Shown: positions 1-64,000 of the stretch, in pieces
How positions within the stretch are numbered: position 1 is the first letter of the stretch
How the letters are laid out: every line of letters starts with the position of its first letter
From: a virus
Reading direction: 5' to 3' (one strand)
IMG/VR virus record: IMGVR_UViG_3300005253_000050
Span: 29,601 to 93,600 of that record
DNA: 64,000 nucleotides
Notes under the pieces: generated by a model
Seen by the model: the letters and a program-made list of their open reading frames with translations, nothing else
What the model was told of the DNA's origin: nothing
The model's database searches: none
Position numbers and translations under genes: made by a program

Positions 1-543
1 GCCCTCGCCGAACTCTTCCCGCCGGAGATATACCACCGCATTCGCTTCGCCTACACCGAGGATCTTGAGGGACTGATTCAGGATGACGGGCGGGTCGCTC
101 CGTTCACGTCGGAGCTGTGGACGGAAGAGAAGCTCGCCAAGCGCCGGGAGGAATTGGGCGCGCGGATATTTGGCCGCGCCTTCCATGTGATCGGCACCAA
201 GGATGTTCGCCTCTGCGAGCAATGCAAGCGTGAGCTCGAGCCCGTCCATGTGGCCACAGAACTCAAAGTTGACACCGCGGTGCTCTACGCTGACAACCTC
301 TGGGCCATCGACGCCATGGTCGGGGACATGACCAGAGCGTGGGTGTGCCGGAGCACCCACGGTGAACCCATCCCCGTCGACAATACTTTGGAGGCGCTGG
401 AGGAGTGGATGGCGGCAAACCTTGAGGCGACGACGTGGCTCGGGACTCGGCCGGAGAGGATACCACCTGTCTATCCGGGCGGAGTGAAGCGGGTCAATGC
501 CGCCTTGGATCGGTTGAAGATTGCGGCGAAGGGAGAGGGCTGA
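1..543 (+). CDS. 5'-truncated ORF resembling the end of a terminase large subunit ATPase domain, followed by an unrelated C-terminus
   Basis: Frame 1 is open from base 1 to TGA 541-543. WTEEKLAKRREELGARIFGRAF matches WTTRKLQRRRRELGPRKFARGF of the TerL at 21869 (13/22 identical). Confidence 0.55.
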   Translation, partial: ALAELFPPEIYHRIRFAYTEDLEGLIQDDGRVAPFTSELWTEEKLAKRREELGARIFGRAFHVIGTKDVRLCEQCKRELEPVHVATELKVDTAVLYADNLWAIDAMVGDMTRAWVCRSTHGEPIPVDNTLEALEEWMAANLEATTWLGTRPERIPPVYPGGVKRVNAALDRLKIAAKGEG

Positions 544-3218
544 TGGCCAAGGATAAGAAGAAGACCAAGCGGGTGAAGCTGGGCGAGGGAATGAGCAAGC
601 TGCGGAAGGGCGGGGTGAACTCCTCGCCGCCGGATGGAGCGGAGCCACCTCCGCCGCCGCCAGCGCAGCGGCGCCCACTGACCCGGGTCGACCCAGACAC
701 GGCCGCGGCCATCAGTGAGCTAGTCGACTACGTGGCAGCTCCGGATGACGACGACGCCCGCGACCGCCTCATCCCTGGCCAGCCCACGGCGCCGTTCACC
801 ATCGAGACGCTGGTGGGCATCGGCGAGGAGATCGAGAACGGCGTCGAGTACGTGGATGACCCGGGGTCGTGCTGCGGCAACTGCGAGTTGAGCGCCCTAT
901 CCCATGATGGCTGTTGGCGCGACCTCTGCGACGCAACAGAGTGCAAGGACTTTGAGCCAAAGCAGCAGGAAACCTGCGATTGTCGCGACGGCTCGCCGAC
1001 ACAGGACAGCGGGGAGTGGCCTCGTCCGACCGAAGCAGACCTGAAGACCATCGCAAGGCGGGCCTGTAAACGATATGGCCACCCCTCCAAGTTCAATTCC
1101 GCTGGGTTCTCGCAGGCGTTCTCGGAACACCTTGGGCTGGCAAAGAAGGGCTTTGACGGTGGCTGGGTTTGGGCGATGCTGGACGGGCGTCCGTGGGTCA
1201 AGGGCCTGCCTGGTGAGTGTCATTGGCAACTGGTCGACGCACCTCCCAGCGCACCGGAACGCCCGTCCACCATCACGTCAGAGGACGTCAAAGAGGGCTT
1301 GGCACAGGGTGTGAAGGGTGCCGAGTACATGCGGGCCGAGCGCGGGCTAGCACCTCCCAGCGCACCGCAGACAACGCCTGCCGTGAACGAGGAGGGGCCA
1401 GCCGAAGACCCGGAACCGGTATGCAGCTTGTGTGGACGCAAGGGGAATCTATCCATGATGGGCAGTAAGTGGGTGTGCCTCTCGGCTGCGGTATGCGGTA
1501 CGGAGACGACACGGCTGCGCTGCAAGCCCGCCCCGCCCGTAGACGACAGCGGGACGGGGGAGAATTGCGAGGATTGCGGGTCCACAACAGGGCAGCACTT
1601 CACGCTCCATTGCAAGCCCACCCCGCCCGCGGTCGATCCCGTCGCGAAGGTCGACTACGTCCAGGTCGTCGATGTCTGCCCGGACTGCTCGGGGACTCTC
1701 GGCTGGTCGGACGATTTCCAGTATTGGTTGTGTGCCGACTGCCCCCGCAAGGGCACCCGTGAGGATCTTCATCCCACCAGCTGGATCACCTACTCCAAGC
1801 CCGTCCCTGGGGAGGAGGCGACCACCACCACCACGACGGTGGCCGACCTCAAGCCGTGCTGCCGAGCCCACCTTGAGGAGCAGGTCATGGACGCGGCCTT
1901 CTTCGCGCCGCTGAAGAAACAGACGCCGGCCCACGTCCGGGTGGGGGAGCTAAGGGAAGAAGTGGTGAAACTGAACATCATGCTCGAGCGCGGTGAGCGC
2001 ATCGAGGCGCAGTGCGCTGAGTTGGCTGCAAAGCTCACGGCAGCCAACGCGCAGACCGAGGCATCCAAGGCCGAGGTGGTCGGGGCGAGAGATAAATTAG
2101 CCCATGCGGAGGCCCTGCTGTATGCGGAGTCGGCGGGGCGGAACCGAGCCATCGACCAGGCTGATCAGCTCCGCACGTACGGCGCTGGCCAGCACGCCAA
2201 GGTGGACGAGCTGAAAGACCGTCTTCGCCTGGAGTACAATCGAGCCAACAGGCACTGGGACAAACAGTGCAAGGTGGAGCAGCAGGCCCGCCGCGCATCC
2301 GTGACGCTCGGCGCAGAGGTCCTCCGGTGGAAGAACAACACCGACACGGAGAGAGGGCGGCGGGTCGACGTCGAACATAGGGTCGAAACCGCCATCCAGT
2401 TCCTCATCAAGCAGATTGGAATTGTCGGCGGCGCGGAGGGAGTGGAGGCCGTCGCAGGCCGAGCGGCCATCGCGCTCAGTGCCAGGCAGCAACGAATCGG
2501 GGAGCTTCAGGACCAGGTGAACCGGCTGACCAATGATGTTGGAGCAATCCTCGACGAACGTACGGCGGACCTAGATGTGCAGATCGTGCGCATGACCCAG
2601 GCCCACGAGGAGGTTATCTCGGAACTCGGTGTCTCCCAGCAGGAAGTCGCAGACCTCCAGGGCTTGCTTGCGAACCACAACGAAGAGCGGGAGGGTCAAC
2701 TGGCTCTCGTTGAATCGCTTATGAGGCAACTCGATCGGTCGGTCCTTCGATCGGAGTGGACCTGTCCCCAGTGTGAGCAACCGTGCACGTGGGAGGATGA
2801 CCGCTGGCTCTGCAGCTCGGAGATGTGCGGGGCAAGCGGGACGCGGCCGAAGGACGACGAGGAGCAGCCAGTGTTCCACGGGAAGGGTTCGATCCCCTGC
2901 TCCAAGTGTGGGGCAACCTCTGCCGAGGCGACCCTGAGAAGCATCGGAAGGGTATGGTCCTGCTCGGACGAGAAGGCATGCATGGGGAGGTGGACGAGGA
3001 AGGACCAGCGTCCACCCGACATCCTCGACTGCTTCATGGCGAAGGGTGGCACCCCTGCATCCAGCGCCCGAGATTATCTCGTTGCCGTCCTCGAATCAGT
3101 CCGAGACATCGACGACGACGGCGCAGCGGAGTTCCTCGTCAAGGCCGTGACCAAGCTCGAGGAGCGGGTGGTCGAGCTGGAGAAGTATCGGACGGCTAAA
3201 AGAGGAGAACGACCATGA
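543..3218 (+). CDS. Large hypothetical protein with multiple Cys4 zinc-finger-like motifs and a central coiled coil
   Basis: ATG 543 overlaps the upstream stop (TGATG) after GGAGAGG. Many CxxC...WxCxxC motifs; heptad-rich central region. Confidence 0.8.
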   Translation: MAKDKKKTKRVKLGEGMSKLRKGGVNSSPPDGAEPPPPPPAQRRPLTRVDPDTAAAISELVDYVAAPDDDDARDRLIPGQPTAPFTIETLVGIGEEIENGVEYVDDPGSCCGNCELSALSHDGCWRDLCDATECKDFEPKQQETCDCRDGSPTQDSGEWPRPTEADLKTIARRACKRYGHPSKFNSAGFSQAFSEHLGLAKKGFDGGWVWAMLDGRPWVKGLPGECHWQLVDAPPSAPERPSTITSEDVKEGLAQGVKGAEYMRAERGLAPPSAPQTTPAVNEEGPAEDPEPVCSLCGRKGNLSMMGSKWVCLSAAVCGTETTRLRCKPAPPVDDSGTGENCEDCGSTTGQHFTLHCKPTPPAVDPVAKVDYVQVVDVCPDCSGTLGWSDDFQYWLCADCPRKGTREDLHPTSWITYSKPVPGEEATTTTTTVADLKPCCRAHLEEQVMDAAFFAPLKKQTPAHVRVGELREEVVKLNIMLERGERIEAQCAELAAKLTAANAQTEASKAEVVGARDKLAHAEALLYAESAGRNRAIDQADQLRTYGAGQHAKVDELKDRLRLEYNRANRHWDKQCKVEQQARRASVTLGAEVLRWKNNTDTERGRRVDVEHRVETAIQFLIKQIGIVGGAEGVEAVAGRAAIALSARQQRIGELQDQVNRLTNDVGAILDERTADLDVQIVRMTQAHEEVISELGVSQQEVADLQGLLANHNEEREGQLALVESLMRQLDRSVLRSEWTCPQCEQPCTWEDDRWLCSSEMCGASGTRPKDDEEQPVFHGKGSIPCSKCGATSAEATLRSIGRVWSCSDEKACMGRWTRKDQRPPDILDCFMAKGGTPASSARDYLVAVLESVRDIDDDGAAEFLVKAVTKLEERVVELEKYRTAKRGERP

Positions 3219-3733
3219 GTAGAAAGCACGACCTGCTCAAGCAGTTTGAGAGGGCCCTCCATGAAATCGACCCGTCCGCCAGGGTCATGGTGATGGAGGT
3301 GCTGCCGGGCTGGAATCTGGACGACAAGGAGAAGTCCGAGCCCGTCCACTTCAACCCGACCCAGTTGCAGCGCGTCAACGATTTCCTCGGGCCGAAGTAT
3401 GGAGTCGTGGAGACGTCCGAGACCCATCTCGCCAACCTGGCACAACGCAGCACGTCGCCGGGTAAGCTCACCCTCGCCACGATTCCGGTGTGTCCGGTGT
3501 GCGTGGTGGAGCTGGATGAAAACCAGGCATCATCCACCTGCCCGAAGTGCGGCGAGAGGCTGTCGAGCGGAGCAGGGGAGTTCGGCCACGCCTACGACTC
3601 CTCCAGCATCACGGGAGTGGCCGACGCACTGAAGGCGGCCGCCGAGCCAGACCACGGCAACTGCGGCGACTGGGTTAGAGTCAGCCGGTTCTGGTTGCGT
3701 AGACTCGCCGACAATCTGAAAGGGAAGCCATGA
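3215..3733 (+). CDS. Hypothetical protein with zinc ribbon
   Basis: AGGAG RBS, ATGA overlap, CPVC...CPKC motif. Confidence 0.75.
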   Translation: MSRKHDLLKQFERALHEIDPSARVMVMEVLPGWNLDDKEKSEPVHFNPTQLQRVNDFLGPKYGVVETSETHLANLAQRSTSPGKLTLATIPVCPVCVVELDENQASSTCPKCGERLSSGAGEFGHAYDSSSITGVADALKAAAEPDHGNCGDWVRVSRFWLRRLADNLKGKP

Positions 3734-4140
3734 ACGACTCACCCGCCACCCACACCGGCACCATGACCTGGCCCCTGGATTCGATGAACGGCCCAGAGGG
3801 CGAGCGCCTAATCCAGCTGCGTGAGTGCGAGTACGGTTGGATGGGCGACGGCTTCCGATGGAAGGCGGACGGCAGCGCTCCGCGGGCGCTCGTCACCGAC
3901 GGCAAGTGGATCGAAACCTACTTTGGGCTGAGAGTGAATTCTATCCGACCCCGACCGGTTGAAGAGCTGAGGGAGTTTTATCAGAGGGCGGTGGACCACT
4001 CGGCAACGCAACTGGGGCAACTAGGCCAGGAGCAGGCCTCGCTCAACCGGGTGCTCGCCATCGTCCACAAGGAGCAGGTCTTGGCCCTCGCTGCGCTGGG
4101 AGCATTTGACGAGGAGCACGGCACAGGAGGAGAAACATGA
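3730..4140 (+). CDS. Hypothetical protein
   Basis: ATGA overlaps at both ends. Confidence 0.7.
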   Translation: MNDSPATHTGTMTWPLDSMNGPEGERLIQLRECEYGWMGDGFRWKADGSAPRALVTDGKWIETYFGLRVNSIRPRPVEELREFYQRAVDHSATQLGQLGQEQASLNRVLAIVHKEQVLALAALGAFDEEHGTGGET

Positions 4141-4445
4141 GCAAGCTCACGCGGGCAACGGTGCCGATGTGTGGTAAGTGCGAAGGCGAAATGATCGAAA
4201 ACGTCGCCAAACGAGGCTCGTTTGTATATCGGTGCCTAGTCTGTGGAGATAACACCTATGGCCCTCGTTACTGGGGCTACTACCCGGTCGACGTCGCGGG
4301 AGTGGTGACCGACCTCAGATTCATCGCGAAATCGTGGCGGGAGATGGGGCAGGAGGACACGGCAGACCACTACGACGGCATGGCCGACCGGCTTGAAGGC
4401 AAGGATGCGGAGGCAAACCATGAACGACCTCAGCCAACTTCGTAA
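4137..4445 (+). CDS. Hypothetical zinc-ribbon protein
   Basis: AGGAGG RBS; CGKC...CLVC. Its start (KLTRATVPMC) resembles KLTLATIPVC in the 3215 ORF. Confidence 0.7.
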   Translation: MSKLTRATVPMCGKCEGEMIENVAKRGSFVYRCLVCGDNTYGPRYWGYYPVDVAGVVTDLRFIAKSWREMGQEDTADHYDGMADRLEGKDAEANHERPQPTS

Positions 4446-4791
4446 AGTCGCGCCGCGGATACTAGGCCCGGACTGGGAGGAGATTATCCCGTGTCCCACC
4501 GTCGGCGCCATGGCCTGGAGCTGTGCGAACGGGCTGGTCGTTATCGCCTCGGTTGGAATCGAGTCCGACGGGCACAGCTGGTTCCATGTGAGCACGTCCA
4601 GAGCGGGTAGGCTCCCCAATTGGAGGGACCTCCAGTATGTGAAGGACACCTTCATCGGCCGCGACCGAAAAGCTATCCAAATCCTACCGGCGTCGGCCGA
4701 GCACGTAAATCTCCACCCGTTCTGCCTCCACCTCTGGTGTTGCTTGGACGGGGACGTGCTGCCGGACTTCCGGGTGGACGGGGATATTTAG
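4420..4791 (+). CDS. Conserved phage hypothetical protein (W-x-H-V-S...P-x-W...H-x-N-x-H-x-x-C-L-H-L-W family)
   Basis: Motifs WFHVSTSRAGRLPNW and HVNLHPFCLHLW, recalled from a widespread phage family; GGAGG RBS. Confidence 0.75.
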   Translation: MNDLSQLRKVAPRILGPDWEEIIPCPTVGAMAWSCANGLVVIASVGIESDGHSWFHVSTSRAGRLPNWRDLQYVKDTFIGRDRKAIQILPASAEHVNLHPFCLHLWCCLDGDVLPDFRVDGDI

Positions 4792-4793
4792 CG

Positions 4794-5126
4794 ATGGCGA
4801 AGATGAGTAGCAAGAACGTCCCACCAACGAACTACGAGCCCCGCCCAATTTGTTGTGAGCGGCACTGCGACGGGCGACAACTCGAGCCCGACTCCTGGGA
4901 GGTGGTGAAAAACTCGGTGGCGGACGCAGTCCTCCAGGTTAACCTCGCCGAGCCGAAGTCTGGTTATAAGGTCCGGGCCTACGCTCCTTTTCCAGTGCCT
5001 GTCTGGGTCTGCACGAAGTGCGGGAGAGTTGAGAAACCCACCGATGCGTTGGCCTGGGCCGCCGCTTTTGTCGCCCAAGGCGGCCGGAGCCCACGCCCTG
5101 GTCACTCCCACCAGGAGGACAAATGA
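4794..5126 (+). CDS. Hypothetical Cys-rich protein
   Basis: Fits the gene chain; CCERHC and CTKC motifs. Confidence 0.6.
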   Translation: MAKMSSKNVPPTNYEPRPICCERHCDGRQLEPDSWEVVKNSVADAVLQVNLAEPKSGYKVRAYAPFPVPVWVCTKCGRVEKPTDALAWAAAFVAQGGRSPRPGHSHQEDK

Positions 5127-5461
5127 CCATCCTCGTCGAAACAACCCCAGCCGAACGTGAATCTTGGGCCGCACTCGATTCGGTCCCAGATGAAGATGGG
5201 CTGCAGCGACTAATCAGCGATGCAGCTCGAGCTGCGGAGTTCGAGGGTGTTATGAATCGGGTGCGGGGCTTGTTAGATAACGCTGGGAATGAGTCCCTCG
5301 TCGGGCGCCGCAGTTCCACAGCCCGCCAGTGTTCCAGGTGCGGGGCATCCGGGGCCGGTTCACAGTTTGTGTGGAGCAGGTACCCGGACGAGCCACACTT
5401 CGCCTGGCACTGCGAGGACGAGAGCGGCTGTGCAGGCCGGGCCAAGAAGGAGACGGGATGA
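5123..5461 (+). CDS. Hypothetical protein with C-terminal Cys4 motif
   Basis: AGGAGG RBS, ATGA overlap; CSRC...WHCEDESGC. Confidence 0.7.
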   Translation: MTILVETTPAERESWAALDSVPDEDGLQRLISDAARAAEFEGVMNRVRGLLDNAGNESLVGRRSSTARQCSRCGASGAGSQFVWSRYPDEPHFAWHCEDESGCAGRAKKETG

Positions 5462-5757
5462 GTGCGCGGAGTTACTTCAGGGGCCACCCGATCATCCGTC
5501 TCTTCGGGCGCTGGGTCTATGAGGACAACGGTGCCTCTTTGCCGGCTGATGGCGGAGACACCCGCCCGTGTGCTCGGTGTGGCCAGCAGACGCCCCTCGG
5601 CGAGGGTGAGGTGGATCCATGCCTTGGGGCCCTCCCTGGAGTAGATAACGCTTGCTGTGGGCATGGCGTGCCCAGTGAGGCTTACATCCGCTTCACGAAC
5701 GGAGTGGTCGTCAGGGGCTTCACCGTGGAGTACGGGGAAGCGACGGAGCCAGAATGA
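5458..5757 (+). CDS. Conserved phage hypothetical Cys/His protein
   Basis: Motif RPCARC...DPCLGALPGVDNACCGHG; AAGGAG RBS. Confidence 0.75.
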   Translation: MSARSYFRGHPIIRLFGRWVYEDNGASLPADGGDTRPCARCGQQTPLGEGEVDPCLGALPGVDNACCGHGVPSEAYIRFTNGVVVRGFTVEYGEATEPE

Positions 5758-7316
5758 TTCTCCAGGGCGACTCCACCTCCCTCCCACTCGCAGACTCATC
5801 TGTGGACGCCGTCGTAACTGACCCGCCGTACGGTCTAGAGTTCATGGGAAAGGACTGGGACCGAGCGGTGCCACCCGTCGCCATCTGGAAAGAAGTCCTC
5901 CGCGTCATGAAGCCAGGCGCCTTCGCCGCCATCCTATGCTCGCCCCGCCAGGACCTACAGTCCCGGATGATAGTGAATTTCGAAGGCGCGGGCTTTTGTA
6001 CCGGGTTCACCTCAATCATGTGGACCTACGCAACAGGCTTTCCGAAGGCTGGAAATTTGTCCAAGCTCGCAGACCGACGTCGGAGAGACGATGTAAGGCC
6101 AGTCTGTAGATTCCTGCGTCGGCGAATCGAGGAACTCGGCGTGCACATCAAGACGATTGCGGCCGAGTTCGGGTTTCATCCCCGCATGGTTGAGCACTGG
6201 GCAGCAAGAGACACCGACAGCCAGCCAACGGTGCCCACCTGGGACCAGTGGCTGCAGCTCAAGGGACTACTCGGGTTCGGGGACAAGATGGACGACGAGG
6301 TCGCACGGCTGAACCACCGCAAGGGCACCCTCGGTGACGCGTGGCACGAGAGAGAGGTGATAGGTGAGCGTGCACCAACGGGCCCTTCTTGGTTCGCCGA
6401 GAATGACCAGCGGATCACCGCCCCATCCACCCCCGAAGCTAGGGAGCTCGAAGGCGCCTACGCCGGCTTTCAGCCCAAGCCCGCGTTTGAACCCGTGCTG
6501 ATCGTCATGAAGCCGCTTACAGAAAAGACCTATCTCGATCAAGCGCTGGCCAATGGCAAGGGTTGTTCTTGGCTCGACGACGCGCGGATCCCGACTGATA
6601 CACTCGCAAGCGGCGGCAAGCCGACGGCAACCAATAATCCATGCTTCGCGAGCAAGGGCAACAATCCATGCACGACACGCGCTGCGCCGCACGACGCCGG
6701 CCGCTTCCCCGCCAACGTCCTATGCTGCGACGACGCGCTCAACGATGGGAGGGTGAGCGGTGGTGGGCAGCGTATTGTCGGCGGAACCAATCGCACTGTT
6801 ACAAAACACATTGGACAAATGAGCGAACAGCCACGGACTGACGCGGTGGTGAATATCGGCGACGCCGGCTCATACTCCCGGTACTTCGACCTGGATCAGT
6901 GGTGGGTAGACAGGATCGCGCGGCTGCCCGAATCGGTGCAGCGCGTGTTCCCGTGGCTCATTGTGCCGAAGCCTAGCAAGAGGGAGAAAAACGCGGGGCT
7001 GGAAGAGCAGGGGAATCATCACGTCTCGGTCAAGCCCGTCCGACTCATGTCTTACCTGGTCACGTTGTTTTCACGAGTGGGCGAGGTCGTGCTCGACCCG
7101 TTCGTTGGGAGCGGGTCCACAGGGGTGGCTGCTGAAATCATGGCCCGGCGGTTTGTTGGCGTAGAGCTCGACCATGAGTACGCCGAGCTGGCTGAGAGGC
7201 GTGAGCGCTTCGCAGCGGCAAGGGACTGCGGGACCATGGCGTTCGAGCTGCAGCCATTGGCGACGGCGGGAGCGCCGGACCCAAACCAGGGCGACTTGTT
7301 CGGGGAGGATAGCTGA
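5754..7316 (+). CDS. DNA N4-cytosine/N6-adenine methyltransferase (beta class) with inserted HTH-like segment
   Basis: N-terminal catalytic VVTDPPY, then HVSVKP and C-terminal SAM-binding VLDPFVGSGSTG...GVELD. Confidence 0.92.
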   Translation: MILQGDSTSLPLADSSVDAVVTDPPYGLEFMGKDWDRAVPPVAIWKEVLRVMKPGAFAAILCSPRQDLQSRMIVNFEGAGFCTGFTSIMWTYATGFPKAGNLSKLADRRRRDDVRPVCRFLRRRIEELGVHIKTIAAEFGFHPRMVEHWAARDTDSQPTVPTWDQWLQLKGLLGFGDKMDDEVARLNHRKGTLGDAWHEREVIGERAPTGPSWFAENDQRITAPSTPEARELEGAYAGFQPKPAFEPVLIVMKPLTEKTYLDQALANGKGCSWLDDARIPTDTLASGGKPTATNNPCFASKGNNPCTTRAAPHDAGRFPANVLCCDDALNDGRVSGGGQRIVGGTNRTVTKHIGQMSEQPRTDAVVNIGDAGSYSRYFDLDQWWVDRIARLPESVQRVFPWLIVPKPSKREKNAGLEEQGNHHVSVKPVRLMSYLVTLFSRVGEVVLDPFVGSGSTGVAAEIMARRFVGVELDHEYAELAERRERFAAARDCGTMAFELQPLATAGAPDPNQGDLFGEDS

Positions 7317-7330
7317 TGATTCCTTGGGGA

Positions 7331-7430
7331 TTACAATTGAGCCGGGCGGAAACCCGAAGTATGTCCAGTCACTTGGAACCAATTGTAAAAGAATGTCAGA
7401 GATTGTGGCGAATTGTCGCCAATTGTAAAA
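7331..7430. promoter_or_regulatory. AT-rich intergenic array of helically phased ATTGT-like motifs
   Basis: CAATTGTAA at 7380 and 7420, inverted copy at 7331. Five xxTTGT/xxATGT motifs start at 7381, 7391, 7401, 7411 and 7421. Confidence 0.5.
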
Positions 7431-7458
7431 ACACTGGTTGAACCAGGGAAAAACTAGG

Positions 7459-7842
7459 ATGCTCTCGTACCTCATCGGCGCCGGCCAGAAGACCCACATC
7501 ATCGACGAAACCACCCGCGGTGGTGAACTCGGCCCAGGGACTACCCTGTGCGGCCGGCCGGTGCGCGGTGGGTCCGTCGAGGAGTCCGAGCGGATCCCGG
7601 GCTGCTCCATCTGCGCTCGGGTGCTCCGGAAGATGCAACGGGAGTTCGACGCCAGGTCCGAGCCCCTCAAGTCGGCCCCGATGCCGCTGGTGAACGACCG
7701 CGACTTCCTGTGCCCGATATGCCGGGAGCCGCTGAGGCTTGCTGCCAAGAGGCACTCATTCCCAACGCAGCGCGTCAACACCGTCCGGGTGACGATGATG
7801 CTCATCTGCAACAACGAGCCCGGGCACGGAGAAGAGCCATGA
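7459..7842 (+). CDS. Hypothetical Cys-rich protein
   Basis: TLCG, CSIC and CPIC motifs; ATGA overlap with the next gene. Confidence 0.65.
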   Translation: MLSYLIGAGQKTHIIDETTRGGELGPGTTLCGRPVRGGSVEESERIPGCSICARVLRKMQREFDARSEPLKSAPMPLVNDRDFLCPICREPLRLAAKRHSFPTQRVNTVRVTMMLICNNEPGHGEEP

Positions 7843-8150
7843 CGGATTTCGAGGCGCTCGGGACCAAGCTCGGGAGGCTGGTCACGAAGAAGCGGGCCGC
7901 GTACGGCAACAGCCATGAGAAGAGCGGTGAGGTGCTCGCCATCCTCTACCCCGGTGGTGTGCAGCCGGACCAGTACGGCGACATGCTCACGGTAGCCAGG
8001 GTGCTTGACAAGCTGTTCAGGGTGGCCACTGACCGGGGCGCCTATGGCGAGAGCCCGTGGAAGGATGTCGCTGGCTATGGCCTCCTTGGGTGGGCCGCTG
8101 CAGAACGCCGGGTCGTGAAGTGTGGTGATGGGGCCGGGAGCCAGCGGTGA
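7839..8150 (+). CDS. Nucleotide-modification-associated (Nmad1/DUF1599-like, MazG-like helical) small protein
   Basis: K-x-x-x-Y-G-x-S ... D-K-L-x-R ... W-x-D-V-A-G-Y signature. Confidence 0.65.
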   Translation: MTDFEALGTKLGRLVTKKRAAYGNSHEKSGEVLAILYPGGVQPDQYGDMLTVARVLDKLFRVATDRGAYGESPWKDVAGYGLLGWAAAERRVVKCGDGAGSQR

Positions 8151-8501
8151 TGGGGGTAGGCTGCAAGAACTCGGTGACGGTGGCATCGGTGGTCGCAGAA
8201 ACCGCCCTCGTCGCTTACAGTGCGAATGACGGCGATCTAGCCAAAGGAGAAGGCAATGGGCACGACACGAGACGAGATCGAGCGACCGAGGGGCCAAAGA
8301 TGAGTCGCTCGGAAGCCTCGCGGGCGCGCGCGCGGTTTGTTAATATCAAGATCTTCCTTCTCTCTTGCTCCCCTCTTACTCTTCTCAAGAGGCTTGTGAG
8401 GGATAAGAAAGATCTTACGTGCATGCGCGCAGGCCCGCATACGAGGGGCCACCTCTTTTTTCTCCTCCGCCTTCCCCTCTTGTCCGCCTCCGAGGTGATC
8501 C

Positions 8502-9341
8502 ATGCCGGCTCCTAGACTCGACCAGGCAACCATCGAGAGAATGCTGCTCGCCTACATCAAGGACCCCAACACGACCTATGTCGCCAAGGCCTGCAACGTC
8601 TCCTGGGAGACCGCGAAGAAGTACATCCAGCACGGTGCCCCCACGCTCGGCATCGGACCCTTCGCCACCGAGGCCCGTCGCATCCTGCGCAACGGCGACA
8701 AGATCGTGCGGCTCACCGAGGTCACCAAGGAGATCCGCTACAAGGTTGAGGAGCGGGACCTCGCCGGGCTCCAGGATATGCTCTTCGAGTTCGAGGCCAC
8801 CATCCACGAGTGCATCGGCCTGGTCAAAGCCCGAGCCACCCGAGAGAAGGAATACTTCGCCAAGTGCGACGATATGCGCGCCAACGAGACGCCCGAGGAC
8901 ATGATCGCCAAGGTGAAAGTGCCTAGGGCGATGAACATGAATGATCTTCGTGGCTTGGCCCAGGCCCTCCACGAGCTCGACGGGATGAAAAGGCAGTTCT
9001 GGGACCGCCTGGAAATCGTCCGGCGCACTACGGTGGAGTCCACGGTGTCGGCCGGCGACGGCCCGGTCGCCGAGGGCATTGCTGTCGCCTCCCCTCCACC
9101 GCTGGACCTCTCCGCCTGGCAACCATATGAAATCGCTGCTTATGTTGACTCCATCGATGAGGGACTTGACCCCGTCTATCCAGCGTGGATGACCGTCGTC
9201 GGCCCCGGAGTCCAGCTGGAACGCGTGCACAACGGCGCAAACGTTATTCCGGACAAGAAGGGTCTGGATAATAGTGGACAAGATCGCTCCGTAATGTTCC
9301 CTCCGGCCGCCGATGATCCAAAATCTGACGAGGGTGATTGA
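8502..9341 (+). CDS. HTH-containing protein, candidate terminase small subunit
   Basis: GAGGTG RBS; N-terminal HTH (TTYVAKACNVSWETAKKY), helical middle, acidic tail. Confidence 0.5.
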   Translation: MPAPRLDQATIERMLLAYIKDPNTTYVAKACNVSWETAKKYIQHGAPTLGIGPFATEARRILRNGDKIVRLTEVTKEIRYKVEERDLAGLQDMLFEFEATIHECIGLVKARATREKEYFAKCDDMRANETPEDMIAKVKVPRAMNMNDLRGLAQALHELDGMKRQFWDRLEIVRRTTVESTVSAGDGPVAEGIAVASPPPLDLSAWQPYEIAAYVDSIDEGLDPVYPAWMTVVGPGVQLERVHNGANVIPDKKGLDNSGQDRSVMFPPAADDPKSDEGD

Positions 9342-9371
9342 TAGAGGTTGATGACATCGTTCATTTATTCC

Positions 9372-9397
9372 TGTTACCAGGGTGTGGGCTGGTAACA
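9372..9397. repeat. Perfect 9-bp inverted repeat, candidate recombinase binding/crossover site
   Basis: TGTTACCAG-GGTGTGGG-CTGGTAACA, upstream of the serine recombinase. Confidence 0.45.
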
Positions 9398-9647
9398 AAA
9401 GACCTCGGCCGGACTCCTGGCGGCACTTTTTCCTTGCATCGCGCTGGCTTCTGTGGCAAAGATAACAGACACACGAGGACGCCGCCATGGGAGCCAAGAG
9501 AATGATGGGTGATTACACGGACTTGTACGCTGCTGGTGTTGCTGGTGGACCCGGGGGAGGGGGGTTAACGTTTCCGACCTTCTTCGTCTGGAAAGCATGC
9601 CTAGCAGGGTGCGGTATAGGTACACAATATATAAAAAGGTCGAGGCC

Positions 9648-10433
9648 TTGAAGGTTGTCGGATACATTAGGGTCTCGACAGAAGACCAAGCCAGAGAGGG
9701 AGTCTCACTCGAAAACCAGATTTCGAGGCTCCGCTCATACTGCAGCCTCCACGGCCATGAGCTCGTCGCCGTCTATGAGGACCGCGGCGCCTCTGGCAAG
9801 GATCTCTCCCGCTTGGGAGCCCAGGCCGCCTTTGCCGCTCTCGAGCGCGGCGACGCCGAGGGGCTGTTGGTCACTCACCTCGACCGCCTCTCCCGCAGCC
9901 TCCGCGACTTCCTTTATTTGGTCGACACCCATTTCGGCCCCGGGTGCAGGTTCTCGCTGCTCTGCATCGACAACCAGCTGGACACGAGCACGCCCACCGG
10001 CCGGATGATCGCCTCGGTGCTGGCGACCGTGGCCCAGTGGCAGCGCGAGGAGGACGTGGAGCGCGTCAGGCGGGCTATGGCTCACAAGAAGGCCAAGGGC
10101 GAGCGCGTGGGTTCCGTGCCCTGGGGGTACCGTCTCGCCGGCGACGGCCGCACCCTCACCCCGCACTCGGAGGAGCTGCGGGTCATGATGACGGCCCTCG
10201 ACATGCGTCGTCGTGGGATGACCCTCCGAGCCATCGCCGACAAGCTCAAGGAGCTCGGCCACCGCAACCGGCGCCGCTCGACCACGTGGAACGCGAAGAC
10301 CATCTCTCGCATCATCAAGGCCGCCGAGGCATACGAGGCATCCCCCGAGAGGCAGTGGGTGGACGAGGACGCCGCGCTGGCCGCGGAGGCCGCCGCCGGC
10401 CTCCGCCCCGACGACAAGGAGCAAAAACCGTGA
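9648..10433 (+). CDS. Serine recombinase (resolvase catalytic domain plus recombinase DNA-binding domain)
   Basis: GYIRVSTEDQ with catalytic Ser, YEDRGASG, LDRLSRS, GSVPWGY. TTG start after GAGG; ATG 9597 is an alternative. Confidence 0.93.
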   Translation: MKVVGYIRVSTEDQAREGVSLENQISRLRSYCSLHGHELVAVYEDRGASGKDLSRLGAQAAFAALERGDAEGLLVTHLDRLSRSLRDFLYLVDTHFGPGCRFSLLCIDNQLDTSTPTGRMIASVLATVAQWQREEDVERVRRAMAHKKAKGERVGSVPWGYRLAGDGRTLTPHSEELRVMMTALDMRRRGMTLRAIADKLKELGHRNRRRSTTWNAKTISRIIKAAEAYEASPERQWVDEDAALAAEAAAGLRPDDKEQKP

Positions 10434-10693
10434 CAGATACCTGCAAGCAACTGAATCACAAGGGCACACGCTGCGTGCTTAGGCATCCCCACGGAGGCCC
10501 GTGCGACTTTCGCCTCGGCGGCTCCCAGGGGCACGCATGGAAAACGGTGCAGCGGTGCGGGTGCTATTACGACGCCGAGAAGTTTCTCCAGGCAGACATG
10601 TTTGCCGGGCTCCCAACAAAAATCCGGGCCATGGCAGACGGCACCTTCAAGGCCCAGGTGGGCAAGCCGCTCGCCACCACGAAGGAGGACTGA
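10430..10693 (+). CDS. Hypothetical protein
   Basis: GTGA overlap after AAGGAG; C/H motif CVLRHPHGGPC. Confidence 0.6.
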   Translation: MTDTCKQLNHKGTRCVLRHPHGGPCDFRLGGSQGHAWKTVQRCGCYYDAEKFLQADMFAGLPTKIRAMADGTFKAQVGKPLATTKED

Positions 10694-10694
10694 G

Positions 10695-10859
10695 ATGGAC
10701 GTTGTCGTGACCGTACCCAAGTCCTTCGGCTTGGCCCACTGGGTGGCCGAGGGCGACGCTGCTGGGGAGCCCGAGAGCGGCGAGCAATTCCCCGGGCACG
10801 ACAAAGAGGCCACAGATCGATCTCAGGTGAGCCCCGGCCGCTGGGGAGAACACCGATGA
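10695..10859 (+). CDS. Short hypothetical protein, possibly truncated
   Basis: AAGGAGG RBS; MDVVVTVPKSFGLAHWVAEGDAAGEP, then ends early. Confidence 0.5.
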   Translation: MDVVVTVPKSFGLAHWVAEGDAAGEPESGEQFPGHDKEATDRSQVSPGRWGEHR

Positions 10860-11182
10860 TGACGTTCGCCGAAATTGACTGGCGCCGGCAGCATCACCAC
10901 GCGACGAGAATCCGAAACCTGAGCGATATCGAGGGCAACGTGGACCTCCAGGCCGACTTCGATTATCCCGGGCCGTACCCAGCCCCTCCCGAGCCACGGA
11001 CTGCGCTCGAGTCCATGGCGCAGGCGTGGATGGTGTTGCGCGCGATCAAGCTCGACATCGAGCCGTGCCCGGCCTGCGGTTCGGCCCGCCACCAGCTCGG
11101 CTACTTCGAGGACGGCCGCTGCACCGCCTGGTGCGACAAATGCGAGGCGTGGACGGCTGCGCCTGCGAAGGAGACCCAATGA
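10856..11182 (+). CDS. Hypothetical protein with zinc ribbon
   Basis: CPACG...WCDKC; ATGA overlaps. Confidence 0.65.
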   Translation: MMTFAEIDWRRQHHHATRIRNLSDIEGNVDLQADFDYPGPYPAPPEPRTALESMAQAWMVLRAIKLDIEPCPACGSARHQLGYFEDGRCTAWCDKCEAWTAAPAKETQ

Positions 11183-11655
11183 AGACCGAACCCAAGCTAT
11201 GCCCTGAGTGCGGGAAGCCCCTGCTGCCCTGCCGAGAGCTGCATCTATTGGACTTCAGGGACTATCAGCTGGTGATGTATCCTGACGGCCTATGCAGGGT
11301 TGCCGCGAGATCCCGGCCGACACCCGCCTGGGGCTGCCGGGATGGATGCTTTACGGAGGCGGTGGACTCGAGCGGGGAAGCAGAGTGGTTCCGGGCCCGC
11401 GTGCGGGCAGTTGCGACCACCGGCAAGGTGCCGTACCCAGAGACCCCTGAAGAAGGGGAGATGAAGACGCGCGAAGAAATAGAGGCTGAACTGGCTGAGA
11501 TCGAGTCGGACGAGCGGCTCGGATACGATCTGGCCACGATCGAGGTCAATGCCCTACTGGCGCTGAAGCAGCTCGTTGCCAAGACCAAGGCCGGGGTGTT
11601 GCGCTGGGTGCTGGGGCTACCGTACCTCCAATACCACGGCCAGGACGAGGAGTAG
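11179..11655 (+). CDS. Hypothetical protein, apparent fusion with an internal start at 11461
   Basis: AAGGAG RBS; second in-frame RBS and ATG (GAAGGGGAG ATG AAG ACG). Confidence 0.6.
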   Translation: MKTEPKLCPECGKPLLPCRELHLLDFRDYQLVMYPDGLCRVAARSRPTPAWGCRDGCFTEAVDSSGEAEWFRARVRAVATTGKVPYPETPEEGEMKTREEIEAELAEIESDERLGYDLATIEVNALLALKQLVAKTKAGVLRWVLGLPYLQYHGQDEE

Positions 11656-11659
11656 AGCG

Positions 11660-11767
11660 ATGCCCCAATATATTCTGCACAAAGACGGCGCCTACAACAT
11701 CTACTCGACGATCGTTGATGCGCCTCTCTTCAAGGAGGCCGCACCCCACTACGAGGAGCCGAAATAA
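11660..11767 (+). CDS. Very short hypothetical protein or gene remnant
   Basis: GAGGAG RBS; MPQYILHKDGAYNIYSTIVDAPLF...; 35 aa. Confidence 0.45.
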   Translation: MPQYILHKDGAYNIYSTIVDAPLFKEAAPHYEEPK

Positions 11768-12006
11768 TGCCCTACGATGAAGATTTAGAGTGTTGCGTCC
11801 CGGCATATTTGCTGTCGTTTCGGTGTGCCTGCGGTAAGCGCTGGGCGATGGAGGTGGAAATCCCTGTCGAAGACTGGCCGCCGGCGAAAAGCGATCCCAC
11901 CCGCCACGGGGCTCGTTGTGCATGCGGTCGGTGGATGGAGTGGAAGGGCGGAAAATTCACCGTGAGTGATGAGCCGACCGATGCATGGGGCAGACCCAAT
12001 GCCTGA
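11767..12006 (+). CDS. Hypothetical zinc-ribbon protein
   Basis: RCACG occurs twice; TAATG overlap. Confidence 0.6.
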   Translation: MPYDEDLECCVPAYLLSFRCACGKRWAMEVEIPVEDWPPAKSDPTRHGARCACGRWMEWKGGKFTVSDEPTDAWGRPNA

Positions 12007-12337
12007 TCCCGACGCGGTGAAACTCCAAACGGCCCTGCAGCTTTTGGCGACTCTTCGGCAGGTGCGGTTTTTCGTTACGCCCGATGCGGAGGGAGTTACG
12101 ATTCCATCCCACCTGAAAGAGGAGGAGCTGGTGATGCTGGACTTCGGTCGTCGGGCTCCGATTCCGATTGAGGATTTGAAGTGCGACCGAGATGGCATCA
12201 GCGGGACGCTGAAATTCGGGCCGGAGTACTTCTGGTGCTCGGTGCCATGGCTGGCTGTGGTTGGCATCCAGAAGTTCGGACCTACGCCTGCGCAGCGGGC
12301 TTGGGTGCCGATGGTGCTGACCGAGGGGAAGAACTGA
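11999..12337 (+). CDS. sspB: SspB-like ClpXP specificity-enhancing factor
   Basis: GVTIPSHL...LVMLDFG...PIPIEDL...DGISGTLKF...WCSVPWLAV fits the SspB pattern (GV-x-VP; L-x-F; VPW-x-AV) of the deltaproteobacterial/myxobacterial type as recalled. Confidence 0.75.
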   Translation: MPDPDAVKLQTALQLLATLRQVRFFVTPDAEGVTIPSHLKEEELVMLDFGRRAPIPIEDLKCDRDGISGTLKFGPEYFWCSVPWLAVVGIQKFGPTPAQRAWVPMVLTEGKN

Positions 12338-12528
12338 TGCGGGTCTGTGATGTTGAAATGATCAAGGGCGTGCGGCGCGTGCGGGAAACTGGGCATCCGT
12401 ACGTCATCGACGTCTACGTGTCGCCCTGGTGGATGTGGTCGAAGAAGCGCCGAACTCGCCTCGAAGAACACCTCGATTTTACGAAGCCGGCACACGTGCA
12501 CCTCAGGCTCAAGACGTGGTGGTGGTAG
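12337..12528 (+). CDS. Hypothetical protein
   Basis: TGATG overlap, GAGGGG RBS. Confidence 0.55.
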   Translation: MRVCDVEMIKGVRRVRETGHPYVIDVYVSPWWMWSKKRRTRLEEHLDFTKPAHVHLRLKTWWW

Positions 12529-12530
12529 CG

Positions 12531-12824
12531 ATGAGCAGCCCCCCAGTGACACGAATGTTCCGGAGATCCGCGCTGGACGACATGATGATGGCCGCGGAGA
12601 AGATGGCCATGGCCGCCACGAAGTGGGGCGCCATCGACGAATTTTCTCTGGTGGGAAAATGTGTCGATCTCGCCGAGGTTATCCGAAAGGCCACCGCGGC
12701 CCCCGCCGCAATATTCCACGACATCCCGATTCTGAAAAGCGAGGACGTTCCGGAGTGCCCAGGCTGCGGGAAGCAGGTGCGGCGGACGTTCGACACGGCG
12801 AAAGTCGGGGAGGACCTAGACTAA
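12531..12824 (+). CDS. Hypothetical protein
   Basis: Fits the gene chain; CPGC motif. Confidence 0.55.
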   Translation: MSSPPVTRMFRRSALDDMMMAAEKMAMAATKWGAIDEFSLVGKCVDLAEVIRKATAAPAAIFHDIPILKSEDVPECPGCGKQVRRTFDTAKVGEDLD

Positions 12825-12859
12825 GAACGTCGTGATCCTGTTGGGTTGTGGATAAGGTG

Positions 12860-12935
12860 TTGCATAGTATGTACAATGCTGTATAAAACAAACATGGACG
12901 CAACGACAAACACAAACACGACGGAGCACGGCATG
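12860..12935 (+). promoter_or_regulatory. Repeated early-type promoter and leader, copy 1
   Basis: TTGCAT-N16-TATAAA followed by CATGGACGCAACGACAAA...ACGGAGC; related copies at 25314-25409 and 26684-26779. Confidence 0.7.
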
Positions 12936-13118
12936 AATACCATCAAAGCACGCGGATACATCCTCACCAGCGAAGACATTTTTGCCCGTCTGTACGAGCC
13001 CTACACCGACCATGTCCAAGCGTACTACAATTACATCAACGCATGTCCCGAGTGTGGCCAGCCTGCCAGTAATCACTCTGGCGACAAAAGCCATTGCGCC
13101 TGCGGGATGTCCTGGTAG
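12894..13118 (+). CDS. Hypothetical zinc-ribbon protein (leaderless start 12894 or RBS-led start 12933)
   Basis: MDATT leader is in frame with MNTIK; CPEC...HCACG. Confidence 0.65.
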   Translation: MDATTNTNTTEHGMNTIKARGYILTSEDIFARLYEPYTDHVQAYYNYINACPECGQPASNHSGDKSHCACGMSW

Positions 13119-13121
13119 ACC

Positions 13122-13481
13122 ATGCGGGCCGCCCTGAGATTGGAAGACATTAATACCAAAGATGCCAAGATGGTCAATGCTATGTGTCGCCAGATGGGAG
13201 AGCGGCCCGCGTGTCCGTCCCGTGCATGGGTGGCGCGGGTACGCATTAACGCCAACGGCTACGTTGATCGTGACTTCCTGCGCGCCGATGCAGTGGACTA
13301 CTCCGATGCCAATGGCGCTGGGTCTCGCGGTATCTTCAAGTGCTACTGGTTAGATGAGCGAGCCTACTACGAGGTGTCAGCGCCGCAGTCGTGGCGAGGT
13401 ACTGATCGGTACTTTTGCGAGACCATCAACGGCGAAATCATTCGCATGACCAAGGAAGAGGTGCAGGATGCCCAGTTATAA
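13122..13481 (+). CDS. Hypothetical protein of the family found upstream of ibrAB
   Basis: SRAWVA...VDYSDANGAGSRG...YYEVS...SW...DRYF; paralog at 13696. Confidence 0.75.
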   Translation: MRAALRLEDINTKDAKMVNAMCRQMGERPACPSRAWVARVRINANGYVDRDFLRADAVDYSDANGAGSRGIFKCYWLDERAYYEVSAPQSWRGTDRYFCETINGEIIRMTKEEVQDAQL

Positions 13482-13695
13482 CGAAATGAATGTAGCTGAA
13501 TTGTTCCCCAAAACCGTCTATCGCGCGATTGCCTCCTGTTCTTGTCTAGGAGAAAGAATCACACATGCAGACGCGAAGAGAGCGGCGAACAATGCAATTA
13601 TGGATGGCGGCCTTGAGTTCCCTCCAAGGGACCTGCTGCTGGCAATCACCAACCATGTACTCCAAGAGGTCTACATTGGCGCAATGGTTTCTTAG
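13468..13695 (+). CDS. Hypothetical protein
   Basis: GAGGTG RBS; fills the gap between the two paralogs. Confidence 0.55.
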   Translation: MPSYNEMNVAELFPKTVYRAIASCSCLGERITHADAKRAANNAIMDGGLEFPPRDLLLAITNHVLQEVYIGAMVS

Positions 13696-14034
13696 ATGAG
13701 GTATGCCCTGAAGTTGACAGACTTCGCAGGCTATCCACCCGCCACCAATACCGGGTATGCCATACGAAGGACATTGCGAAGGCTAACCGGATCTCCTCTA
13801 TTGCACAGCCGGTCCAGGGCTTGGGTGGCCGACGTCACTGGTGGCACATGGGCATTTGTTAGGCCGGCAGTTGATTATTCGACGATCAACGTTGATGCCG
13901 GGCAAAACGCAGACAAAAACTACTGGCTAATTGATGGCCATGAATACGAGGTGTCAGAACCTACATCATGGAGTGGCGTCGATCGTTATCGGTGCAGGAT
14001 AGAAGACGGAAGGATGGTGAAGATAGATGCCTAA
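13696..14034 (+). CDS. Paralog of the 13122 gene
   Basis: SRAWVA...VDYS...YWL...YEVS...SWSGVDRY. Confidence 0.75.
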   Translation: MRYALKLTDFAGYPPATNTGYAIRRTLRRLTGSPLLHSRSRAWVADVTGGTWAFVRPAVDYSTINVDAGQNADKNYWLIDGHEYEVSEPTSWSGVDRYRCRIEDGRMVKIDA

Positions 14035-15232
14035 GTTAGGATTGGGAATAGACGTCCTAACGGCAGCTCGCGAGCGCACCGCCTGGACGTTCGATACCTT
14101 CCAACGAGTATGCGTGAGCTTCAGCGGCGGCAAGGACTCCTCTGTCATGCTGCACCTTGCGATGGATGAGGCGATCAGGCGAGGGCGTCGGGTGGGCGTG
14201 CTGTTCATCGACCTGGAAGGACAGTACCAACTCACCATCGAGCACATCCAGGAGTGCATGGGCCTTTACGCAGACCACATTGACCCCTACTGGATAGCGC
14301 TCCCGTTGTCCCTCAGAAACGCGGTAAGTGTCTATGAGCCCAAGTGGCAATGCTGGGATCCGGATCGCCGTATCGACTGGATTAGGGAGCCTCCCGCCAA
14401 TGCCGTGACGGATGCTGATAGGTGGCCCTGGTTTGAGCGTGAAATGGAGTTCGAGGAGTTCGTCCCGCTGTTCAACAAGGAGTACTCCCAGGACCAGCTT
14501 ACGGCGTGCCTGGTGGGCATCAGGACGGACGAAAGCCTGAACCGATACAGGACCATCGCCAGCACCAAAAAGCAGAAGTTCGAGGGGCGACAGTGGACCA
14601 CCTACACAGGGGGCACCACCTACAACGTCTACCCGATTTACGACTGGCGAACAGAAGACATCTGGACGTACAACAGCAAGTTCGGCAAGTGCTACAATCG
14701 GCTGTACGACCGGATGCATCAGGCGGGGCTTGGTATTCACCAACAACGTATCTGCCAACCGTACGGGGATGACCAGCGCAAGGGGCTCTGGTTGTTCCAT
14801 ATCATCGAGCCCAAGACGTGGTCGCGTATTGTAGCCAGGGTCAACGGCGCCAACGGCGGTGCCTTATACTCCAAGGACAGCGGCAACATCCAGGGCATGC
14901 GAAAAATTACCTTGCCGCCCGGGCACACGTGGGAATCGTTCGCGAAGATGCTTCTGGCGTCCATGCCCGACAAGACCCGCGACCACTTTGAGGACAAGAT
15001 TGCCGTGTTTCTCCGGTGGTGGCAGTCCCGTGGATACGAGGCAATCCCAGACGAAGCGGACCGTAAACTGGAGTCAAAAAAAGAGGTGCCATCGTGGCGA
15101 AGGATTTGCAAGGCTCTTTTGAGAAACGACTACTGGTGCAAGGGGCTGAGCTTTGGGCAGACGAAGGCCCCGGCATACGAGAACTACAAGCGCATCATGA
15201 AAAAGAGGCGGGCAGCATGGGGGCTGATATGA
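14027..15232 (+). CDS. ibrA: IbrA/YbdN-like PAPS-reductase-family (PP-loop, DUF3440) protein
   Basis: VSFSGGKDS PP-loop, GIRTDES, YPIYDWRTEDIW, RICQPYGDDQR, WRRICKALLRNDYWCKGLSF. Confidence 0.92.
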   Translation: MPKLGLGIDVLTAARERTAWTFDTFQRVCVSFSGGKDSSVMLHLAMDEAIRRGRRVGVLFIDLEGQYQLTIEHIQECMGLYADHIDPYWIALPLSLRNAVSVYEPKWQCWDPDRRIDWIREPPANAVTDADRWPWFEREMEFEEFVPLFNKEYSQDQLTACLVGIRTDESLNRYRTIASTKKQKFEGRQWTTYTGGTTYNVYPIYDWRTEDIWTYNSKFGKCYNRLYDRMHQAGLGIHQQRICQPYGDDQRKGLWLFHIIEPKTWSRIVARVNGANGGALYSKDSGNIQGMRKITLPPGHTWESFAKMLLASMPDKTRDHFEDKIAVFLRWWQSRGYEAIPDEADRKLESKKEVPSWRRICKALLRNDYWCKGLSFGQTKAPAYENYKRIMKKRRAAWGLI

Positions 15233-15732
15233 GTTGGATGGATGATCACCCTGTATCTCGAGTGCGCTGGGTGCGGGTGGAGTTGATTTCAGCCAACAAC
15301 TACAACCCCAACGCAGTAGCGCCCCCAGAGATGATCTTGCTGCAACACAGTATCGAGTGCGACGGCTACACTCAGCCCATCGTGGTCTGTGAGACAGAGG
15401 ATGGATTCGAGGTGGTGGACGGTTTCCATCGCTACCTTGTTGGAATCAAGCTAGGACTGTCGCATCTGCCCGTGGTGGTAATCAACGGCGGGCGGGCTAG
15501 CAGGGAAGATCGGATCGCCTCGACCATCCGCCATAACCGCGCCCGCGGAAAGCACCAGGTGGGAGCTATGTCGGACATCGTTCAAGAGCTCACCAAGCGC
15601 AACTGGAGCGAGAAGAAAATAGGCAAAGAGTTGGGGATGGAACCAGACGAAGTACTGCGACTGAAGCAAATCAGCGGACTGGCTGAACTGTTCGCGGATC
15701 GAGATTTCAGCGAGGCATGGGAAGCGGAATAG
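15229..15732 (+). CDS. ibrB: IbrB/YbdM-like ParB/Srx-family protein
   Basis: NNYNPNAVAPPEM, DGYTQPIV, VVDGFHR, ASTIRHNRARGKH, C-terminal HTH; ATGA overlap with ibrA. Confidence 0.92.
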   Translation: MSWMDDHPVSRVRWVRVELISANNYNPNAVAPPEMILLQHSIECDGYTQPIVVCETEDGFEVVDGFHRYLVGIKLGLSHLPVVVINGGRASREDRIASTIRHNRARGKHQVGAMSDIVQELTKRNWSEKKIGKELGMEPDEVLRLKQISGLAELFADRDFSEAWEAE

Positions 15733-15758
15733 TTGACCAGAACACAGGAGGCAGGACG

Positions 15759-15935
15759 ATGAAACCAGGCGACACGGTGACGATCTATGAGGACCCAATG
15801 ACACAACGAGTTCCCGAGGGTGAGGCCAAGCTGATCAAAAAAATCAGCACCTCCATGGGTGGCGAGCGCTGGATCGTACGCTTCGACGACGGCGACTACG
15901 AGCGGTTCATTTTCCTACAGGAGGCAGGACAGTGA
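15759..15935 (+). CDS. Small hypothetical protein
   Basis: Starts and ends in copies of the CAGGAGGCAGGAC(GAT/AGT)G element. Confidence 0.7.
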   Translation: MKPGDTVTIYEDPMTQRVPEGEAKLIKKISTSMGGERWIVRFDDGDYERFIFLQEAGQ

Positions 15936-16135
15936 AGGCACTGATGGACAAACTTGACGCGTTGATCGCGAAGCCACGTCCCGCGCCCTGTCCGTGTTTT
16001 TCGTGCGACGGCCGGCGGGCCAAGTTCCCGCGCGACAACCCAAGGTTCTGCACCCAACGGTGCGCGGTAGATTGGGCGCTGGGCATGACGGAATCGTATT
16101 ACTACGATCACTCGGTTCCCGAATGGACCGAGTAA
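15932..16135 (+). CDS. Small Cys4 protein
   Basis: CFSC...FCTQRC; GTG start inside the repeated RBS element. Confidence 0.65.
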   Translation: MKALMDKLDALIAKPRPAPCPCFSCDGRRAKFPRDNPRFCTQRCAVDWALGMTESYYYDHSVPEWTE

Positions 16136-16144
16136 GGAGCTCCC

Positions 16145-16303
16145 ATGCCGAAGACGGCGATCACGGTCCGCATGGACGACGAAATTCTGGCGGACCTGAG
16201 GAAATGGATGGCTGCACAGCCCGCCCAGCCCTCGCTGACCAGCGCGATTGAGGCGGCGGTGGACGAGCTGCTGGCGGCTCACCCGGTGGACGATGATGGC
16301 TGA
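16145..16303 (+). CDS. Ribbon-helix-helix (CopG/Arc-like) DNA-binding protein, 52 aa, absent from the ORF track
   Basis: AAGGAG RBS; MPKTAITVRMDDEILADLRKW...SLTSAIEAAVDELL. Confidence 0.7.
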   Translation: MPKTAITVRMDDEILADLRKWMAAQPAQPSLTSAIEAAVDELLAAHPVDDDG

Positions 16304-16345
16304 CAACGACGCAATCACCAGTGGTACCCAGAGGAGACGAGTGCG

Positions 16346-16561
16346 ATGAATTGGACCGACAACGAAAGAGAAGACCTCGAGACGGCGACGATCCTCATTA
16401 GCGAATTCGCCCAGGAAATTCTGGCTGATCTCACACTCGGCGTGATAGTGGCCGGCTGCGGAGCGTTCTACCTCCCGGCCGTTGTCCTGGGCCACGTCCG
16501 TCGAGGCCTGCGGGACTTCCGCTCGGAGCTCAAAAAATGGAAGGAGCCGACTGATGGGTAG
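16346..16561 (+). CDS. Small hypothetical membrane protein
   Basis: GAGGAG RBS; one hydrophobic stretch. Confidence 0.55.
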   Translation: MNWTDNEREDLETATILISEFAQEILADLTLGVIVAGCGAFYLPAVVLGHVRRGLRDFRSELKKWKEPTDG

Positions 16562-17003
16562 AGAAATCAGGATGGTGCCCAGGGGATGGGAGCATCCCAA
16601 GAATCGCGCCGGCGGCTACAGGTCACTTTTCAACAGCACCTACAAGGCCGCAGCCCAGGAGTGGTGGGATTGCGCGGAAGCGTACCACGCCAGGGATCTG
16701 GAAAGATTGCGCGAATTGGACGTCTATATGGGCGCTGATCCGGAGGAAGCGTTCGCCGAGCATCCATGGTACTGGGAATGGACCGACCGGCCGCCCAACC
16801 CCGAACATTACCGCCCCGAGTTTGACTCACCGGCTGATCATTTCCAGGTGTATGAGAACACCACCGAGGGCACACCCATCAGCCCTGTACTCGAAACCAA
16901 GGGTGACGTCGGTCAGTGGCTGATGGGTAACTGGGGATATTCCGAGGAAGAAGCCTTTGCGATCTGTGAAACTGGGTGGACGGCGAAGGGCCGCCGACTC
17001 TAA
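16554..17003 (+). CDS. Conserved phage hypothetical protein
   Basis: MGREIRMVPRGWEHP...HFQVYENTTEGTPISP. Confidence 0.75.
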   Translation: MGREIRMVPRGWEHPKNRAGGYRSLFNSTYKAAAQEWWDCAEAYHARDLERLRELDVYMGADPEEAFAEHPWYWEWTDRPPNPEHYRPEFDSPADHFQVYENTTEGTPISPVLETKGDVGQWLMGNWGYSEEEAFAICETGWTAKGRRL

Positions 17004-17017
17004 AAAAGGAGGAACCC

Positions 17018-17254
17018 ATGGGTGAGAAAACAATCGAGCCGAACGCGGACGGAGTGCTCTTGGTCAAGTGCGAGTGCGGCGCCACCATCGCTAGGCACGT
17101 GCACCAGACGCCTCCAAGATCTGGTGAGTTTTTCGAGGTGCTCTGTGTGTGCTGTAAGAAGCGCCGCCACGTCTTTATGACCAGGGACGGGAAGGTGTTC
17201 TACAACTCCAGCCCGTCCGAGCCCATCAACATGGGCGGAGGGTTTGAGGGATGA
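17018..17254 (+). CDS. Hypothetical zinc-ribbon protein
   Basis: AAGGAGG RBS; CECG...CVCC. Confidence 0.65.
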   Translation: MGEKTIEPNADGVLLVKCECGATIARHVHQTPPRSGEFFEVLCVCCKKRRHVFMTRDGKVFYNSSPSEPINMGGGFEG

Positions 17255-17475
17255 GCGGCTCCGACCTTCGCCGCCTTCGGTGGGGCTTCGCGATGGACAG
17301 CGCCAGGAAGCTCGCCCGCCGTCTCGGCATCGCCCACTCCACCGTATACCGCAACGAGCAGCGCGCCCGAGTCACCGATTACGTTTCGGCCCGGGTCGCT
17401 GCGAACCCCCTCGCCTCCGCGTTCCTTCTCGGCATGACCGGGGATGCAGAGGCGGAACAACTGGAGTTGACCTGA
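17251..17475 (+). CDS. XRE/Cro-like HTH protein
   Basis: LRRLR...SARKLARRLGIAHSTVYRNE. Confidence 0.7.
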   Translation: MSGSDLRRLRWGFAMDSARKLARRLGIAHSTVYRNEQRARVTDYVSARVAANPLASAFLLGMTGDAEAEQLELT

Positions 17476-17786
17476 TGTCCAGCCGCTCACTGGAAGAAAC
17501 GGTCGAGCTGATCAATGCCTGCTACGAGCAACACCGTGAAAATGAGGCGCGCTGGGAGAAAGAGGACCGCATGGACGAAGCCGAACTGCATTATTATCGG
17601 GCAGTTCAATGCATGAACTCGGCCATCGGATCCCTCCGTAGTTCAGCCAAGTGGTGGAGCGATATTGACCAGCTGCTGATGGCTAAGTTCTGTGAAGAAA
17701 AAGCCGTCTCGCTGGAAAACGGCAAGCCGCCGATGCGAGTTGAGTTTGTGCTGGCGGCCGAACTTCTCAAGGAGCAGACCCCATGA
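17475..17786 (+). CDS. Hypothetical protein
   Basis: TGATG and ATGA overlaps. Confidence 0.6.
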   Translation: MSSRSLEETVELINACYEQHRENEARWEKEDRMDEAELHYYRAVQCMNSAIGSLRSSAKWWSDIDQLLMAKFCEEKAVSLENGKPPMRVEFVLAAELLKEQTP

Positions 17787-18688
17787 AAGACACCCGGAGC
17801 AGCAGAGAACCTCTGATCATCCACCACGCGGGGTGCGCGGACGGAATATGCGGCGCGTTGGTTTTGTGGCTCGGGCTGGGCCGTCGCGGGGCACTCCTGC
17901 CGGTTCAGTACGGGGACGCGCCGCCGGACATCAAGACCATCGAGGGCCGCGAGGTGTGGATCGTGGACTTCAGTTATCCACGGGGAATCCTCGAGGACAT
18001 GAACGCCGAGGCGTCGAACATCATGGTGCTTGATCACCACAAAACCGCGGCCGAGAACTGCGAAGGGCTGGACTTCTGCACGTTCGATTCGACCAGGAGC
18101 GGCGCGAAGATCGCCTATGATCTAATGCTTGGGTTGGGGCGTTTGCGTGGAGAGCCTCCCGACCTGGTGGACGTCCTCGGTGTCTTGGTGGCCTACGTGC
18201 AGGATCGGGACCTCTGGACCTGGGAGCTGAAAAACAGCAAGGAGATCTCGGCCTGGCTGGCGAGTTGGCCGCGGACGCTTGAGAGCTGGTACGAGCTGCT
18301 GTGCCGGGTGACCCACCTTGGTTTCGGGCGGATGGTGGGCGAAGGCCAGGCGCTCCTGCGGAACAACGACAACCTGATCAGCTCCATGGCGAAGCAGGCC
18401 GAGGCGGTGGACTGGATCCCGGAGTCCTGCCCGCCGCTGCGGGTGCTGCTGGTCAACAGCCCGGTGCTCCACTCCGAGCTCGCCGCGAAGCTCCTGGCCG
18501 CCCGCGAGTGCGACTTCGTGTGCGTCTGGCGGCGGACCAAGGACAAGTTCGTCTACAACCTGCGCTCGACCACGGTGGACGTGAGCCAGATCGCGCGGGC
18601 ACTCGGTGGGGGCGGGCACGCCAAGGCGGCCGGGTTCTCGAGCCCGTCCCGGCCCGCGCGGTTTTTCGTCACGGCGGAGAAGAGCTAG
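17783..18688 (+). CDS. DHH/DHHA1 family phosphoesterase
   Basis: IHHAGCADG, VDFSY, LDHHKT, DRDLW, LRS...GGGGHAKAAGF. Confidence 0.9.
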   Translation: MKDTRSSREPLIIHHAGCADGICGALVLWLGLGRRGALLPVQYGDAPPDIKTIEGREVWIVDFSYPRGILEDMNAEASNIMVLDHHKTAAENCEGLDFCTFDSTRSGAKIAYDLMLGLGRLRGEPPDLVDVLGVLVAYVQDRDLWTWELKNSKEISAWLASWPRTLESWYELLCRVTHLGFGRMVGEGQALLRNNDNLISSMAKQAEAVDWIPESCPPLRVLLVNSPVLHSELAAKLLAARECDFVCVWRRTKDKFVYNLRSTTVDVSQIARALGGGGHAKAAGFSSPSRPARFFVTAEKS

Positions 18689-18690
18689 CC

Positions 18691-18894
18691 ATGAAACTCA
18701 CACCGGAAAACAAGAAGCACATCGATGGGCCGGGCCAAGTCGATCTGCTCCGAAAGTGGCGGTTCGCGCCGTCTGGTGATCCATGGTTCCAGGGCGAGAC
18801 CGGGGACTACTGGGGAGAGCGGATCACTGAGCTCCGGGCCAAGAGCCCGGGCGGATACGTGGCCGCCTCGAAGCGGATCGGGTGGAGTTCATGA
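18691..18894 (+). CDS. Conserved small hypothetical protein
   Basis: LLRKWRFAPSGDPWFQGETGDY...ASKRIGW. Confidence 0.7.
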   Translation: MKLTPENKKHIDGPGQVDLLRKWRFAPSGDPWFQGETGDYWGERITELRAKSPGGYVAASKRIGWSS

Positions 18895-19346
18895 CGACCT
18901 GCACCTACTGCGGAGGGCCCGGCGCCCCGAACCCCAGGGTGATGTGCTCGGCCTGCATTGACAGATTCATGGCCGCGACTGCCTCGCCCCCGCTGTCAGA
19001 AGAGAGTGCAGCCAAGCTCAACAAGTTTTTAGAGGACACCATGCCACGATCCAAAGACGCCATCATGATCTACGACGACCTCGAGGCCGACTGTCCGGTG
19101 GAGCCCGGGATGCGCGAGAAGATGCTGGAGCACTACGATTCCATCATGGCCACCGTTCCACCTGGCGCCGTCCAGGTGTTTGTGTGCGGCCCGAGCACCA
19201 GCCCGTGCGGCCCCAACCGCGACGACCACGTCTGGGACGACGAGGTGGAGTTCACCGACAGCGCGGGCAAGAATTGCGGCGGCTCGGTGGCGTGCTCGAG
19301 GTGCGGGTTGCCCGCGATGGACTACGACATCTGGAACGCCCCATGA
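18891..19346 (+). CDS. Hypothetical Cys-rich protein
   Basis: CTYC, CSAC and CSRC motifs; ATGA overlaps. Confidence 0.65.
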   Translation: MTTCTYCGGPGAPNPRVMCSACIDRFMAATASPPLSEESAAKLNKFLEDTMPRSKDAIMIYDDLEADCPVEPGMREKMLEHYDSIMATVPPGAVQVFVCGPSTSPCGPNRDDHVWDDEVEFTDSAGKNCGGSVACSRCGLPAMDYDIWNAP

Positions 19347-19579
19347 AAAAGCCTCGCCCACCCCGCCCCGGGCAGGTCTACTGGAACGAGCGCAACAAGA
19401 GCATGGCAACCATCTACGAGGTGAGCGACGGGATGATCCGTGCGACCGTCTCCCAGGTTGATGACCAGGCCCGACCGCGTATCAAGCCCCCTCGCCGGTT
19501 CTTTTCCATCGCCTGGCGGCAGGGCGTCCCGGAGCACTGCACGCTGCAATACGATCCGCCCAAGAGGAACGGCGAATGA
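19343..19579 (+). CDS. Hypothetical protein
   Basis: ATGA overlaps at both ends. Confidence 0.6.
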   Translation: MKKPRPPRPGQVYWNERNKSMATIYEVSDGMIRATVSQVDDQARPRIKPPRRFFSIAWRQGVPEHCTLQYDPPKRNGE

Positions 19580-20094
19580 CGACGGCCCTCGCGATCCGAC
19601 CGACCCCGCCCGTGATCGAGTTCCGTCGTTGCACCGGGCACTGCTGCGATCCGGTCACCATCCAAGCCGGGCCCTACTACCACCTCCGCCGCGTCTTTGA
19701 TGGAATGGTCGGTGACGTGGAGTGGATTGCAGACAACCTGATTTATGTCGGGTGGCGTTCGCCGGCGAACGGAGGGTGGGTCGAGCGCGGGAATCACGAA
19801 TACAGCTGCCCTCACTTTGACAAGCGCGACCGCCGGTGTCTCATCTACGGCCAAGGCAAGCGCTCGTTGATGTGCCGCACTCACCCCAATTATGGGCGCG
19901 GGCCGTGGAAGGTGTGCCTGCACGAAGGCTGCACCCGGCGGACGATGGTGCTCGACATGAACACCCGGGGCATGCCTCGCTGGCTGTTCCCCGACCTTTG
20001 GAACGAGGACTGGGACCGCTGGGTGGCCTTCGAGGAGGACGTCTGCCGGCCCGAGTGGGGCGCCGACGCAATGCCGCCGGGCCATGACGAATAG
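19576..20094 (+). CDS. YkgJ-like Cys-cluster (zinc/Fe-S binding) protein
   Basis: CTGHCC...CPHFD...CLIY...R..MCR.HP pattern. Confidence 0.65.
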   Translation: MTTALAIRPTPPVIEFRRCTGHCCDPVTIQAGPYYHLRRVFDGMVGDVEWIADNLIYVGWRSPANGGWVERGNHEYSCPHFDKRDRRCLIYGQGKRSLMCRTHPNYGRGPWKVCLHEGCTRRTMVLDMNTRGMPRWLFPDLWNEDWDRWVAFEEDVCRPEWGADAMPPGHDE

Positions 20095-20103
20095 AGGAGA
20101 ACG

Positions 20104-20388
20104 ATGACAAGAAGCTGGATCAACGCCGTCCGCAGGTTATTGAAGTGCAGGAAGCTCAAGCCAGGCGAGAAGATAGGCGCGCGCCTCCGCATCCCGGATC
20201 CACCCCCGCCGAAACAGCGCCCCCCAGAGTACTGGCAGCCCGCGCCCGACGGAACAAAGGTCGAGGAGACCACGACCGTCGAGCATGAGGGTGGACGCGT
20301 TCGCGTCACCACTGGGCAGATAATCACGACACCCGACGGGGAACGATTCCCCGGGCGGGTGGACGTCGAAGAGGGAACGGAGCACTAG
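20104..20388 (+). CDS. Hypothetical protein
   Basis: GAGGAG RBS. Confidence 0.6.
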   Translation: MTRSWINAVRRLLKCRKLKPGEKIGARLRIPDPPPPKQRPPEYWQPAPDGTKVEETTTVEHEGGRVRVTTGQIITTPDGERFPGRVDVEEGTEH

Positions 20389-20706
20389 ATGCCTATCGAC
20401 TTCGATTCCATCGACTACAAGATCAATAGCTTCCTGGACTTCTGGGAAAAGTCCGGGCGGGATCCGGACGAGCTGCGCGTCGACAATTGGCAGATCCACA
20501 CCCCGGGTTGCGCGGGCGACTTCGGGTGCTGCTCGAAAAGCTACGACCTGGCCACGCTGGTCGACGCGCTCTACGAATTGACCGGGCGGAAAGAGCCGCC
20601 ATTCAAAAAGAAGGAGAGAAGAGATGCCGAAACTGACCCGGATTCGAACTGCCAAGCTGACGCTGTCGAAACACCGCCGGATGGTGATGTGCCGGCGGGT
20701 GCTTGA
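20389..20706 (+). CDS. Hypothetical protein
   Basis: Starts right after the previous stop; overlaps the next ORF by about 80 nt. Confidence 0.5.
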   Translation: MPIDFDSIDYKINSFLDFWEKSGRDPDELRVDNWQIHTPGCAGDFGCCSKSYDLATLVDALYELTGRKEPPFKKKERRDAETDPDSNCQADAVETPPDGDVPAGA

Positions 20707-20887
20707 GAAGGTGGCCGCCGGTTTTTCCTACATGGACGCCCTCGCCAAGGTGATCTCGAAGCACAAGATCCTGGGCGGCGACATGCTGGCGCTGACCAAG
20801 GACGTCTTCCGCTTGGCTGTGCGCCGCCGGCAGCTGACCAAGAAAAAGTCGCGCGCGATCATGGCTGAGGTCCTGGGGACAGGATGA
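20624..20887 (+). CDS. Basic hypothetical protein
   Basis: AAGGAG RBS; ATGA overlap with the next gene. Confidence 0.55.
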   Translation: MPKLTRIRTAKLTLSKHRRMVMCRRVLEKVAAGFSYMDALAKVISKHKILGGDMLALTKDVFRLAVRRRQLTKKKSRAIMAEVLGTG

Positions 20888-21153
20888 AGTGCCCTCGGTG
20901 CAAACTCTATCACTCCTGGGCGTGGACCAGGGATGGACGACTGGGGGATCCACCGTTTGAGGAAGAGTGCAACGACGACGAAGGCGGCGGTCACTTTGAG
21001 TTGGTGGATCACGACCTGTTCCACATCGACGGCGTGAAGATGTTTCGCTGCGTGTCTTGCGGATCCACCACCTTCACCGCTGGCCAGGCGGCCTACCAGA
21101 CGGTCCTGAAATGCGTTCGTTGCGGATGGGAGGCGACGGTCCACGACGGTTGA
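20884..21153 (+). CDS. Zinc-ribbon protein
   Basis: CPRC, CVSCG and CVRCG motifs. Confidence 0.65.
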   Translation: MKCPRCKLYHSWAWTRDGRLGDPPFEEECNDDEGGGHFELVDHDLFHIDGVKMFRCVSCGSTTFTAGQAAYQTVLKCVRCGWEATVHDG

Positions 21154-21177
21154 CACCGCCGCCCGATCTCCCATACT
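21150..21177 (+). promoter_or_regulatory. Sigma70-like promoter, probably for the terminase operon
   Basis: TTGACA-N16-CATACT; ATG 6 nt after the -10 box. Confidence 0.55.
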
Positions 21178-21183
21178 CGGCCG

Positions 21184-21363
21184 ATGTCGTTCTCTCAATA
21201 CAGAATAATTTACAAAGTCGGATCTCTCGAGTTCACATGGATTCGATCTGGGACGTCCAGGGATCGGGTCGTCGAGCTCGCAGAACGCGCGCTTAAAGAC
21301 GCGCATCACGGCAACGCGGAGCTGGTCTCCGTGGAGCGCCTGGAGGCACATAATGGCAGATGA
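21184..21363 (+). CDS. 59-aa hypothetical protein, probably leaderless, absent from the ORF track
   Basis: MSFSQYRIIYKVG...LEAHNGR; no RBS, ATG at the predicted +1. Confidence 0.55.
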   Translation: MSFSQYRIIYKVGSLEFTWIRSGTSRDRVVELAERALKDAHHGNAELVSVERLEAHNGR

Positions 21364-21673
21364 AAAAGAAACAGACACCACCGAGCCGGTGGACGAACTA
21401 CAGGCGCTCGAGGATATCGAATCTCGATTGGCCGACGTGCAAACCCGCCTCGCCACCCTGCTGCAGCAGTTGGCCGACGGAAAATCCATCGGTGGCGCCC
21501 TCGTTGGCTACCCTGGGCCATGGACGGCCGAGCGGCGGCAGGAGTTCGAGGCGATCGTAAAGAGCCACGACAAGACCACAGGGTCGCTGTGGGAGGCCCT
21601 CAGCGAGGCGGGCTACGAGGTGATCGAGCTGCCCGAGGCCGTTTACGGCGCGCTGAGCCCAGAAACCAGATGA
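21353..21673 (+). CDS. Hypothetical coiled-coil protein
   Basis: GGAGG RBS. Confidence 0.7.
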   Translation: MADEKETDTTEPVDELQALEDIESRLADVQTRLATLLQQLADGKSIGGALVGYPGPWTAERRQEFEAIVKSHDKTTGSLWEALSEAGYEVIELPEAVYGALSPETR

Positions 21674-21909
21674 CTCCCGCGGAGCACATCCATGGATCCC
21701 TGACCGCGGCCCTGGCCCTCAGGCTCGCCGGCAAGCCTGGCCGTTCGGCCGCCTTCGTGCTCGCTGCCGCCGTCCCGGTGCTCACGGGCCGGATCGATTG
21801 GGCTGGGGTCCAGGTGGTGGCCTCGGGGTGGCTATCCATGGCCACAGAAAACGTGATAACCTCGGGGCATGCCCAGGCCCCGATCAAAGACCCCCCGCGG
21901 CCACGCTGA
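21670..21909 (+). CDS. Hypothetical hydrophobic protein
   Basis: ATGA overlap; fills the gap before terL. Confidence 0.45.
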   Translation: MTPAEHIHGSLTAALALRLAGKPGRSAAFVLAAAVPVLTGRIDWAGVQVVASGWLSMATENVITSGHAQAPIKDPPRPR

Positions 21910-23569
21910 TATTTCCCTGCCGACCGTCCCCCCGCCCCAGCTCGCGGACGCCAAGAAGCTGAAAGAGCAGCACGTCGAGGCGGCGCGGGAGGACATCAAC
22001 GCCTTCATCGAGTACGTCTTCGAGCACTACGACAAGAACACGAAAAAGACACGGCCGTTTGTCCAGGGGTGGATGCATAAGCAGTGGCAGGCACTGATGT
22101 CTAACCACTCGAGATTGTTGATAATTGCGCCGAGGAGCCACGGGAAAACCTCGCAATGTATCGCCCGGGCCCTCTACGAGCTCGGTCGCGATCCCAACCA
22201 CCTGATCAAAATCATTTCGCAGAGTGATGCCAAGGCCGTCAAGCGCCTCTCGATGATCCGCGCGCATATGAAGGACAACAAGCGGCTGCACGACGTGTTC
22301 CCGCACCTGAAGCTCGACGAGCTCACCGAGGCCAACAAGCACCAGGTCACCGTGAAGAGATCCGCGCGGATGGCCGACCCGTCCATCGAGGCCCTCGGAA
22401 TCACGAGCAGCGCCTCCGGCGACCGAGCCACGATCCTCCTGGCCGACGACGTGGTGGACCGGCGCAACTCGATCACATTGCCGAAAGTTCGCCAGCAGAT
22501 CAAGGACGCCTGGGACGACTGGGTCAACTTATTGGGAGGCGACGGCGGACAGATTTGGTACATCGCCACCCTCTGGCACCAGGCCGCGCTGACCCACGAC
22601 CTCATGGCCAATCCCGAGTGGGCGGTGGCGTGGTACGAGATTACTAAGGCGATGGGGTGCTACGTCAAGATCCCCGACGGGCGCGAGCACAAGGCCGACT
22701 ATCCGCTCTGGGGGTGGGATCCACAGTGCAAGGTGCACCCGAGCCCCGATGAGTCCGTCCCGGTCGAACCGCCCCCCGAGCCAGCGATGAACAGCGTGAC
22801 GTGCCACTGCGGCCCGTGGACGACGCGCAAGCTGCAGCGTCGCCGCCGCGAGCTGGGCCCGCGGAAGTTCGCCCGCGGGTTTTCCAACCGGCCGATGTCT
22901 GAGGGCGAGTTGAAGATCGACCCTGACTGGATTCGTACCTACACCGAAGAGCCAGGCGACGACTGGTTCTGGTACGTCAGCCTCGACACCGCGGAATCCC
23001 AGGGCCAGCAGGCCGCTTGGACGGGGGTCGTGATTGCGGCAGTGAACCCGGCGAACGGGCACCTGAGAATTTGGGACGCGTTCCACGTCAAGATGAAGTT
23101 TCCCGACCGAGTGAAGCTGGTGATCGATCTCTACAACGAGCACCTTCCGGAGCTGGTCATAATCGAGCGCGCCGGCGGCGGCATCTCGTTGTCGGAGCAT
23201 CTCATCGAAAACACCTCGATCCCGATCTTCGGGATGCCGACGAAGACCAAAGGCGGCCACTCGAAAGATGAGCGCCTGGAGTCGACCACGCCCAGGTTGG
23301 CCAACGGGCAGATCACATTCGCCCCCGAGCTGGATCCCACGGAGGGCCTCGTCGGCCTCGACCGCGGCGACCTGCTCTCGGAGCTGCTCGAGTGGGGATC
23401 CTACCCCACGAAGGACATCGCGGACGCGTTCGCGCATTTGGCGCGCTACTGTGCTATCAAACACCCATGCGCGTGGGACGAGGGCCCCGACGGAGTGCAC
23501 GCCGGGATGAGCCTGGCGAGCCGGCGGGCGCGCGATGACGACTGCATGACCGTTACCCTGATTGGCTGA
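21869..23569 (+). CDS. terL: Terminase large subunit
   Basis: Walker A IIAPRSHGKTS, Walker B ILLADD, coupling motif IATLWH, RNase H-like nuclease SLDTA...IIER...KDIADA. Confidence 0.93.
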   Translation: MPRPRSKTPRGHADISLPTVPPPQLADAKKLKEQHVEAAREDINAFIEYVFEHYDKNTKKTRPFVQGWMHKQWQALMSNHSRLLIIAPRSHGKTSQCIARALYELGRDPNHLIKIISQSDAKAVKRLSMIRAHMKDNKRLHDVFPHLKLDELTEANKHQVTVKRSARMADPSIEALGITSSASGDRATILLADDVVDRRNSITLPKVRQQIKDAWDDWVNLLGGDGGQIWYIATLWHQAALTHDLMANPEWAVAWYEITKAMGCYVKIPDGREHKADYPLWGWDPQCKVHPSPDESVPVEPPPEPAMNSVTCHCGPWTTRKLQRRRRELGPRKFARGFSNRPMSEGELKIDPDWIRTYTEEPGDDWFWYVSLDTAESQGQQAAWTGVVIAAVNPANGHLRIWDAFHVKMKFPDRVKLVIDLYNEHLPELVIIERAGGGISLSEHLIENTSIPIFGMPTKTKGGHSKDERLESTTPRLANGQITFAPELDPTEGLVGLDRGDLLSELLEWGSYPTKDIADAFAHLARYCAIKHPCAWDEGPDGVHAGMSLASRRARDDDCMTVTLIG

Positions 23570-23572
23570 ACA

Positions 23573-23908
23573 ATGAACCCCTGGATCCCCATTGCCGTCT
23601 CCATCTCCTCCTCTGTCATCATGGCGCTGATCGGCTTCATCGTGAAACGAGAACTGGGTCGCGTCGCATCCGACACTGCCGATCTCAAGAAGGCCAACGC
23701 GGCCGAGGCGAAGGAGCGGAAGGAGGCGTTGGAAAAGATGGCGGCCGACACCAAGGCCTTCACGCAGGCCTGCGACGACAAATACCTGAGCAAGGAGCTC
23801 TTTAACAGCCTGGAGGTATCTCGCAAAGAAGTTGACCAACTTCGGCGCGAGGCCGACGGGCGACTGGAGGGCCTGATTAAAGACCTCATTTCAAGGCACG
23901 GAGGGTAA
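23573..23908 (+). CDS. Membrane-anchored coiled-coil protein (holin/XhlA-like candidate)
   Basis: N-terminal transmembrane helix followed by a charged coiled coil. Confidence 0.55.
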   Translation: MNPWIPIAVSISSSVIMALIGFIVKRELGRVASDTADLKKANAAEAKERKEALEKMAADTKAFTQACDDKYLSKELFNSLEVSRKEVDQLRREADGRLEGLIKDLISRHGG

Positions 23909-23909
23909 G

Positions 23910-24395
23910 GTGGAGCACAGCGTGACAGGAAAGATAAACCTCCTGGCGACCATAGCGCCGTCGTCGGTGAGGGAGATCAGGGCGACCAGACGGATGAACC
24001 AGCTGAAGGGCCAGGCGAGCGATACGCTCGAGGGGCTGCTCCGGCCGCTGGTGCTGGTGGTGGACGACGACAAGGAGTTCCGCGGCATCCTTCATGCCCA
24101 CCTCCAGGCATCGGAGCTATGCAGGGCGGTGGCGGTCGCGTCGGCGACAGAGGCGCTGGGCGTGCTCACGCGCGACCCGGTGCAGCTGGTGGTGACCGAC
24201 TTCCACATGCCGGTGATGGATGGGGTGGCGCTCCTGCGCGTGGTCAAGAAACGGTGGCCGGGGGTGATCCGGGTGCTGATGTCTGGGAGTCACGCCTCGG
24301 CGGTCCCAAGGAACGAGCTGATGGCGAAGTTCCTCCGGAAGCACGAGAGCCTGATGGTGATGACGGACGCCTTGCTAGGGCTGATCCCGATCTGA
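23910..24395 (+). CDS. Single-domain response regulator (receiver/CheY-like)
   Basis: VLVVDDD, VVTDFHMPVMDG (phosphoacceptor Asp), LMSG, FLRK. Confidence 0.88.
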   Translation: MEHSVTGKINLLATIAPSSVREIRATRRMNQLKGQASDTLEGLLRPLVLVVDDDKEFRGILHAHLQASELCRAVAVASATEALGVLTRDPVQLVVTDFHMPVMDGVALLRVVKKRWPGVIRVLMSGSHASAVPRNELMAKFLRKHESLMVMTDALLGLIPI

Positions 24396-24752
24396 CCCGA
24401 CGTCCAGCGCATCCATCATGGCATTGAGTCGGGTTTCGCAGCCCGGGCAGTAGCCGTGAGAAATTCCGGGCCCGCTGTGTTCTGCGGTCGGGCCGATAGA
24501 GCCTCCGCACTCCGCGCAGAGCCTCGCGCCTATGAAGTGGCCCACCACCAGCTCGAGGTAGGCGCGGCAGCGCGCGGTGTCTCCTATGGCGCACATCTGC
24601 CCCGCGTGCACGTGCACGGCCGCGCGTAGAACTCTGAGCCGGTCCATCTCCGCCTCGGGCACGTCGGCGAGCTCGTCTTGAATCCACTCCATCATCCGCG
24701 GGTCGAGATTGAAGTCGAAGGTGAAGCCCGTCTTGGGGTCCTTGGATTTCAT
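24375..24752 (-). CDS. Hypothetical protein with C-terminal Cys4 motif
   Basis: Repeated RBS element; CAEC...SHGYCPGC. Confidence 0.7.
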   Translation of the reverse strand: MKSKDPKTGFTFDFNLDPRMMEWIQDELADVPEAEMDRLRVLRAAVHVHAGQMCAIGDTARCRAYLELVVGHFIGARLCAECGGSIGPTAEHSGPGISHGYCPGCETRLNAMMDALDVGSDRDQP

Positions 24753-24976
24753 CGTCCTGCCTCCTGCGTTGTGGTGTCGATTATATTCTCGGGATCAGTT
24801 GCTCCACGCTTGCGCAACTCGGATCTGCACCATTTGACCACCTCGGCTTGGGTGTCGAATTCTGGGCTCAAGTCACGCATGCCGAATCGGTTGGTTTCGT
24901 CCATGTAGATCACACCGATCCAGCAGTCGACGTTTTCCAGGGTGCATTTTTGGGCGTTGTGAAATTTGGCGATCAT
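24749..24976 (-). CDS. Small hypothetical protein
   Basis: Bounded by two identical CAGGAGGCAGGACGATG elements. Confidence 0.7.
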   Translation of the reverse strand: MIAKFHNAQKCTLENVDCWIGVIYMDETNRFGMRDLSPEFDTQAEVVKWCRSELRKRGATDPENIIDTTTQEAGR

Positions 24977-25040
24977 CGTCCTGCCTCCTGTGGTTCCCGC
25001 CGTTGCTTTGATGCTACGCCCGTGGCGCGGCGGGATATTG

Positions 25041-25349
25041 CTACGCCTGCCAGGAACCGTACCACGTGCCGCTGCCCCCGTGCACCGTGTCAGCGACTCC
25101 CCATCGTGCGCCGCCGTCTCTGGTGGACTCATGCTCGGCAATGTCGATCAATAGGCCCATATCGCCATCAAGCACATCGTCTGCAATGTCTGCGGCCGAC
25201 ATGCGACCGTGCTCCTGCAAATACGCATTGACGCGGTTGGTCGGGCGCTTGGCGGCCGCCTCTGCAAGGGCGGGAAACGAAAAGGACTCGGTCGGCCTGA
25301 TAGTATTGGCGGTCATGATGCTTGCTCCGTTGTTTGTTGTTGCGTCCAT
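25041..25349 (-). CDS. Hypothetical protein (leaderless start 25349 or RBS-led start 25316)
   Basis: Follows repeated promoter copy 2; MDATT leader is in frame. Confidence 0.65.
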   Translation of the reverse strand: MDATTNNGASIMTANTIRPTESFSFPALAEAAAKRPTNRVNAYLQEHGRMSAADIADDVLDGDMGLLIDIAEHESTRDGGARWGVADTVHGGSGTWYGSWQA

Positions 25350-25409
25350 GATTATTTATTACACATTATGCGAAGTATGCAAGGGCTTAATCGCATAAAG
25401 TGCGATTAA
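25314..25409 (-). promoter_or_regulatory. Repeated promoter/leader copy 2 with operator-like palindrome
   Basis: TTGCAT at 25382-25377; palindrome TTAATCGCA-TAAAG-TGCGATTAA at 25387-25409. Confidence 0.75.
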
Positions 25410-25470
25410 TATCAGGCCCCACCACAAAAGATCCAAGATAACGGCATCTTGCAACCGAAGAAAAAAACGA

Positions 25471-25782
25471 TCAGCTCGCGCGAAACACCCGAATCATCTC
25501 GGCAATCCCGAGCAGAGCAGGCGCCTGCGGGCCCTTGGCGGGTTTGTCTTTGGCACCGTAAGCCAGCGCCGCCAGGCGCTGGAGCACCGCCGGCCGTACC
25601 CAGAGGAATTGTGTGCGCGCGCCGGCGGTGTCCGCTGGCCACCCCTTGGCAATGGCGGCCAGCGCCGCCTCATCGCCGTCCAGGGCGGCCGCCAGCAGGT
25701 CGGTGGGGCGACGCGCCCGGGTGACCCACCGAGCCTCGTCAAGCGCCGCTGCGCATGCTTCGGTCAGTGAGATTCTAGACAT
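25471..25782 (-). CDS. Hypothetical protein
   Basis: GGGAG RBS; overlaps the upstream ORF. Confidence 0.6.
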   Translation of the reverse strand: MSRISLTEACAAALDEARWVTRARRPTDLLAAALDGDEAALAAIAKGWPADTAGARTQFLWVRPAVLQRLAALAYGAKDKPAKGPQAPALLGIAEMIRVFRAS

Positions 25783-26020
25783 CGCTTTTTCTCCCCGCGG
25801 CCGCAGCCGCGTTTTTGAGGCAGTCCATAGCCTGCTCGGCCCATTCTCTGCCTCGCTTTATTCGTCGCTGGTCACGGTTGAGGTATCTGACCACCACCAC
25901 CGCCGCCTCGTAGGCCCTCCGCCATCCGTCCGCGTCGCGAGCTCGGCGATAGGCCTGGTTGGCGTCGTCGCAAAGGAATGTCTCGGCGTCCCCGGTTCGG
26001 CGGTCGATGCAGTCGTTCAT
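25775..26020 (-). CDS. Hypothetical protein
   Basis: ATGA overlap on the minus strand. Confidence 0.6.
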   Translation of the reverse strand: MNDCIDRRTGDAETFLCDDANQAYRRARDADGWRRAYEAAVVVVRYLNRDQRRIKRGREWAEQAMDCLKNAAAAAGRKSDV

Positions 26021-26388
26021 GAGGTGCTCCCGCTGTTGTATTCACGCAGCGCCGCTGAGATGCTGGCGGCGTCCGAGCCCTCGGTGTGACACACGGAGCA
26101 GCTGATCCACCAGACATTTCGCTTGTCAGACAGCTTGCGTGTTCCGCAGGTCAAGTCCTGAGATCCACAGTCGGGGCAGTGATACTGGGACGCCTGCAGC
26201 CCATCAAACAGCCTGTCGGCCGCGATGTCCCGGCCCTCGGCCGCCCGACCCCACTGGGCGTTTGCGGTGGTGACTCGCGCCCTTGAGCTACCAGGGGACA
26301 ACTCGGATCGTCGCTGGGCGGCCTTGCTCGAGCCGACCACTGCCTGGTGATATTCCCGGAGCAGTGAAATGATCTGTGAAGCTGGCAT
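26017..26388 (-). CDS. Protein with C-terminal Lar (restriction-alleviation)-like zinc ribbon
   Basis: AAGGAG RBS; CPDCG...WWISCSVCHTEG...A...YN. Confidence 0.55.
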   Translation of the reverse strand: MPASQIISLLREYHQAVVGSSKAAQRRSELSPGSSRARVTTANAQWGRAAEGRDIAADRLFDGLQASQYHCPDCGSQDLTCGTRKLSDKRNVWWISCSVCHTEGSDAASISAALREYNSGSTS

Positions 26389-26428
26389 GGGGCTCTCCTT
26401 GTTTTTCGTGATCCCGCGCCCCGAGGGG

Positions 26429-26722
26429 CTAGTTGGTCTTCTTGATCCACCCAGCGACCGTGCCCTTGACCCGGCCGGTGGCGATGCGGTGGCGGACCTG
26501 GCCGTCAAGGCTGGCCCACATGGTGACCTGGTCGCAGCGGCCGGTGTTGAGGTCCATGGGGCCGGCTGTCATTCCGTCGGGGCGCGTGACGTGGACGTGC
26601 GAACCGATGTGAGCCAGGGCGGCGCCCAGGTCGGCGGTGTGAATCGTGGTGCTGGTCAGGCTGTTGTGGGCGGTGTAGTTGGTCATGTTGCGCTCCGTCG
26701 TGTTATTTGTCGTTGCGTCCAT
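26429..26722 (-). CDS. Hypothetical protein (leaderless start 26722 or RBS-led start 26686)
   Basis: Follows repeated promoter copy 3. Confidence 0.65.
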   Translation of the reverse strand: MDATTNNTTERNMTNYTAHNSLTSTTIHTADLGAALAHIGSHVHVTRPDGMTAGPMDLNTGRCDQVTMWASLDGQVRHRIATGRVKGTVAGWIKKTN

Positions 26723-26779
26723 GATTATTTATTACACATCCTGCGAAGTATGCAACCCCTTAATCGCACTTTGTGCGAT
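26684..26779 (-). promoter_or_regulatory. Repeated promoter/leader copy 3 with operator-like palindrome
   Basis: TTGCAT at 26755-26750; palindrome ATCGCAC-TTT-GTGCGAT at 26763-26779; near-identical to copy 2 over about 70 bp. Confidence 0.75.
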
Positions 26780-26822
26780 ATTTCTTCGACGAGCCCGAAC
26801 TTCTTCAAAGGAAACGCGGCGA

Positions 26823-26850
26823 TTGACGCAGAGAAAAAAAAGAAGATAAT
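26823..26850 (+). promoter_or_regulatory. Candidate promoter for the portal/head operon
   Basis: TTGACG-N16-GATAAT with an A8 run in the spacer. Confidence 0.5.
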
Positions 26851-26934
26851 AGGAACTGCGCCCGAAACTCACCCGCTCCCGCCGCTGAATGCGCGCGAAA
26901 AAGCCACGGCGCCCCAAACCGGAGGCCCGCATCA

Positions 26935-28737
26935 ATGGCCGCTCAGACGCCCGCACCGCCCGAATCAACAGAACTCACCGTGACGGTGATCAAGGCCGCC
27001 CCGAAGATCGATGTTGACTTCGGTCGGGCCCGGGAGGACGCCGACGAGGTGCAATGGGGACTGAGTTTCCCGCTCCCGCGTCCCTTAGATGTAGATAAAC
27101 TCCTGCTGCTCTTCTCGGTTTCGGATACGCTCCAGCAATGCGTCGACGCAATGGTGTCAAATATTGACGCCAGGGGATGGGCTCCCGAGCCTGTCCTGGA
27201 CCTCGATGCAGACGATGCCGCGGAGCAGGTAGCGACGGCGATGTATCTGGAGCGCCGGTCTCGATCCCCGGCCGCCTCAATGCCGACAGCAGAGGAGGTG
27301 GAGGAGACGCTGAAGGAGTGGCGGCGCGAGGCCCGTCTGGAGAAGGCGCTGCTCAAGCTGCGCGTCAAGGCCCTGTGCTACGAGAGCTCTTTCTCGGAGC
27401 TCCGCCAGCAGAAGCGTCGAGACCGAGAGGTGATCGGGTGGGGGGCCTGGGAAATAATCCGCAGCGACAGCGGCGATATCGTCCGCGCGAAGCACGTCCC
27501 GTCGCGCACACTCTGGCTGACTACGATCGATGACGAGGTCACCGCGACGCCGGCCTGGCTCCCGACGAGCGATGTCAGCCGCGAGGCCGTTATCGTCGAC
27601 CGGCGCTTCCGGCGGGTGATCCAGATCGACAGCGCTGGCGCCTATACCTATTTCAAGTGGTTCGGTGATCCGCGGATCATCTCGGCCAAAAGCGGGAAGC
27701 CCTACGACTCTGAGAAGGACCTCCTCGAGGCTGATGGAGAAGACCACGAGGCCGGCGAGGTCAAGGGTGAGCCCCCGAAGCCGGCGACGGAGATCTTGTG
27801 GTTCGGGACGTACTACCCGGAGGGCGCCTACCCGCAGCCACGGTGGCACGGGCTGATCCCGAACATCGTCGGCAGCCGCGAGGCGTCAGAGGACAACGCC
27901 CGGTACCTGTCGAACTCCGCCATCCCCCAGGGGCTGCTCCTGGTCTCGGACGGGCGGGTCGGCCCCTCGTCGAAGGGCAGCCTGTCGACGTTCTTCGAAT
28001 CGAACGAGGGGAATGCGCGGCAGAAGATCGCCGTGGTGGAGGCCACCACCCCGCGCGAAAACGCGATCCTTCCTGGGTCCGGCCGCGTGCAGCTCGAGTG
28101 GGTGTCGCTGCGGCAGGCCCAGCAGGACGACCTCACCTTCAGCCAGTACATCATGATGACCTCCGACCAGGTGGGCGAGGCCTTCCGCCTGCCGTCGCTG
28201 CTGCGCGGCCGGGTGAAGGACCTGAATAAAGCCAACGCCGTCGCCGTGCTGGAGTTCGCCGAAGACCAGGTGTTCGCCCCGGAGCGCCAGTCCTTCGACG
28301 ACCTCATCAATGACACCCTGGTCGCCAACTGGGGGATCCGGTTCTGGCGCTTCAAGTCCCTCGGCTCTCGCAAGCGGGATCCGGAGTCCATCGCCAAAAT
28401 CGCCGAGGCGTTCCTCCGCGCCGGCGTGGTCACCCCCGCCGAGCTGCGGGATCTTGCCGAGCAGCTGCTGGGTGTCGACCTCCCGAGCTCGGCCAGCGAC
28501 TGGCAGCACATCACTCAGCTGATGGTCACCGCCGGCCACATCCCCCCCTCGGCCAAGCCGCCGGAAACGGTGAGCCAGCCAGTCGGGCCGCCGGCGGATC
28601 CGGATGAATTGCAGGAGCCGCCGACCGGGTCCGCCGAGGACATCGCGAAACGGATCCTCAAGATGGAGGCCTTCCTTGCCACTGCCCGCCAGGCGGAGGC
28701 GATGGCCACGATGCCGGAGCCCGATGGAACTTCTTGA
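26935..28737 (+). CDS. Portal protein (PBSX/XkdE-like)
   Basis: Position and size; GWGAWEIIR...HVPS, YPQPRW, NARYLSNSAIPQGLLLV, AFRLPSLLRG...NKANA, TPAELR. Confidence 0.88.
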   Translation: MAAQTPAPPESTELTVTVIKAAPKIDVDFGRAREDADEVQWGLSFPLPRPLDVDKLLLLFSVSDTLQQCVDAMVSNIDARGWAPEPVLDLDADDAAEQVATAMYLERRSRSPAASMPTAEEVEETLKEWRREARLEKALLKLRVKALCYESSFSELRQQKRRDREVIGWGAWEIIRSDSGDIVRAKHVPSRTLWLTTIDDEVTATPAWLPTSDVSREAVIVDRRFRRVIQIDSAGAYTYFKWFGDPRIISAKSGKPYDSEKDLLEADGEDHEAGEVKGEPPKPATEILWFGTYYPEGAYPQPRWHGLIPNIVGSREASEDNARYLSNSAIPQGLLLVSDGRVGPSSKGSLSTFFESNEGNARQKIAVVEATTPRENAILPGSGRVQLEWVSLRQAQQDDLTFSQYIMMTSDQVGEAFRLPSLLRGRVKDLNKANAVAVLEFAEDQVFAPERQSFDDLINDTLVANWGIRFWRFKSLGSRKRDPESIAKIAEAFLRAGVVTPAELRDLAEQLLGVDLPSSASDWQHITQLMVTAGHIPPSAKPPETVSQPVGPPADPDELQEPPTGSAEDIAKRILKMEAFLATARQAEAMATMPEPDGTS

Positions 28738-30094
28738 GCTCCCCAGCCGCGAGGTGCTGGTGCAGCGAGGGCCAAGCGTTGGCTTCGTCGGCCCGTCCAT
28801 GGCCCGCGTCCGCATCCCCAAGGCATCCCAGGCCCAGGGTTACGTGCTGCTCCACCGCGGCGCTCACGGCGCCTGGCAGACGTTCCGCCTGACGTCGCGG
28901 AAGGAGACAGCCGCCAGGAAGCGGGCCGCCCGGGTGGCGCGGCTCATTGGCCGAAAGATTATTCTCGGTGAGCTCGTCCAGGTGGCCGGGGAGACGCAGG
29001 TGATCCGATCCATCGCCACCTACGAAACGATGTCCAAGGCCGAGCTATTCGCCCGAGCTGCAGCTGCGGCCGGCGAGGTGGCGGACATCTACAAGGCCAA
29101 GGATCCGGACCCGTACAACCCCCGGCAGTTCGACAAGATGACGGACGCCCTCGCGCGCGACCTTAACAGGGTGGCCAAGCCGGCGTTTGTAGCCACGGTC
29201 GAGAAGGCCGTGACGTCGTCCAAGATCGACTGGGCCACGGCCACCGAGAAGCAGATGGAGGCCTTCAGCAAAAAGCTCGCCGCAACTCTTGGCGTCTCTG
29301 CCGCTGCGGTCTGGAAATCGATCCGCCCCACGGTGGTTGACTCCTCCGTGACGATGGCCACCGAATCCCGCGCAGCCTTCGTGAAATCGAACAATCTCAC
29401 GGTGGACAGGGTCATCTCGCTCCAGGACAAGGCGGCCGTGACCAGGTCGGCGATGACGAACGCGCACTACGTGCGAGAGTTCGCGACCGGGCAGATGAGC
29501 CCGAGCCTGAGTTCGCAGGCCCGGGTGATCGTCCAGTCTGGAATTAGCAAAGGCGAGAGTTCCCGGATGATCGGGAAGGAGCTCCACCGGGTTCTCGGCC
29601 GGGCGGCCGGCGGCCAGACCGAGGCCTACTTCCGAATGGCTGCGAGCGCGATCAACGCCAGGTCCCGGGAGTTCTCGTCGTTGCGATCCATGCAGGACGC
29701 GGGGATCGATAAATACGAATGGAGCTCGGTGCTCGATGAGATGACCACGGAGACCTGCCGCTTCCTCGACGGCCAGGTATTCTCTGTTCAGGGCGCACTC
29801 GACCGATACAAAGCCGCCGACGCTCTAGAAGACCCCACAGACATCAAATACGAGATGCCGTGGTTCTATGACAAGCCGATCCGCGGCGGCGAGCACGACG
29901 GCAAGATGGGAATCTTTATGAACCAGCGCGGGGGGATGCAGCGTGTCGCTGTGGTTGAAAAAGGTGGCTTCGGGAAACGGGACGCGATCGGCACCTACTC
30001 CAACACCAAAAGCTCAAAGGCGTTGGAGGGAATGGGGATGCCTGCATGTCCAGGGCACAGTTTGTGACGCAGCACTACCATCCCGGTAGATTAA
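28724..30094 (+). CDS. MuF/SPP1 gp7-like head morphogenesis protein with in-frame TGA at 30065-30067 (ends at 30067 if read as stop)
   Basis: YEWSSVLDEMTTETCRFLDGQVF and P-G-H-S-L-[TGA]-R-S-T-T, matching the family motif P-x-H-x-x-C-R-S. Confidence 0.85.
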
Positions 30095-30100
30095 CCGGGA
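30081..30100 (+). promoter_or_regulatory. Candidate bacterial SECIS hairpin
   Basis: TCCCGGT-AGATTA-ACCGGGA: perfect 7-bp stem starting 13 nt after the TGA, with G at loop position 2. Confidence 0.5.
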
Positions 30101-30112
30101 CAGAGGAAGACG

Positions 30113-30451
30113 ATGAGCAACATAATCCAGCCCGGACTCTCGCACCTGATCAGCACCATGGATCTCGCCCGCATCGAGGACGCTGTCCACAAGGCGGTGA
30201 TGCGCTCGGCCGAACTGCGTGGACAAAAGATGTACACCGAGGGCAAGATCTCGCACAGCGAGTACGACCGCCGCGCGAAGTACTGCATCGAGCTCGCGCT
30301 GCGCTGGCGCAAGGAGCGTCGGTTCGCGCTCGAGCAAATCGGCGACGCGCTCAAGACCGCCCTGATCAGCTGGATCGACGGCGATGAATACGAGCCCCGC
30401 GACGGAATGTGGGCCGACCCCGACCAGAACAACCCGGCAGGTACATTATGA
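30113..30451 (+). CDS. Hypothetical protein in the head module
   Basis: GAGGAAG RBS; ATGA overlap with the next gene. Confidence 0.7.
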   Translation: MSNIIQPGLSHLISTMDLARIEDAVHKAVMRSAELRGQKMYTEGKISHSEYDRRAKYCIELALRWRKERRFALEQIGDALKTALISWIDGDEYEPRDGMWADPDQNNPAGTL

Positions 30452-33400
30452 GAATCCTGAAGTCCCTCGACCCCCACTACCTGGTGCATCGGCTCGCCTC
30501 CGATCAGATCGTTGGCGTGCTCGCTGACCGCGACCTCGGCGCCCTGGCCGATGACGACATGATGCTGGCAGACGGTGAGGTGGACCCCGACTGTGAGCCT
30601 CTCGCCCATGGCGTGGTGCGGCTCCGGAAGGGCGTGCGGTTTGCCTCTGGCGAGGCGGCCGTCGCCAAGCTCGGCGAGAAGCTCGACCCGTTCATGGCCC
30701 GGACTTTCGGTGCGTCCGCTGACCCGGTGTGGTTCCACCCGCTCAAGTCCGTGGACGCCTGGGAAGAGGCCGCCGTGGTGAAGGGGCTGGAGGTGCCAGT
30801 TCGAATCCTGAAGGCCGCCGAGGTGATTCCGGATGAGGGCGCGCTGAGCGAGCTGAGTTCTGCTGGCCTTGGCGAGGTGGCGAAGCTACTGGACTCGAAT
30901 CCAGAGAGTGAGGGCGCCGAGGAGTTGGCGGTGATCGTGAAGGCCGAGTACGATCGCCGCGGACTCGAGCCCGATGAGTCGCTGCTGATCTTCAAGGGCC
31001 TCTGGGGTTACCCCGCTGGGAAAGCCAGACTGTCGAAGCGATTGGTTGAGATGATGCCAACGCACAAGGTCTACGTTGAACCATTTGTCGGGAGTGGCGC
31101 GGTGCTATTCGCGAAAGAGAAAGTAGGCACCGAGGTTGTGAACGACACCGACCCAGCTGTGGCCGAGGCCTGGCAGGTTCTTTCTGAGTTGACCGCGCAA
31201 GATCTAAAGCGCCTCTGTGGGATGAACTGGACCGGCGATCGTGACACCTTCACGAGAATGAAAAAAGAGACCGGCGGTGACGACGTAGTCAAGCTACATC
31301 GGTTTTTCTATCTCTCTAAATTTGCTTATGGTCGGTGGCGAGGGACTGGATTTTCTCCTGAAATGCAAGGACATACGGTCACAATGGCCCGAATGCTGGA
31401 AAAGAACGCTCCCCGTGCCCAAGGCGTGGTCGCTCTTCATGGTGACTACGAGGCCGTGTGTCGTAAATACGACGGCCCAGACACGTTACACTTCCTCGAT
31501 CCTCCGTACGCTGGATATGCCTCCGCTGTGGGAGAAAAGAACTTCGACGAGGAGCGTTTTTTTAAGATGCTCAAGGAACTCAAAGGGAAGTGGATCGTCA
31601 CATACGGGGTCAAGGGCAAGCTACCCAAGATGCTCCGTGATTCCGGATTTACTGTAAAGAAGGTCACCACCCATCGTTCGATCCGGACGAGCGTCGCCTC
31701 CACGAATCCGTCTGCGGTGCTTGATCAACTGATCGCATACAACTTCGATCCGAATGCCAAGGCCGAAGACCCAGCGCTTGCCCCGACAGAAGAGCCAGCC
31801 GAGGCGCCTGTCGAAGCGGAAAAAAAAAACCTAAATTCCCCGGACGCTGAGAAGCAGGAGGGCTCGCCGGTCCTCTGTTTCTATCACGGCGATCTGGACG
31901 GCGTGGCGTCCGCCGCGGTTGTTCTTCAGGCCCACCCGGCCGCCGAGCTGGCGAGCATCAACTACGGGCAGGAGTTCCCATGGGACACCATCAAGGACCG
32001 CGAGACGGTCTACATGGTGGACTTCGGGATGCAGCCGTTCGAGGAGATGGTCAAGCTCAAGGCCGAACTCGACGAGATGGGGACCAGGTTCGTGTGGATC
32101 GACCACCACATCACCGCGCTCGAGGCCGCAGAGAAGGCGGGCTTCGAGGTCGACGGTCTCCGCGAGATCGGCCAGGCCGGCTGCGAGCTGACATGGAAGT
32201 TCATCCACCCCGACGACCCCATGCCGGAGGTGGTTCGCCTCGCTGGTCGATTCGACGTCTGGGACCACGAGGACCCGAACGTCCTGCCGGTGCACTACGC
32301 GATGGAGGCAATCCCCGAAGCCAACGACCCGAGCAGCGAGTGGTGGGCCGAGTGGCTCAAGAAGGGCGAGGGGGACTTCGCTGAGCTCGTCGCCCAGGGC
32401 AAGGCGATCCAGGGCTGGCTCGAAGAGTTCAGCGCCGGCCGGATGAGGTTCTCGTCCTTCGATGTGGACTTCGCTGGGCTCAAATGCGTGGCGGCCTGCA
32501 CCTCTCTCCCTGGGTCCATTCAATTCGAGTCGGTTGGCAAGGAGCACGACGCCGCGATCTCGTTCTGCTTTTCGCCGAGAAACCAGTGGAACGTCTCGAT
32601 GTATTCCATCAAGGAAGGCGTCGACGTCGGGAAGGTCTGCATGGACAACGGCGGCGGTGGTCACGCTGGCGCCGGCGGGTTCCAGTGCACGGAGCTGCCG
32701 TTCGACCTCCCGGCCTCCACCAAGAAGGCTTACGACCTCCGCGAGCCCCTCGCCGCCTACGCTCACGACGCCTGGTCTCGGTGGATGGATCATCTCTTCG
32801 AGCAGGCATCTCCCGACGGGACGATGGCGCCCGAAGACGTGGAGCGATGGAAGCGCCTGATCACGACCAAGTACGCCGACCTCACCGAGGATGAAAAGGA
32901 GTCCGATCGCCTCGAGGCGGACCGGTTGCTGGCGGTGATGAGCGGGCGGGACGACGAGGTCGAGAAGGCCGCAGTGGCACCGCTTGCCCCGGCCCCGGCG
33001 CTCGCCGTTTTCAAGCCGACCGAGGAGAACTCCTTCGACGACGTGAAGGAGCTGCTCGAGAAGTTCGGGACGGACGAATCACTCGGCGCCGGTGTCGGGG
33101 TCGGGCCGAAGTGGAACGGCCAGCTCGCCATCGTTCACAGCGTACCTGACGGCGTGTCGATCCACTACGAAGGCAACCCCACCGAGCAGGCTCCGAACCT
33201 CAAGGCCATCGCCGCGTCGGCCGCCAAATTCGACGACGGGTATGCTCTCATCGGCGAGGTGGTGGAGGCTGACATCGGCGCGGTGTTCATGGCGCGCGAC
33301 GTGCTCCACTGGGCGGGTGTCGACCACTCGGCCGAGCCGTGGTCTGCGCGACAGAAGATCCTAGACCAGGCGGTCCCGCAGGCGACCGCCGCCATCGCCC

Positions 33401-34305
33401 CCGCCCCCGCTCGGCTGGTTCATTCAGCCGACACTTTGAAGGCCGCGATCACCTGGGCGGCCGAGGTTCCGGGATCCGTCGGGGCGGTGATCACCCCCGC
33501 TGATTCAGTCGCGACGCCAGGTGGATCCGCACCTCAGATTGCCGAGGTTCGGACCCCTCGGATCGTCAACGCGATGGTGGTCGGAGCGGATTCGAATCCG
33601 GATGGATCCAACGTCTATCAGTGCGCCGTCGGGCCGCTTTCGGATTCGGAGTCAGATCGTCTTAAAGAGGTGGTCGAGGTCGGTGGGCGGAACTATGCAA
33701 TCGTCGGATCTGTGTGTACACCTTCTGTGAATGCCTCTGTGGGCGATACACTAAGAGTGGAAGTGGGCGAAATATTGGTGGTTGACAGCGAAGATTCGGC
33801 CGCGATAGGATGGGACTCATCAAAGGTACTCGAGCGGGTGCACGTAAAACCCGCGACGGTATCCGAAGTTCGAGCACTGGCGCGACCACATGAGATCCAG
33901 AAACTCTGCAAAATCCTCAAGCGCGATTCGGAGCGGCATTACATCCTCAGTGTTGTGCTCGAGCCGAACGATGGCAAGGGCGAAGCACCACTGGATCCCG
34001 ACGCCCACAACGATATTTACTCCGACGACGAGATCTGGGATGCCTGCGTGTATTGGTACGAGCAGGGCGCCGGCCTTGGCGTCATGCATGAGCGCGGAGC
34101 GACCACCTCAGAGCTGCTCCCGGTCCACAATATCATCGCCCCGGTCGACATGGAGATCGGCGGCGAGTTTGTGCGGGCTGGTTCGTGGCTCATTGGATCT
34201 CTCGTCCTATCTGCCGACCTCTGGCAGCGGATTGAATCTGGGGAGCTCAACGCGTGGAGCGTTGATGGACGAGCGCTTCGGCGCCCCGAGGCAATAGCAG
34301 CTTGA
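30448..34305 (+). CDS. Polyprotein: unknown N-domain + D12/Dam-like N6-adenine methyltransferase + DHH/DHHA1 phosphoesterase + RyR-like helical domain + degenerate ATP-dependent ligase fold + XkdF-like prohead protease
   Basis: GYPAGK/YVEPFVGSG/FLDPPY; YHGDLDG/WIDHH/GGGGHAGAGGF; KWNG/LIGE/ARDVL; SVVLEP/DAHND/GVMH/GSWL/WQRIESGELNAWSVDG. Confidence 0.88.
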   Translation: MRILKSLDPHYLVHRLASDQIVGVLADRDLGALADDDMMLADGEVDPDCEPLAHGVVRLRKGVRFASGEAAVAKLGEKLDPFMARTFGASADPVWFHPLKSVDAWEEAAVVKGLEVPVRILKAAEVIPDEGALSELSSAGLGEVAKLLDSNPESEGAEELAVIVKAEYDRRGLEPDESLLIFKGLWGYPAGKARLSKRLVEMMPTHKVYVEPFVGSGAVLFAKEKVGTEVVNDTDPAVAEAWQVLSELTAQDLKRLCGMNWTGDRDTFTRMKKETGGDDVVKLHRFFYLSKFAYGRWRGTGFSPEMQGHTVTMARMLEKNAPRAQGVVALHGDYEAVCRKYDGPDTLHFLDPPYAGYASAVGEKNFDEERFFKMLKELKGKWIVTYGVKGKLPKMLRDSGFTVKKVTTHRSIRTSVASTNPSAVLDQLIAYNFDPNAKAEDPALAPTEEPAEAPVEAEKKNLNSPDAEKQEGSPVLCFYHGDLDGVASAAVVLQAHPAAELASINYGQEFPWDTIKDRETVYMVDFGMQPFEEMVKLKAELDEMGTRFVWIDHHITALEAAEKAGFEVDGLREIGQAGCELTWKFIHPDDPMPEVVRLAGRFDVWDHEDPNVLPVHYAMEAIPEANDPSSEWWAEWLKKGEGDFAELVAQGKAIQGWLEEFSAGRMRFSSFDVDFAGLKCVAACTSLPGSIQFESVGKEHDAAISFCFSPRNQWNVSMYSIKEGVDVGKVCMDNGGGGHAGAGGFQCTELPFDLPASTKKAYDLREPLAAYAHDAWSRWMDHLFEQASPDGTMAPEDVERWKRLITTKYADLTEDEKESDRLEADRLLAVMSGRDDEVEKAAVAPLAPAPALAVFKPTEENSFDDVKELLEKFGTDESLGAGVGVGPKWNGQLAIVHSVPDGVSIHYEGNPTEQAPNLKAIAASAAKFDDGYALIGEVVEADIGAVFMARDVLHWAGVDHSAEPWSARQKILDQAVPQATAAIAPAPARLVHSADTLKAAITWAAEVPGSVGAVITPADSVATPGGSAPQIAEVRTPRIVNAMVVGADSNPDGSNVYQCAVGPLSDSESDRLKEVVEVGGRNYAIVGSVCTPSVNASVGDTLRVEVGEILVVDSEDSAAIGWDSSKVLERVHVKPATVSEVRALARPHEIQKLCKILKRDSERHYILSVVLEPNDGKGEAPLDPDAHNDIYSDDEIWDACVYWYEQGAGLGVMHERGATTSELLPVHNIIAPVDMEIGGEFVRAGSWLIGSLVLSADLWQRIESGELNAWSVDGRALRRPEAIAA

Positions 34306-35126
34306 CTTCGTTCAGTAACTTTTTTCTCAGCGCCGCACAGAAAGCCAAAGACCCGGATGAGAAAGACAAGATCTTCAGGCTGCGACGGATTGCCATTGAT
34401 GAAGTCCACCTGGTCAACGCTGGCGCCAACAAACAAACTTTTTTGATCCGCAAGGACGAGGGAGCTACCATGAAAACCGCAGACATGATTCCCGGTGCCA
34501 CGGGCATCAAAAACTCCGCCGGCGTGGTCGTCACCAAGGCCGACGCCATGGCAGGTGCCGACGAGGACCTGCAGAAGCTGATCGAGAAGATGGCGAAGGA
34601 GGGCAGCGGTTCTCCCGAGGGACTGGTCGACAGCCTCAAAAACATTTCCAAGGTGCTCGCGAGCGTGGCCCAGAAGGCCGAGGAGCCCCCGATGGAAGAG
34701 GACCCCCCCGCCGAGGAGCCGCCGCCCGCCGAGGAAGATGACACCGAGAAGGGTGCCGCCGCCCCGGCTCCCGCCGCGAAGGCCGAAGGCGAAGGCGTCG
34801 AGGCGGCTGTCGCGAAGGCCGCGCCCGCCGACCCGTTCAAGACGATCGACGACCAGCTCGAGCGAATCCAGAAGGCCGAGCGCGAGATCAACAGGGGCAC
34901 CATCGCCACCAAGGCGGTGGAGGTGCTTCAGAAGATCGCCGGGGGCCTGGGCATCGAAGAGAAGAGGGTGATCCAGGAGAAGCTGGTGAACATCGCCAAG
35001 TCGCTGGGTGATGCGCCCGCGCCGGCGAAAATCCCCGACGGGAATTCCAAGCCCGGTGAACACCCCGTCAAGCCCCCCCAAGATGGCGGCTGGGACTTGT
35101 ACCAGGACATCAACGAGAAAAAGTAA
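34302..35126 (+). CDS. Capsid scaffolding-like protein (TTG start; nested ATG start at 34470)
   Basis: Lies between protease and capsid genes; acidic Ala/Pro-rich coiled coil; N-terminal IDEVHLVNAGAN strand; GAGGGAG RBS before 34470. Confidence 0.75.
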   Translation: MTSFSNFFLSAAQKAKDPDEKDKIFRLRRIAIDEVHLVNAGANKQTFLIRKDEGATMKTADMIPGATGIKNSAGVVVTKADAMAGADEDLQKLIEKMAKEGSGSPEGLVDSLKNISKVLASVAQKAEEPPMEEDPPAEEPPPAEEDDTEKGAAAPAPAAKAEGEGVEAAVAKAAPADPFKTIDDQLERIQKAEREINRGTIATKAVEVLQKIAGGLGIEEKRVIQEKLVNIAKSLGDAPAPAKIPDGNSKPGEHPVKPPQDGGWDLYQDINEKK

Positions 35127-35161
35127 CGCCCCCGCGGCAGAACAAACAAGGAGCGAGAGAC

Positions 35162-36106
35162 ATGACCCCTAACCAGGACCAACTCGTGAGGCTCAAGAAG
35201 GCAGCTTGGGGCTACACTGATCTGTCGTCCGGCGGCGGCCTGATGAATCAGGCTTACGCCAAGGAATTCGTGGAGCTCACCGTCAAGGAATCGGTGGCGA
35301 TGAAGGACATGAACGTCTTTCCGACGCCCGCTGCCACCTACAAGGTGCCGAACCTCGCCTTCAGCGGCACGGTGCTTTTCCCCGGTGTGATCGGCCAGGC
35401 CCTCCCGGATGCCTACCAAAGCCAGCCCGACTCCGACAAGGTCGAGTACGTGGCGAAGCTGTACAAGGCCAAGATCGGTATCCCCGACGAAATCCTCGAG
35501 GACAACGTCGAGGAGGCCAAGCTCAAGTCCCGCGTCCAGGGCCTTCTGGCCAAGAAGATCCGCTCGGACTGGGAGTGGATCATCTTCGAGGGCGACACCG
35601 CCAGCGCCGTCCCGACCCTGGCCGTCCAGGACGGGCTGTTCAAACTCGCCACGTCCAACACCAAGGACGCCGGCGGCGCGCAGCTGTCTCTCACCCAGCT
35701 CAAGGCGGCCTGGAAGCTCATGCCGAGCGAGTTCCGGGGGCAGAAGAAGGACATGAGGGTTTGGTGTGGCGCCAATCCTGTCGAGGACTACGGCGACTCC
35801 ATGATGGATCGCCAGACCCAGGTGGGCGACAACGCGATCAAGGGCGACTGGGACGGCCCCTGGTTCAAAAAAATGCCCATCGTCGACGTCCCGAAGATCG
35901 CCGAGGACCTCACCCCGGGTACGTACAGCCACGCGCTGTGCTGCCACCCGAAGAACGCCACGGTCGGCATCTGGAAGAACATCGAGATGGAGCCGGAGCG
36001 CGACGCCGACGCCGGCGTCTGGAACCTCATCGTTCGTCTCCGGTTCGGCATCGCCTGGGCCGAAGAGAACGGCGTGGTCGAGATCACCAACCTGCTCGCC
36101 ACGTAG
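35162..36106 (+). CDS. Major capsid protein (HK97 fold, XkdG-like)
   Basis: Position, 314 aa, strong codon bias; GGLMNQAYAKEF, ILEDNVE, FEGDT, DGLFK, HPKN. Confidence 0.88.
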   Translation: MTPNQDQLVRLKKAAWGYTDLSSGGGLMNQAYAKEFVELTVKESVAMKDMNVFPTPAATYKVPNLAFSGTVLFPGVIGQALPDAYQSQPDSDKVEYVAKLYKAKIGIPDEILEDNVEEAKLKSRVQGLLAKKIRSDWEWIIFEGDTASAVPTLAVQDGLFKLATSNTKDAGGAQLSLTQLKAAWKLMPSEFRGQKKDMRVWCGANPVEDYGDSMMDRQTQVGDNAIKGDWDGPWFKKMPIVDVPKIAEDLTPGTYSHALCCHPKNATVGIWKNIEMEPERDADAGVWNLIVRLRFGIAWAEENGVVEITNLLAT

Positions 36107-36114
36107 CGGGCTGC

Positions 36115-36146
36115 TGTTCCCTGGGCGGTTGATCCGCCCGGGGACA
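36115..36146 (+). terminator. GC-rich hairpin after the capsid gene (attenuator or mRNA stabiliser)
   Basis: TCCCTGGGCGG-TTGAT-CCGCCCGGGGA; no U tract on the + strand. Confidence 0.45.
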
Positions 36147-36160
36147 AAAAGGAGGCCATC

Positions 36161-36484
36161 ATGGCCGTTTCGAATGTCGTCGTGACCAAGACTGTCGCGG
36201 GCGAGAGCAACCAGCCTCACCGCCAGGTGTTGATCAGCCTCGACCTCGATGCCAGCTACCCGGCCGGCGGGTATCTGGTGCCGCTGGTGGGCATCGACAA
36301 CGCCGAGGGATTCGAGATCGCCCTGGCGTCCGCCGCTCCGATCACCGACTATCGCTTCTGGTGGAATCCGTCCACCAAGAGGCTGGTGGTGTATGTGCTC
36401 ACCACTGGAACGGCCGCTGTTGTCGGCACCGGCGTCAGCCTGGCTGCGGTCACCGGCCTGCTGCTCAACTGCATCTTGAAATAG
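36161..36484 (+). CDS. Small virion protein, candidate head decoration protein
   Basis: AAGGAGG RBS, directly after the capsid gene; SYPAGG motif. Confidence 0.65.
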   Translation: MAVSNVVVTKTVAGESNQPHRQVLISLDLDASYPAGGYLVPLVGIDNAEGFEIALASAAPITDYRFWWNPSTKRLVVYVLTTGTAAVVGTGVSLAAVTGLLLNCILK

Positions 36485-36493
36485 GAGGCCACC

Positions 36494-37627
36494 ATGTCCG
36501 TCACCATCTATGAAGAGTTCGGAAGCGGCGGCGCGAACCTGGTTCCGGGAGGCGCGGGCGGAGCCCCGACCCTAGCCGAAGCCCTCCGGCAGACCGCCGA
36601 CGACCTGGCCGCACTGAAGGCTCGCGGCGACACGGCAATGCAGACCCAACTGGATCTCGTCACCGTCCAGCAGACGGCGATCCGCACCGCGGTAGACGCG
36701 GCGGTCGGAAAGGTCAACGCTCACCTCGCTATGTCCGGGTCTCACGTCGCCGCGGACGTGGACAATCCGATCGCGTCCCCTGCCGCCACCGACCCGACGG
36801 CGGACATCCTGCTGCTGGTGAACGACGCCTACGACATGATGCTAGCGCACATGGCGATGGACGCTGGCGGCGCGGGTGTCCATCCCGGCGGCGCAGACAC
36901 CACCAACCTGATCACGGCGACCTATCCCGCGACCACCGAGGCGGAGGCCGTGGCCCTGCATAACGACATCCACGCCCAGTACACGCAGCACATCGCCAAC
37001 AACGGCGCCGCGTACCACACCAACGCGGATGTCACGAATACCTACACCGAGGGCGCGGCGTCGGACTGGGATGATCTGGTTGCGACCGCGAACGGGTTCA
37101 AGGACACGACCGGCTTCAACCAGCACGTGATTTTGACCGCTGGCCCGACCCATGGCGCCACGGACGTCGCCCACGTGATCACCGCACCCGATTGCGGCGT
37201 GCAGATCACGGCCCTTTGGCTGGAGATCAACGAGTTCCAGACGGACTACAATGCCCACGTCGCCCACCTGGGCGTGCACCCGAACGCAGGCACCGCGGAC
37301 GCCACTGCCGTCGCGACCACCGAGGCAACTGCTGTGGCCTTGCTCACCGCGCTGATCCCCGTGCTGAATGCGCACATGACCAACGCCAACGACCACCTCG
37401 ACGCTGACGCGACCACCGCACAGGTGGCAGGGGCGGCGACGGAGTACGAGGACATCATCGTGGTGACGACCGAGTTCAGGGCGTCACATGTCGCCCACTT
37501 GGCCCAGGGTCCGGCGCTGCACCATCGGGTGGATGGGACGAACACTGCCTCGGCGATTGGCGCCGGCGGCGACGTGACGGTGCTCGGCACCGGCGGAGCG
37601 GCAGCGATCGGCCTGCTCAAGGGCTAG
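36494..37627 (+). CDS. Ala/Thr/His-rich repeat protein, probable virion component
   Basis: Seven ~40-45-aa repeats carrying two His and usually an Asp. Confidence 0.8.
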   Translation: MSVTIYEEFGSGGANLVPGGAGGAPTLAEALRQTADDLAALKARGDTAMQTQLDLVTVQQTAIRTAVDAAVGKVNAHLAMSGSHVAADVDNPIASPAATDPTADILLLVNDAYDMMLAHMAMDAGGAGVHPGGADTTNLITATYPATTEAEAVALHNDIHAQYTQHIANNGAAYHTNADVTNTYTEGAASDWDDLVATANGFKDTTGFNQHVILTAGPTHGATDVAHVITAPDCGVQITALWLEINEFQTDYNAHVAHLGVHPNAGTADATAVATTEATAVALLTALIPVLNAHMTNANDHLDADATTAQVAGAATEYEDIIVVTTEFRASHVAHLAQGPALHHRVDGTNTASAIGAGGDVTVLGTGGAAAIGLLKG

Positions 37628-37680
37628 CACCCAGGCGCTGTAGCGCCCCTTAATATTGGCCATCGCCAAAGGAGTCCACA

Positions 37681-38244
37681 ATGACCGCGCAAATCAACCA
37701 TGTCCGCCTGAAACCGCGCAAACCGGCCGCTGGGCAGGTGAAGCGTCAATACGGCGCCCCTTGGGGGTTCAACTACAAAGCGGGTGTCTGGTATGTCGAG
37801 CCGGACGATCTCGCCGATGAGCGCGTGGCGTATTTGCGTACCATCCACATGAATTCGTGCGATCCATTCTCGCCGCGCGCGTTCAATCTCTGCACCCGCG
37901 AAGAGGCGGAGCAGATCAAGCTCTACGAGGAGTCCGGTGAGCTCGAGCAGGTGCTGAAGGCCTCACGGCCCGCCGCCCCTCCGGCCCCGACGGCCGAGGG
38001 CGCCGCGGCTCCCTCTGAGGATCTCAACCTCCCGGCGCCGAAGTCCGAGCTCGCGGCCGCCGCGCAAGCGGCAGCCACGGCATCTGCGGAGGCGCTCGAG
38101 AAGAAATCGGCACCACCGCCCGCGGAGCAGCTGACGCAAGATGCCACTGCTGACCCGCCCAGCGCTCCCAAGAAGACGGGGGCCAAGTCCAACAAGTCGA
38201 AGGCCGGCCGCCCCCGGGCCCGTCGGCGAAATCCTGGACGTTAG
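37681..38244 (+). CDS. Hypothetical protein with low-complexity Ala/Pro/Lys tail
   Basis: AAGGAG RBS. Confidence 0.75.
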   Translation: MTAQINHVRLKPRKPAAGQVKRQYGAPWGFNYKAGVWYVEPDDLADERVAYLRTIHMNSCDPFSPRAFNLCTREEAEQIKLYEESGELEQVLKASRPAAPPAPTAEGAAAPSEDLNLPAPKSELAAAAQAAATASAEALEKKSAPPPAEQLTQDATADPPSAPKKTGAKSNKSKAGRPRARRRNPGR

Positions 38245-38256
38245 GCCAGGCCCCTC

Positions 38257-38526
38257 GTGTCCACGACACGAACCAGAGACTGGCACATGGCCGCGTACTA
38301 CCAAGACGTGGCCGACGCCCGCGAGATAAAACTCGAGATGCAGGTGGTGGTGTCCGGGGGCCGCGGACAGGACTGCGAGTTCGTCTTCACGGACCCCGCC
38401 GACTTGATCCCCGAACTAGAACAGTCCTGGAGTGGCTCCAAGCAGGCACGCTACGCGGGCAGGCTGAGGGCCGTGAGGCAGCAGATGGCACAGGCCCAGC
38501 GCCGCCATCAACGACGATCTGGCTGA
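38257..38526 (+). CDS. Small hypothetical protein (possibly DUF5659-like)
   Basis: TRDWHMAAY...EFVF pattern. Confidence 0.55.
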   Translation: MSTTRTRDWHMAAYYQDVADAREIKLEMQVVVSGGRGQDCEFVFTDPADLIPELEQSWSGSKQARYAGRLRAVRQQMAQAQRRHQRRSG

Positions 38527-38559
38527 GCGCGAAGAGCGCCAGCCGAGTAGGAGTAAATC

Positions 38560-38868
38560 ATGGCTGTAGGCGATCTTCCGGTGCCTGTGAAATCAACCGT
38601 CAACGCCACCGCGGCTTCTGGCGAGAAGGTGCCGTTCAACGGCAAGCGGGTGCGGATCTACATGGAGAACCTGTCCACGTTGTACGACGTGTGGATTTAT
38701 TGGGGCACTGCTGCGGTGATCGGCGAGGGACGTCGGCTGCAGGCCGATGGCGGCGCGATTGAAATCGAGATCGATACCTCCAAGGGTGATGACTGGGCCA
38801 AGGACTCGATCCACATGATCGCAACCGGTGCCAGCGCCGACGTGGCGGTCGAGGAGCTTTCGTCATGA
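38560..38868 (+). CDS. Small beta-rich structural protein
   Basis: AGGAG RBS. Confidence 0.7.
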   Translation: MAVGDLPVPVKSTVNATAASGEKVPFNGKRVRIYMENLSTLYDVWIYWGTAAVIGEGRRLQADGGAIEIEIDTSKGDDWAKDSIHMIATGASADVAVEELSS

Positions 38869-39839
38869 GAATCTGGCAAAGACTTGGCAGGGGAATAAAG
38901 TCCGCTGCAACTGCCTCATACGTGATCATCACCAACGGCGTCGACGTCGCCCGGCTGTCCGCGGCCAATCTGGGCCACAGCGTCACCGACATCGTGCTCT
39001 CTACCCAGCACCTCGGCGCGGACGGAAACCCGATGCCGAGTGGCTTCGATGCGGCAGCGGCTCTTGCCACCATTCAGCTCGGCCAGCTTATGTCAGTGAA
39101 CGGTCAAGGGATTGCGAGGAGCGGGATCCACTTCACGGCGGTCCGGTTTTCTGCAACCGAAATCGACCTGGCTGGTGGTTTTCCTTCGATCACGAATAAG
39201 GGACAGTTCATCGGCGTGGCGCAGATCAGTTCCGCCGGAGTGATCACCATCTTCTATCCGCAGGTGCATGCCTTCGACTGGAACGCTGCCAACGCCCGGC
39301 TGACCATCACCGGCGCGACGTTCGATCCGACGGACACCTTCGTGGTTGTGATTACCGGCGCTGATCGCTACGCCAACGACCCGGGAAACTATGGCATGTT
39401 CGCCGAGGTGGGCCACTTCCCGACTCGGGGCGACAGTGCTGGCGCAGACCTTCTGCCAGGTGGGGCGCAGGCCTTCACTGCCGGCTGGGTTGATGTTGGC
39501 CCCGAGATCGGCCTGCTGTTCATTGGCTGGTTGGAAACGTTCTGGACCCTGAATATCAATGACAGCACAGGTCTTCAGGTGCGGCTAGTGGAGAAGCATG
39601 AGAGCGGCGGGGCAGAGGAGTATCCGGCATCAGTCGAAACTTATGGTGTGGCCGCAGTTGCAGTGCAGGCTGGCTACCACGCCATCACGGCGGACATCGA
39701 CCAGTTGCTTCCACTTAGCTACAAGATCTCCGGCAAATACCCCGTTGGCCAACTGCAAATCAAGGCCGGGGTATTGGGCGCGGGCGTCGATGCTTCGGCC
39801 GACGCCCTACGTGTCATCCGTAGCACATTCGAGGGGTAG
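38865..39839 (+). CDS. Beta-rich structural protein
   Basis: ATGA overlap; amino-acid composition. Confidence 0.75.
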   Translation: MRIWQRLGRGIKSAATASYVIITNGVDVARLSAANLGHSVTDIVLSTQHLGADGNPMPSGFDAAAALATIQLGQLMSVNGQGIARSGIHFTAVRFSATEIDLAGGFPSITNKGQFIGVAQISSAGVITIFYPQVHAFDWNAANARLTITGATFDPTDTFVVVITGADRYANDPGNYGMFAEVGHFPTRGDSAGADLLPGGAQAFTAGWVDVGPEIGLLFIGWLETFWTLNINDSTGLQVRLVEKHESGGAEEYPASVETYGVAAVAVQAGYHAITADIDQLLPLSYKISGKYPVGQLQIKAGVLGAGVDASADALRVIRSTFEG

Positions 39840-39841
39840 AT

Positions 39842-40300
39842 ATGGGATTCCAAGGACACGGAAGCGCCGCTTTGGATGCCCTTCAGGCATTCGGTTTTTG
39901 CCATGTTTCAACACCGGCAGCGACAAATATTGCCACCGGTGGGACCTATGTCAAAACAGCGGGCACCACCTCCCCGGGCACTGAAAGAGACTTCACCCAC
40001 ACAGATAACCGGCTGACGTACACCGGCACAGAAACGCGTTTATTCGCGGTGATCGTGGCGGTGTCGATGACGTCGAGCAACAATGTCACAACCCACTGGC
40101 GCGTCGCCGTCAACGGAACTCCGTTGGCCTCGTCTGAGCAGAAGCGATTGGTGGCAACTGGCGGCGATGTTGGCAACGCGAGCATTTCTACGGAAGTCGA
40201 ACTGTCTACTGGCGATTACGTTGAGGTCTGGTGTACCACTGAAGTGGGTGAGGACACTAAGACGATCCAAGCCGAAAACATGACGCTGACCGTGGAGTAG
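39842..40300 (+). CDS. C1q/TNF-like jelly-roll protein
   Basis: RLTYTG...VELSTGDYVEVW pattern typical of C1q/BclA-like tips. Confidence 0.6.
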   Translation: MGFQGHGSAALDALQAFGFCHVSTPAATNIATGGTYVKTAGTTSPGTERDFTHTDNRLTYTGTETRLFAVIVAVSMTSSNNVTTHWRVAVNGTPLASSEQKRLVATGGDVGNASISTEVELSTGDYVEVWCTTEVGEDTKTIQAENMTLTVE

Positions 40301-40309
40301 GAGAAAACA

Positions 40310-40780
40310 ATGATTCCACTTCCTGAGAAAATCGAAATCACCGCGAACGTGGCCCCCGACAACCTGAACGACGGGGCGCGGGCAAAGTATGACAGCGGCG
40401 AACAGACGGGCGTATTCGAGCCCAAGGACCTGAGCACCGCAGCCCGGGTGAAGTACGACGCCTACTACGCGGAGCGCATCCGCCGCAGAGACCCGTCACA
40501 GCCAGGCGTGGCCCAGGAAGCCCTGGACTGTCTGGCCGAGCTGAAGGCCGACAATCGGTCCACGGAGGAACTTCACAGGCTGGGCTACTCGTACCGCAGC
40601 ACCCTGAAGCCTGCCCAGAACGAAGAGAAGCGCATCCAGCGGGACCTTGGACGGATGCTGTCGAAAGACGTGCAGGAGAACCCGGCCGTCGCGCTGAAGG
40701 TGGCGGACGTGAAGGGGAAGATTGCCGACTTCGTGGAGTTCGTCCCCAAGGCCGTGGAGCCCGCGCCCATGGCGGAGTAG
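40310..40780 (+). CDS. Hypothetical protein
   Basis: AGGAG RBS. Confidence 0.7.
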   Translation: MIPLPEKIEITANVAPDNLNDGARAKYDSGEQTGVFEPKDLSTAARVKYDAYYAERIRRRDPSQPGVAQEALDCLAELKADNRSTEELHRLGYSYRSTLKPAQNEEKRIQRDLGRMLSKDVQENPAVALKVADVKGKIADFVEFVPKAVEPAPMAE

Positions 40781-40783
40781 CCA

Positions 40784-41809
40784 ATGGTCGCCAACGTCTA
40801 CCCTAGCCGCGCAGCCGAGCGCACAATATTTTTGGAGCGGTTCAGGAATCCTGCCGACGTGGCCAGGAACGGGGGCACCCTTGTTGGAAACCCGACGTTC
40901 CTTTCCGGTGGTGGAGTGCGGTTGGACGGGGCCGCAGATGCGGCGACCTTCGCTATTGGCGCTACGGAATTGGCTGTCCCTGAAATCTCGTTCGACTGCC
41001 GATTCACCCCAGGCTTCGCGGTAGACGATTCGGCCAACCACTATCTATACGACTCTTCGGCGAGCAACAGATACGCGGTCGTAAAAGATATACTTAATCA
41101 ACTCAATATTACGCTCGGCGACTTGTCGGTGCAGGCCATCCTTCTGGGTGATTACCAAGCCTACTGGCTCACTAACGAAGAGAACCGCCTGATCGTTTCT
41201 TCCAACGGCACGTTGACCAATGTGTGGTTGAACGGTACTCAAATTCTCACCAACGACTCCACCGCGTGGACGGTCAAGTACCCGACGGTTTTGACAGTAG
41301 GATCGCGCTACAGCGGTATCCAGTTCTTTGAAGGTGCGATGCACAGCCTCGCTATCCGCGCCCGTCTACTCACCCAGGCAGACGTAGACGCCATAGAGAG
41401 CGGGCGCCTGTGGACCTACCCCAACGAGTCGACTCTGTACGCCGACATGTCCACCGCCATCATCGACGGAGTAGCCGATCGCACCCTGGACCGGAGCCGC
41501 AACGGGCTGACGGTGCTTCTGGGGAATGGCACGGGCACCGGGACTCCGGCCTGGCAGAACCCGGGCTTTCTGTTCGACGCGGTGAACGACCTGCTCACGC
41601 TACCAGCCGATCCCACCGGGACCTTCACTGTGGCTTGGAAGCGGCGGAATGAGGCGACGGTGTTTGAGAGCGACCTCACCACATGGAATCTGATTAAGGT
41701 CGGTGGTGGCTTCACGGGGTTGCTGGACTATCTGGCCTGGTGGCCTTTCACGCTTAGCCCGTTGCAGCAGGTCGACCTCAACTACCAATGGGCCGGGGGC
41801 AGAGCATGA
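40784..41809 (+). CDS. LamG/concanavalin A-like domain protein
   Basis: VWLNG...LTVGSR...FFEGAMHSLAIRARLLT. Confidence 0.75.
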   Translation: MVANVYPSRAAERTIFLERFRNPADVARNGGTLVGNPTFLSGGGVRLDGAADAATFAIGATELAVPEISFDCRFTPGFAVDDSANHYLYDSSASNRYAVVKDILNQLNITLGDLSVQAILLGDYQAYWLTNEENRLIVSSNGTLTNVWLNGTQILTNDSTAWTVKYPTVLTVGSRYSGIQFFEGAMHSLAIRARLLTQADVDAIESGRLWTYPNESTLYADMSTAIIDGVADRTLDRSRNGLTVLLGNGTGTGTPAWQNPGFLFDAVNDLLTLPADPTGTFTVAWKRRNEATVFESDLTTWNLIKVGGGFTGLLDYLAWWPFTLSPLQQVDLNYQWAGGRA

Positions 41810-43728
41810 GTAGATTTCTACCCCCTGTGACGGACGGGCTGGTCTTGGCCGTGCTCCCCTACGCCAACTCCCTGTTGGACCACTCCGGGGCTGGTCGGCA
41901 TCCCTCTCTGTCCGCAGTTGCAGGCATGGAGTGGATACGGTCCAACGGTGTGATGCAGCTTCGGGCGACTGGGACTGGCTTACTTACGGTGGCTAACGAC
42001 GCGACCATAGAAGCCATCACGGACAACTCGTTTTTCGTTGGTGTTAGCGGCAGCGACCCTGTGTCGCAGGCCAGGTGGTTCAGCAAGCGGGATGCTGGCG
42101 GTACCCAACTGGACGTGTACGCAGACACAGCCACAACGGTCGGCATATACGACGGCATTGTCGCGCGGGCCGCGACAATGGGGTCATGGGCAGGGGTGCA
42201 TAGTTTTGCTCTGAATTTCCCATCTGGCGGGGCTGGGGACTTGTTCAGAAACGGAGTTCCGCACGCGGCATTCAGTGGGGTTTCTACGTTCTCTGGACAC
42301 ACTGCCGATATCTCGATCGGCAACCAGTACACCGGAACGAAGCCACTTAGCAAACCGCAATTCGCCTTGCTTTGGTACTCCCGGATTCTAGCAGCTTGGG
42401 AGCATTCCCTGAACCACGCCTGGAGTGAGTCCCTGCGCTCTCCTAGCCTGCCCCACAACCGGCGCTTCTTCGACATGGGCTCACTGGTGGAGCACGGCAA
42501 CGCGAACGGCGAAGTGGCATCCTACGATTTCAGCGACGTGACCGGACGCAGTGCGCCCGACCGCAGTGGGGGCGGCTACACCGCTACCCTGGTCGGCCCG
42601 GTCATGCCGGTCAACACGGAGGTGGGACGGGCGCTTTCGTTCGATGGTGACACTTCTCGGGCGACGCTGGCTAGTGATGTGGTGGGCAATGCTGCGGTTT
42701 CATTCAGCGCGTTAGTCCGGGCCAACAGTTCTGGCGGTGCTGGTGGTGGAAGACTTATTGACAACACGAAGTTTCTGATTTACTTCCGCTCGGCCAATCG
42801 CATTAGTTTGTCGTCGAACGGAGGGGTAACCAAGATCGAAAGCCCCGCCAGCAGCATTCTGTACAAAAATTGGCATCACCTCGTAGTCACCAGGGACGCA
42901 GCAGGTGCTGGGGAAATTTACATTGATGGTGCGGTAGTCATCACGGGAGCTACAGGCACGCCTGTTGCGGCAGCGGCTGTTGTGCTTGGAAATCGGGCAG
43001 CGGGTACTCGCGGCTGGGATGGTGACATAAAAAACGTGATCCTTCACAATCGCATTTTGGATGGTGCAGAGGTAAAGGTCGACTACGCCAAGATTGCCCG
43101 CAAGGTGATGTACCAGCTCAAGCTAGATCAGGTCCCCCCGACATTTACCGATGTGCTACCTGGCCAGGTAATCCCCGGGACGGACTACACGGTGAGAACT
43201 GGGGCATTTGCGGTGCGGGAAGACCCCGCAACAAGCGAGAACTATATAGTGTGCGTGACGGCTGGGGTTTACACGCGACCGAATCCTTTTGCTTCCGGAA
43301 CGTCAGAATTCGACGTGGAAAAAGGCGGCGGCACGAACAGCCTGAATCTTCTGTTTAGCGTGGTGGCCCCGACAGACTGGACAGATCCTGCCCAGAACGG
43401 CTACATGTATCAGTTTAGTTCGACGGAACGGGCCGTGCTCCGCAGAATAACGGCGGGTGGATCGACGCCGATTGCTATGTCAGATGCCGCCTACGTTGTT
43501 AACAATCAGAGATACAAAATCCGGATTTCGGTCAGCTCTGTTGGCGTATTTACGGCATACATCATGGGCGGCACTTTCGCAAACTGGACCCTGGTCAGCG
43601 CGGCGGGTGGCGGATCGAATCCGGTGACAGACACCACGCACACGACTAGTGTTTACACCGTGTTCGATTTTGACGCGGGTGATCGGCAATATGGAGAAAT
43701 CCGTTACTTGGGCGTAGTGAAGCCATGA
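41806..43728 (+). CDS. Protein with two LamG-like domains
   Basis: WHHLVVTRD...IYIDG...LGNR...WDGDIKNVILHNRIL, plus an N-terminal repeat of the fold. Confidence 0.8.
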   Translation: MSRFLPPVTDGLVLAVLPYANSLLDHSGAGRHPSLSAVAGMEWIRSNGVMQLRATGTGLLTVANDATIEAITDNSFFVGVSGSDPVSQARWFSKRDAGGTQLDVYADTATTVGIYDGIVARAATMGSWAGVHSFALNFPSGGAGDLFRNGVPHAAFSGVSTFSGHTADISIGNQYTGTKPLSKPQFALLWYSRILAAWEHSLNHAWSESLRSPSLPHNRRFFDMGSLVEHGNANGEVASYDFSDVTGRSAPDRSGGGYTATLVGPVMPVNTEVGRALSFDGDTSRATLASDVVGNAAVSFSALVRANSSGGAGGGRLIDNTKFLIYFRSANRISLSSNGGVTKIESPASSILYKNWHHLVVTRDAAGAGEIYIDGAVVITGATGTPVAAAAVVLGNRAAGTRGWDGDIKNVILHNRILDGAEVKVDYAKIARKVMYQLKLDQVPPTFTDVLPGQVIPGTDYTVRTGAFAVREDPATSENYIVCVTAGVYTRPNPFASGTSEFDVEKGGGTNSLNLLFSVVAPTDWTDPAQNGYMYQFSSTERAVLRRITAGGSTPIAMSDAAYVVNNQRYKIRISVSSVGVFTAYIMGGTFANWTLVSAAGGGSNPVTDTTHTTSVYTVFDFDAGDRQYGEIRYLGVVKP

Positions 43729-44756
43729 CCCCCAGAGACCTCCGGACAGAGTGGCTCGGCACCGGCAGCGGCGTGCGCCTTCGCTGGAGGGTCGACCTGC
43801 TCGCTACGGCCATGCTCACCTGGACTCACGTCGAGGTGTTCTCCCGCGCCAACGAGGCGGCCCCGTGGGTGGCCACGGGTGCCCCTGTGCTGCTCGTGGC
43901 TGGGACGAACGAGTATTCCCTGGACCATGTAGCCGGGACCGAGACAACGCTCTACACGGTCGCCCTGTGGGTGGCTGGGCCGACGGTGGGGGACTACGCC
44001 TCCCAGGTGGTTGGCAGCGGCGGCGGCCGGTATGCCACCGTTCAGGATGTCAGAGACGAGGGCATCGCCGCCCCCGAGCATGACAACGCCAGGGTCCGCA
44101 AGATGATCCTCAAGGCCGAGGCCTGGCTCGAGCGCACCACCCGGCGGTTCTTCTACCCGCGGGAGCTCTCGCTTCGGTTCGGTGGCAACGGAAACAGGAT
44201 CCTCCCCATCCACGTCCCGCTGATCCAGATCGATTCTGTGGAGACTCTCTCCTCTGATTGGCCAACGGACCCATCGAACGACGTGGCGCTGGCCTCCGTC
44301 CAGGTCTACAACCGCCACCTCACGATGGGATTGGCATCAGACGACGACCGCGACAACCCAAGGCTCATTCTGGAGTCTGGATCCTACTGGCCCCCCGGGC
44401 GGCAGAACATTCAGCTGACCGGATGGTTCGGATACACCGAGCTTGCGCCCAACGAGGAGCCCGGGGAGACGTCCTCCGGATCCCAGGTCCCTCTGTCTCG
44501 AGGCGACACCCCGCCTGACATCAAAGAGGTCGCGATGCGTCTCACGATTCGTCGCCTACCACAGGCCGGCGATCCAGACGAGGAGGACTTCTGGACGCAG
44601 CGGCACCGGGTCTCGCGGTGGAAGACACGCGACCAGGAGATCCAGCTGCTATCGCCGAAGTCGGCCGGTGGGATCGTCGGGCAGTTCACCGGCGACCCGC
44701 TGATCGACAACATCGTGGCGCAGTTCTCGGCGCCGGCGACCGGGAGGATGGTCTGA
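43725..44756 (+). CDS. Head-tail connector/adaptor protein
   Basis: YATVQDVRDEG...KAEAWLERTTRRFF...GY...TPPDIKEVAMRL. Confidence 0.7.
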   Translation: MTPRDLRTEWLGTGSGVRLRWRVDLLATAMLTWTHVEVFSRANEAAPWVATGAPVLLVAGTNEYSLDHVAGTETTLYTVALWVAGPTVGDYASQVVGSGGGRYATVQDVRDEGIAAPEHDNARVRKMILKAEAWLERTTRRFFYPRELSLRFGGNGNRILPIHVPLIQIDSVETLSSDWPTDPSNDVALASVQVYNRHLTMGLASDDDRDNPRLILESGSYWPPGRQNIQLTGWFGYTELAPNEEPGETSSGSQVPLSRGDTPPDIKEVAMRLTIRRLPQAGDPDEEDFWTQRHRVSRWKTRDQEIQLLSPKSAGGIVGQFTGDPLIDNIVAQFSAPATGRMV

Positions 44757-45241
44757 TGAGAGGGCGCCTGGTCTTCCCCATGTTCGTCACGGTGGCCCCG
44801 CTCGACACCGCGGCGATTAAAACGGCCGACAACTACGACGAGGACTACCACACGACGAAGCTCGTCGACACCAACGCCGACGGCAAGGGCGAGCCGACCC
44901 GAGTGGAAGGGGATGAATTCGAGTTCAAGGCCCAGATCGAAAACGACATGGAGGAGCTCCAGCGGATGACGAAGAGCGGAGACGTGACAGACTCGGCCGT
45001 CGGGCTGGTGGTCCATCTCCGGGACATGGCTCGGCTGGGGCTCATCACTACCGCGCGCCCCCTCGGGGTGAAGAAGGCAGACCGGCTAGTGAAGCAGACG
45101 AACCGAAAGCGCGCGCTGGTGAAGGCCTACACGGCCCCGGAGTTGTTCTGCACTCACGCCAAGCACCTTGACGGGTACATCGGGCGCGAGGCGAACATGG
45201 CGCTTTTTGTCTTCGGCGAGCGCCCAGCGGGGCTTACATGA
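44756..45241 (+). CDS. Head closure/stopper-like protein
   Basis: Position and size; TGATG overlap. Confidence 0.6.
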   Translation: MRGRLVFPMFVTVAPLDTAAIKTADNYDEDYHTTKLVDTNADGKGEPTRVEGDEFEFKAQIENDMEELQRMTKSGDVTDSAVGLVVHLRDMARLGLITTARPLGVKKADRLVKQTNRKRALVKAYTAPELFCTHAKHLDGYIGREANMALFVFGERPAGLT

Positions 45242-45867
45242 CCGTCACCATCAACATCACCCTCAAGGGCAAGTGGTTCGACGCCACCGCGATTACAGCC
45301 AAGATGACAAAACGTGCGCCAAGGGCAATGGACATGGCGGTGCACGGGGCCGCGCTATCGTATCGCCGGCGCGTGGTGAAGGCGTTTGTTGCCCAGGGTG
45401 GTGGCGGGAAGAAATGGGACTCGCTTGGGATTATCACTCTCGCTCTCCGCAAGAACGCGGCCATGATCGGGAAGAGTGCGGCGGGCGGAACCAAGGCGCT
45501 GATCAGATCTGGGGACATGCGAAAGTCCGTGACGGTTCAGAGGGCCGGCAAGGCTCATTATTTTGTTGGGGTCCATAGGACTCACGGGAAGTACAACATC
45601 GCGCGCGTGCATGAGCAGCCCGGATCCAAGAGCGGGGTCTTCAAGATCAAGGTCTCGGACAAAATGCGCCGCTACTTTCTGTATTTGTACATCAAGGGCG
45701 CCATCCCAGCACCACTGAAGGCCACCACCACCCACGTCGTGGTCAAGCGCAGGTCCTTCCTGGAGTCCGTTTGGATGGCTGAGAAGGACGACATCGCCAA
45801 GGTCGCCGAGAAGCGATACTGGGCGGTGTTGACAACGGGCAAAGTGGGCGCCGGGAGAGTGCGCTAG
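45238..45867 (+). CDS. Neck/virion morphogenesis protein (gp10/gpG-like)
   Basis: KALIRSGDMRKS...IARVHE...RRSFL. Confidence 0.7.
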   Translation: MTVTINITLKGKWFDATAITAKMTKRAPRAMDMAVHGAALSYRRRVVKAFVAQGGGGKKWDSLGIITLALRKNAAMIGKSAAGGTKALIRSGDMRKSVTVQRAGKAHYFVGVHRTHGKYNIARVHEQPGSKSGVFKIKVSDKMRRYFLYLYIKGAIPAPLKATTTHVVVKRRSFLESVWMAEKDDIAKVAEKRYWAVLTTGKVGAGRVR

Positions 45868-46817
45868 TGGTCCCTTCGATCTACACCATCACCCCTGAGA
45901 CCAGCCTCGCCAGTGGGCGGGCTGTAGCGACGCTTACGGGCTGGGGATACAAGATCCCCGACGACCCTCCAGATGGCTACCTGGGCGACGACGTGACGCC
46001 TACCGTGGCCGTCCTGGTGAATGGCCGCGCGGCCGACGCCGTCGCGGTCTTGAGCGACACCGAGATCCAATTCCTTGTGCCCGAGTACCTCGGGCCGCCG
46101 GCAACCATGGATACAGCGGTCGATGTGGTGGTGAAGAACCTTGACGACGATGGGGATCCGATCGCGCTCGAGGAGGCGACGCTCGAAGGTGGATTCACTT
46201 ACAAACATCCCGACCTGACGGCCCCCTCGAACATCGAGTGGATCACCAGGTGCTTCCTGCGGATGCTCCGGCGAAACATCGTCGACAACGTCGGGATCAG
46301 CGCCTCGCCGGACTACTCCGACGCGGCGGCTACACAGGTCACCTTCGTGAGCGGGCTCCCTGCGGTGACGCTGGCCGGCCCAGACGTGATAGAAAACAAG
46401 GTCCTACGAGATAATGAGACCCGAGTCGAGGACGACGGACTCACGGGAAAGACCCGTAAAAACGCACCATATACAGCGGATGTCCTTTACGATATCATGT
46501 TGATAGGACGGGACAAGATCGAGTCCCAAAACCTCATGGAGGCAGCGGTTCGCTACTTCCAGAGGCGGCCGATCTTTGTTTTTCAGGCTGGCCCGTCGGA
46601 TCCAACCGAGATTGAGTGCCAGCTGTTTGTCGAAGGAACCTGGGCGCCGGCGGACAATGAGCAAGACCAGACATACACATATTCGAACAAGATCCGGCTC
46701 CAGGGGATCTGGATCGACGATTCGTCTGGACTGGCCGCCGCCGGATTACCGGCGCCCGATCAATTCTTTACCGATACATACGAGACCGAAGAACTGAGCA
46801 CAGAAGACATCGGCTGA
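45867..46817 (+). CDS. Tail completion/terminator-like protein with N-terminal IPT/TIG domain
   Basis: PSIYTITPETS..SG...TLTG...GGFTY; lies immediately before the sheath gene. Confidence 0.65.
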   Translation: MVPSIYTITPETSLASGRAVATLTGWGYKIPDDPPDGYLGDDVTPTVAVLVNGRAADAVAVLSDTEIQFLVPEYLGPPATMDTAVDVVVKNLDDDGDPIALEEATLEGGFTYKHPDLTAPSNIEWITRCFLRMLRRNIVDNVGISASPDYSDAAATQVTFVSGLPAVTLAGPDVIENKVLRDNETRVEDDGLTGKTRKNAPYTADVLYDIMLIGRDKIESQNLMEAAVRYFQRRPIFVFQAGPSDPTEIECQLFVEGTWAPADNEQDQTYTYSNKIRLQGIWIDDSSGLAAAGLPAPDQFFTDTYETEELSTEDIG

Positions 46818-46864
46818 TCCCCACTGGGGACTGAGCCTAAGGCAAGCTGTAAGAGGAGAACCCC

Positions 46865-49072
46865 ATGACCGATTTTCTGGCGTCAGATGTAATCATCGAC
46901 GAAAAGCCCCCGGCAGCGATCACTGCCCCAACGCTAGCCACGGCGGTCGTCGGCATGGTTGGAGTCACCGAGCGCGGCCCGTATGGGGCGACGCTCGTCA
47001 CCAGCTGGGACGAGTACCTGGAAAAGTTCGGCGGGTTCACGGCGAACACGGATCTCACGATCGCCGCGTACTTCTTCTTCAAAAACTGCGGCCGTGGCTT
47101 CCTGTGGATCTCCAGGACTTGCCACTACACGGATCCGGCTGACGCGAGTTCCAAGACCTCCGCAGCGGCCTCCAAGGCGATCACTACCACGGGCGCGGCG
47201 ACCCAGGGGTCTGTGCAGTCCGGGAACACAGAGACGTTCGATCTGGTTCCTGGTGATACCCTCGAGCTGAAGGTGGACGGCGCCGGCGCGCAGACCGCGA
47301 CCTTCGATGCGGCGGCCGCTTCTCGTTCCGGGGGCACCGGATCCTATCCCACTGGCTGGGGCGGCGGCGAGACCCTGCTGCTGAAAATCGATGGTGGGAT
47401 TGTCCAGACCATCACTTTTTCGGCTGCGGCCAGCTTGGTCGGAGATGTGATCGACGAAATCAACGCCCAGCTCGTCGGTGGTTTCGCCGATGAAGACGGT
47501 GGAGAGGTGCGGATCACCTCCGACCGGAAGGGCACCGGATCCTATGTGGAGATCACGGGCGGAACCGGCCGGGCCGACATCGACATGGACGTCGGAGTCA
47601 CGCAGGGAACCGGAGACGTGTCGAACATCGACGCGGTGACCGCGGCCGAGGCCAAGACGATCATCGAGGCCGACACCACCGCCACAGTCACGCTCGACGC
47701 TGGCGGGGAGATCACGATCAAAACCCCGACCGTCGGCGCCGGCGGGAGCATCCAGGTGGATGCGAGCTCCACGGCCGATGACGCGGCGAAGTTCGATCTC
47801 GACAACAGCGTGCACGCTGGATCCGCTGCGGGCCCGGGCACCACCGGCACCGCCACCGCGTACAGCGACGGCGCGTGGGCCAACAGCGCGGTCGTCAGGA
47901 TCGCGGCCGCGACAAGCGGGGACTCCGACGAGTTCAACCTGCAGGTGCTCGAGGGCGGCGTGGTGAAGGAGACCTTCTATTCCCTTTCCACCGTCGTGGC
48001 GAACACGAACTACTGGCTGACCGTGGTCAACCACCTGCAGACCGGATCGATCCGAATCATCCTCAGCGACGCCCTCACCGGCGTCCCACCGAACAACCGC
48101 CCCACGAACGGGGACTACGCCCTCACCGGAGGCAGCGACGGCCTGGCGGGAATCATCGACGCGGACTACCAGGGCGACACCGTGGGCAAGACCGGGATCT
48201 ACGCTCTGGACGTGGTCGACGACCTGACCATCCTCGCCGTCCCCGGCAGAGCCACCTCGAACGTCCACAACGAGATGGTCACCTACTCCCAGACCACCCG
48301 CGCCGGCCAGGTGTTCGCCATCCTGGATCCGCCCGCCGCCCAGACGGCGCTGCAGATTCGTACCTACGTGCGGACCACGGCGAGCCTCTACGGCTTGTCG
48401 GAGCACGCCGCCATCTACTGGCCGCAGGTCAACATCCAGAACCCGGCGCCGACCGTCTACACGAGCGACGCCGACGGCAACATCACTGTCGCCCCGAGCG
48501 GCGCCATCGCCGGAGTCTACGTCCGCACCGACCGGGACGTCGAAGGCGGCGTCCACAAGGCCCCCTCCGGCACCGTTCGCGGGAAGCTCATCGGAGTGAA
48601 CAAGTTCGAGACCGATACGGTGCTCGACAAGACGACTCGGGACATCGTGTTCCCGAGCAACATCAACCCGCTGACCACCTGGTCGGGGGCATCCCCGCAC
48701 ATCGACGGCCCGAAGTGCCTCAAGACCGACGGGCTGTTCGCTAGCGTCGGGGAGCGGCGGGGCATGAGCCACATCGAGCGGCTGATCAAGCTCACCGTTC
48801 GGAACAACGTCCACGACGACAACACCCCGGAGCTGCGCGACCTGCTCACCCGCACGTGTCGGGGCATCCTGAAGGCCGAGATGGACGTGGGCGCGTTCAA
48901 AACCAAGATCCCGGCGACGGCGTTCTTCGTGGACTTCGGGGACGCGCTCAACACCGCGGACGTCATCGCGGCCAACAAGCTCAAGGGCAAGATCGGCGTC
49001 AACAAAGCCAAGCCCGTCTACTGGATCATCATCGAGATCAGTGAGGATCTCGAGCTGGCTGCGGCGGCATAA
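46865..49072 (+). CDS. Contractile tail sheath protein
   Basis: GMVGVTERGP...SWDEY..FGG; LAVPG; AILDPP; AIYWP; APSGAIAG; GVHKAP; INPL. Confidence 0.95.
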   Translation: MTDFLASDVIIDEKPPAAITAPTLATAVVGMVGVTERGPYGATLVTSWDEYLEKFGGFTANTDLTIAAYFFFKNCGRGFLWISRTCHYTDPADASSKTSAAASKAITTTGAATQGSVQSGNTETFDLVPGDTLELKVDGAGAQTATFDAAAASRSGGTGSYPTGWGGGETLLLKIDGGIVQTITFSAAASLVGDVIDEINAQLVGGFADEDGGEVRITSDRKGTGSYVEITGGTGRADIDMDVGVTQGTGDVSNIDAVTAAEAKTIIEADTTATVTLDAGGEITIKTPTVGAGGSIQVDASSTADDAAKFDLDNSVHAGSAAGPGTTGTATAYSDGAWANSAVVRIAAATSGDSDEFNLQVLEGGVVKETFYSLSTVVANTNYWLTVVNHLQTGSIRIILSDALTGVPPNNRPTNGDYALTGGSDGLAGIIDADYQGDTVGKTGIYALDVVDDLTILAVPGRATSNVHNEMVTYSQTTRAGQVFAILDPPAAQTALQIRTYVRTTASLYGLSEHAAIYWPQVNIQNPAPTVYTSDADGNITVAPSGAIAGVYVRTDRDVEGGVHKAPSGTVRGKLIGVNKFETDTVLDKTTRDIVFPSNINPLTTWSGASPHIDGPKCLKTDGLFASVGERRGMSHIERLIKLTVRNNVHDDNTPELRDLLTRTCRGILKAEMDVGAFKTKIPATAFFVDFGDALNTADVIAANKLKGKIGVNKAKPVYWIIIEISEDLELAAAA

Positions 49073-49083
49073 GGAGACATCTC

Positions 49084-49542
49084 ATGGCAGTACAGGGAGC
49101 AGTCAGAACGGTCGAGCTCAAGCACAAATTCCGCTTGCGGCTTGACAACATTACCCGCGCCAGCTGGTCAAAGATGGGCGAGCTGAAAAAGACCATCGCC
49201 GTGATCGAGACTTGGGAGGGCGGATCGAACACTTCCACCAAGACCCCCGGCCGCACCACGGTCGAGCCGGTCGAGCTCACCCGCGTCGCCGGGATGGACG
49301 AGGAGCTGTACACTCAGTTCAAGAAGGCGTCCAACGTGCAGAACGATGCCGGCGAGGTGTCGGACGAGTACAAGATGAACGGCACCATCGAGCAGCTCGG
49401 GCTCGACAACTCTGTGGTCAAGAAGTGGGAAGTCAGAGGGTGCTGGTTCAGCGACTTCAGCACCGGCGAGTGGGACAACGAGGCCGACGAGGGTCGCGCC
49501 CAGGTTGTCACCATGCAGCTGGACGACTGGGACCTGCTCTAG
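49084..49542 (+). CDS. Tail tube protein (T4 gp19-like)
   Basis: EGG....K.PG.....VELTR; directly after the sheath gene. Confidence 0.88.
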   Translation: MAVQGAVRTVELKHKFRLRLDNITRASWSKMGELKKTIAVIETWEGGSNTSTKTPGRTTVEPVELTRVAGMDEELYTQFKKASNVQNDAGEVSDEYKMNGTIEQLGLDNSVVKKWEVRGCWFSDFSTGEWDNEADEGRAQVVTMQLDDWDLL

Positions 49543-49595
49543 AGAGATGACCCAACTTTTAATTTTAAGGCGCCAATTGCGCCGGGAGCAACCGC

Positions 49596-50450
49596 ATGAA
49601 CACCATCGAAGTCCCATGCCCCTCGGGCATGATCCTGGAGGGCCGAGCGTTCGAGACTGAGGACCTGAAGGTCTTCAACGATAAGCAGCTCTCCAAGCAA
49701 TCTGTCATCACCGGAGAGGCCGCGCTCGCCAATCGATTGGTAGTCCGCGTGGTCGACCGCGGGCCGTACCTGTTCGACGGAACCAAGCCGCCATGGGGAG
49801 AGAATGTCCTGTACGGGGATCTGTTTCTCTTCCTCGTACGATCTCGTGCCTTTGTCCGCGGTGAAAACTACGACTACGACATCCAGTGTCCTGCGACTGG
49901 TTGCCGGAAGATGATTCCCTGGGGGCTTCCGCTCGACAAGATGCCGGTGCAGATGCTGTGCGACGAATCCAAGGAGATGCTTCGCAACAACGAGAATCGA
50001 TGCTCCGTGCACCTGACCGAGTGCGACACGACCGTATATTTCCAGCTCCTCGACGGGAAGGTTCACAAGCGCCAGCGGAGATACACGGCGGACTTCACCG
50101 ATGACATCCACGTGGTCTACGCGGCGCGGCTGGTAGAGGTTGAGGGCGAAGCCCCATCCGACGAAGCCTTCGTCCGTTTCGTAGCCAAGCTCTCTCCTAA
50201 TGATTTCGACCAACTCGAGGACGCGATGGAGGACGCGGACTGCGGGATGGATTCGGCGTTCGACGTCCAGTGCAACGAATGCGAAACCATCTTTGCTGAT
50301 GACCTGGGGATTTCGCCGGGTTTTTTCATCGAAAGCTTCTCGAGGCGGCGGAAGCGGAAGCGTCGGGAGAAGTGGACCGCCCGGAAGAAGGTCTCCCACG
50401 CTGGTGCGAGTTCTTCGGGTTCGACGGATTCGCCGGAGACGGCTTCCTAA
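49596..50450 (+). CDS. Tail assembly chaperone-like protein
   Basis: Between tube and tape measure genes; CP..GC and CNEC motifs; slippery site near the 3' end. Confidence 0.7.
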   Translation: MNTIEVPCPSGMILEGRAFETEDLKVFNDKQLSKQSVITGEAALANRLVVRVVDRGPYLFDGTKPPWGENVLYGDLFLFLVRSRAFVRGENYDYDIQCPATGCRKMIPWGLPLDKMPVQMLCDESKEMLRNNENRCSVHLTECDTTVYFQLLDGKVHKRQRRYTADFTDDIHVVYAARLVEVEGEAPSDEAFVRFVAKLSPNDFDQLEDAMEDADCGMDSAFDVQCNECETIFADDLGISPGFFIESFSRRRKRKRREKWTARKKVSHAGASSSGSTDSPETAS

Positions 50451-50596
50451 ACGCCAAGGAGGTGCTGATGCAGCAAATTCCAGGCACATTTTCGATGTCC
50501 TGGTCTGAAATTCAGCGCCTTGATCTCCACACGTTCGAGCGTCTGCTCTCGGACAAGGTCAAGATGATCAAACAGATCACCAAGGGGAACCGGTAG
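50318..50596 (+). CDS. -1 frameshift extension of the tail chaperone (G/T-type)
   Basis: GGGTTTTTTC at 50318-50327 is in phase; the -1 frame is open to TAG 50596 and encodes MSWSEIQRLDL. Confidence 0.7.
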   Translation, partial: GFFHRKLLEAAEAEASGEVDRPEEGLPRWCEFFGFDGFAGDGFLNAKEVLMQQIPGTFSMSWSEIQRLDLHTFERLLSDKVKMIKQITKGNR

Positions 50597-53356
50597 ATGG
50601 CTCTAAGCGGCATGGGTCTCGGTTTCGAGTTCTTCGCACGGGACCGGAACGCTACGTCGACCATGCGGAAGATCCGCAAGGAGACGAAGAAGACATCTGA
50701 GTCCGTCCAGGAGCTAGAGCGCAAACAGAAGGCATCCGCCCAGCAGTCGGCCCGCCGGGGCGCCGCGATGGTGGCTGGTGGGGTTGGGGTCCTGGCGGTC
50801 GTGAACAAGGCGACCAAGGCGTTCGGAGAGTTCGAGTTCGTTCTTGCCTCTGCTGCGGGCAAGATGGTCGACGGGACTGAGAACCTCAAGGCACTCCGAA
50901 AGGCCGCGCTCGAGGCAGGAAAACTCACCCAGTTTGATCCACAGGAGGCAGCCCAAGGGCTGGCCGAACTTGGCTCCCAGGGACTATCAGCCAAGGAGTC
51001 CATCAAGGCACTTCGACCTGTCCTAGATCTCGCTGCAGCGTCGATGGGTCAACTCGGAGTAGGTGACGCAGCGACGGTCGCCATGGCCGCCCTGAATGCC
51101 TTCGGTAAGACCGTCGATGATCTGCCTGACGTCGTCGACAAGCTCACTGTGGTTAGCGACTCAAGTGCCTTTCAGATGCGGGACTTCCAGGTCGCGATCT
51201 CCCAGGCGTCAGCCCAAGCAAAGGCCGCCGATCAGTCGTTCGAGTCCATGCTGTCGATGCTTGGTCTACTAAAGGACGCTGGCAACGAGGCATCCTCCGC
51301 TGCAACATCATACCGCGAGTCCCTCCGTCGCGTGGCTGGCGACAAGAGATCCATCAAGGCAATGAAGGATCTCGGGGTCAGCTCGGTTGACTCCAAGGGT
51401 CAGATGAAAGACCTCGCCGACATCGTCGCGGAACTGCATCCAAGACTTGGCAAGCTCGGCGTCCAGCAGCGCAACCTCGCACTAAAGACCATCTTCGGCG
51501 TCCGAGGGATGAAGACGTACAACGCTCTCATCGCGTCTTATGAGAAGCAACTCAAGAAGGGTGTAGCAACGGCCGGGGATTACACGAAGGGCCACCAGAT
51601 TCTGATGGATCGCCTTGGCACCGCCCACGGCGCGGCAGCGAAGAAAATAGACATCGCGCTGAAAACAGTGGGCGGCCAGTACAAGCTCATGGGTGGATCG
51701 TGGAAGACGGTTGTGATCCAGTTCGGTAGTGTGTTTGCCAAGCAGATGCTGCCTATTTTAAAGGCGCTGACTGCGGCCATGAACTGGGTAGTGAAGGCGA
51801 TCGACGAAATGTCGCCCACTATGAAGACGGCCGCTGGTTTTACGGTCGTCTTCGGCGCGGCCCTGGTCACTATCATTGGTGCGCTCAAGGTGCTCCGAGG
51901 CTTGATGCTGATGATGTCCATCGGCCGCCTGGCCGGCCGCTTCGTTGCGGGCCAGACGGCCATGGCCACGTCAACTACTGCGACCACCGCCGCGGTAACA
52001 GCCCAAAATACAGCGATGGCCACGTCAACGACGCGCATGGGACGGTTCGCTGCCGGCGCAAAAAACATAGCAGGGACCGCGGCAGCAAATGCGGGAATGC
52101 TTACTTTGGCCGCAGCAGCAGCCGTCGGGTTTGGGGCAGCAATAAGCGATGCGCTGATTACAAATGTGGCAGGTGCATCGGACAGGCTTCAGACGGCCGA
52201 AGATAAACTGGTGAGATTTAGACTCTCTTACCGGCACTTCAATCGCACCATCCGCCGCAGCTCTGACTTTATGAGTACCTTCAATAAGAAACTGCGAAAC
52301 CAAACAGGTCTAATGGTGAAAGCGGCATCCGTGAGCACCAAGGCCGCGGAAAAAGCCACTTTCAAAATAACCTCAACAATTGGACGGCTTTCACTTGACC
52401 GAAAAAAGGCGATGATAGGGCTGATCAGTGCCGTGAACAAGAGTGACATCAAGGCAGCTACCAAATTCCGCAAAACAATCTTCGAGACCGAGAGCAAAAT
52501 ATCAGCTCTTACGTTGGGAAAGATCCACATTCAGGCAGCGCAGTACAAACGAGGGATTCGGCACGTAAAAGACCAGGCCACCTTTGAACACCGGATGAAA
52601 ACAATCCTGTTGTCCGACGTTATGAAGCAGCAGAAGGTGGAAACCAAGTTTGCAGAAAAACGAAAATCCCTAGAGGCTGGGATAGCGGCAATCAAAGATC
52701 CAGTCGAGCAGAAAAGAGTACAATCGAAGGCGACCGCTGTCTGGAAAAAACAGCAAGCACAGATTGATGCCGGCAGGAAAAAAATCACCGACTTCGCGCG
52801 CCGGGGCGGAGCACTTCCAAAGGGTCCATCTTCTCCAGCCGACTGGAGCAAGGTGGTGAACCAAGCCTCAAAAACAGTGAGTGGGACTGCTGCCGCTGGA
52901 GACCGCCTAAGACTCAGCCTGAGGCAGATCCAGATAGGATACAAGGGCGGCGCGATACCAAACGCCACCCCTCGCCGCGTCGGCGCGTTTGGAGAGATTC
53001 ACGAGGCGGCATGGCGTTCCTATGGCAAGGGTGGTCAGTACGCATCTGGCCAACGATCAAACTATGAAGCGGCACTAAAGGCCGGGACGGCGCCTGCTTT
53101 AAAGCGGCAGCCCATCGGAGCCACTCGTGGTGGATACCAGGACCTACAGGACTGGGCGTCAAAATGGACCGGTGGCTTGATAGAGTCTGAAAAACATGAC
53201 CTCACAGATGCAATCCGGGATGCGTACAAAGAGGCCAAGGTCCAGCTCGACATCACCATCAACCCCGGGGACAACGAAGCAACCGTGAAGACCAAGACTA
53301 CCGCCCGTGGTGGCGGCCGGTTCAAGCCCACGGTTCGCTCATCGGGTGGGAAATGA
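50597..53356 (+). CDS. Tail tape measure protein (TP901-type core)
   Basis: LRKAALEAG..TQF...EAAQGL..L...G; Ala-rich; hydrophobic segments. Confidence 0.92.
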   Translation: MALSGMGLGFEFFARDRNATSTMRKIRKETKKTSESVQELERKQKASAQQSARRGAAMVAGGVGVLAVVNKATKAFGEFEFVLASAAGKMVDGTENLKALRKAALEAGKLTQFDPQEAAQGLAELGSQGLSAKESIKALRPVLDLAAASMGQLGVGDAATVAMAALNAFGKTVDDLPDVVDKLTVVSDSSAFQMRDFQVAISQASAQAKAADQSFESMLSMLGLLKDAGNEASSAATSYRESLRRVAGDKRSIKAMKDLGVSSVDSKGQMKDLADIVAELHPRLGKLGVQQRNLALKTIFGVRGMKTYNALIASYEKQLKKGVATAGDYTKGHQILMDRLGTAHGAAAKKIDIALKTVGGQYKLMGGSWKTVVIQFGSVFAKQMLPILKALTAAMNWVVKAIDEMSPTMKTAAGFTVVFGAALVTIIGALKVLRGLMLMMSIGRLAGRFVAGQTAMATSTTATTAAVTAQNTAMATSTTRMGRFAAGAKNIAGTAAANAGMLTLAAAAAVGFGAAISDALITNVAGASDRLQTAEDKLVRFRLSYRHFNRTIRRSSDFMSTFNKKLRNQTGLMVKAASVSTKAAEKATFKITSTIGRLSLDRKKAMIGLISAVNKSDIKAATKFRKTIFETESKISALTLGKIHIQAAQYKRGIRHVKDQATFEHRMKTILLSDVMKQQKVETKFAEKRKSLEAGIAAIKDPVEQKRVQSKATAVWKKQQAQIDAGRKKITDFARRGGALPKGPSSPADWSKVVNQASKTVSGTAAAGDRLRLSLRQIQIGYKGGAIPNATPRRVGAFGEIHEAAWRSYGKGGQYASGQRSNYEAALKAGTAPALKRQPIGATRGGYQDLQDWASKWTGGLIESEKHDLTDAIRDAYKEAKVQLDITINPGDNEATVKTKTTARGGGRFKPTVRSSGGK

Positions 53357-53916
53357 GCTTCGCGAGCGGACCCAAGGTGCGCGGAGCACTGATCAACGAG
53401 GACACCGGCGAGGCGCAGGGTTTCATGTTCAACCCTCGCCAGCTCGTGGCTTCGATCCAGGTCAACTGGGACAAGGCCCCTGGCATCGGCGCCAGCTTTG
53501 AGCGCCTCGGATACAGGAACACCTCAAATCCAGAGTTCAACCTGACTCTGCTCCACAACCTGACGGCGTGGATCGCCCGCACTCGAAAACCAGGAGAGAC
53601 AATTAACGCCACCAGCGCGGCAGAAATCCGCACTGAATTCGAGCGCCATCGGAATTTCCTGATCGCCCTGTGCTACCCGAGAGGTCGATGGAACGACGTG
53701 CTCCGTCGGTCGCCCCCCACAGCTCTGCTGATGTGGCCCGGGTATCTTGCCATCCGAGTGGTGATCAATTCGCTGCAGCTCACTGACAAGGATTTCAACG
53801 AGAAATCCAAGCCGATTGTGTTCGAGGCCGCGTGCGTTTTCCAGGAGCACAGGATCTACAGGCTCACGTCTGCGGACGCGTATCGCAAAGGCTTCATGCG
53901 AGCGGAGCAGGGATGA
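53353..53916 (+). CDS. Tube-initiator/baseplate protein
   Basis: FMFNP...SPP..L.W motif; position after the tape measure gene. Confidence 0.7.
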   Translation: MSFASGPKVRGALINEDTGEAQGFMFNPRQLVASIQVNWDKAPGIGASFERLGYRNTSNPEFNLTLLHNLTAWIARTRKPGETINATSAAEIRTEFERHRNFLIALCYPRGRWNDVLRRSPPTALLMWPGYLAIRVVINSLQLTDKDFNEKSKPIVFEAACVFQEHRIYRLTSADAYRKGFMRAEQG

Positions 53917-53917
53917 C

Positions 53918-54259
53918 ATGCAAAGAATCCCTGAATCCAGATACTACACCGCCGAGCCCTACACGGCTTGGAACGGCACAATTTTGCTCTCCGAGTATGA
54001 GCCGTTTCGTTACGTCGACCGCGACGACAACATCGTTCACGCTGCCACCGAAGGGGATTCCTGGTTCACCCTGGCGCAGATGTACTACTGGATGATCTCG
54101 ATCCGGGCGGCCGGGCTGTATTGGATCGGCTGCGACTTCCAGCCAGTTCCGGTGGTGGACCCAACGCTTGCAATCCAAGGCGGGACAACGATCATCCTCC
54201 CGAGTGCGGCCGTCGTCCGCAGTGAAATCCTCGGGCTCCGGCCGGAGGTCTTCGTGTGA
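53918..54259 (+). CDS. LysM-like/tail protein X
   Basis: H...EGDSWFTLA..YY...YWI.CDF....DP...G..I.LPS. Confidence 0.7.
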   Translation: MQRIPESRYYTAEPYTAWNGTILLSEYEPFRYVDRDDNIVHAATEGDSWFTLAQMYYWMISIRAAGLYWIGCDFQPVPVVDPTLAIQGGTTIILPSAAVVRSEILGLRPEVFV

Positions 54260-55521
54260 TCGGTATCATTCGAGAGCCTCCAGCCGGGGTGGACCACTCG
54301 GCTCACGCCACATCGAGCTCGCCGCCGGTCGATCTCCTTTCGCCGCACTACTACGTGCAGGTCCGGCAGATCAACGGGACCTGGACCAACATCACCGACC
54401 GGGTTCTGGACGTCAACCACAGGGACAAGGGCGGTGGCGGAACAACGTCGCGCGTCGAGATCCCCATCAATAACTTCGACGACTGGGCCCTGAGAGAGGA
54501 GCCGATCCTCCGCAAGGGCGCCAGGTACCTCGTCTCGTACGGATACCCCGGACGGATGCGGGAGCCGGGCGAGTTCATCGCCAAAGAGCACAAGGGCGAT
54601 TCCAAGACCATCACCGTGACGGCCTACGAGAGGAAGCGAGCGAAGCGGTCACGCAGTCCGAAGTCCCGCACCTGGTATGACAAGACGAGATCCGAGGTCG
54701 CCCGCGAGGTGCTGTCTGGCCACGGCCTGGATCCGCGGATGCTCCACATCACAGAAACCGTTGAGCGACTGGTGTCGATCACACAGGCCAAGGAGCACGC
54801 GTGGGAATTCGCGGAGTACCTGGCGCGGCTCGAAGGTTTCGAGTTGTGGGCTGACGAGGGCGGGATCTACTGGAAAGAGCCCGAGCGGTCAAAGCCGCCG
54901 GCGCACATGTTTCGGTATGTGCGTGGGGTCGTTGGTGTTGGCATCATCAAGGACTACTCGATCGACTCCTTTGGCGCTGGGGTTCCGGGGAAGGTGGTGC
55001 TGTACGGCCGCGACCCGCACACGAAGCGGGCGTATCGTGTTGAGGGCAGCGACGCCTCGACCAAGGGTCTGGTGGAACTCGTAGACAGCGACGACATCAA
55101 GACTGTTGCGGAAGGCGATCGATACGACGACGGCGATACTGGATATGAGATCGAACGGAACATCGGATCGCGCACCGAGCGCGAGGCGCAGCTCACTGCA
55201 GACTCGCTCTACAAGGATTACAAATACAACGCGCTCAAGCTCAACCTGACGATCTTTCTTGAGCCGTCGCTTCGCACGTTCACGAACGTTCTGGTGTGGG
55301 GCCTGAACCCCTCGCTCGACGGAATCTACTCGCTGCGAAATCTATCCAACAGGGTGGGCGCCAAGGAGTCCATCCTCGAGTTGCGCCGGGCAGGAAGAAA
55401 GAAGACCAGTGGCACTGGAGCCGATGCGGCACTTGAGAACGCACTGAGGGCGTTCTTGGGCGTGACCTCGAACATCATCCCGCTCAAAAAACTGATGACA
55501 TTCATCAAGACACAGAAGTAG
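54256..55521 (+). CDS. Baseplate hub (gpD/late-control D-like)
   Basis: YGYPG, SEVAREV...G, TQ..E..WEF...LA...GFE. Confidence 0.8.
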   Translation: MIGIIREPPAGVDHSAHATSSSPPVDLLSPHYYVQVRQINGTWTNITDRVLDVNHRDKGGGGTTSRVEIPINNFDDWALREEPILRKGARYLVSYGYPGRMREPGEFIAKEHKGDSKTITVTAYERKRAKRSRSPKSRTWYDKTRSEVAREVLSGHGLDPRMLHITETVERLVSITQAKEHAWEFAEYLARLEGFELWADEGGIYWKEPERSKPPAHMFRYVRGVVGVGIIKDYSIDSFGAGVPGKVVLYGRDPHTKRAYRVEGSDASTKGLVELVDSDDIKTVAEGDRYDDGDTGYEIERNIGSRTEREAQLTADSLYKDYKYNALKLNLTIFLEPSLRTFTNVLVWGLNPSLDGIYSLRNLSNRVGAKESILELRRAGRKKTSGTGADAALENALRAFLGVTSNIIPLKKLMTFIKTQK

Positions 55522-55527
55522 CGAACA

Positions 55528-56085
55528 ATGTCCGAGCGAACCCTAGATTATGCATTCCCTGCACCGTGGCCATACGAGGGCACGGTGATAGCCCGCCGCT
55601 CGGATGGCTGGGTGAGGGTCCGCATCGACGGCGATCTCGACGAATCAGCGTGGTTTCCCGTGGTCGGCCTGCCGGCCAGCGGGAAGTCGGATCACGGCGC
55701 CGCCATCGTGCCTCCTGTCGGCGCCCTGGCTGTGATTGTGTTCATTTCTGGTGACCGTGAGTCGGGGCGGGTGATCGGCGCGCACTACGGCGACGACGAG
55801 ATGCCTGCAGGGACGGTGATTACCGAGGACGGCGACAAGATCGTCTGGCGTGACGGCAGGGTTCAGATTGAGATCGACGGCCGGGCGGGCTCCACGGGGG
55901 TGAAGATCAAGGACCAGGCCGCCGACGGTGCCGGGGTGCTGCTCGATGTCAATATCGCAGATCGCTCAGCGGCCCTCAGCGGCGCGCTAGCCGTGTCCAT
56001 CTCCACCACCGGGCTCCTGGCCCTCAGCGGCAGCACGGTGACGATACAGGGGCGGCCCGTCGCGCCCAAGGGGCCGCCCCTATGA
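55528..56085 (+). CDS. Baseplate spike (gpV-like OB fold)
   Basis: GWVRVRI...SAW...VPPVG..V.V.F.SGD. Confidence 0.8.
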   Translation: MSERTLDYAFPAPWPYEGTVIARRSDGWVRVRIDGDLDESAWFPVVGLPASGKSDHGAAIVPPVGALAVIVFISGDRESGRVIGAHYGDDEMPAGTVITEDGDKIVWRDGRVQIEIDGRAGSTGVKIKDQAADGAGVLLDVNIADRSAALSGALAVSISTTGLLALSGSTVTIQGRPVAPKGPPL

Positions 56086-56777
56086 GTTGCCAAGACGGAC
56101 TTCTGCCGGCGCCTCCGGCCGAGACCGCGATCACCCTCCCCGCAGGGATGTCGCTGACATCTGTCCCGAGCCCGGTGGGGATCGTGGCCACGGATTTTAG
56201 CGCCATACAGTCCATCATGACCCAACTCAGCCCGGCCTTGGCTGGGCTGCAGCCAATGCTCATGCTGGTCGACGCGGTCATGGCTCTCTTCACGGTGATG
56301 GAGCGGGCCCCGGAAATCGTCACCGATCTCGATGGGTTCCTCGAAGCACTCAAAGAGGCGTCCGTGAAGATTGGAAAGTTGGCCACCCTTGCCCCGCCTC
56401 TGTCCGTGCCAGCGATGGTGGTCACAACCATCAGCGCCTGCGCCAAATACCTCACTGCCGTGATCGGCCAGCTGACAGATGTCGTTGCCGCCACCACCGA
56501 CGCCCAGTCACTCATGGATCAGGCCGTCGCTGCTGGCGACACCCTGCTTCAGACCGAGGCCCAGTGCGCGCTCACCAACGCAGCCACCATGACGTCCCAC
56601 GCCTCGGCCGCCATGGGGCCCATCATTGGAGTACTCGAGGCCATCACCAAGCTGATCGGGTTCCTTCCGTCGCCGGTGGATCTGCCTACGATTCCAGACA
56701 CGTCCGAGATGACGGCGCAGGCGATGATCGACGCCCTGCAGCCGATCGTCGATCTGCTCGAGGCGATCTCGATCTAG
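56082..56777 (+). CDS. Hypothetical helical baseplate-region protein
   Basis: ATGA overlap. Confidence 0.7.
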   Translation: MSCQDGLLPAPPAETAITLPAGMSLTSVPSPVGIVATDFSAIQSIMTQLSPALAGLQPMLMLVDAVMALFTVMERAPEIVTDLDGFLEALKEASVKIGKLATLAPPLSVPAMVVTTISACAKYLTAVIGQLTDVVAATTDAQSLMDQAVAAGDTLLQTEAQCALTNAATMTSHASAAMGPIIGVLEAITKLIGFLPSPVDLPTIPDTSEMTAQAMIDALQPIVDLLEAISI

Positions 56778-56786
56778 GAGGCCGAT

Positions 56787-57209
56787 ATGTCAGATGAGCT
56801 CACTACCGGAAAAGGCATCAGATATCCGCTCACTCGGGAGCACGGCGACTATGCCACGGCCACCGGGGCGGATCTCATCAAGGGCAACATCCGCTGCGTG
56901 CTGGGGGTCCGGGCATCTTCGACCGATGGGGTCTACCGCGGCGAGTATCCTTGGCGGCTGGACTTCGGATCTCAAGTAGACAGGGCCCGCCACTCCAACC
57001 TCGACGAGGAGATCCGCAGGGATCTAATGCGGGTGCGCGTCGTCGACGCCATCGCCCGCTGGGAGCCCCGGGCCCTCGCGGCGCCAGGCGATATTGTGCT
57101 GGACGATATCGCTGGTGGACGCCGTGCCCGGATGACTGTTACATTCCAAGTTGATACAGGTCAGCTCGGGAACGTAAACCCCGAGGCAGTGGAGGTGGCC
57201 GTTGGCTAG
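56787..57209 (+). CDS. Baseplate wedge gp25/GpW-like protein
   Basis: GEYPWRLDFGS...AIARWEPR. Confidence 0.88.
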   Translation: MSDELTTGKGIRYPLTREHGDYATATGADLIKGNIRCVLGVRASSTDGVYRGEYPWRLDFGSQVDRARHSNLDEEIRRDLMRVRVVDAIARWEPRALAAPGDIVLDDIAGGRRARMTVTFQVDTGQLGNVNPEAVEVAVG

Positions 57210-58752
57210 AATCCTTCCAGCAGATCTCGACGTGCAGTCGAGAGACTTCGACTCTCTTAAAGAGCGAATTACCCGTGCCGTCGCAAGCGTGCACCCGGAC
57301 TGGAGCGACGTGGCCATCGCAAACTTCGGCAACATCCTCCTGGAGAGCGGAGCGTTCGTTGGCGACGTCCTGGACAAGTATAGATCCGCCCAGTTTGTCG
57401 AGGCGTTCTTCACCACATGCACGCGGAGGATCAACGGGGTCAAGCACGCCCGGCCGCTCGGATATATCTTCGGTGGCCAGTCCGCCTCGACCGTCGACGT
57501 TCAGTTCGCCATCACCGGATCCTATGACGACATCCCTCTTACTGCTGGGATGATCATCCGCTCGGCCTCGGCCACCGACCCGGCGCGCTTCCAGATCCTC
57601 ACCGACGATACGATCCCGGCTGGAAACTCCGCCTACAGTGTCGCGTGCGAGAACTCTCTTTCGGCCACAAAGTCATTCACGTCGAACGACCTCGCCGACC
57701 AGCGCCTGCTGCTCGACCAGAGCCCGTTCCTCTCGGTTGTTTCTATTGGCGACGACATCACCCCGGTGGGAGCACTGACGCCGTGGACCCAGGTCGATAA
57801 CTTCCTGGATTCCACTGCAACAGATCCGCACTTCATAGTTTTGCTGTCCGACAACGACAGGGCCCTGGTGGTCTGGGGGGACGGAGTCGCCGGGCGGATC
57901 CCGAGCGGAGAAACCACCGTGAACTCAAAGTCAGGCGGCGGCGCAATCACTGTGGATCCCGGGACGCTAATCGTCCCCGAGTTCTCACTCACGGATATCC
58001 TCGGCGCCCCGGTCACGTTCAGCGTCACCAACCCCCTCGCGGCCAGCCCCGGATCCGCAAGAGAAACCCTCGCCAACGCCCAGAGGGAACTCCCTGGGCA
58101 GATCACCGTCAACGAACGTTCCGTCGCCCAGCCGGACTACGGCATCAACGCCATGCGGGTGTCTGGTATCGCCAAGGCGATGATCCTCACTTCGGATCAG
58201 TTCGTTGGGATCCCAGAGAATAACGGTTTCCTCTACGCGGTCGCCCGGGGCGCCCTCCTCGCATCGGGCGGATACGCAGCCGCCGCCGCAAACACGGCCC
58301 AGAAGGCCGCCATCCGGGTGCTGATCGAGGGGACATACAAGCCGACCATCACGTTCGAGTACTCGGTGGTCGACCCGATCCAGACGGTCATCCCCATCAC
58401 CGCAAGGGTGCGGCTGATCCAGGGTGCCAACGAGGCCGTGGTCGACGCCGCCATCAGGTCCGCCCTGGCGGACTTCTTTGCAGTGGAGCTGGTCGATCCC
58501 GACGACTCGTCCCTCGTCATCCCGAACCCAGACTTTAAATTTGGCTGGGAGATGAAGGACGAGCTCGGGAGTGTTCGGAATATCATCGCCTGGTCGAAGC
58601 TCGTCGACACGATTCTCAACACCGCTGGCGTGGGAGAAGTCGACAAGCCCACATTCCTCCCGGTGGGCAACACCACGATCCCGTACAACGCCCACCCCGT
58701 TCTCGGGGACGTGGTCCTGATTAACGACCGAACCGGATCCCCTCTGGTGTAG
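57202..58752 (+). CDS. Baseplate J/gp6-like wedge protein
   Basis: RDFDSLK...PDWSD...LGY; WGDGVAGRIP; RSVAQPDY. Confidence 0.88.
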   Translation: MARILPADLDVQSRDFDSLKERITRAVASVHPDWSDVAIANFGNILLESGAFVGDVLDKYRSAQFVEAFFTTCTRRINGVKHARPLGYIFGGQSASTVDVQFAITGSYDDIPLTAGMIIRSASATDPARFQILTDDTIPAGNSAYSVACENSLSATKSFTSNDLADQRLLLDQSPFLSVVSIGDDITPVGALTPWTQVDNFLDSTATDPHFIVLLSDNDRALVVWGDGVAGRIPSGETTVNSKSGGGAITVDPGTLIVPEFSLTDILGAPVTFSVTNPLAASPGSARETLANAQRELPGQITVNERSVAQPDYGINAMRVSGIAKAMILTSDQFVGIPENNGFLYAVARGALLASGGYAAAAANTAQKAAIRVLIEGTYKPTITFEYSVVDPIQTVIPITARVRLIQGANEAVVDAAIRSALADFFAVELVDPDDSSLVIPNPDFKFGWEMKDELGSVRNIIAWSKLVDTILNTAGVGEVDKPTFLPVGNTTIPYNAHPVLGDVVLINDRTGSPLV

Positions 58753-58753
58753 A

Positions 58754-60037
58754 ATGGCGATCTCAAACCCCAGCTTTGAGACGGCGAAGGTCCAGAGCGG
58801 AGTGGATGTCGAGTCCCTTCCTGCCGACTGGACGAAGAGCTGCGCGGCCGTTGGTTACGACGCCGCTACCTTCGGCCCGCCGTTCGAGTGGGTGGAAACC
58901 TTCGAGGCGCTCTGGAGCAGCAACGAAGATGCCCTCGACGCATTCGTCGGGGTGGGCACGGACTTGACCGAGGCGGACTTCGGCACATCCCCGCTGCAAA
59001 CCGTCTACGACAGCTTCGAGCAACTGTGGCCGGACAACGAAGACGCAATCACCGAGTTCGAGTCCGGGAACCTTACCGCCGGAGTCTTCGGCTCGGCCGC
59101 AGCAGAGTTCGATTCGTTTGGAATCGAGTGGCCAGCCAGACACCCCGTGGCAGACGTCGTCCGGTTCGTTACAGCCACCGTCATCGACGCAACTCCGGCG
59201 AATGTCTATGCGCGCCTGAACGAGCTCAAGGCGGACTTCAATCTGCATGGAGCAGACGCCACTGTCCACACCTCCGCGGATGTCATGAACGTCATCGCCG
59301 CGGCCGACGCCAGCGATCTCTCCTCCGCTGTAGCTCTTGCCACGGAGCTGTGGGACGACATATGGCCGCACATCACAGACGGCGCGCTGGCGTGGCATCT
59401 TGCTGATACAGCTGGGTCGCTGTCCGCTCCATCAGACGGAGGCTTCTATCTGCCGACCACGTTCCAGCACTGCGCGGATATTGCAAACGCCCTTACCTAC
59501 AGCCTCGACCTCCACTTCACTTGGGCCGATGCGTCTGGGTACGGATATTTTGTGGAATATGATCTGACTTTCGCAAACGTATTTGCGTATCCATTCGGCG
59601 CCGTGTTTGGGACATCCTCCGACCACGAAGGATTCGAGGAGAACTGGCAGAATAACCAGGCCGCGATCAGCGCGTTCGTAGGGGTGGGTACAGACCTTAC
59701 CGCCGGCGACTTCACGACCGACGGCGCCCCCAACTCATACGAGAGCTTCGAGACCGAGCTCACCCTGCAGGTGATCGGGGCGCCAGCGTTCGGAACTCCA
59801 CTGGACATCAATCCGGGGAGTGGGGTTCGCGTCACTGTCAGCGGAACGTTTTCCGCCACCCTAATCCTTCAGGTGCAGCGGCCCGGGCGCACCGCGTGGA
59901 TCGACTGGGACACCGCAACCGCAGCTGGGGACATCGACGTCGACGAGGGATATTCCTCTGTTCGGATGTACACGCAAGCATACGTATCCGGCACTCCAGC
60001 TGCGAAGCTGAAGTGGCGCCCGATAGAAACGCTATAG
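58754..60037 (+). CDS. Acidic repeat-containing baseplate/tail protein
   Basis: F-E-x-x-W repeats flanking His-repeat units. Confidence 0.75.
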   Translation: MAISNPSFETAKVQSGVDVESLPADWTKSCAAVGYDAATFGPPFEWVETFEALWSSNEDALDAFVGVGTDLTEADFGTSPLQTVYDSFEQLWPDNEDAITEFESGNLTAGVFGSAAAEFDSFGIEWPARHPVADVVRFVTATVIDATPANVYARLNELKADFNLHGADATVHTSADVMNVIAAADASDLSSAVALATELWDDIWPHITDGALAWHLADTAGSLSAPSDGGFYLPTTFQHCADIANALTYSLDLHFTWADASGYGYFVEYDLTFANVFAYPFGAVFGTSSDHEGFEENWQNNQAAISAFVGVGTDLTAGDFTTDGAPNSYESFETELTLQVIGAPAFGTPLDINPGSGVRVTVSGTFSATLILQVQRPGRTAWIDWDTATAAGDIDVDEGYSSVRMYTQAYVSGTPAAKLKWRPIETL

Positions 60038-60046
60038 GAGCCAGTC

Positions 60047-60730
60047 ATGGCAGAAGCTGATTTCGGAGCACTCACTGGATCGCTCGCAACCTCGCTCGTA
60101 GACCGCGGGGTGAGCAACGGATTCCCGCCACCAAACGGCGGCGGTTCGTGGGTTCACGGCTGGCATTCCCTCCAGCCCGACGAGGGCGCGGCCGCCCTGT
60201 ACTACCTCACGGACCCGGGCAACTTTGCCCCGCTGGCGAAGGGCGCCCGTATCTCCTGCGCGATGAGAAGGCTCACCGGGGTGGACGCGACTCCGTTCCT
60301 CTTCGTCGACCTTGAGGGGAACAGCGTCGGCGACTCGGGCTACCTGATCGGTCTCGCCCACGACGAATCCCCCGCCCGGCTGATCGTTGTGAAGGGACCT
60401 CCGTCGAGCGGCCTGCCGCTCGGGAGCCAGATCGTGCAGTCGAGCGCTTCGTACGCGGTCACCGATTGGATCCACATCCAGGTGGACATCATCCGCCAGC
60501 CGTCCGACGACGTGCTGATCAAGGTCTGGGAGAACAACCTCGGATCATTTACGGTCGGCACCCCGACGTTCGTGCTGGTGCCTGGCATGGAGGCCTTCGT
60601 CGACGACAACCTCGGCATCGCCACGGGCTCCCAGCCGTTCCTCGGTGGGTACGCAGGGCTGGGGTACTACACCAAGTCGACCGGACGGTACGCCTTCCAC
60701 GACTACTTCAAGCTGGCGAGGCAATTGTAG
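60047..60730 (+). CDS. Tail-associated structural protein
   Basis: AGGAG RBS; beta-rich. Confidence 0.75.
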   Translation: MAEADFGALTGSLATSLVDRGVSNGFPPPNGGGSWVHGWHSLQPDEGAAALYYLTDPGNFAPLAKGARISCAMRRLTGVDATPFLFVDLEGNSVGDSGYLIGLAHDESPARLIVVKGPPSSGLPLGSQIVQSSASYAVTDWIHIQVDIIRQPSDDVLIKVWENNLGSFTVGTPTFVLVPGMEAFVDDNLGIATGSQPFLGGYAGLGYYTKSTGRYAFHDYFKLARQL

Positions 60731-61126
60731 ATGGCAGCTGGTGACCAGGGCCCGCTGCTGTTCGGGCAGCTTGCAGGGCGGATCCAACCCACCGGGTGGA
60801 CTGCGCCCGACGGATCCTGGGTCATCCTCATCGGCAGCGAGGACCCGGACAAAGAGGATGACATCGAGATTGGAGACACGGGCGGCTTTGAGCAGTCCGT
60901 TGATCTCACCTCCACCAAGCTTCTTACGTGGGCAATGAAACTCCGCAATTCTGACGATGCGGCGACCGTCGACTTCAAGGCGTCTCTCACTATTGGCGGG
61001 GTTGAGTTTTGGTCCGAACAGATCGCCGCCAGCGAGATCCGCGACTATGCAAAGCGCACAGTGAACACCTACGGTGTAGCTGGCGCGCAGACGGTCGCGC
61101 TGTTGCTTGAGGCGGTGACCCCGTGA
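60731..61126 (+). CDS. Tail-associated structural protein
   Basis: Fits the gene chain. Confidence 0.7.
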   Translation: MAAGDQGPLLFGQLAGRIQPTGWTAPDGSWVILIGSEDPDKEDDIEIGDTGGFEQSVDLTSTKLLTWAMKLRNSDDAATVDFKASLTIGGVEFWSEQIAASEIRDYAKRTVNTYGVAGAQTVALLLEAVTP

Positions 61127-62532
61127 CATTCGTCAACCTACCCGCGTTCTGGTTCGACCTCTTCGCCGAGGACACCACGGTCGGCATCTTCCTTGCGAAC
61201 CAGTATCCAGAGGGAAGCGACACCGAGGTCGATGCTGATACCAACATCACTCTGGACCTCATCTCCACAGATGCGGCGATCGTCGACGTCGCCAATACCC
61301 TGGTGTACGTGAACGGCGAACTCGCTATGGACGGCACCGGGATCGGGTTCCAGCCCGGGTGGGACGGACCTGGTTCCACAGAAGACCTGCTCAAGGTTCC
61401 TCCGGTAACCGGAAGCTTCCACGACTACCGCATCACCATCGATCCGACCACGGGCTTCACCTCCGAGCAGACGGTCACAGTTCGAGTCGTGTCCCAGACG
61501 GTCGGCGGAACCTACACGATCGACGAGTCCTACTCCTTCACCATCGAGGACCTGGTTGCCCCCCAGCTCGTCTCGGCGTTCGCCACCTACGCGAAGACCA
61601 TCCGCGCGACCTTCAACGAGGACATGCTCGGGAGTTCGGCCGAGGGTGCAGACGATGCGCTCAATCCGGCGAACTACGCGATCACCTACGTCCCGGCCAA
61701 CGATCGCCAGGCCGCGGTGTCCGTGGAGGTAACTTCGGTCACGCAGATCAGCGCCACCGCCTACGACCTCACGACGGACATCGAGCTGACGTTCTGGCGG
61801 GCGTACCTCCTGACCTGCGGCGCCATTGCCGACGACTCGAGCAACGCCAACGCCCTCGACGCAGATTTCCGCACCGCTGGGTTTGAATCCTGGACGCCCC
61901 CGGAGTGGCCCCCTACTCGGCGCTTCAGAATCTGGGACATGCTGGCGCAGCAAAACCGAGACGACGACGTCACCGGCGACCTGGAGCGCCTGGTCGACTG
62001 CTGGCAGGACGTTGTCTGGATGCTGCTCTGGGACGCTGATCGTCTGGAGCAGATTTGGGACGTCGACCGCGCGCAGGAAATCTTCCTGGACGCCCGGCTG
62101 CAGGACCTCGGGAACCCGCACTCCTTCGACCTGACGGAACTCCAGAAGCGGAAGCTCCTCGACGTCCTCGTTCCGAGCTACCGCCAGCACGGAACCGAGC
62201 CGGCAATCATCAACCTCGTTCGGTTCTTCCTGGGGATCACGGTCACGGTCTACGCCTATAACTCGTTCGAGTACCGCTGGGTCCTTGGCCAAGACGAGCT
62301 CGGGCAAGGGACGATCCTCGGTCCTGGCGCTGGCACCGCCGACCTCTACACGTTCGTGATACAGTCTCTGACGGATCTCACGACCGAAGAACGACGGTTT
62401 ATCGGGTTGATCGCCGACGCAACGAAGCCGGCCCACGAGCACTACTTGATTCAGGACCCGAGCGACGCAGTCACCTGGGACCACTGGCAACTCGGGTTTA
62501 GTGTGCTTGGCACAGAAACGATCCTGCATTAG
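61123..62532 (+). CDS. Tail protein with Ig-like domains and a P2 gpI-like C-terminal domain
   Basis: APQLVSA...ATFNE...NPANY; LDARLQDLG...YRQHGT...RFFLG...KPAH. Confidence 0.8.
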   Translation: MTFVNLPAFWFDLFAEDTTVGIFLANQYPEGSDTEVDADTNITLDLISTDAAIVDVANTLVYVNGELAMDGTGIGFQPGWDGPGSTEDLLKVPPVTGSFHDYRITIDPTTGFTSEQTVTVRVVSQTVGGTYTIDESYSFTIEDLVAPQLVSAFATYAKTIRATFNEDMLGSSAEGADDALNPANYAITYVPANDRQAAVSVEVTSVTQISATAYDLTTDIELTFWRAYLLTCGAIADDSSNANALDADFRTAGFESWTPPEWPPTRRFRIWDMLAQQNRDDDVTGDLERLVDCWQDVVWMLLWDADRLEQIWDVDRAQEIFLDARLQDLGNPHSFDLTELQKRKLLDVLVPSYRQHGTEPAIINLVRFFLGITVTVYAYNSFEYRWVLGQDELGQGTILGPGAGTADLYTFVIQSLTDLTTEERRFIGLIADATKPAHEHYLIQDPSDAVTWDHWQLGFSVLGTETILH

Positions 62533-62541
62533 AGGGAAACC

Positions 62542-63867
62542 ATGGACAGACGAAAATACCACCTCAACCAGCTCGTTGACGACGACGATCTCAACGCCGG
62601 AGAGACCAATACCTACAACGCCATCGGAAACCTGATGTCGGACATCGGGATCTTCGGTATCATCTCAGGCGGTGACATCACCGAGCAGGCCGCCCCGAGC
62701 ATGTCGGTGGACATGACCACCCCGTTCATCGGCTACGACCAGGACGGCGAGCGCATCTACAAGGCCACCGGCGACGTCATCGTTTGCAGCGTGGACTACC
62801 TCGGAAACCCGACGGTGCCGTCGACACCAGGCGACGGCGTCTGGATTTCAATCCATGGCCGCTTCACCTACACCGAGGAAGACCCGAAGGTCATCAAAGG
62901 GGACACGAAGTACCTCACATGGAAAGAGTCCTACGAGTGGCGCGTGGTCGCGGGCACCGCAGCGGCGACTCCGGGGCACACCAAGCCAGCCAAGCCCGCC
63001 GACGCCATTTTGATCGCCGACATCGAGTTGATCTTCGGCCAGACCACGATCCTCACTGCCGACATCAACGAGTCCCGCAAGGACACATTTGTGTTCACGG
63101 CCGCGACCGGAGTTTCTGTCTCGGGCGGAGCCTGGACAAAGCTCGACGCCGCCGTGCTCAACGTGCAGACGGCCCTCGACTCCGCGGACAACGAACTCAT
63201 TTCGCGTGACGGTTCGGGCGACGTCGACCAGACAATTCTCCCCGATGGGAACACTCGCGACCTCGGGTCTGCGGCGAAGGTGTGGGGCGAGCTTCACGCC
63301 ACCGACATCACCGTCTACAACGCCATTCTCCCGAGCGCAACGGGCAAGGCATTCGGCTCGGCTGGGGCGCGTTTTGATGCTTGGCTTGAGGATGCACTGC
63401 TCTATGGCACACTAGCCCTTTCTTCATCTCGCACACCCTCGCTGATCATCGGAACGGAGAATGCCACCATTGAGTCCGGCGGGTGGATTCACAACGGAGC
63501 GAACCTCGACTGCACCAATGACCTTGGGTTCACGAACATCCCCTTGATCGGCATTCCGGATGGCGTCACCATTACCGACGTCGATATCCGTTGGCAGCAG
63601 GCCGCGGCAGGAACAGGCGACACCGCCGCCAAGCTGTTCAAGCGCACCTTGATCGCAGGCAGCACGCAAGTCGGCGGCACGCTCACGATCGGTGGATACG
63701 GATCGTTCAGGACAGATGGCCTCTCCGGATTGTCAGAGGTGGTGGACCGGGCGACTAATCACTACTTCATCCAGCTTCAGGCTGGCCAGGGATCCACCTA
63801 TAACGCGGCCGCCGTCAAGATTTCATATACGTGGACAAATCTCTTGGCTGCTCTCGATGCCTGTTAA
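62542..63867 (+). CDS. Tail fibre-like protein
   Basis: Follows the gpI-like gene; ILP......DLGS...W repeats. Confidence 0.65.
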   Translation: MDRRKYHLNQLVDDDDLNAGETNTYNAIGNLMSDIGIFGIISGGDITEQAAPSMSVDMTTPFIGYDQDGERIYKATGDVIVCSVDYLGNPTVPSTPGDGVWISIHGRFTYTEEDPKVIKGDTKYLTWKESYEWRVVAGTAAATPGHTKPAKPADAILIADIELIFGQTTILTADINESRKDTFVFTAATGVSVSGGAWTKLDAAVLNVQTALDSADNELISRDGSGDVDQTILPDGNTRDLGSAAKVWGELHATDITVYNAILPSATGKAFGSAGARFDAWLEDALLYGTLALSSSRTPSLIIGTENATIESGGWIHNGANLDCTNDLGFTNIPLIGIPDGVTITDVDIRWQQAAAGTGDTAAKLFKRTLIAGSTQVGGTLTIGGYGSFRTDGLSGLSEVVDRATNHYFIQLQAGQGSTYNAAAVKISYTWTNLLAALDAC

Positions 63868-63903
63868 CAAAAAGAGAGAACCTCGGTGCTGGCCCCCTAG
63901 TGC

Positions 63904-63931
63904 TTGACACTGTTCACAGCCCATGTATTCT
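63904..63931 (+). promoter_or_regulatory. Sigma70-like promoter opening the next module
   Basis: TTGACA-N16-TATTCT with TG extension, CA-rich leader, AGGAG RBS and ATG at 63977. Confidence 0.65.
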
Positions 63932-63976
63932 TCTTACGGGCAATACAGCCCACAAACAGACAGACAGGAGAAAGAC

Positions 63977-64000
63977 ATGTACGCGAAATTAATAGTTTGG
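63977..64000 (+). CDS. Start of a gene truncated by the window end
   Basis: AGGAG RBS, MYAKLIVW. Confidence 0.5.

What the first reader, a model, noticed from the sequence alone, without database searches (positions are those of the whole stretch)
30038..30100. Candidate phage selenoprotein: TGA at the conserved Cys of the MuF head protein, followed by a SECIS-like hairpin
Seen: the frame reads M-P-A-C-P-G-H-S-L-[TGA 30065]-R-S-T-T-I-P-V-D-[TAA 30092]. Established: MuF/gp7 domains end in P-x-H-x-x-C-R-(S/C), so the TGA falls exactly on the conserved Cys and the motif resumes after it. Seen: a perfect hairpin TCCCGGT-AGATTA-ACCGGGA begins 13 nt downstream, with its loop 20 nt from the TGA and G at loop position 2. 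This fits the general bacterial SECIS geometry. TGA is a normal stop elsewhere in the window. Inference: the host Sec machinery inserts selenocysteine into a virion metal-binding site, possibly tying head assembly to selenium status. A nonsense mutation or sequencing error is the alternative.
Basis: partly seen in the sequence, partly recalled or inferred. Interest (0 to 1): 0.85.

Follow-up and report, generated by a model that had tools for sequence, protein, structure and literature searches.

The report
Probable selenocysteine codon in phage MuF
An uncultured 94-kb marine-sediment phage, like many other lineages of its family, has a UGA "stop" exactly where its MuF head protein has an almost invariant cysteine, and coding continues after it, so the codon is most likely read as selenocysteine, which I found reported for no bacteriophage.

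Summary
TGA 30065-30067 sits on the conserved Cys of the MuF/gp7 C-terminal motif (PP-x-H-G-x-C-R-S/T). The frame continues R-S-T-T-I-P-V-D-TAA, and a perfect 7-bp hairpin (30081-30100) follows.

- **Not an error:** Logan contigs of three runs (two samples, one study; possibly this DNA's source) match 2 kb with no difference.
- **Not a code change:** TGA is this phage's commonest ordinary stop.
- **Recurrent:** 20 of 166 family proteins end exactly before this Cys and none ends 1-6 residues after it. A tree needs at least 8 stop/Cys switches.
- **Decoded or split:** in two other lineages with DNA (L012, L015), TGA is followed by R-S...P and 359 or 604 more in-frame codons. The read-through products align end to end with uninterrupted Cys-form orthologs.

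This is the Sec/Cys-pair signature, so UGA is most likely decoded as selenocysteine (about 0.65).

The hairpin adds little. It fits the published bacterial SECIS model, but so do 27 of 102 Cys-form controls, and one TGA lineage fails. The host is unknown and the phage carries no Sec machinery, so the decoder is untested.

This scan reached the same reading on at least 8 other genomes. I found no paper reporting a phage selenoprotein.

The parts
26935..28737 (+). Portal protein gene, immediately upstream of MuF
   Evidence: Pfam PF04860 Phage_portal, E 8e-07, below the curated cut-off; ORF list
28724..30064 (+). MuF/SPP1-gp7-type head morphogenesis gene up to the UGA (447 codons, called as P0002)
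   Evidence: PF04233 match; family profile search with 1730 hits; AlphaFold model, mean pLDDT 86.9
29756..29758 (+). TGC for the invariant upstream Cys (T-E-T-C-R-F-L-D-G); with His 30056-58 and the UGA position it makes the conserved C...H-x-x-C set
   Evidence: C103 is invariant in 146 of 146 sequences. A role as metal ligand is inference only
30056..30058 (+). CAC for the invariant His of P-x-H-x-x-[C/U]
   Evidence: H203 is invariant in 146 of 146 sequences
30065..30067 (+). In-frame TGA at the conserved Cys codon; proposed Sec codon
   Evidence: Sequence; identical in contigs of 3 runs; the close relative L001 has TGC here; 20 of 166 family proteins end exactly here
30068..30094 (+). Post-UGA tail R-S-T-T-I-P-V-D plus TAA stop; matches the family consensus R-[ST]-T-[ILVT]-[VIL]-P-[VDE]
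   Evidence: L001 encodes R-S-T-T-I-P-V-V using different Arg, Ser and Val codons
30081..30100 (+). Perfect 7-bp hairpin with loop AGAUUA, 20 nt after the UGA; candidate SECIS. It spans the TAA and ends 2 nt before the next gene's Shine-Dalgarno
   Evidence: It passes the bSECIS model of PMC13188914 and is absent in the Cys-form relative L001, but 27 of 102 Cys-form controls also pass
30113..30451 (+). Next gene (112 aa, no Pfam family), preceded by GAGGAA at 30103-30108; conserved in L001

Best explanation
The MuF (SPP1 gp7 / Mu F type) minor head protein of this phage is a selenoprotein. The host's SelB and Sec-tRNA(Sec) read UGA 30065-67 as selenocysteine in place of the family's near-invariant Cys in P-P-x-H-G-x-C-R-S/T. 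Translation then adds R-S-T-T-I-P-V-D and stops at TAA 30092. The hairpin 30081-30100 is the likely SelB-binding SECIS.

Shown: the UGA is real. It lies on the Cys column. The same substitution recurs in many lineages of the family. Sequence after it stays conserved and in frame.

Inferred: the decoder is the Sec machinery, the hairpin is its SECIS, and the Cys/Sec belongs with the invariant upstream Cys and His to a metal or redox site.

Low Sec-insertion efficiency would be tolerable, because gp7/MuF-type proteins are low-copy virion proteins (established knowledge of SPP1 gp7).
For: 1. The TGA is real and fixed: 0 differences over 2001 bases in contigs of 3 runs from 2 samples.

2. It falls exactly on the Cys column: 132 Cys and 14 ends in 146 aligned sequences.

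3. It recurs. Window-clade relatives P0003, P0004, P0006, P0007 and P0008 (56-80% identity) all end at the same place. Ten further 50%-identity cluster representatives do too. In total 20 of 166 end exactly before the Cys, and none ends 1-6 residues after it.

4. The tree needs at least 8 strongly supported stop/Cys changes. The window's clade (support 99) holds 6 stop and 2 Cys forms, with stop forms branching first.

5. A DNA pattern not conditioned on the post-stop sequence pulled 6 IMG/VR loci. All were true family members, forming two further lineages. Both have TGA, then R-S-x-x-[LV]-P, and then 359 (L012) or 604 (L015) open in-frame codons.

6. The read-through products align end to end with uninterrupted Cys-form orthologs. 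P0158 (1043 aa) matches P0160, P0163 and P0164 (1049-1066 aa) end to end and P0161/P0162 over its first ~685 residues. P0157 matches P0172-P0174 and P0176-P0179 (714-790 aa). Each of these orthologs, and P0171/P0175 (matched in two blocks), has Cys where these have TGA.

7. Very close stop/Cys pairs exist. P0142 is 100% identical to the first 359 aa of P0170. P0093 and P0169 are 91% identical. The window and L001 are 84% identical.

8. TGA is otherwise a normal stop in this phage and in L012 and L015.

9. The window hairpin meets all four constraints of the published bSECIS model (PMC13188914). Its Cys-form relative L001 lacks it. A hairpin that good occurs in only 3 of 102 Cys controls.

10. 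The source is marine sediment.
Against: - No SECIS is demonstrated. 27 of 102 Cys-form controls pass the same bSECIS model, and the L012 lineage fails it.
- Mean folding energy after the Cys codon in controls (-13.7 kcal/mol) is as low as in TGA forms.
- No covariation appears in the L015 clade.
- The host is unknown, so selA/B/C/D cannot be checked. The phage encodes no SelA and no tRNA-Sec above cut-off, only tRNA-Met.
- Switching is very frequent, including a 100%-identical pair. That is unusual if each Cys-to-Sec change needs a new SECIS, and it also fits recurrent tolerated nonsense mutations.
- No TGA form was found among GTDB species-representative genomes: 8 hits, all chance.
- In L012 and L015 a GTG or TTG 4-7 codons after the TGA could restart translation of the second part.
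- There is no protein-level evidence.
Confidence: 0.65

Rival explanations
1. Genuine termination. The UGA is a real stop, and these phages make a MuF that lacks the last Cys and its tail. In the fusion lineages the C-terminal domain is made separately by re-initiation at a nearby GTG or TTG, so the gene is split. The post-stop tail is a remnant.
For: - Gene callers split L015 this way (P0159, 598 aa, starts 7 codons after the TGA).
- Very recent stop/Cys pairs look like tip polymorphisms.
- The hairpin is not discriminating.
- No Sec machinery is known for the host.
- TGY to TGA is a single base change.
Against: - Stops occur at this one codon and not at neighbouring ones: 20 ends before the Cys, 0 ends 1-6 residues after it. 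Only 5 proteins end earlier (P0010 diverges instead), and those may be contig-edge fragments.
- The stop state persists across deep divergence: 56% identity in the window clade, and branch lengths of about 1.3 for L012 and L015.
- Despite that divergence, all three DNA-verified lineages keep R-S...P directly after the stop and stay in the same frame.
- The short forms, including this window, have nothing to re-initiate.
- The column is Cys in every family member that continues past it, so loss of the residue should be costly.
Confidence: 0.17
2. The UGA is translated, but not as selenocysteine. One route is near-cognate read-through, since UGA-C is a weak terminator context in E. coli (from memory). 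Another is a SelB- or suppressor-dependent insertion of Cys, as described for tRNA(Sec)-like tRNA(Cys) species (from memory). Either would give a minor full-length product beside a truncated one.
For: - Conservation after the UGA shows translation, not which residue is inserted.
- The SECIS evidence is weak.
- Facile stop/Cys toggling is easier if no dedicated SECIS is needed.
- UGA is followed by C in the window and L012, and by A in L015.
Against: - Ordinary read-through inserts Trp, which would destroy an invariant Cys site.
- Nothing would then tie the stop to the Cys codon rather than to the domain boundary 8 codons later.
- The phage carries no suppressor tRNA.
- Stop-at-Cys with Cys homologs is the criterion used to find selenoproteins (PMC13188914).
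Confidence: 0.13
3. Artefact or fresh lesion: a sequencing or assembly error, or a recent inactivating nonsense mutation in this one phage population.
For: Metagenome-assembled genome. A single base separates TGA from TGC or TGT.
Against: Independent Logan contigs of 3 runs from 2 samples agree at 12x and 30x depth, though they may be the source data. Relatives at 78-80% identity from other sources share the stop. The genome is complete with terminal repeats.
Confidence: 0.03
4. Genome-wide reassignment of TGA to a sense codon (code 4 or 25, or phage late-gene recoding).
For: Stop-codon recoding is known in some phages (from memory).
Against: TGA ends 53 of 95 crude gene calls here, many as ATGA overlaps. 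No other coding-like in-frame TGA extension was found, apart from an adjacent gene after TerL. The genome is 62% G+C, and there is no suppressor tRNA. L012 and L015 show the same pattern.
Confidence: 0.01

Closest known systems
Bacterial selenoprotein genes with an in-ORF SECIS read by SelB (prototype E. coli fdhF; consensus bSECIS model reviewed in PMC13188914)
   Same: In-frame UGA aligned to Cys in homologs, conservation on both sides of it, and a stem-loop 16-37 nt downstream with G in the first two loop positions and MFE of -7.5 kcal/mol or lower (window: loop AGAUUA, spacing 20, -11.5 kcal/mol).
   Different: The gene is in a phage and encodes a virion or head-assembly protein, not an oxidoreductase. 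The Sec is 9 residues from the C-terminus, so the hairpin spans the true stop and the intergenic spacer. The SECIS is not statistically separable from Cys-form controls. The host machinery is unknown.
Phage Mu F / SPP1 gp7 head-morphogenesis proteins (Pfam PF04233) and MuF fusion proteins ('MuF polymorphic toxins', PMC5576092; polyvalent proteins, PMC5512222)
   Same: Position right after the portal gene, the MuF domain, the C-terminal P-x-H-x-x-C-R motif, and relatives fused to C-terminal effector domains. The L015 tail carries HEFGH and matches DUF6782 metallopeptidase.
   Different: The invariant Cys codon is replaced by UGA. This subfamily also has a 270-aa N-terminal extension and an insert of about 80 aa before the motif.
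Selenoproteins of eukaryotic viruses (discussed in PMC6769590)
   Same: A virus-encoded gene that relies on host Sec machinery to read UGA.
   Different: Those are captured cellular enzyme genes with a 3'-UTR eukaryotic SECIS. This is a native phage structural gene with bacterial-type decoding.
Stop-codon reassignment in phages (recoded late genes; from memory, not checked here)
   Same: In-frame stop codons in phage structural genes.
   Different: Here a single codon in a single gene is affected, always at a Cys position, and TGA remains the commonest stop.

Membership tests
Phage_Mu_F / SPP1 gp7 family (PF04233) | Sequence match to the MuF domain model | tested here: met
   The window protein scores 28.8 bits against a 29.6 cut-off, just under it. 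PF04233 is precomputed for its own call P0002 and for relatives. P0005 scores 35.4 bits. The family profile recovers 1730 proteins.
Phage_Mu_F / SPP1 gp7 family (PF04233) | Gene placed directly downstream of the portal gene in the head module | tested here: met
   Portal 26935-28737, MuF 28724-30094, and then a protease-containing polyprotein 30409-34305.
Phage_Mu_F / SPP1 gp7 family (PF04233) | C-terminal P-x-H-x-x-C-R-(S/T/C) motif | tested here: met
   P-G-H-S-L-[UGA]-R-S aligns to the motif, with UGA in the Cys column.
Bacterial selenoprotein (Sec/Cys family) | In-frame UGA aligned to Cys in homologs | tested here: met
Bacterial selenoprotein (Sec/Cys family) | Protein-level conservation continues downstream of the UGA in the same frame | tested here: met
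   Window: RSTTIPVD. L012: RSEALPEV plus 351 further codons. L015: RSWTVPV plus 597 further codons. Both long forms are collinear with Cys-form orthologs.
Bacterial selenoprotein (Sec/Cys family) | bSECIS stem-loop after the UGA (loop 3-9 nt, stem at least 4 bp, G in the first two loop positions, spacing 16-37 nt, MFE -7.5 kcal/mol or lower) | tested here: inconclusive
   The window and L015 pass and L012 fails. 27 of 102 Cys-form controls also pass. No covariation was found. The model is from PMC13188914.
Bacterial selenoprotein (Sec/Cys family) | The decoding organism has selA, selB, selC and selD | not testable with these tools
   The host is unknown. The phage records themselves have no SelA and no tRNA-Sec above cut-off.
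Bacterial selenoprotein (Sec/Cys family) | Selenium found in the protein | not testable with these tools
   Needs 75Se labelling or mass spectrometry.
Phage with reassigned TGA (alternative genetic code) | TGA used as a sense codon across many genes and avoided as a stop | tested here: not met
   TGA is the stop of 53 of 95 crude genes, and no other credible in-frame TGA exists.

The most novel reading that the evidence does not exclude
MuF is a phage-borne selenoprotein family in which Sec and Cys toggle rapidly. At least 8 switches are needed on the tree, and some pairs are identical up to the codon. Under this reading the state tracks whether the current host has Sec machinery. The amount of full-length MuF, and in the fusion lineages the amount of injected effector behind the UGA, would then depend on host SelB and selenium supply: a selenium-gated virion component.
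Probability: 0.25. Interest if true: 0.9.

Novelty: new variant of a known kind. Interest (0 to 1): 0.82.

Why it matters
Selenocysteine decoding is well known in cells and in a few eukaryotic viruses. I found no report of a natural bacteriophage selenoprotein: phrase searches for it returned only papers on eukaryotic viruses. A 2026 review of prokaryotic selenoproteomes does not contain the words phage or virus.

If confirmed, this would have four consequences:
- Phages can depend on a non-universal host translation system for a virion protein.
- A new and widespread selenoprotein family would be added (about 5-13% of a large MuF subfamily).
- The residue would sit in a conserved Cys/His site of a structural protein rather than in a classical oxidoreductase.
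- Annotation would need correcting, because gene callers now truncate these MuF genes or split the MuF-effector fusions in two.

It would also give a sequence-based host-range marker, namely Sec-using hosts. The system is easy to test, because the region from UGA to hairpin is only 36 nt.

Tried and rejected
- **Encoding DNA of the stop-form proteins.** The DNA of P0003, P0004, P0006-P0008 and the other stop-form proteins could not be fetched. Their stop codon and tails remain unseen.
- **Metagenome scan**: only the already known Cys-form contig plus chance hits.
- **IMG/VR scans**: no TGA lineage beyond the L008/12/14 and L015/16/17 sets.
- **GTDB genome scan with the TGA pattern**: 8 hits, all chance. 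No TGA-form prophage, so no host to test.
- **Myxococcota, 401 genomes**: 9 strong family hits, all without internal stops. This gives no information on this phage's host.
- **INPHARED phages**: only a 31%-identity hit in Rhizobium phage P11VFA.
- **RNA evidence:** no RNA holder listed among the sequencing runs.
- **Rfam:** nothing on L012 or L015. The tRNA-Sec model gives only hits of 14-16 bits in the phage records.
- **Hairpin stability as a discriminator:** rejected, because Cys-form controls fold as well.
- **RNAalifold on the L015 clade:** no conserved structure.
- **BLAST and HMM link between the C-terminal domains of L012/L015 and those of other fusion proteins:** marginal or absent. 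It was superseded by the true orthologs found.
- **Structure searches with the AlphaFold model:** Foldseek against PDB gave no match at E of 0.001 or better, and VIA-align gave only helical-bundle noise. Coordinates are not exposed, so the proximity of Cys, His and Sec could not be measured.
- **Protein atlas**: only other MuF clusters, no host.
no Pfam support.
- **Other in-frame TGA genes in the genome:** none credible.

Full report
**1. What is in the sequence**

The window is bases 29601-93600 of a complete 93.6-kb IMG/VR phage record with direct terminal repeats. It is 62% G+C.

At 28724-30064 (+), directly after the portal gene (26935-28737), lies a 447-codon MuF/SPP1-gp7-type gene. Pfam PF04233 scores 28.8 bits, just under the 29.6 cut-off. 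The frame ends ...M-P-A-C-P-G-H-S-L, then TGA (30065-67), and then continues R-S-T-T-I-P-V-D to TAA (30092-94).

A perfect 7-bp hairpin, TCCCGGT-AGATTA-ACCGGGA, occupies 30081-30100. Its loop starts 20 nt after the UGA and has G at loop position 2. It folds at about -12 kcal/mol, z = -2.6.

**2. Is the TGA real and special?**

Logan contigs of three runs match 29000-31000 without a single difference. The runs come from two samples of one marine-sediment study, at depths 12x, 30x and 4x. These runs may be the source of the assembly. They exclude an assembler artefact but not a rare variant.

TGA is not reassigned. It terminates 53 of 95 crude gene calls, many in ATGA overlaps. No other gene has a credible coding extension behind a TGA. 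The genome's only tRNA is tRNA-Met.

**3. The family**

A profile search of 1.8 billion cluster representatives found 1730 relatives. In an alignment of 146 of them the C-terminus reads P-P-x-H-G-x-C-R-[ST]-T-x-x-P. His is invariant, as is an upstream Cys (T-E-x-C-R).

The column under the window's TGA is Cys in 132 sequences and the end of the protein in 14.
- 136 have Cys there: 73 with a 7-15 residue tail and 63 with a long fused C-terminal domain.
- 20 end exactly before it.
- None ends 1-6 residues after it.

The window's own clade is mostly stop forms. P0003, P0004, P0006, P0007 and P0008 (56-80% identity; Logan and JGI sources) all end ...H-G-L or ...H-G-H.

**4. Phylogeny**

A tree of 47 C-terminal domains used IQ-TREE quick mode. 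The Cys and tail columns were excluded, because the rows were cut before the Cys. Parsimony needs 12 stop/Cys changes, and at least 8 are forced by strongly supported branches.

The window sits in a clade with support 99 that holds 6 stop and 2 Cys forms. Stop forms P0007 and P0008 branch first. The Cys forms L001 and P0005 are nested inside, and both carry an intact C-R-S-T-x-I-P-V tail. Whichever direction the changes ran, this codon alone toggles repeatedly.

Some pairs are very close:
- P0142 (stop) is identical to the first 359 residues of P0170, a 1129-aa Cys form.
- P0093 (stop) and P0169 (Cys plus tail) are 91% identical.
- The window and L001 (TGC) are 84% identical over residues 298-495.

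**5. DNA-level tests in other lineages**

One pattern specified A-x-[VI]-x5-G-x2-D-x2-G-x-[YFW]-x17-P-x-H-x-x-TGA and put no condition on what follows. It returned six loci. All six are true family members, and they form two further lineages.

- **L008/L012/L014** read ...G-L-P-P-A-H-G-F-TGA-R-S-E-A-L-P-E-V..., and the frame stays open for 359 codons.
- **L015/L016/L017** read ...G-P-P-P-Y-H-H-L-TGA-R-S-W-T-V-P-V..., then a Pro-rich linker, and the frame stays open for 604 codons. This part contains HEFGH and matches the DUF6782 metallopeptidase family.

The same pattern ending in TGY returned 117 Cys-form loci. TGA forms are therefore about 5% of pattern-matching family members in IMG/VR. In both lineages TGA is also an ordinary stop of neighbouring genes.

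The read-through products match uninterrupted Cys-form orthologs:
- The L015 product (P0158, 1043 aa) aligns over residues 1-1043 with P0160, P0163 and P0164 (1049-1066 aa, 40-43% identity). P0161 and P0162 align over its first ~685 residues (~49%). All five read ...P-P-Y-H-[HF]-x-C-R-S-W-T-[IV]-P-V....
- The L012 product (P0157, 773 aa) aligns end to end at about 50% identity with P0172-P0174 and P0176-P0179 (714-790 aa). P0171 and P0175, which carry Hint/intein-family inserts, align in two blocks. All nine read ...P-P-Y-H-x-x-C-R-T-[TE]-M-N-P-V....

So in three independent, deeply diverged lineages a TGA has replaced the Cys codon of an otherwise intact, collinear gene.

**6. What this shows and what it does not**

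The data show one of two things. Either the UGA is decoded, or the gene is deliberately split at exactly this codon.

A stop aligned to Cys, with conservation on both sides and Cys-containing homologs, is the criterion used to discover selenoproteins (review PMC13188914). I therefore rate selenocysteine insertion as the best explanation, at about 0.65.

**7. The hairpin**

The review gives the bacterial SECIS model:
- apical loop of 3-9 nt;
- upper stem of 4-16 bp;
- a G in the first two loop positions;
- 16-37 nt between the UGA and the loop;
- MFE of -7.5 kcal/mol or lower.

The window hairpin meets all of these. So does an L015 stem-loop with loop GGU at spacing 17 and -12.7 kcal/mol. L012 has none.

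The control matters. 27 of 102 distinct Cys-form genes also pass the model after their Cys codon. Their mean 51-nt folding energy (-13.7 kcal/mol) is no weaker than that of the TGA forms. An RNAalifold run on L015 and nine Cys orthologs found no conserved or covarying structure.

Some points favour the hairpin:
- A simple perfect hairpin as good as the window's occurs in only 3 of 102 controls.
- It has about 1.7% chance expectation from the window's own hairpin density.
- It is absent from the Cys-form sister L001, where two arm positions differ.

The hairpin is therefore compatible with a SECIS and mildly unusual, but it is not evidence on its own. It also lies between the true stop and the next gene's Shine-Dalgarno (GAGGAA, 30103-30108). 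It could instead act in mRNA stability or translational coupling.

**8. Missing pieces**

The host is unknown. The phage records (G000 and those of L015, L014, L012 and L001) have no SelA and no tRNA-Sec above cut-off. A scan of one genome per GTDB species with the TGA pattern gave only chance matches. No prophage host was therefore available for a selABCD test. In 401 Myxococcota genomes the family occurs in 9, always as the Cys form. There is no RNA or protein evidence.

**9. Rivals**

- **(a) True termination or a split gene (0.17).** It is favoured by the tip-level toggling and the non-discriminating hairpin. It is disfavoured because the stop is confined to one codon, persists over deep divergence with intact in-frame tails, and occurs in short forms that have nothing to re-initiate.
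- **(b) Translation of UGA as something other than Sec (0.13).** It cannot be excluded by sequence. Ordinary Trp read-through would destroy an invariant Cys and would not explain the position.
- **(c) Error or a fresh lesion (0.03).**
- **(d) A changed genetic code (0.01).** Tested and not met.

**10. Comparison and novelty**

Mechanistically this looks like a bacterial Sec/Cys selenoprotein gene with an in-ORF or 3'-adjacent SECIS. By membership it is a MuF/gp7 head protein, whose relatives include MuF-effector fusions (PMC5576092, PMC5512222).

Literature searches found no natural phage selenoprotein. The 2026 review of prokaryotic selenoproteomes mentions neither phages nor viruses.

Within this scan the same MuF-UGA phenomenon has already been reported by other agents on at least 8 other genomes. 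One of those appears to be the L015 phage. My analysis agrees with them. It adds the Cys-form control for the SECIS model, the near-identical stop/Cys pairs and the negative GTDB scan.

Noticed in passing
Outside the window, about 3.4 kb before its start (genome G000:C1 about 26040-26182 = L028:1408-1550): Intergenic tRNA-like element. It has an acceptor-like stem GGGCCG/CGGCCC and a perfect T-arm CGGG-TTCGATT-CCCG, preceded by a 12-bp GC-rich stem. The Rfam tRNA-Sec model hits it weakly (16 bits), but the D and anticodon arms are missing, and ARAGORN calls nothing there.
   Followed up: partly
window 30409-34305 (+): A 1298-aa ORF at the prohead-protease position. It combines a D12 adenine methyltransferase, a DHH domain and an XkdF-type serine protease (Pfam).
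   Followed up: no
It is the only other coding-like in-frame extension behind a TGA in the genome, and is most simply two adjacent genes.
   Followed up: partly
P0171 (1140 aa) and P0175 (925 aa), Cys-form orthologs of the L012 MuF fusion: Both carry large insertions with precomputed Pfam hits PF07591, PF14890, PF13403 and PF14623 (I take these to be Hint/intein families; names from memory, not checked) inside the MuF protein. The alignment to P0157 breaks at residue 317 and resumes about 150-350 residues later.
   Followed up: no
window 14027-15232 (+) and 9597-10433 (+): A PAPS-reductase plus DUF3440 gene, and a serine recombinase (Resolvase domain), lie in the early region.
   Followed up: no
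L015:5118-6929 (+): The 604-codon part behind the UGA in the 99.6-kb phage carries HEFGH and matches the DUF6782 putative metallopeptidase family (28.3 bits, cut-off 27). A public gene call (P0159) treats it as a separate 598-aa protein.
   Followed up: partly

Follow-up and report, generated by a model that had tools for sequence, protein, structure and literature searches.

The prohead protease of an uncultured phage with a complete genome (93.6 kb, with direct terminal repeats) is the C-terminal domain of a long polyprotein that also contains a D12-class adenine methylase, a DHH/DHHA1 phosphoesterase and a degenerate ligase-like fold. We lean, if only modestly, towards reading the chain as a phage polyvalent protein with the prohead protease as its anchor; the passengers would then be loaded into the capsid, cut free and injected. 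The chain combines several unrelated enzymes, a packaging-gene setting and a C-terminal assemblin-like peptidase, which are the marks of polyvalent proteins given by Iyer et al. (2017). All coordinates refer to the window, that is, the whole 64,000-nucleotide stretch that was analysed (positions 29,601 to 93,600 of IMG/VR record IMGVR_UViG_3300005253_000050).

Results

No stop codon interrupts the reading frame between a GTG at 30409 and its end at 34303-34305. We take the ATG at 30448 as the likely start because relatives share the N-terminus M(K/R)ILKSLDPHYL; this ATG overlaps the stop codon of an upstream 112-aa ORF (ATGA). The order of the head module is portal, MuF, 112-aa ORF, polyprotein, scaffold-like gene and major capsid gene (Table 1). 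A preliminary description, made by reading the DNA, had reported an open frame of about 1,285 aa at the protease position, and this holds up as a real fusion lying between the portal/MuF and the scaffold/major capsid genes. The domain search and structure prediction proposed at the same time identified the D12, DHH and XkdF domains by profile and the ligase fold by predicted structure. Independent assemblies yielded full-length relatives that are 61-69% identical to the polyprotein.

Table 1. Features of the polyprotein and of the surrounding head genes, in window coordinates
Feature	Position	Strand	Remarks
Portal protein	26935..28737	+	
MuF-like minor head protein	28604..30067	+	
Polyprotein ORF	30448..34305	+	1,285 aa plus stop; single open frame
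Mobile module, weakly ASCH/PUA-like predicted fold, aa 1-117	30448..30798	+	model pLDDT 76
Helical segment, aa 118-185	30799..31002	+	ends in IFK, followed by GLWGYPAGK (junction before methylase)
D12-class N6-adenine DNA methyltransferase, aa 186-440	31003..31767	+	low-GC3 segment
A10 run in methylase-DHH linker	31820..31829	+	longest homopolymer of the genome
DHH/DHHA1 phosphoesterase, aa 473-755	31864..32712	+	
Helical, weakly RyR-like module, aa 756-843	32713..32976	+	ends in EVEK, followed by AAV
ATP-dependent-DNA-ligase-like NTase+OB fold, aa 844-1145	32977..33882	+	
XkdF (Peptidase_S78_2) prohead protease domain, aa 1146-1285	33883..34302	+	
Scaffold-like gene, 274 aa	34302..35126	+	TTG start overlaps polyprotein stop (TTGA)
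Conserved peptide, aa 23-53 of scaffold-like protein	34368..34460	+	consensus hRLxDh..EEVSLVDRAANKRxFLhhKR
Major capsid protein	35162..36106	+	phrog_1623 / phrog_10

The C-terminal domain is an XkdF-type protease, as first described: PF14550 (cut-off 24 bits) matched aa 1155-1276 with 61.3 bits, and with 66.4 bits when the whole genome was scanned. XkdF was the sole prohead-protease family detected in the complete genome, where searches for the S78, ClpP and S49 families found none. Residues D1185, H1214 and S1271 are invariant in 15, 48 and 35 sequences and stand in the same order as in assemblin-type proteases. Structural comparison with T4 gp21 (5jbl), for which the domain was not folded on its own, gave a middling Z of 7.6 (rmsd 3.1, 111 residues aligned), the alignment extending over the entire domain.

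At 80 viral loci XkdF is nearly always C-terminal, with an N-terminal extension that ranges from 0 to 1,766 aa. The family comprises 11,066 clusters (50% identity) at E<=0.001; among the best 150 cluster representatives, 125 have at least 150 aa upstream of XkdF and in 132 the chain ends no more than 30 aa after it. Methylase is the commonest passenger across the family, and a D12 methylase is present in 25 of 48 ORFs, others carrying ligase, pyrophosphatase or 2H domains. The earlier proposal of swap-in modules, for which a survey of variable N-terminal cargo had been advised, is borne out in that the cargo is modular and varies among relatives. The fused form is nearly absent from cultured phages.

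In the methylase, PF02086 matched aa 189-387 with 58.5 bits (Pfam cut-off 22), the PFxGSG SAM-binding motif and DPPY (D351-P-P-Y354) are present and invariant among relatives, and a profile match to PDB 7m6b was obtained at E 1e-19. The initial Dam/D12-type assignment is thus correct as to the D12 class, with intact motifs; for the Dam (GATC-specific) subfamily, TIGR00571, the score of 48.6 bits lies below the cut-off of 114.85. This is the only D12 methylase of the genome, which has 670 GATC sites and is not depleted in them. The methylase segment had also been called AT-richer, and it has a GC of 0.54 and a GC3 of 0.61, compared with a GC3 of 0.85-0.88 in the flanking domains. At the A10 run, both shifted frames hit a stop within 1-9 codons; one relative (L084) has an A11 run in the same methylase-DHH linker and another (L003) an A10 run just upstream of the DHH domain. 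This conserved A10-11 slippery run suggests that part of the methylase is made as a separate product that acts in the producing cell.

All motifs of the DHH enzyme are present and invariant among relatives (D482/D484 of DxD, D525, D552-H553-H554, and GGGGH at 735-739). Pfam scores were just under the cut-off for DHH (aa 478-587, 26.2 bits, cut-off 28.1) and under it for DHHA1 (aa 698-749, 15.6 bits, cut-off 25.9), and PHROG 4771 matched over aa 473-750 at E 1e-34; this match and the invariant motifs support the proposed DHH/DHHA1 phosphoesterase, for which nanoRNA, cyclic dinucleotides and ssDNA are candidate substrates. A second DHH paralog is located in the early region of the genome.

Residues 1-185 had been left without assignment in the preliminary description. 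The top VIA matches of the N-terminal module, covering aa 1-103, are ASCH-family chains with middling Z values (YqfB Z 7.3, rmsd 3.3, 94 residues aligned; PH0355 Z 6.9; Zymomonas ASCH Z 6.7). A Pfam search of the module gave no match; in relatives P0008 and P0010 it sits internally. As for the small RyR-like helical domain described earlier, the helical module stands, whereas its RyR identity is only weak: PF02026 over aa 760-832 gave E 0.086 here and 0.00095 in L003, both below cut-off, the region has low model confidence and the module is absent from relatives P0005 and P0007.

The ligase-like NTase+OB fold, also claimed at the outset, is clear by predicted structure (Foldseek E 2e-13; A. 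fulgidus ligase, VIA Z 19.1, rmsd 12.9, 265 residues aligned; M. tuberculosis LigD ligase domain, VIA Z 17.1). It is not seen by sequence in this copy, where the PF01068 score of 13.3 bits falls short of the 26.2 cut-off, and relatives do pass this model. With the catalytic motifs of ATP-dependent DNA ligases defined by the Shuman nomenclature (I, KxDG; IV, EGxxxK; V, KxK), none of the three is intact in this copy: motif I is KWNG (K888 is kept, with Asn in place of Asp), motif IV is VGAVIT (Glu and Lys lost) and motif V is EVR (first Lys lost). A distant relative (P0016) keeps KIDG, EGAMCK and KFK, a close relative (P0006) has lost the nucleophilic Lys, and in L004 half of the NTase domain is gone. 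Identity among relatives is 48-59% in the ligase fold versus 73-77% in DHH and 78-83% in XkdF. Given the loss of these catalytic motifs, countering of nicks, a role that had been suggested for the chain, is unlikely in this phage. Since the fold is degenerate, not every module is a working enzyme, and this one, beside the protease, is probably a structural or DNA-binding relic.

A motif consisting of a hydrophobic residue, then E, D or Q, then K recurs at inter-domain junctions across diverse relatives. In the majority of 29 diverse methylase starts, VEK followed by TIWGSPAGK precedes the methylase; on its far side the junction takes the form NYxxxxK followed by A or S, and the motif is found also before DHH, before the ligase fold and before XkdF. 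These Lys motifs could be mere conserved edges of each domain family.

Relatives have ATG at the start position of the scaffold-like gene. Of 47 loci, at least 43 have the conserved peptide at the start of the downstream gene, and this peptide shows a weak resemblance to the C terminus of HK97-type S78 proteases. When XkdF and the scaffold peptide were submitted to complex prediction the score was 0.76, against 0.00 for the best of three controls, a score that expresses the model's confidence, the peptide's own fold being uncertain. Of 80 solved complexes 58 reached the 0.76 mark, as did 2 of 110 mismatched pairs; since the alignments used for the present prediction were our own, these counts apply only roughly. 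Between runs at least 85% of the contacts agreed, the pLDDT of the partner was at least 46 (below 50 in one run), and the predicted contacts include the invariant Ser1271. As modelled, docking of the protease on the N-terminal peptide of the scaffold, together with the junction Lys motifs, would provide a plausible and concrete route into the procapsid. After the conserved peptide there is an SD with an ATG at 34470, which may be a nested start.

Discussion

Capsid loading and self-processing of the polyprotein are plausible, and a scenario for a polyvalent protein of this kind would be that: (i) the protease domain docks on the scaffold protein, the product of the next, translationally coupled gene, by way of that protein's conserved N-terminal peptide; (ii) by virtue of this docking the protease co-assembles into the procapsid, pulling the domain train inside; (iii) the protease, once concentrated, cuts after Lys in the hydrophobic-E/D/Q-K motifs at the domain junctions and (iv) the freed folded enzymes, too large to exit via the shell, stay with the DNA and enter the next host together. 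In that host, entering DNA could be protected by the methylase, and short or cyclic nucleotides could be broken down by the DHH enzyme. A free N-terminal methylase would probably also arise by slippage at the A10 run and methylate progeny DNA ahead of packaging; the first suggestion, that DNA is methylated in the head as it is packaged, found no support. Several considerations count against this scenario, among them the degenerate ligase fold and the possibility that the Lys motifs are domain edges. Many copies of a folded 140-kDa passenger may not fit beside 93.6 kb of DNA, and the passenger might instead be degraded like the scaffold. Furthermore, as the sole D12 methylase in the genome, the enzyme presumably must act on progeny DNA in the cytoplasm, a function that needs no packaging, and the A-run points to a free methylase product.

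The last two points lead to a different reading, which we consider unlikely, in which the polyprotein is expressed late, its enzymes serve the producing cell and nothing functional reaches the next host. Its own protease would cut the chain, or slippage would shorten it, in the cytoplasm or at the prohead; the methylase would modify progeny DNA prior to packaging and the DHH enzyme would act on host nucleotides late in infection. Consistent with this are the single D12 methylase and the non-depleted GATC sites, an A10/A11 run conserved in three relatives with shifted frames that close so quickly, and the early-region DHH paralog, a sign that the phage has use for this activity in the infected cell as well. 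However, co-expression alone leaves unexplained why fusion is consistently to the N-terminus of the protease and not to other late genes. In addition, prohead proteases are generally active only once assembled, and docking on the scaffold peptide is predicted.

We regard it as quite improbable that the passenger is mainly structural, that is, an internal core or inner-body-like filler or a scaffold extension derived from decaying enzyme folds, with catalysis irrelevant. The ligase fold would suit such a role, being degenerate and less conserved than DHH or XkdF, with the nucleophilic Lys missing in one relative and half of the NTase domain in L004, but the catalytic motifs of the methylase and the DHH enzyme are all invariant among relatives, and the prevalence of the methylase as a passenger argues for selection on enzyme function. 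There is practically no chance that the long ORF is an assembly or gene-calling artefact fusing separate genes: no support for this was found beyond the composition shift inside the ORF as sole ground for suspicion, and we rejected it because the same continuous architecture, without stops, recurs in six or more other, independent assemblies (JGI, ENA/Logan, IMG/VR and NCBI MAG) at 47-69% identity.

It is possible, if doubtful, that XkdF and the scaffold peptide constitute a general modular loader. The peptide would dock on the protease or complete it in trans, so that any chain fused upstream of XkdF would be carried into the procapsid, cut at the hydrophobic-E/D/Q-K motifs and injected. In this phage the DHH enzyme would then act before phage gene expression, and A10-11 slippage, transcriptional or ribosomal, would set the ratio of free to packaged methylase.

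The idea of cargo on a protease is not new; it was predicted in 2017 by Iyer, Burroughs, Anand, de Souza and Aravind, who described assemblin-like peptidases at the C termini of phage polyvalent proteins (PMC5512222). Like those proteins, the one described here is a multi-domain enzyme chain among packaging/head genes with a C-terminal peptidase, predicted to be packaged and processed during assembly (PMC5512222). In that study the peptidase class receives two sentences and is called limited in distribution; the methylases are DarB/EcoKI-TaqI-like and paired with helicases, whereas ours is of the D12 class; DHH, XkdF, ASCH and RyR are absent from the text and 'ligase' is used for RNA ligases only; and the junction motif, the scaffold-peptide docking and the slippery run do not appear (PMC5512222). 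The distinctive feature of the present chain is its DHH cargo. The motif and the docking make the 2017 prediction directly testable and point to a natural means of placing proteins of choice in HK97-fold capsids. If the prediction is true, thousands of uncultured phages use the head protease as a carrier of enzymes that act at DNA entry, a stage that precedes any possible expression of phage genes and at which the outcome depends on restriction and signalling defences. The dead ligase fold indicates that such trains also collect pseudo-enzymes, and cautions against reading function from domain names alone.

Precedent for head-packaged enzymes comes from P1, where the DNA adenine methylase domain of DarB is carried in the head and acts on incoming DNA in Dar antirestriction (PMC5512222); for our phage, loading is only predicted. 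DarB also differs in being a methylase-helicase of another methylase family, unfused to a prohead protease and dependent on other Dar proteins for loading. T4 Alt and the internal proteins IPI-III, loaded via a capsid targeting sequence and cut by gp21, and the SPN3US ejection proteins similarly enter the prohead core, are trimmed by the protease, kept and ejected with the DNA (PMC7411985). The XkdF domain appears to have a fold resembling that of T4 gp21. In T4, however, every passenger has its own gene and a short targeting peptide at its N-terminus, and cleavage follows Glu; the passengers described here form one covalent chain with the protease, with candidate cut sites after Lys. MuF-anchored polymorphic toxins and effectors likewise use a head-internal anchor for variable effector domains, but the anchor is MuF, the cargo is C-terminal and there is no intrinsic protease; our phage has a separate MuF upstream. 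Plain XkdF proteases (PBSX XkdF; Pakpunavirus ORF54, 156 aa) belong to the same Pfam family, occupy the same slot and adjoin a downstream scaffold-like gene and, unlike the protease of this phage, carry no passenger domains. In Pakpunavirus the portal gene stands on one side of the plain protease and the scaffold/major head genes on the other, and many copies are annotated 'DNA methyltransferase', apparently because a PHROG mixes plain and fused members.

The polyprotein gene and its relatives

The preliminary description reported one uninterrupted ORF of about 1,285 aa at the protease position, and this has been confirmed. The frame is open from upstream of the proposed ATG to the stop codon (see table), and the same start is used in relatives, which share the N-terminal sequence. 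The window belongs to a complete 93,600-bp IMG/VR virus record, which has exact direct terminal repeats of 121 bp. An assembly artefact as the origin of the polyprotein is excluded by the finding of the same methylase-to-XkdF layout in independent JGI, ENA, Logan and NCBI assemblies; 15 such proteins were found, five of which are nearly collinear with the polyprotein at 61-66% identity. A 69%-identical polyprotein, together with the same scaffold gene, is encoded at locus L084 (JAAEQC010000157.1, 91,929 bp), a contig close in size to this phage genome, binned in the MAG 'bacterium isolate Gpa_8', that looks like a phage genome put into a bacterial MAG.

In a search of genome contigs for related loci, a single full-length relative turned up, in a MAG, as did two stand-alone DHH genes; IMG/VR loci supplied the genomic context of the homologous proteins (P00xx). 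At tblastn sensitivity, none of 50,697 phage records covered 80% of the query, either with the whole polyprotein or with a 450-aa methylase-XkdF relative. PHROGs 13242 and 1530 seem to include fused members.

Features of the polyprotein gene, the adjoining scaffold-like gene and a second DHH gene
Feature	Window position (nt)	Strand	Residues (aa)	Remark
Open frame of polyprotein	30409-34305	+		stop codon 34303-34305
Polyprotein gene	30448-34305	+	1-1285	ATG overlaps stop of preceding 112-aa ORF
D12 N6-adenine methyltransferase			189-387	Pfam
A10 run	31820-31829			methylase-DHH linker; longest homopolymer of the 62% GC genome
DHH/DHHA1 region			473-750	span of PHROG 4771 match
Ligase-like NTase+OB region			844-1145	
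XkdF (Peptidase_S78_2)			1155-1276	Pfam
Scaffold-like gene	34302-35126	+		TTG start overlapping polyprotein stop (TTGA)
Predicted docking peptide			23-53 of scaffold-like protein	
ATG after docking peptide	34470			preceded by SD-like GGAG
Stand-alone DHH/DHHA1 gene	17783-18688	+		301 aa

Domains of the polyprotein

The adenine methyltransferase and the XkdF-type protease named in the preliminary description both score well over their Pfam cut-offs. The methylase still has the SAM-binding and DPPY motifs. In the AlphaFold model that also covers the ligase region, the XkdF domain aligns at a middling score with T4 gp21, a prohead protease (Z 7.6, rmsd 3.1, 111 residues). The DHH/DHHA1 phosphoesterase stands as well; its DHH and DHHA1 scores are slightly under the Pfam cut-offs, the PHROG 4771 match has an E value of 1e-34, and the DxD, D, DHH and GGGH motifs do not vary among six relatives, with every metal-binding motif kept. 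The methylase segment is indeed the more AT-rich, as had been described (GC3 0.61 versus 0.85-0.88 in neighbouring domains), and its identity among relatives is 51-70% versus 73-81% for its neighbours. It is the sole D12 enzyme of the whole genome. Palindrome statistics gave no sign of GATC avoidance and no pointer to the methylase target, and the proposal that DNA is methylated inside the head is unsupported.

The ligase-like NTase+OB assignment survived as a fold but probably not as a working ligase. This region has no significant sequence match in the polyprotein copy, and phmmer against PDB sequences found nothing; the fold was revealed by a marginal profile match and by predicted structure alone. 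The AlphaFold model covering it (pLDDT 77.7) matches ATP-dependent DNA ligases over NTase and OB domains in Foldseek (E 2e-13) and, in VIA, the A. fulgidus ligase (Z 19.1) and the M. tuberculosis LigD ligase domain (Z 17.1), and relatives pass PF01068 at the equivalent position. Canonical ligase motifs are defined as KxDG, EGxxxK and KxK. Distant family members have these, whereas the polyprotein has KWNG, VGAVIT and EVR. The nucleophilic Lys is gone in one close relative and half of the NTase domain in another, and the region shows the lowest conservation of the large domains (48-59% identity). Judging from these sequences, the domain is probably an inactive pseudo-ligase.

The RyR-like domain of the preliminary description is placed by a weak match. 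For the N-terminal 117-aa module, in a part that the preliminary description left unassigned, the best model matches are ASCH/PUA-like proteins at middling Z scores (7.3, 6.9 and 6.7), and a search of the ESM Atlas with aa 1-120 gave no usable match; the same module is placed internally in other family members.

Domain junctions and the A-run

Domain junctions carry a hydrophobic-E/D/Q-K motif with a small residue after it. Before the methylase, the majority of 29 diverse methylase starts have VEK|TIWGSPAGK and the polyprotein has IFK|G; after the methylase the motif reads NYxxxxK|A/S, and it also precedes DHH. Ahead of the ligase fold the polyprotein has EVEK|A, and ahead of XkdF it has IQK|LCKILK where relatives have FEK|RIPLLK. 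These motifs may mark sites of cleavage, with Lys at P1, or could instead be conserved domain edges. In the polyprotein the predicted Lys sites are K185, K459 or K468, K840 and K1151.

The A-run in the methylase-DHH linker has a counterpart of A11 in the same linker of L084 (7370-7380) and one of A10 just upstream of DHH in another relative locus, L003 (2527-2536). Such a run is kept in three relatives (62-69% identity) in linkers that are otherwise unconserved. The usual Lys codon of this genome is AAG, and both shifted frames past the A10 run close within 1-9 codons. We regard the run as a candidate slippage site: slippage there would give a product of about 460 aa, leaving unfused methylase to act on progeny DNA, and some of the methylase may be produced in this way.

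In the homologues P0003, P0004 and P0005 (internal) and at locus L004 (8954-9200), methylase and DHH are separated by a further module, about 100 aa long, that bears the motif DLPDSSFLYIEPGG...RxLRxFPVRD...HVRNA.

Cargo across the XkdF family

Modules gained or lost in relatives of the polyprotein include a second methylase, a DLPDS-motif module, RyR-like, DHH and lactamase_B. We surveyed the XkdF family for variable N-terminal cargo, a check that had been proposed at the outset. Among 48 XkdF ORFs from viral contigs, a D12 methylase is present in 25, a pyrophosphatase-type domain in six, a ligase in five, and a 2H phosphoesterase and DHH in one each; DHH is a rare XkdF cargo. Simpler methylase-XkdF proteins are encoded at L027, L030, L039, L042, L044 and L063, loci with IMG isolate-genome identifiers. 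Searching 1.84 billion representatives with a profile gave 11,066 XkdF clusters, and of the best 150 cluster representatives of these 11,066, 125 have at least 150 aa upstream of XkdF and 132 have XkdF no more than 30 aa from the protein end.

Predicted scaffold docking and proposed loading into the head

The gene order is portal, MuF, small ORF, polyprotein gene, scaffold-like gene and major capsid gene. This phage genome holds a single XkdF copy, and searches of it for S78, ClpP and S49 proteases found none.

A strongly conserved peptide opens the gene after XkdF in at least 43 of 47 loci. This docking peptide is the sole region of the scaffold-like protein with recurrent Pfam similarity, namely to the C-terminal end of HK97-type S78 proteases. 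Complex prediction with the XkdF domain scored 0.76 (best of three controls, 0.00). Of 80 solved complexes 58 attain this mark, as do 2 of 110 mismatched pairs; these counts hold only roughly because our own alignments were used. Contacts agreed by at least 85% between runs, with partner pLDDT of at least 46, and include the invariant Ser1271. The modelling supports binding of the docking peptide to the XkdF domain, which, if real, would be a route of the whole chain into the procapsid.

In relatives the scaffold-like gene starts with ATG at the place of the TTG used here. In most relatives a Met comes 3-6 residues past the end of the docking peptide (...FLIRK), and in this phage ...FLIRK is followed by an SD-like sequence and an ATG. 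This points to a long scaffold form with a short one nested in it, comparable to lambda C/Nu3. We rejected a programmed frameshift fusing the protease to the scaffold gene, since in other loci the downstream gene occurs in every one of the three relative frames and 35-400 nt from the XkdF ORF stop.

Taking sequence and models together, we lean toward cargo loading into the head as the best explanation of the polyprotein. Head-loaded, protease-trimmed or injected enzymes have experimental precedent in T4 Alt, the T4 internal proteins, the SPN3US ejection proteins and P1 DarB (PMC7411985, PMC5512222). According to Iyer et al. 2017 (PMC5512222), who defined polyvalent proteins, the assemblin-like peptidases in such proteins invariably occupy the C terminus and probably process the chain as the virion assembles; the text does not mention XkdF, DHH, D12/Dam methylases, ASCH or RyR. 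We found nothing relevant in the literature on virion proteomics of methylase-protease fusions.

Related genes outside the polyprotein

Unlike the phage studied here, Pakpunavirus has a plain 156-aa XkdF in the same slot. This plain protein, which lies between portal and scaffold genes in L083 (NC_042113.1, ORF54) and many Pakpunavirus records, is labelled 'DNA methyltransferase' in many Pseudomonas phage records, likely as a result of PHROG 1530 mixing plain proteases with methylase-protease fusions.

The non-structural part of the phage genome holds another DHH/DHHA1 gene; its stand-alone product is 27% identical to the polyprotein DHH. Stand-alone DHH genes at L085 and L086, in Izimaplasma and Omnitrophota MAGs, are 37-38% identical to the polyprotein DHH domain, indicating that this DHH subfamily exists outside phage polyproteins too.
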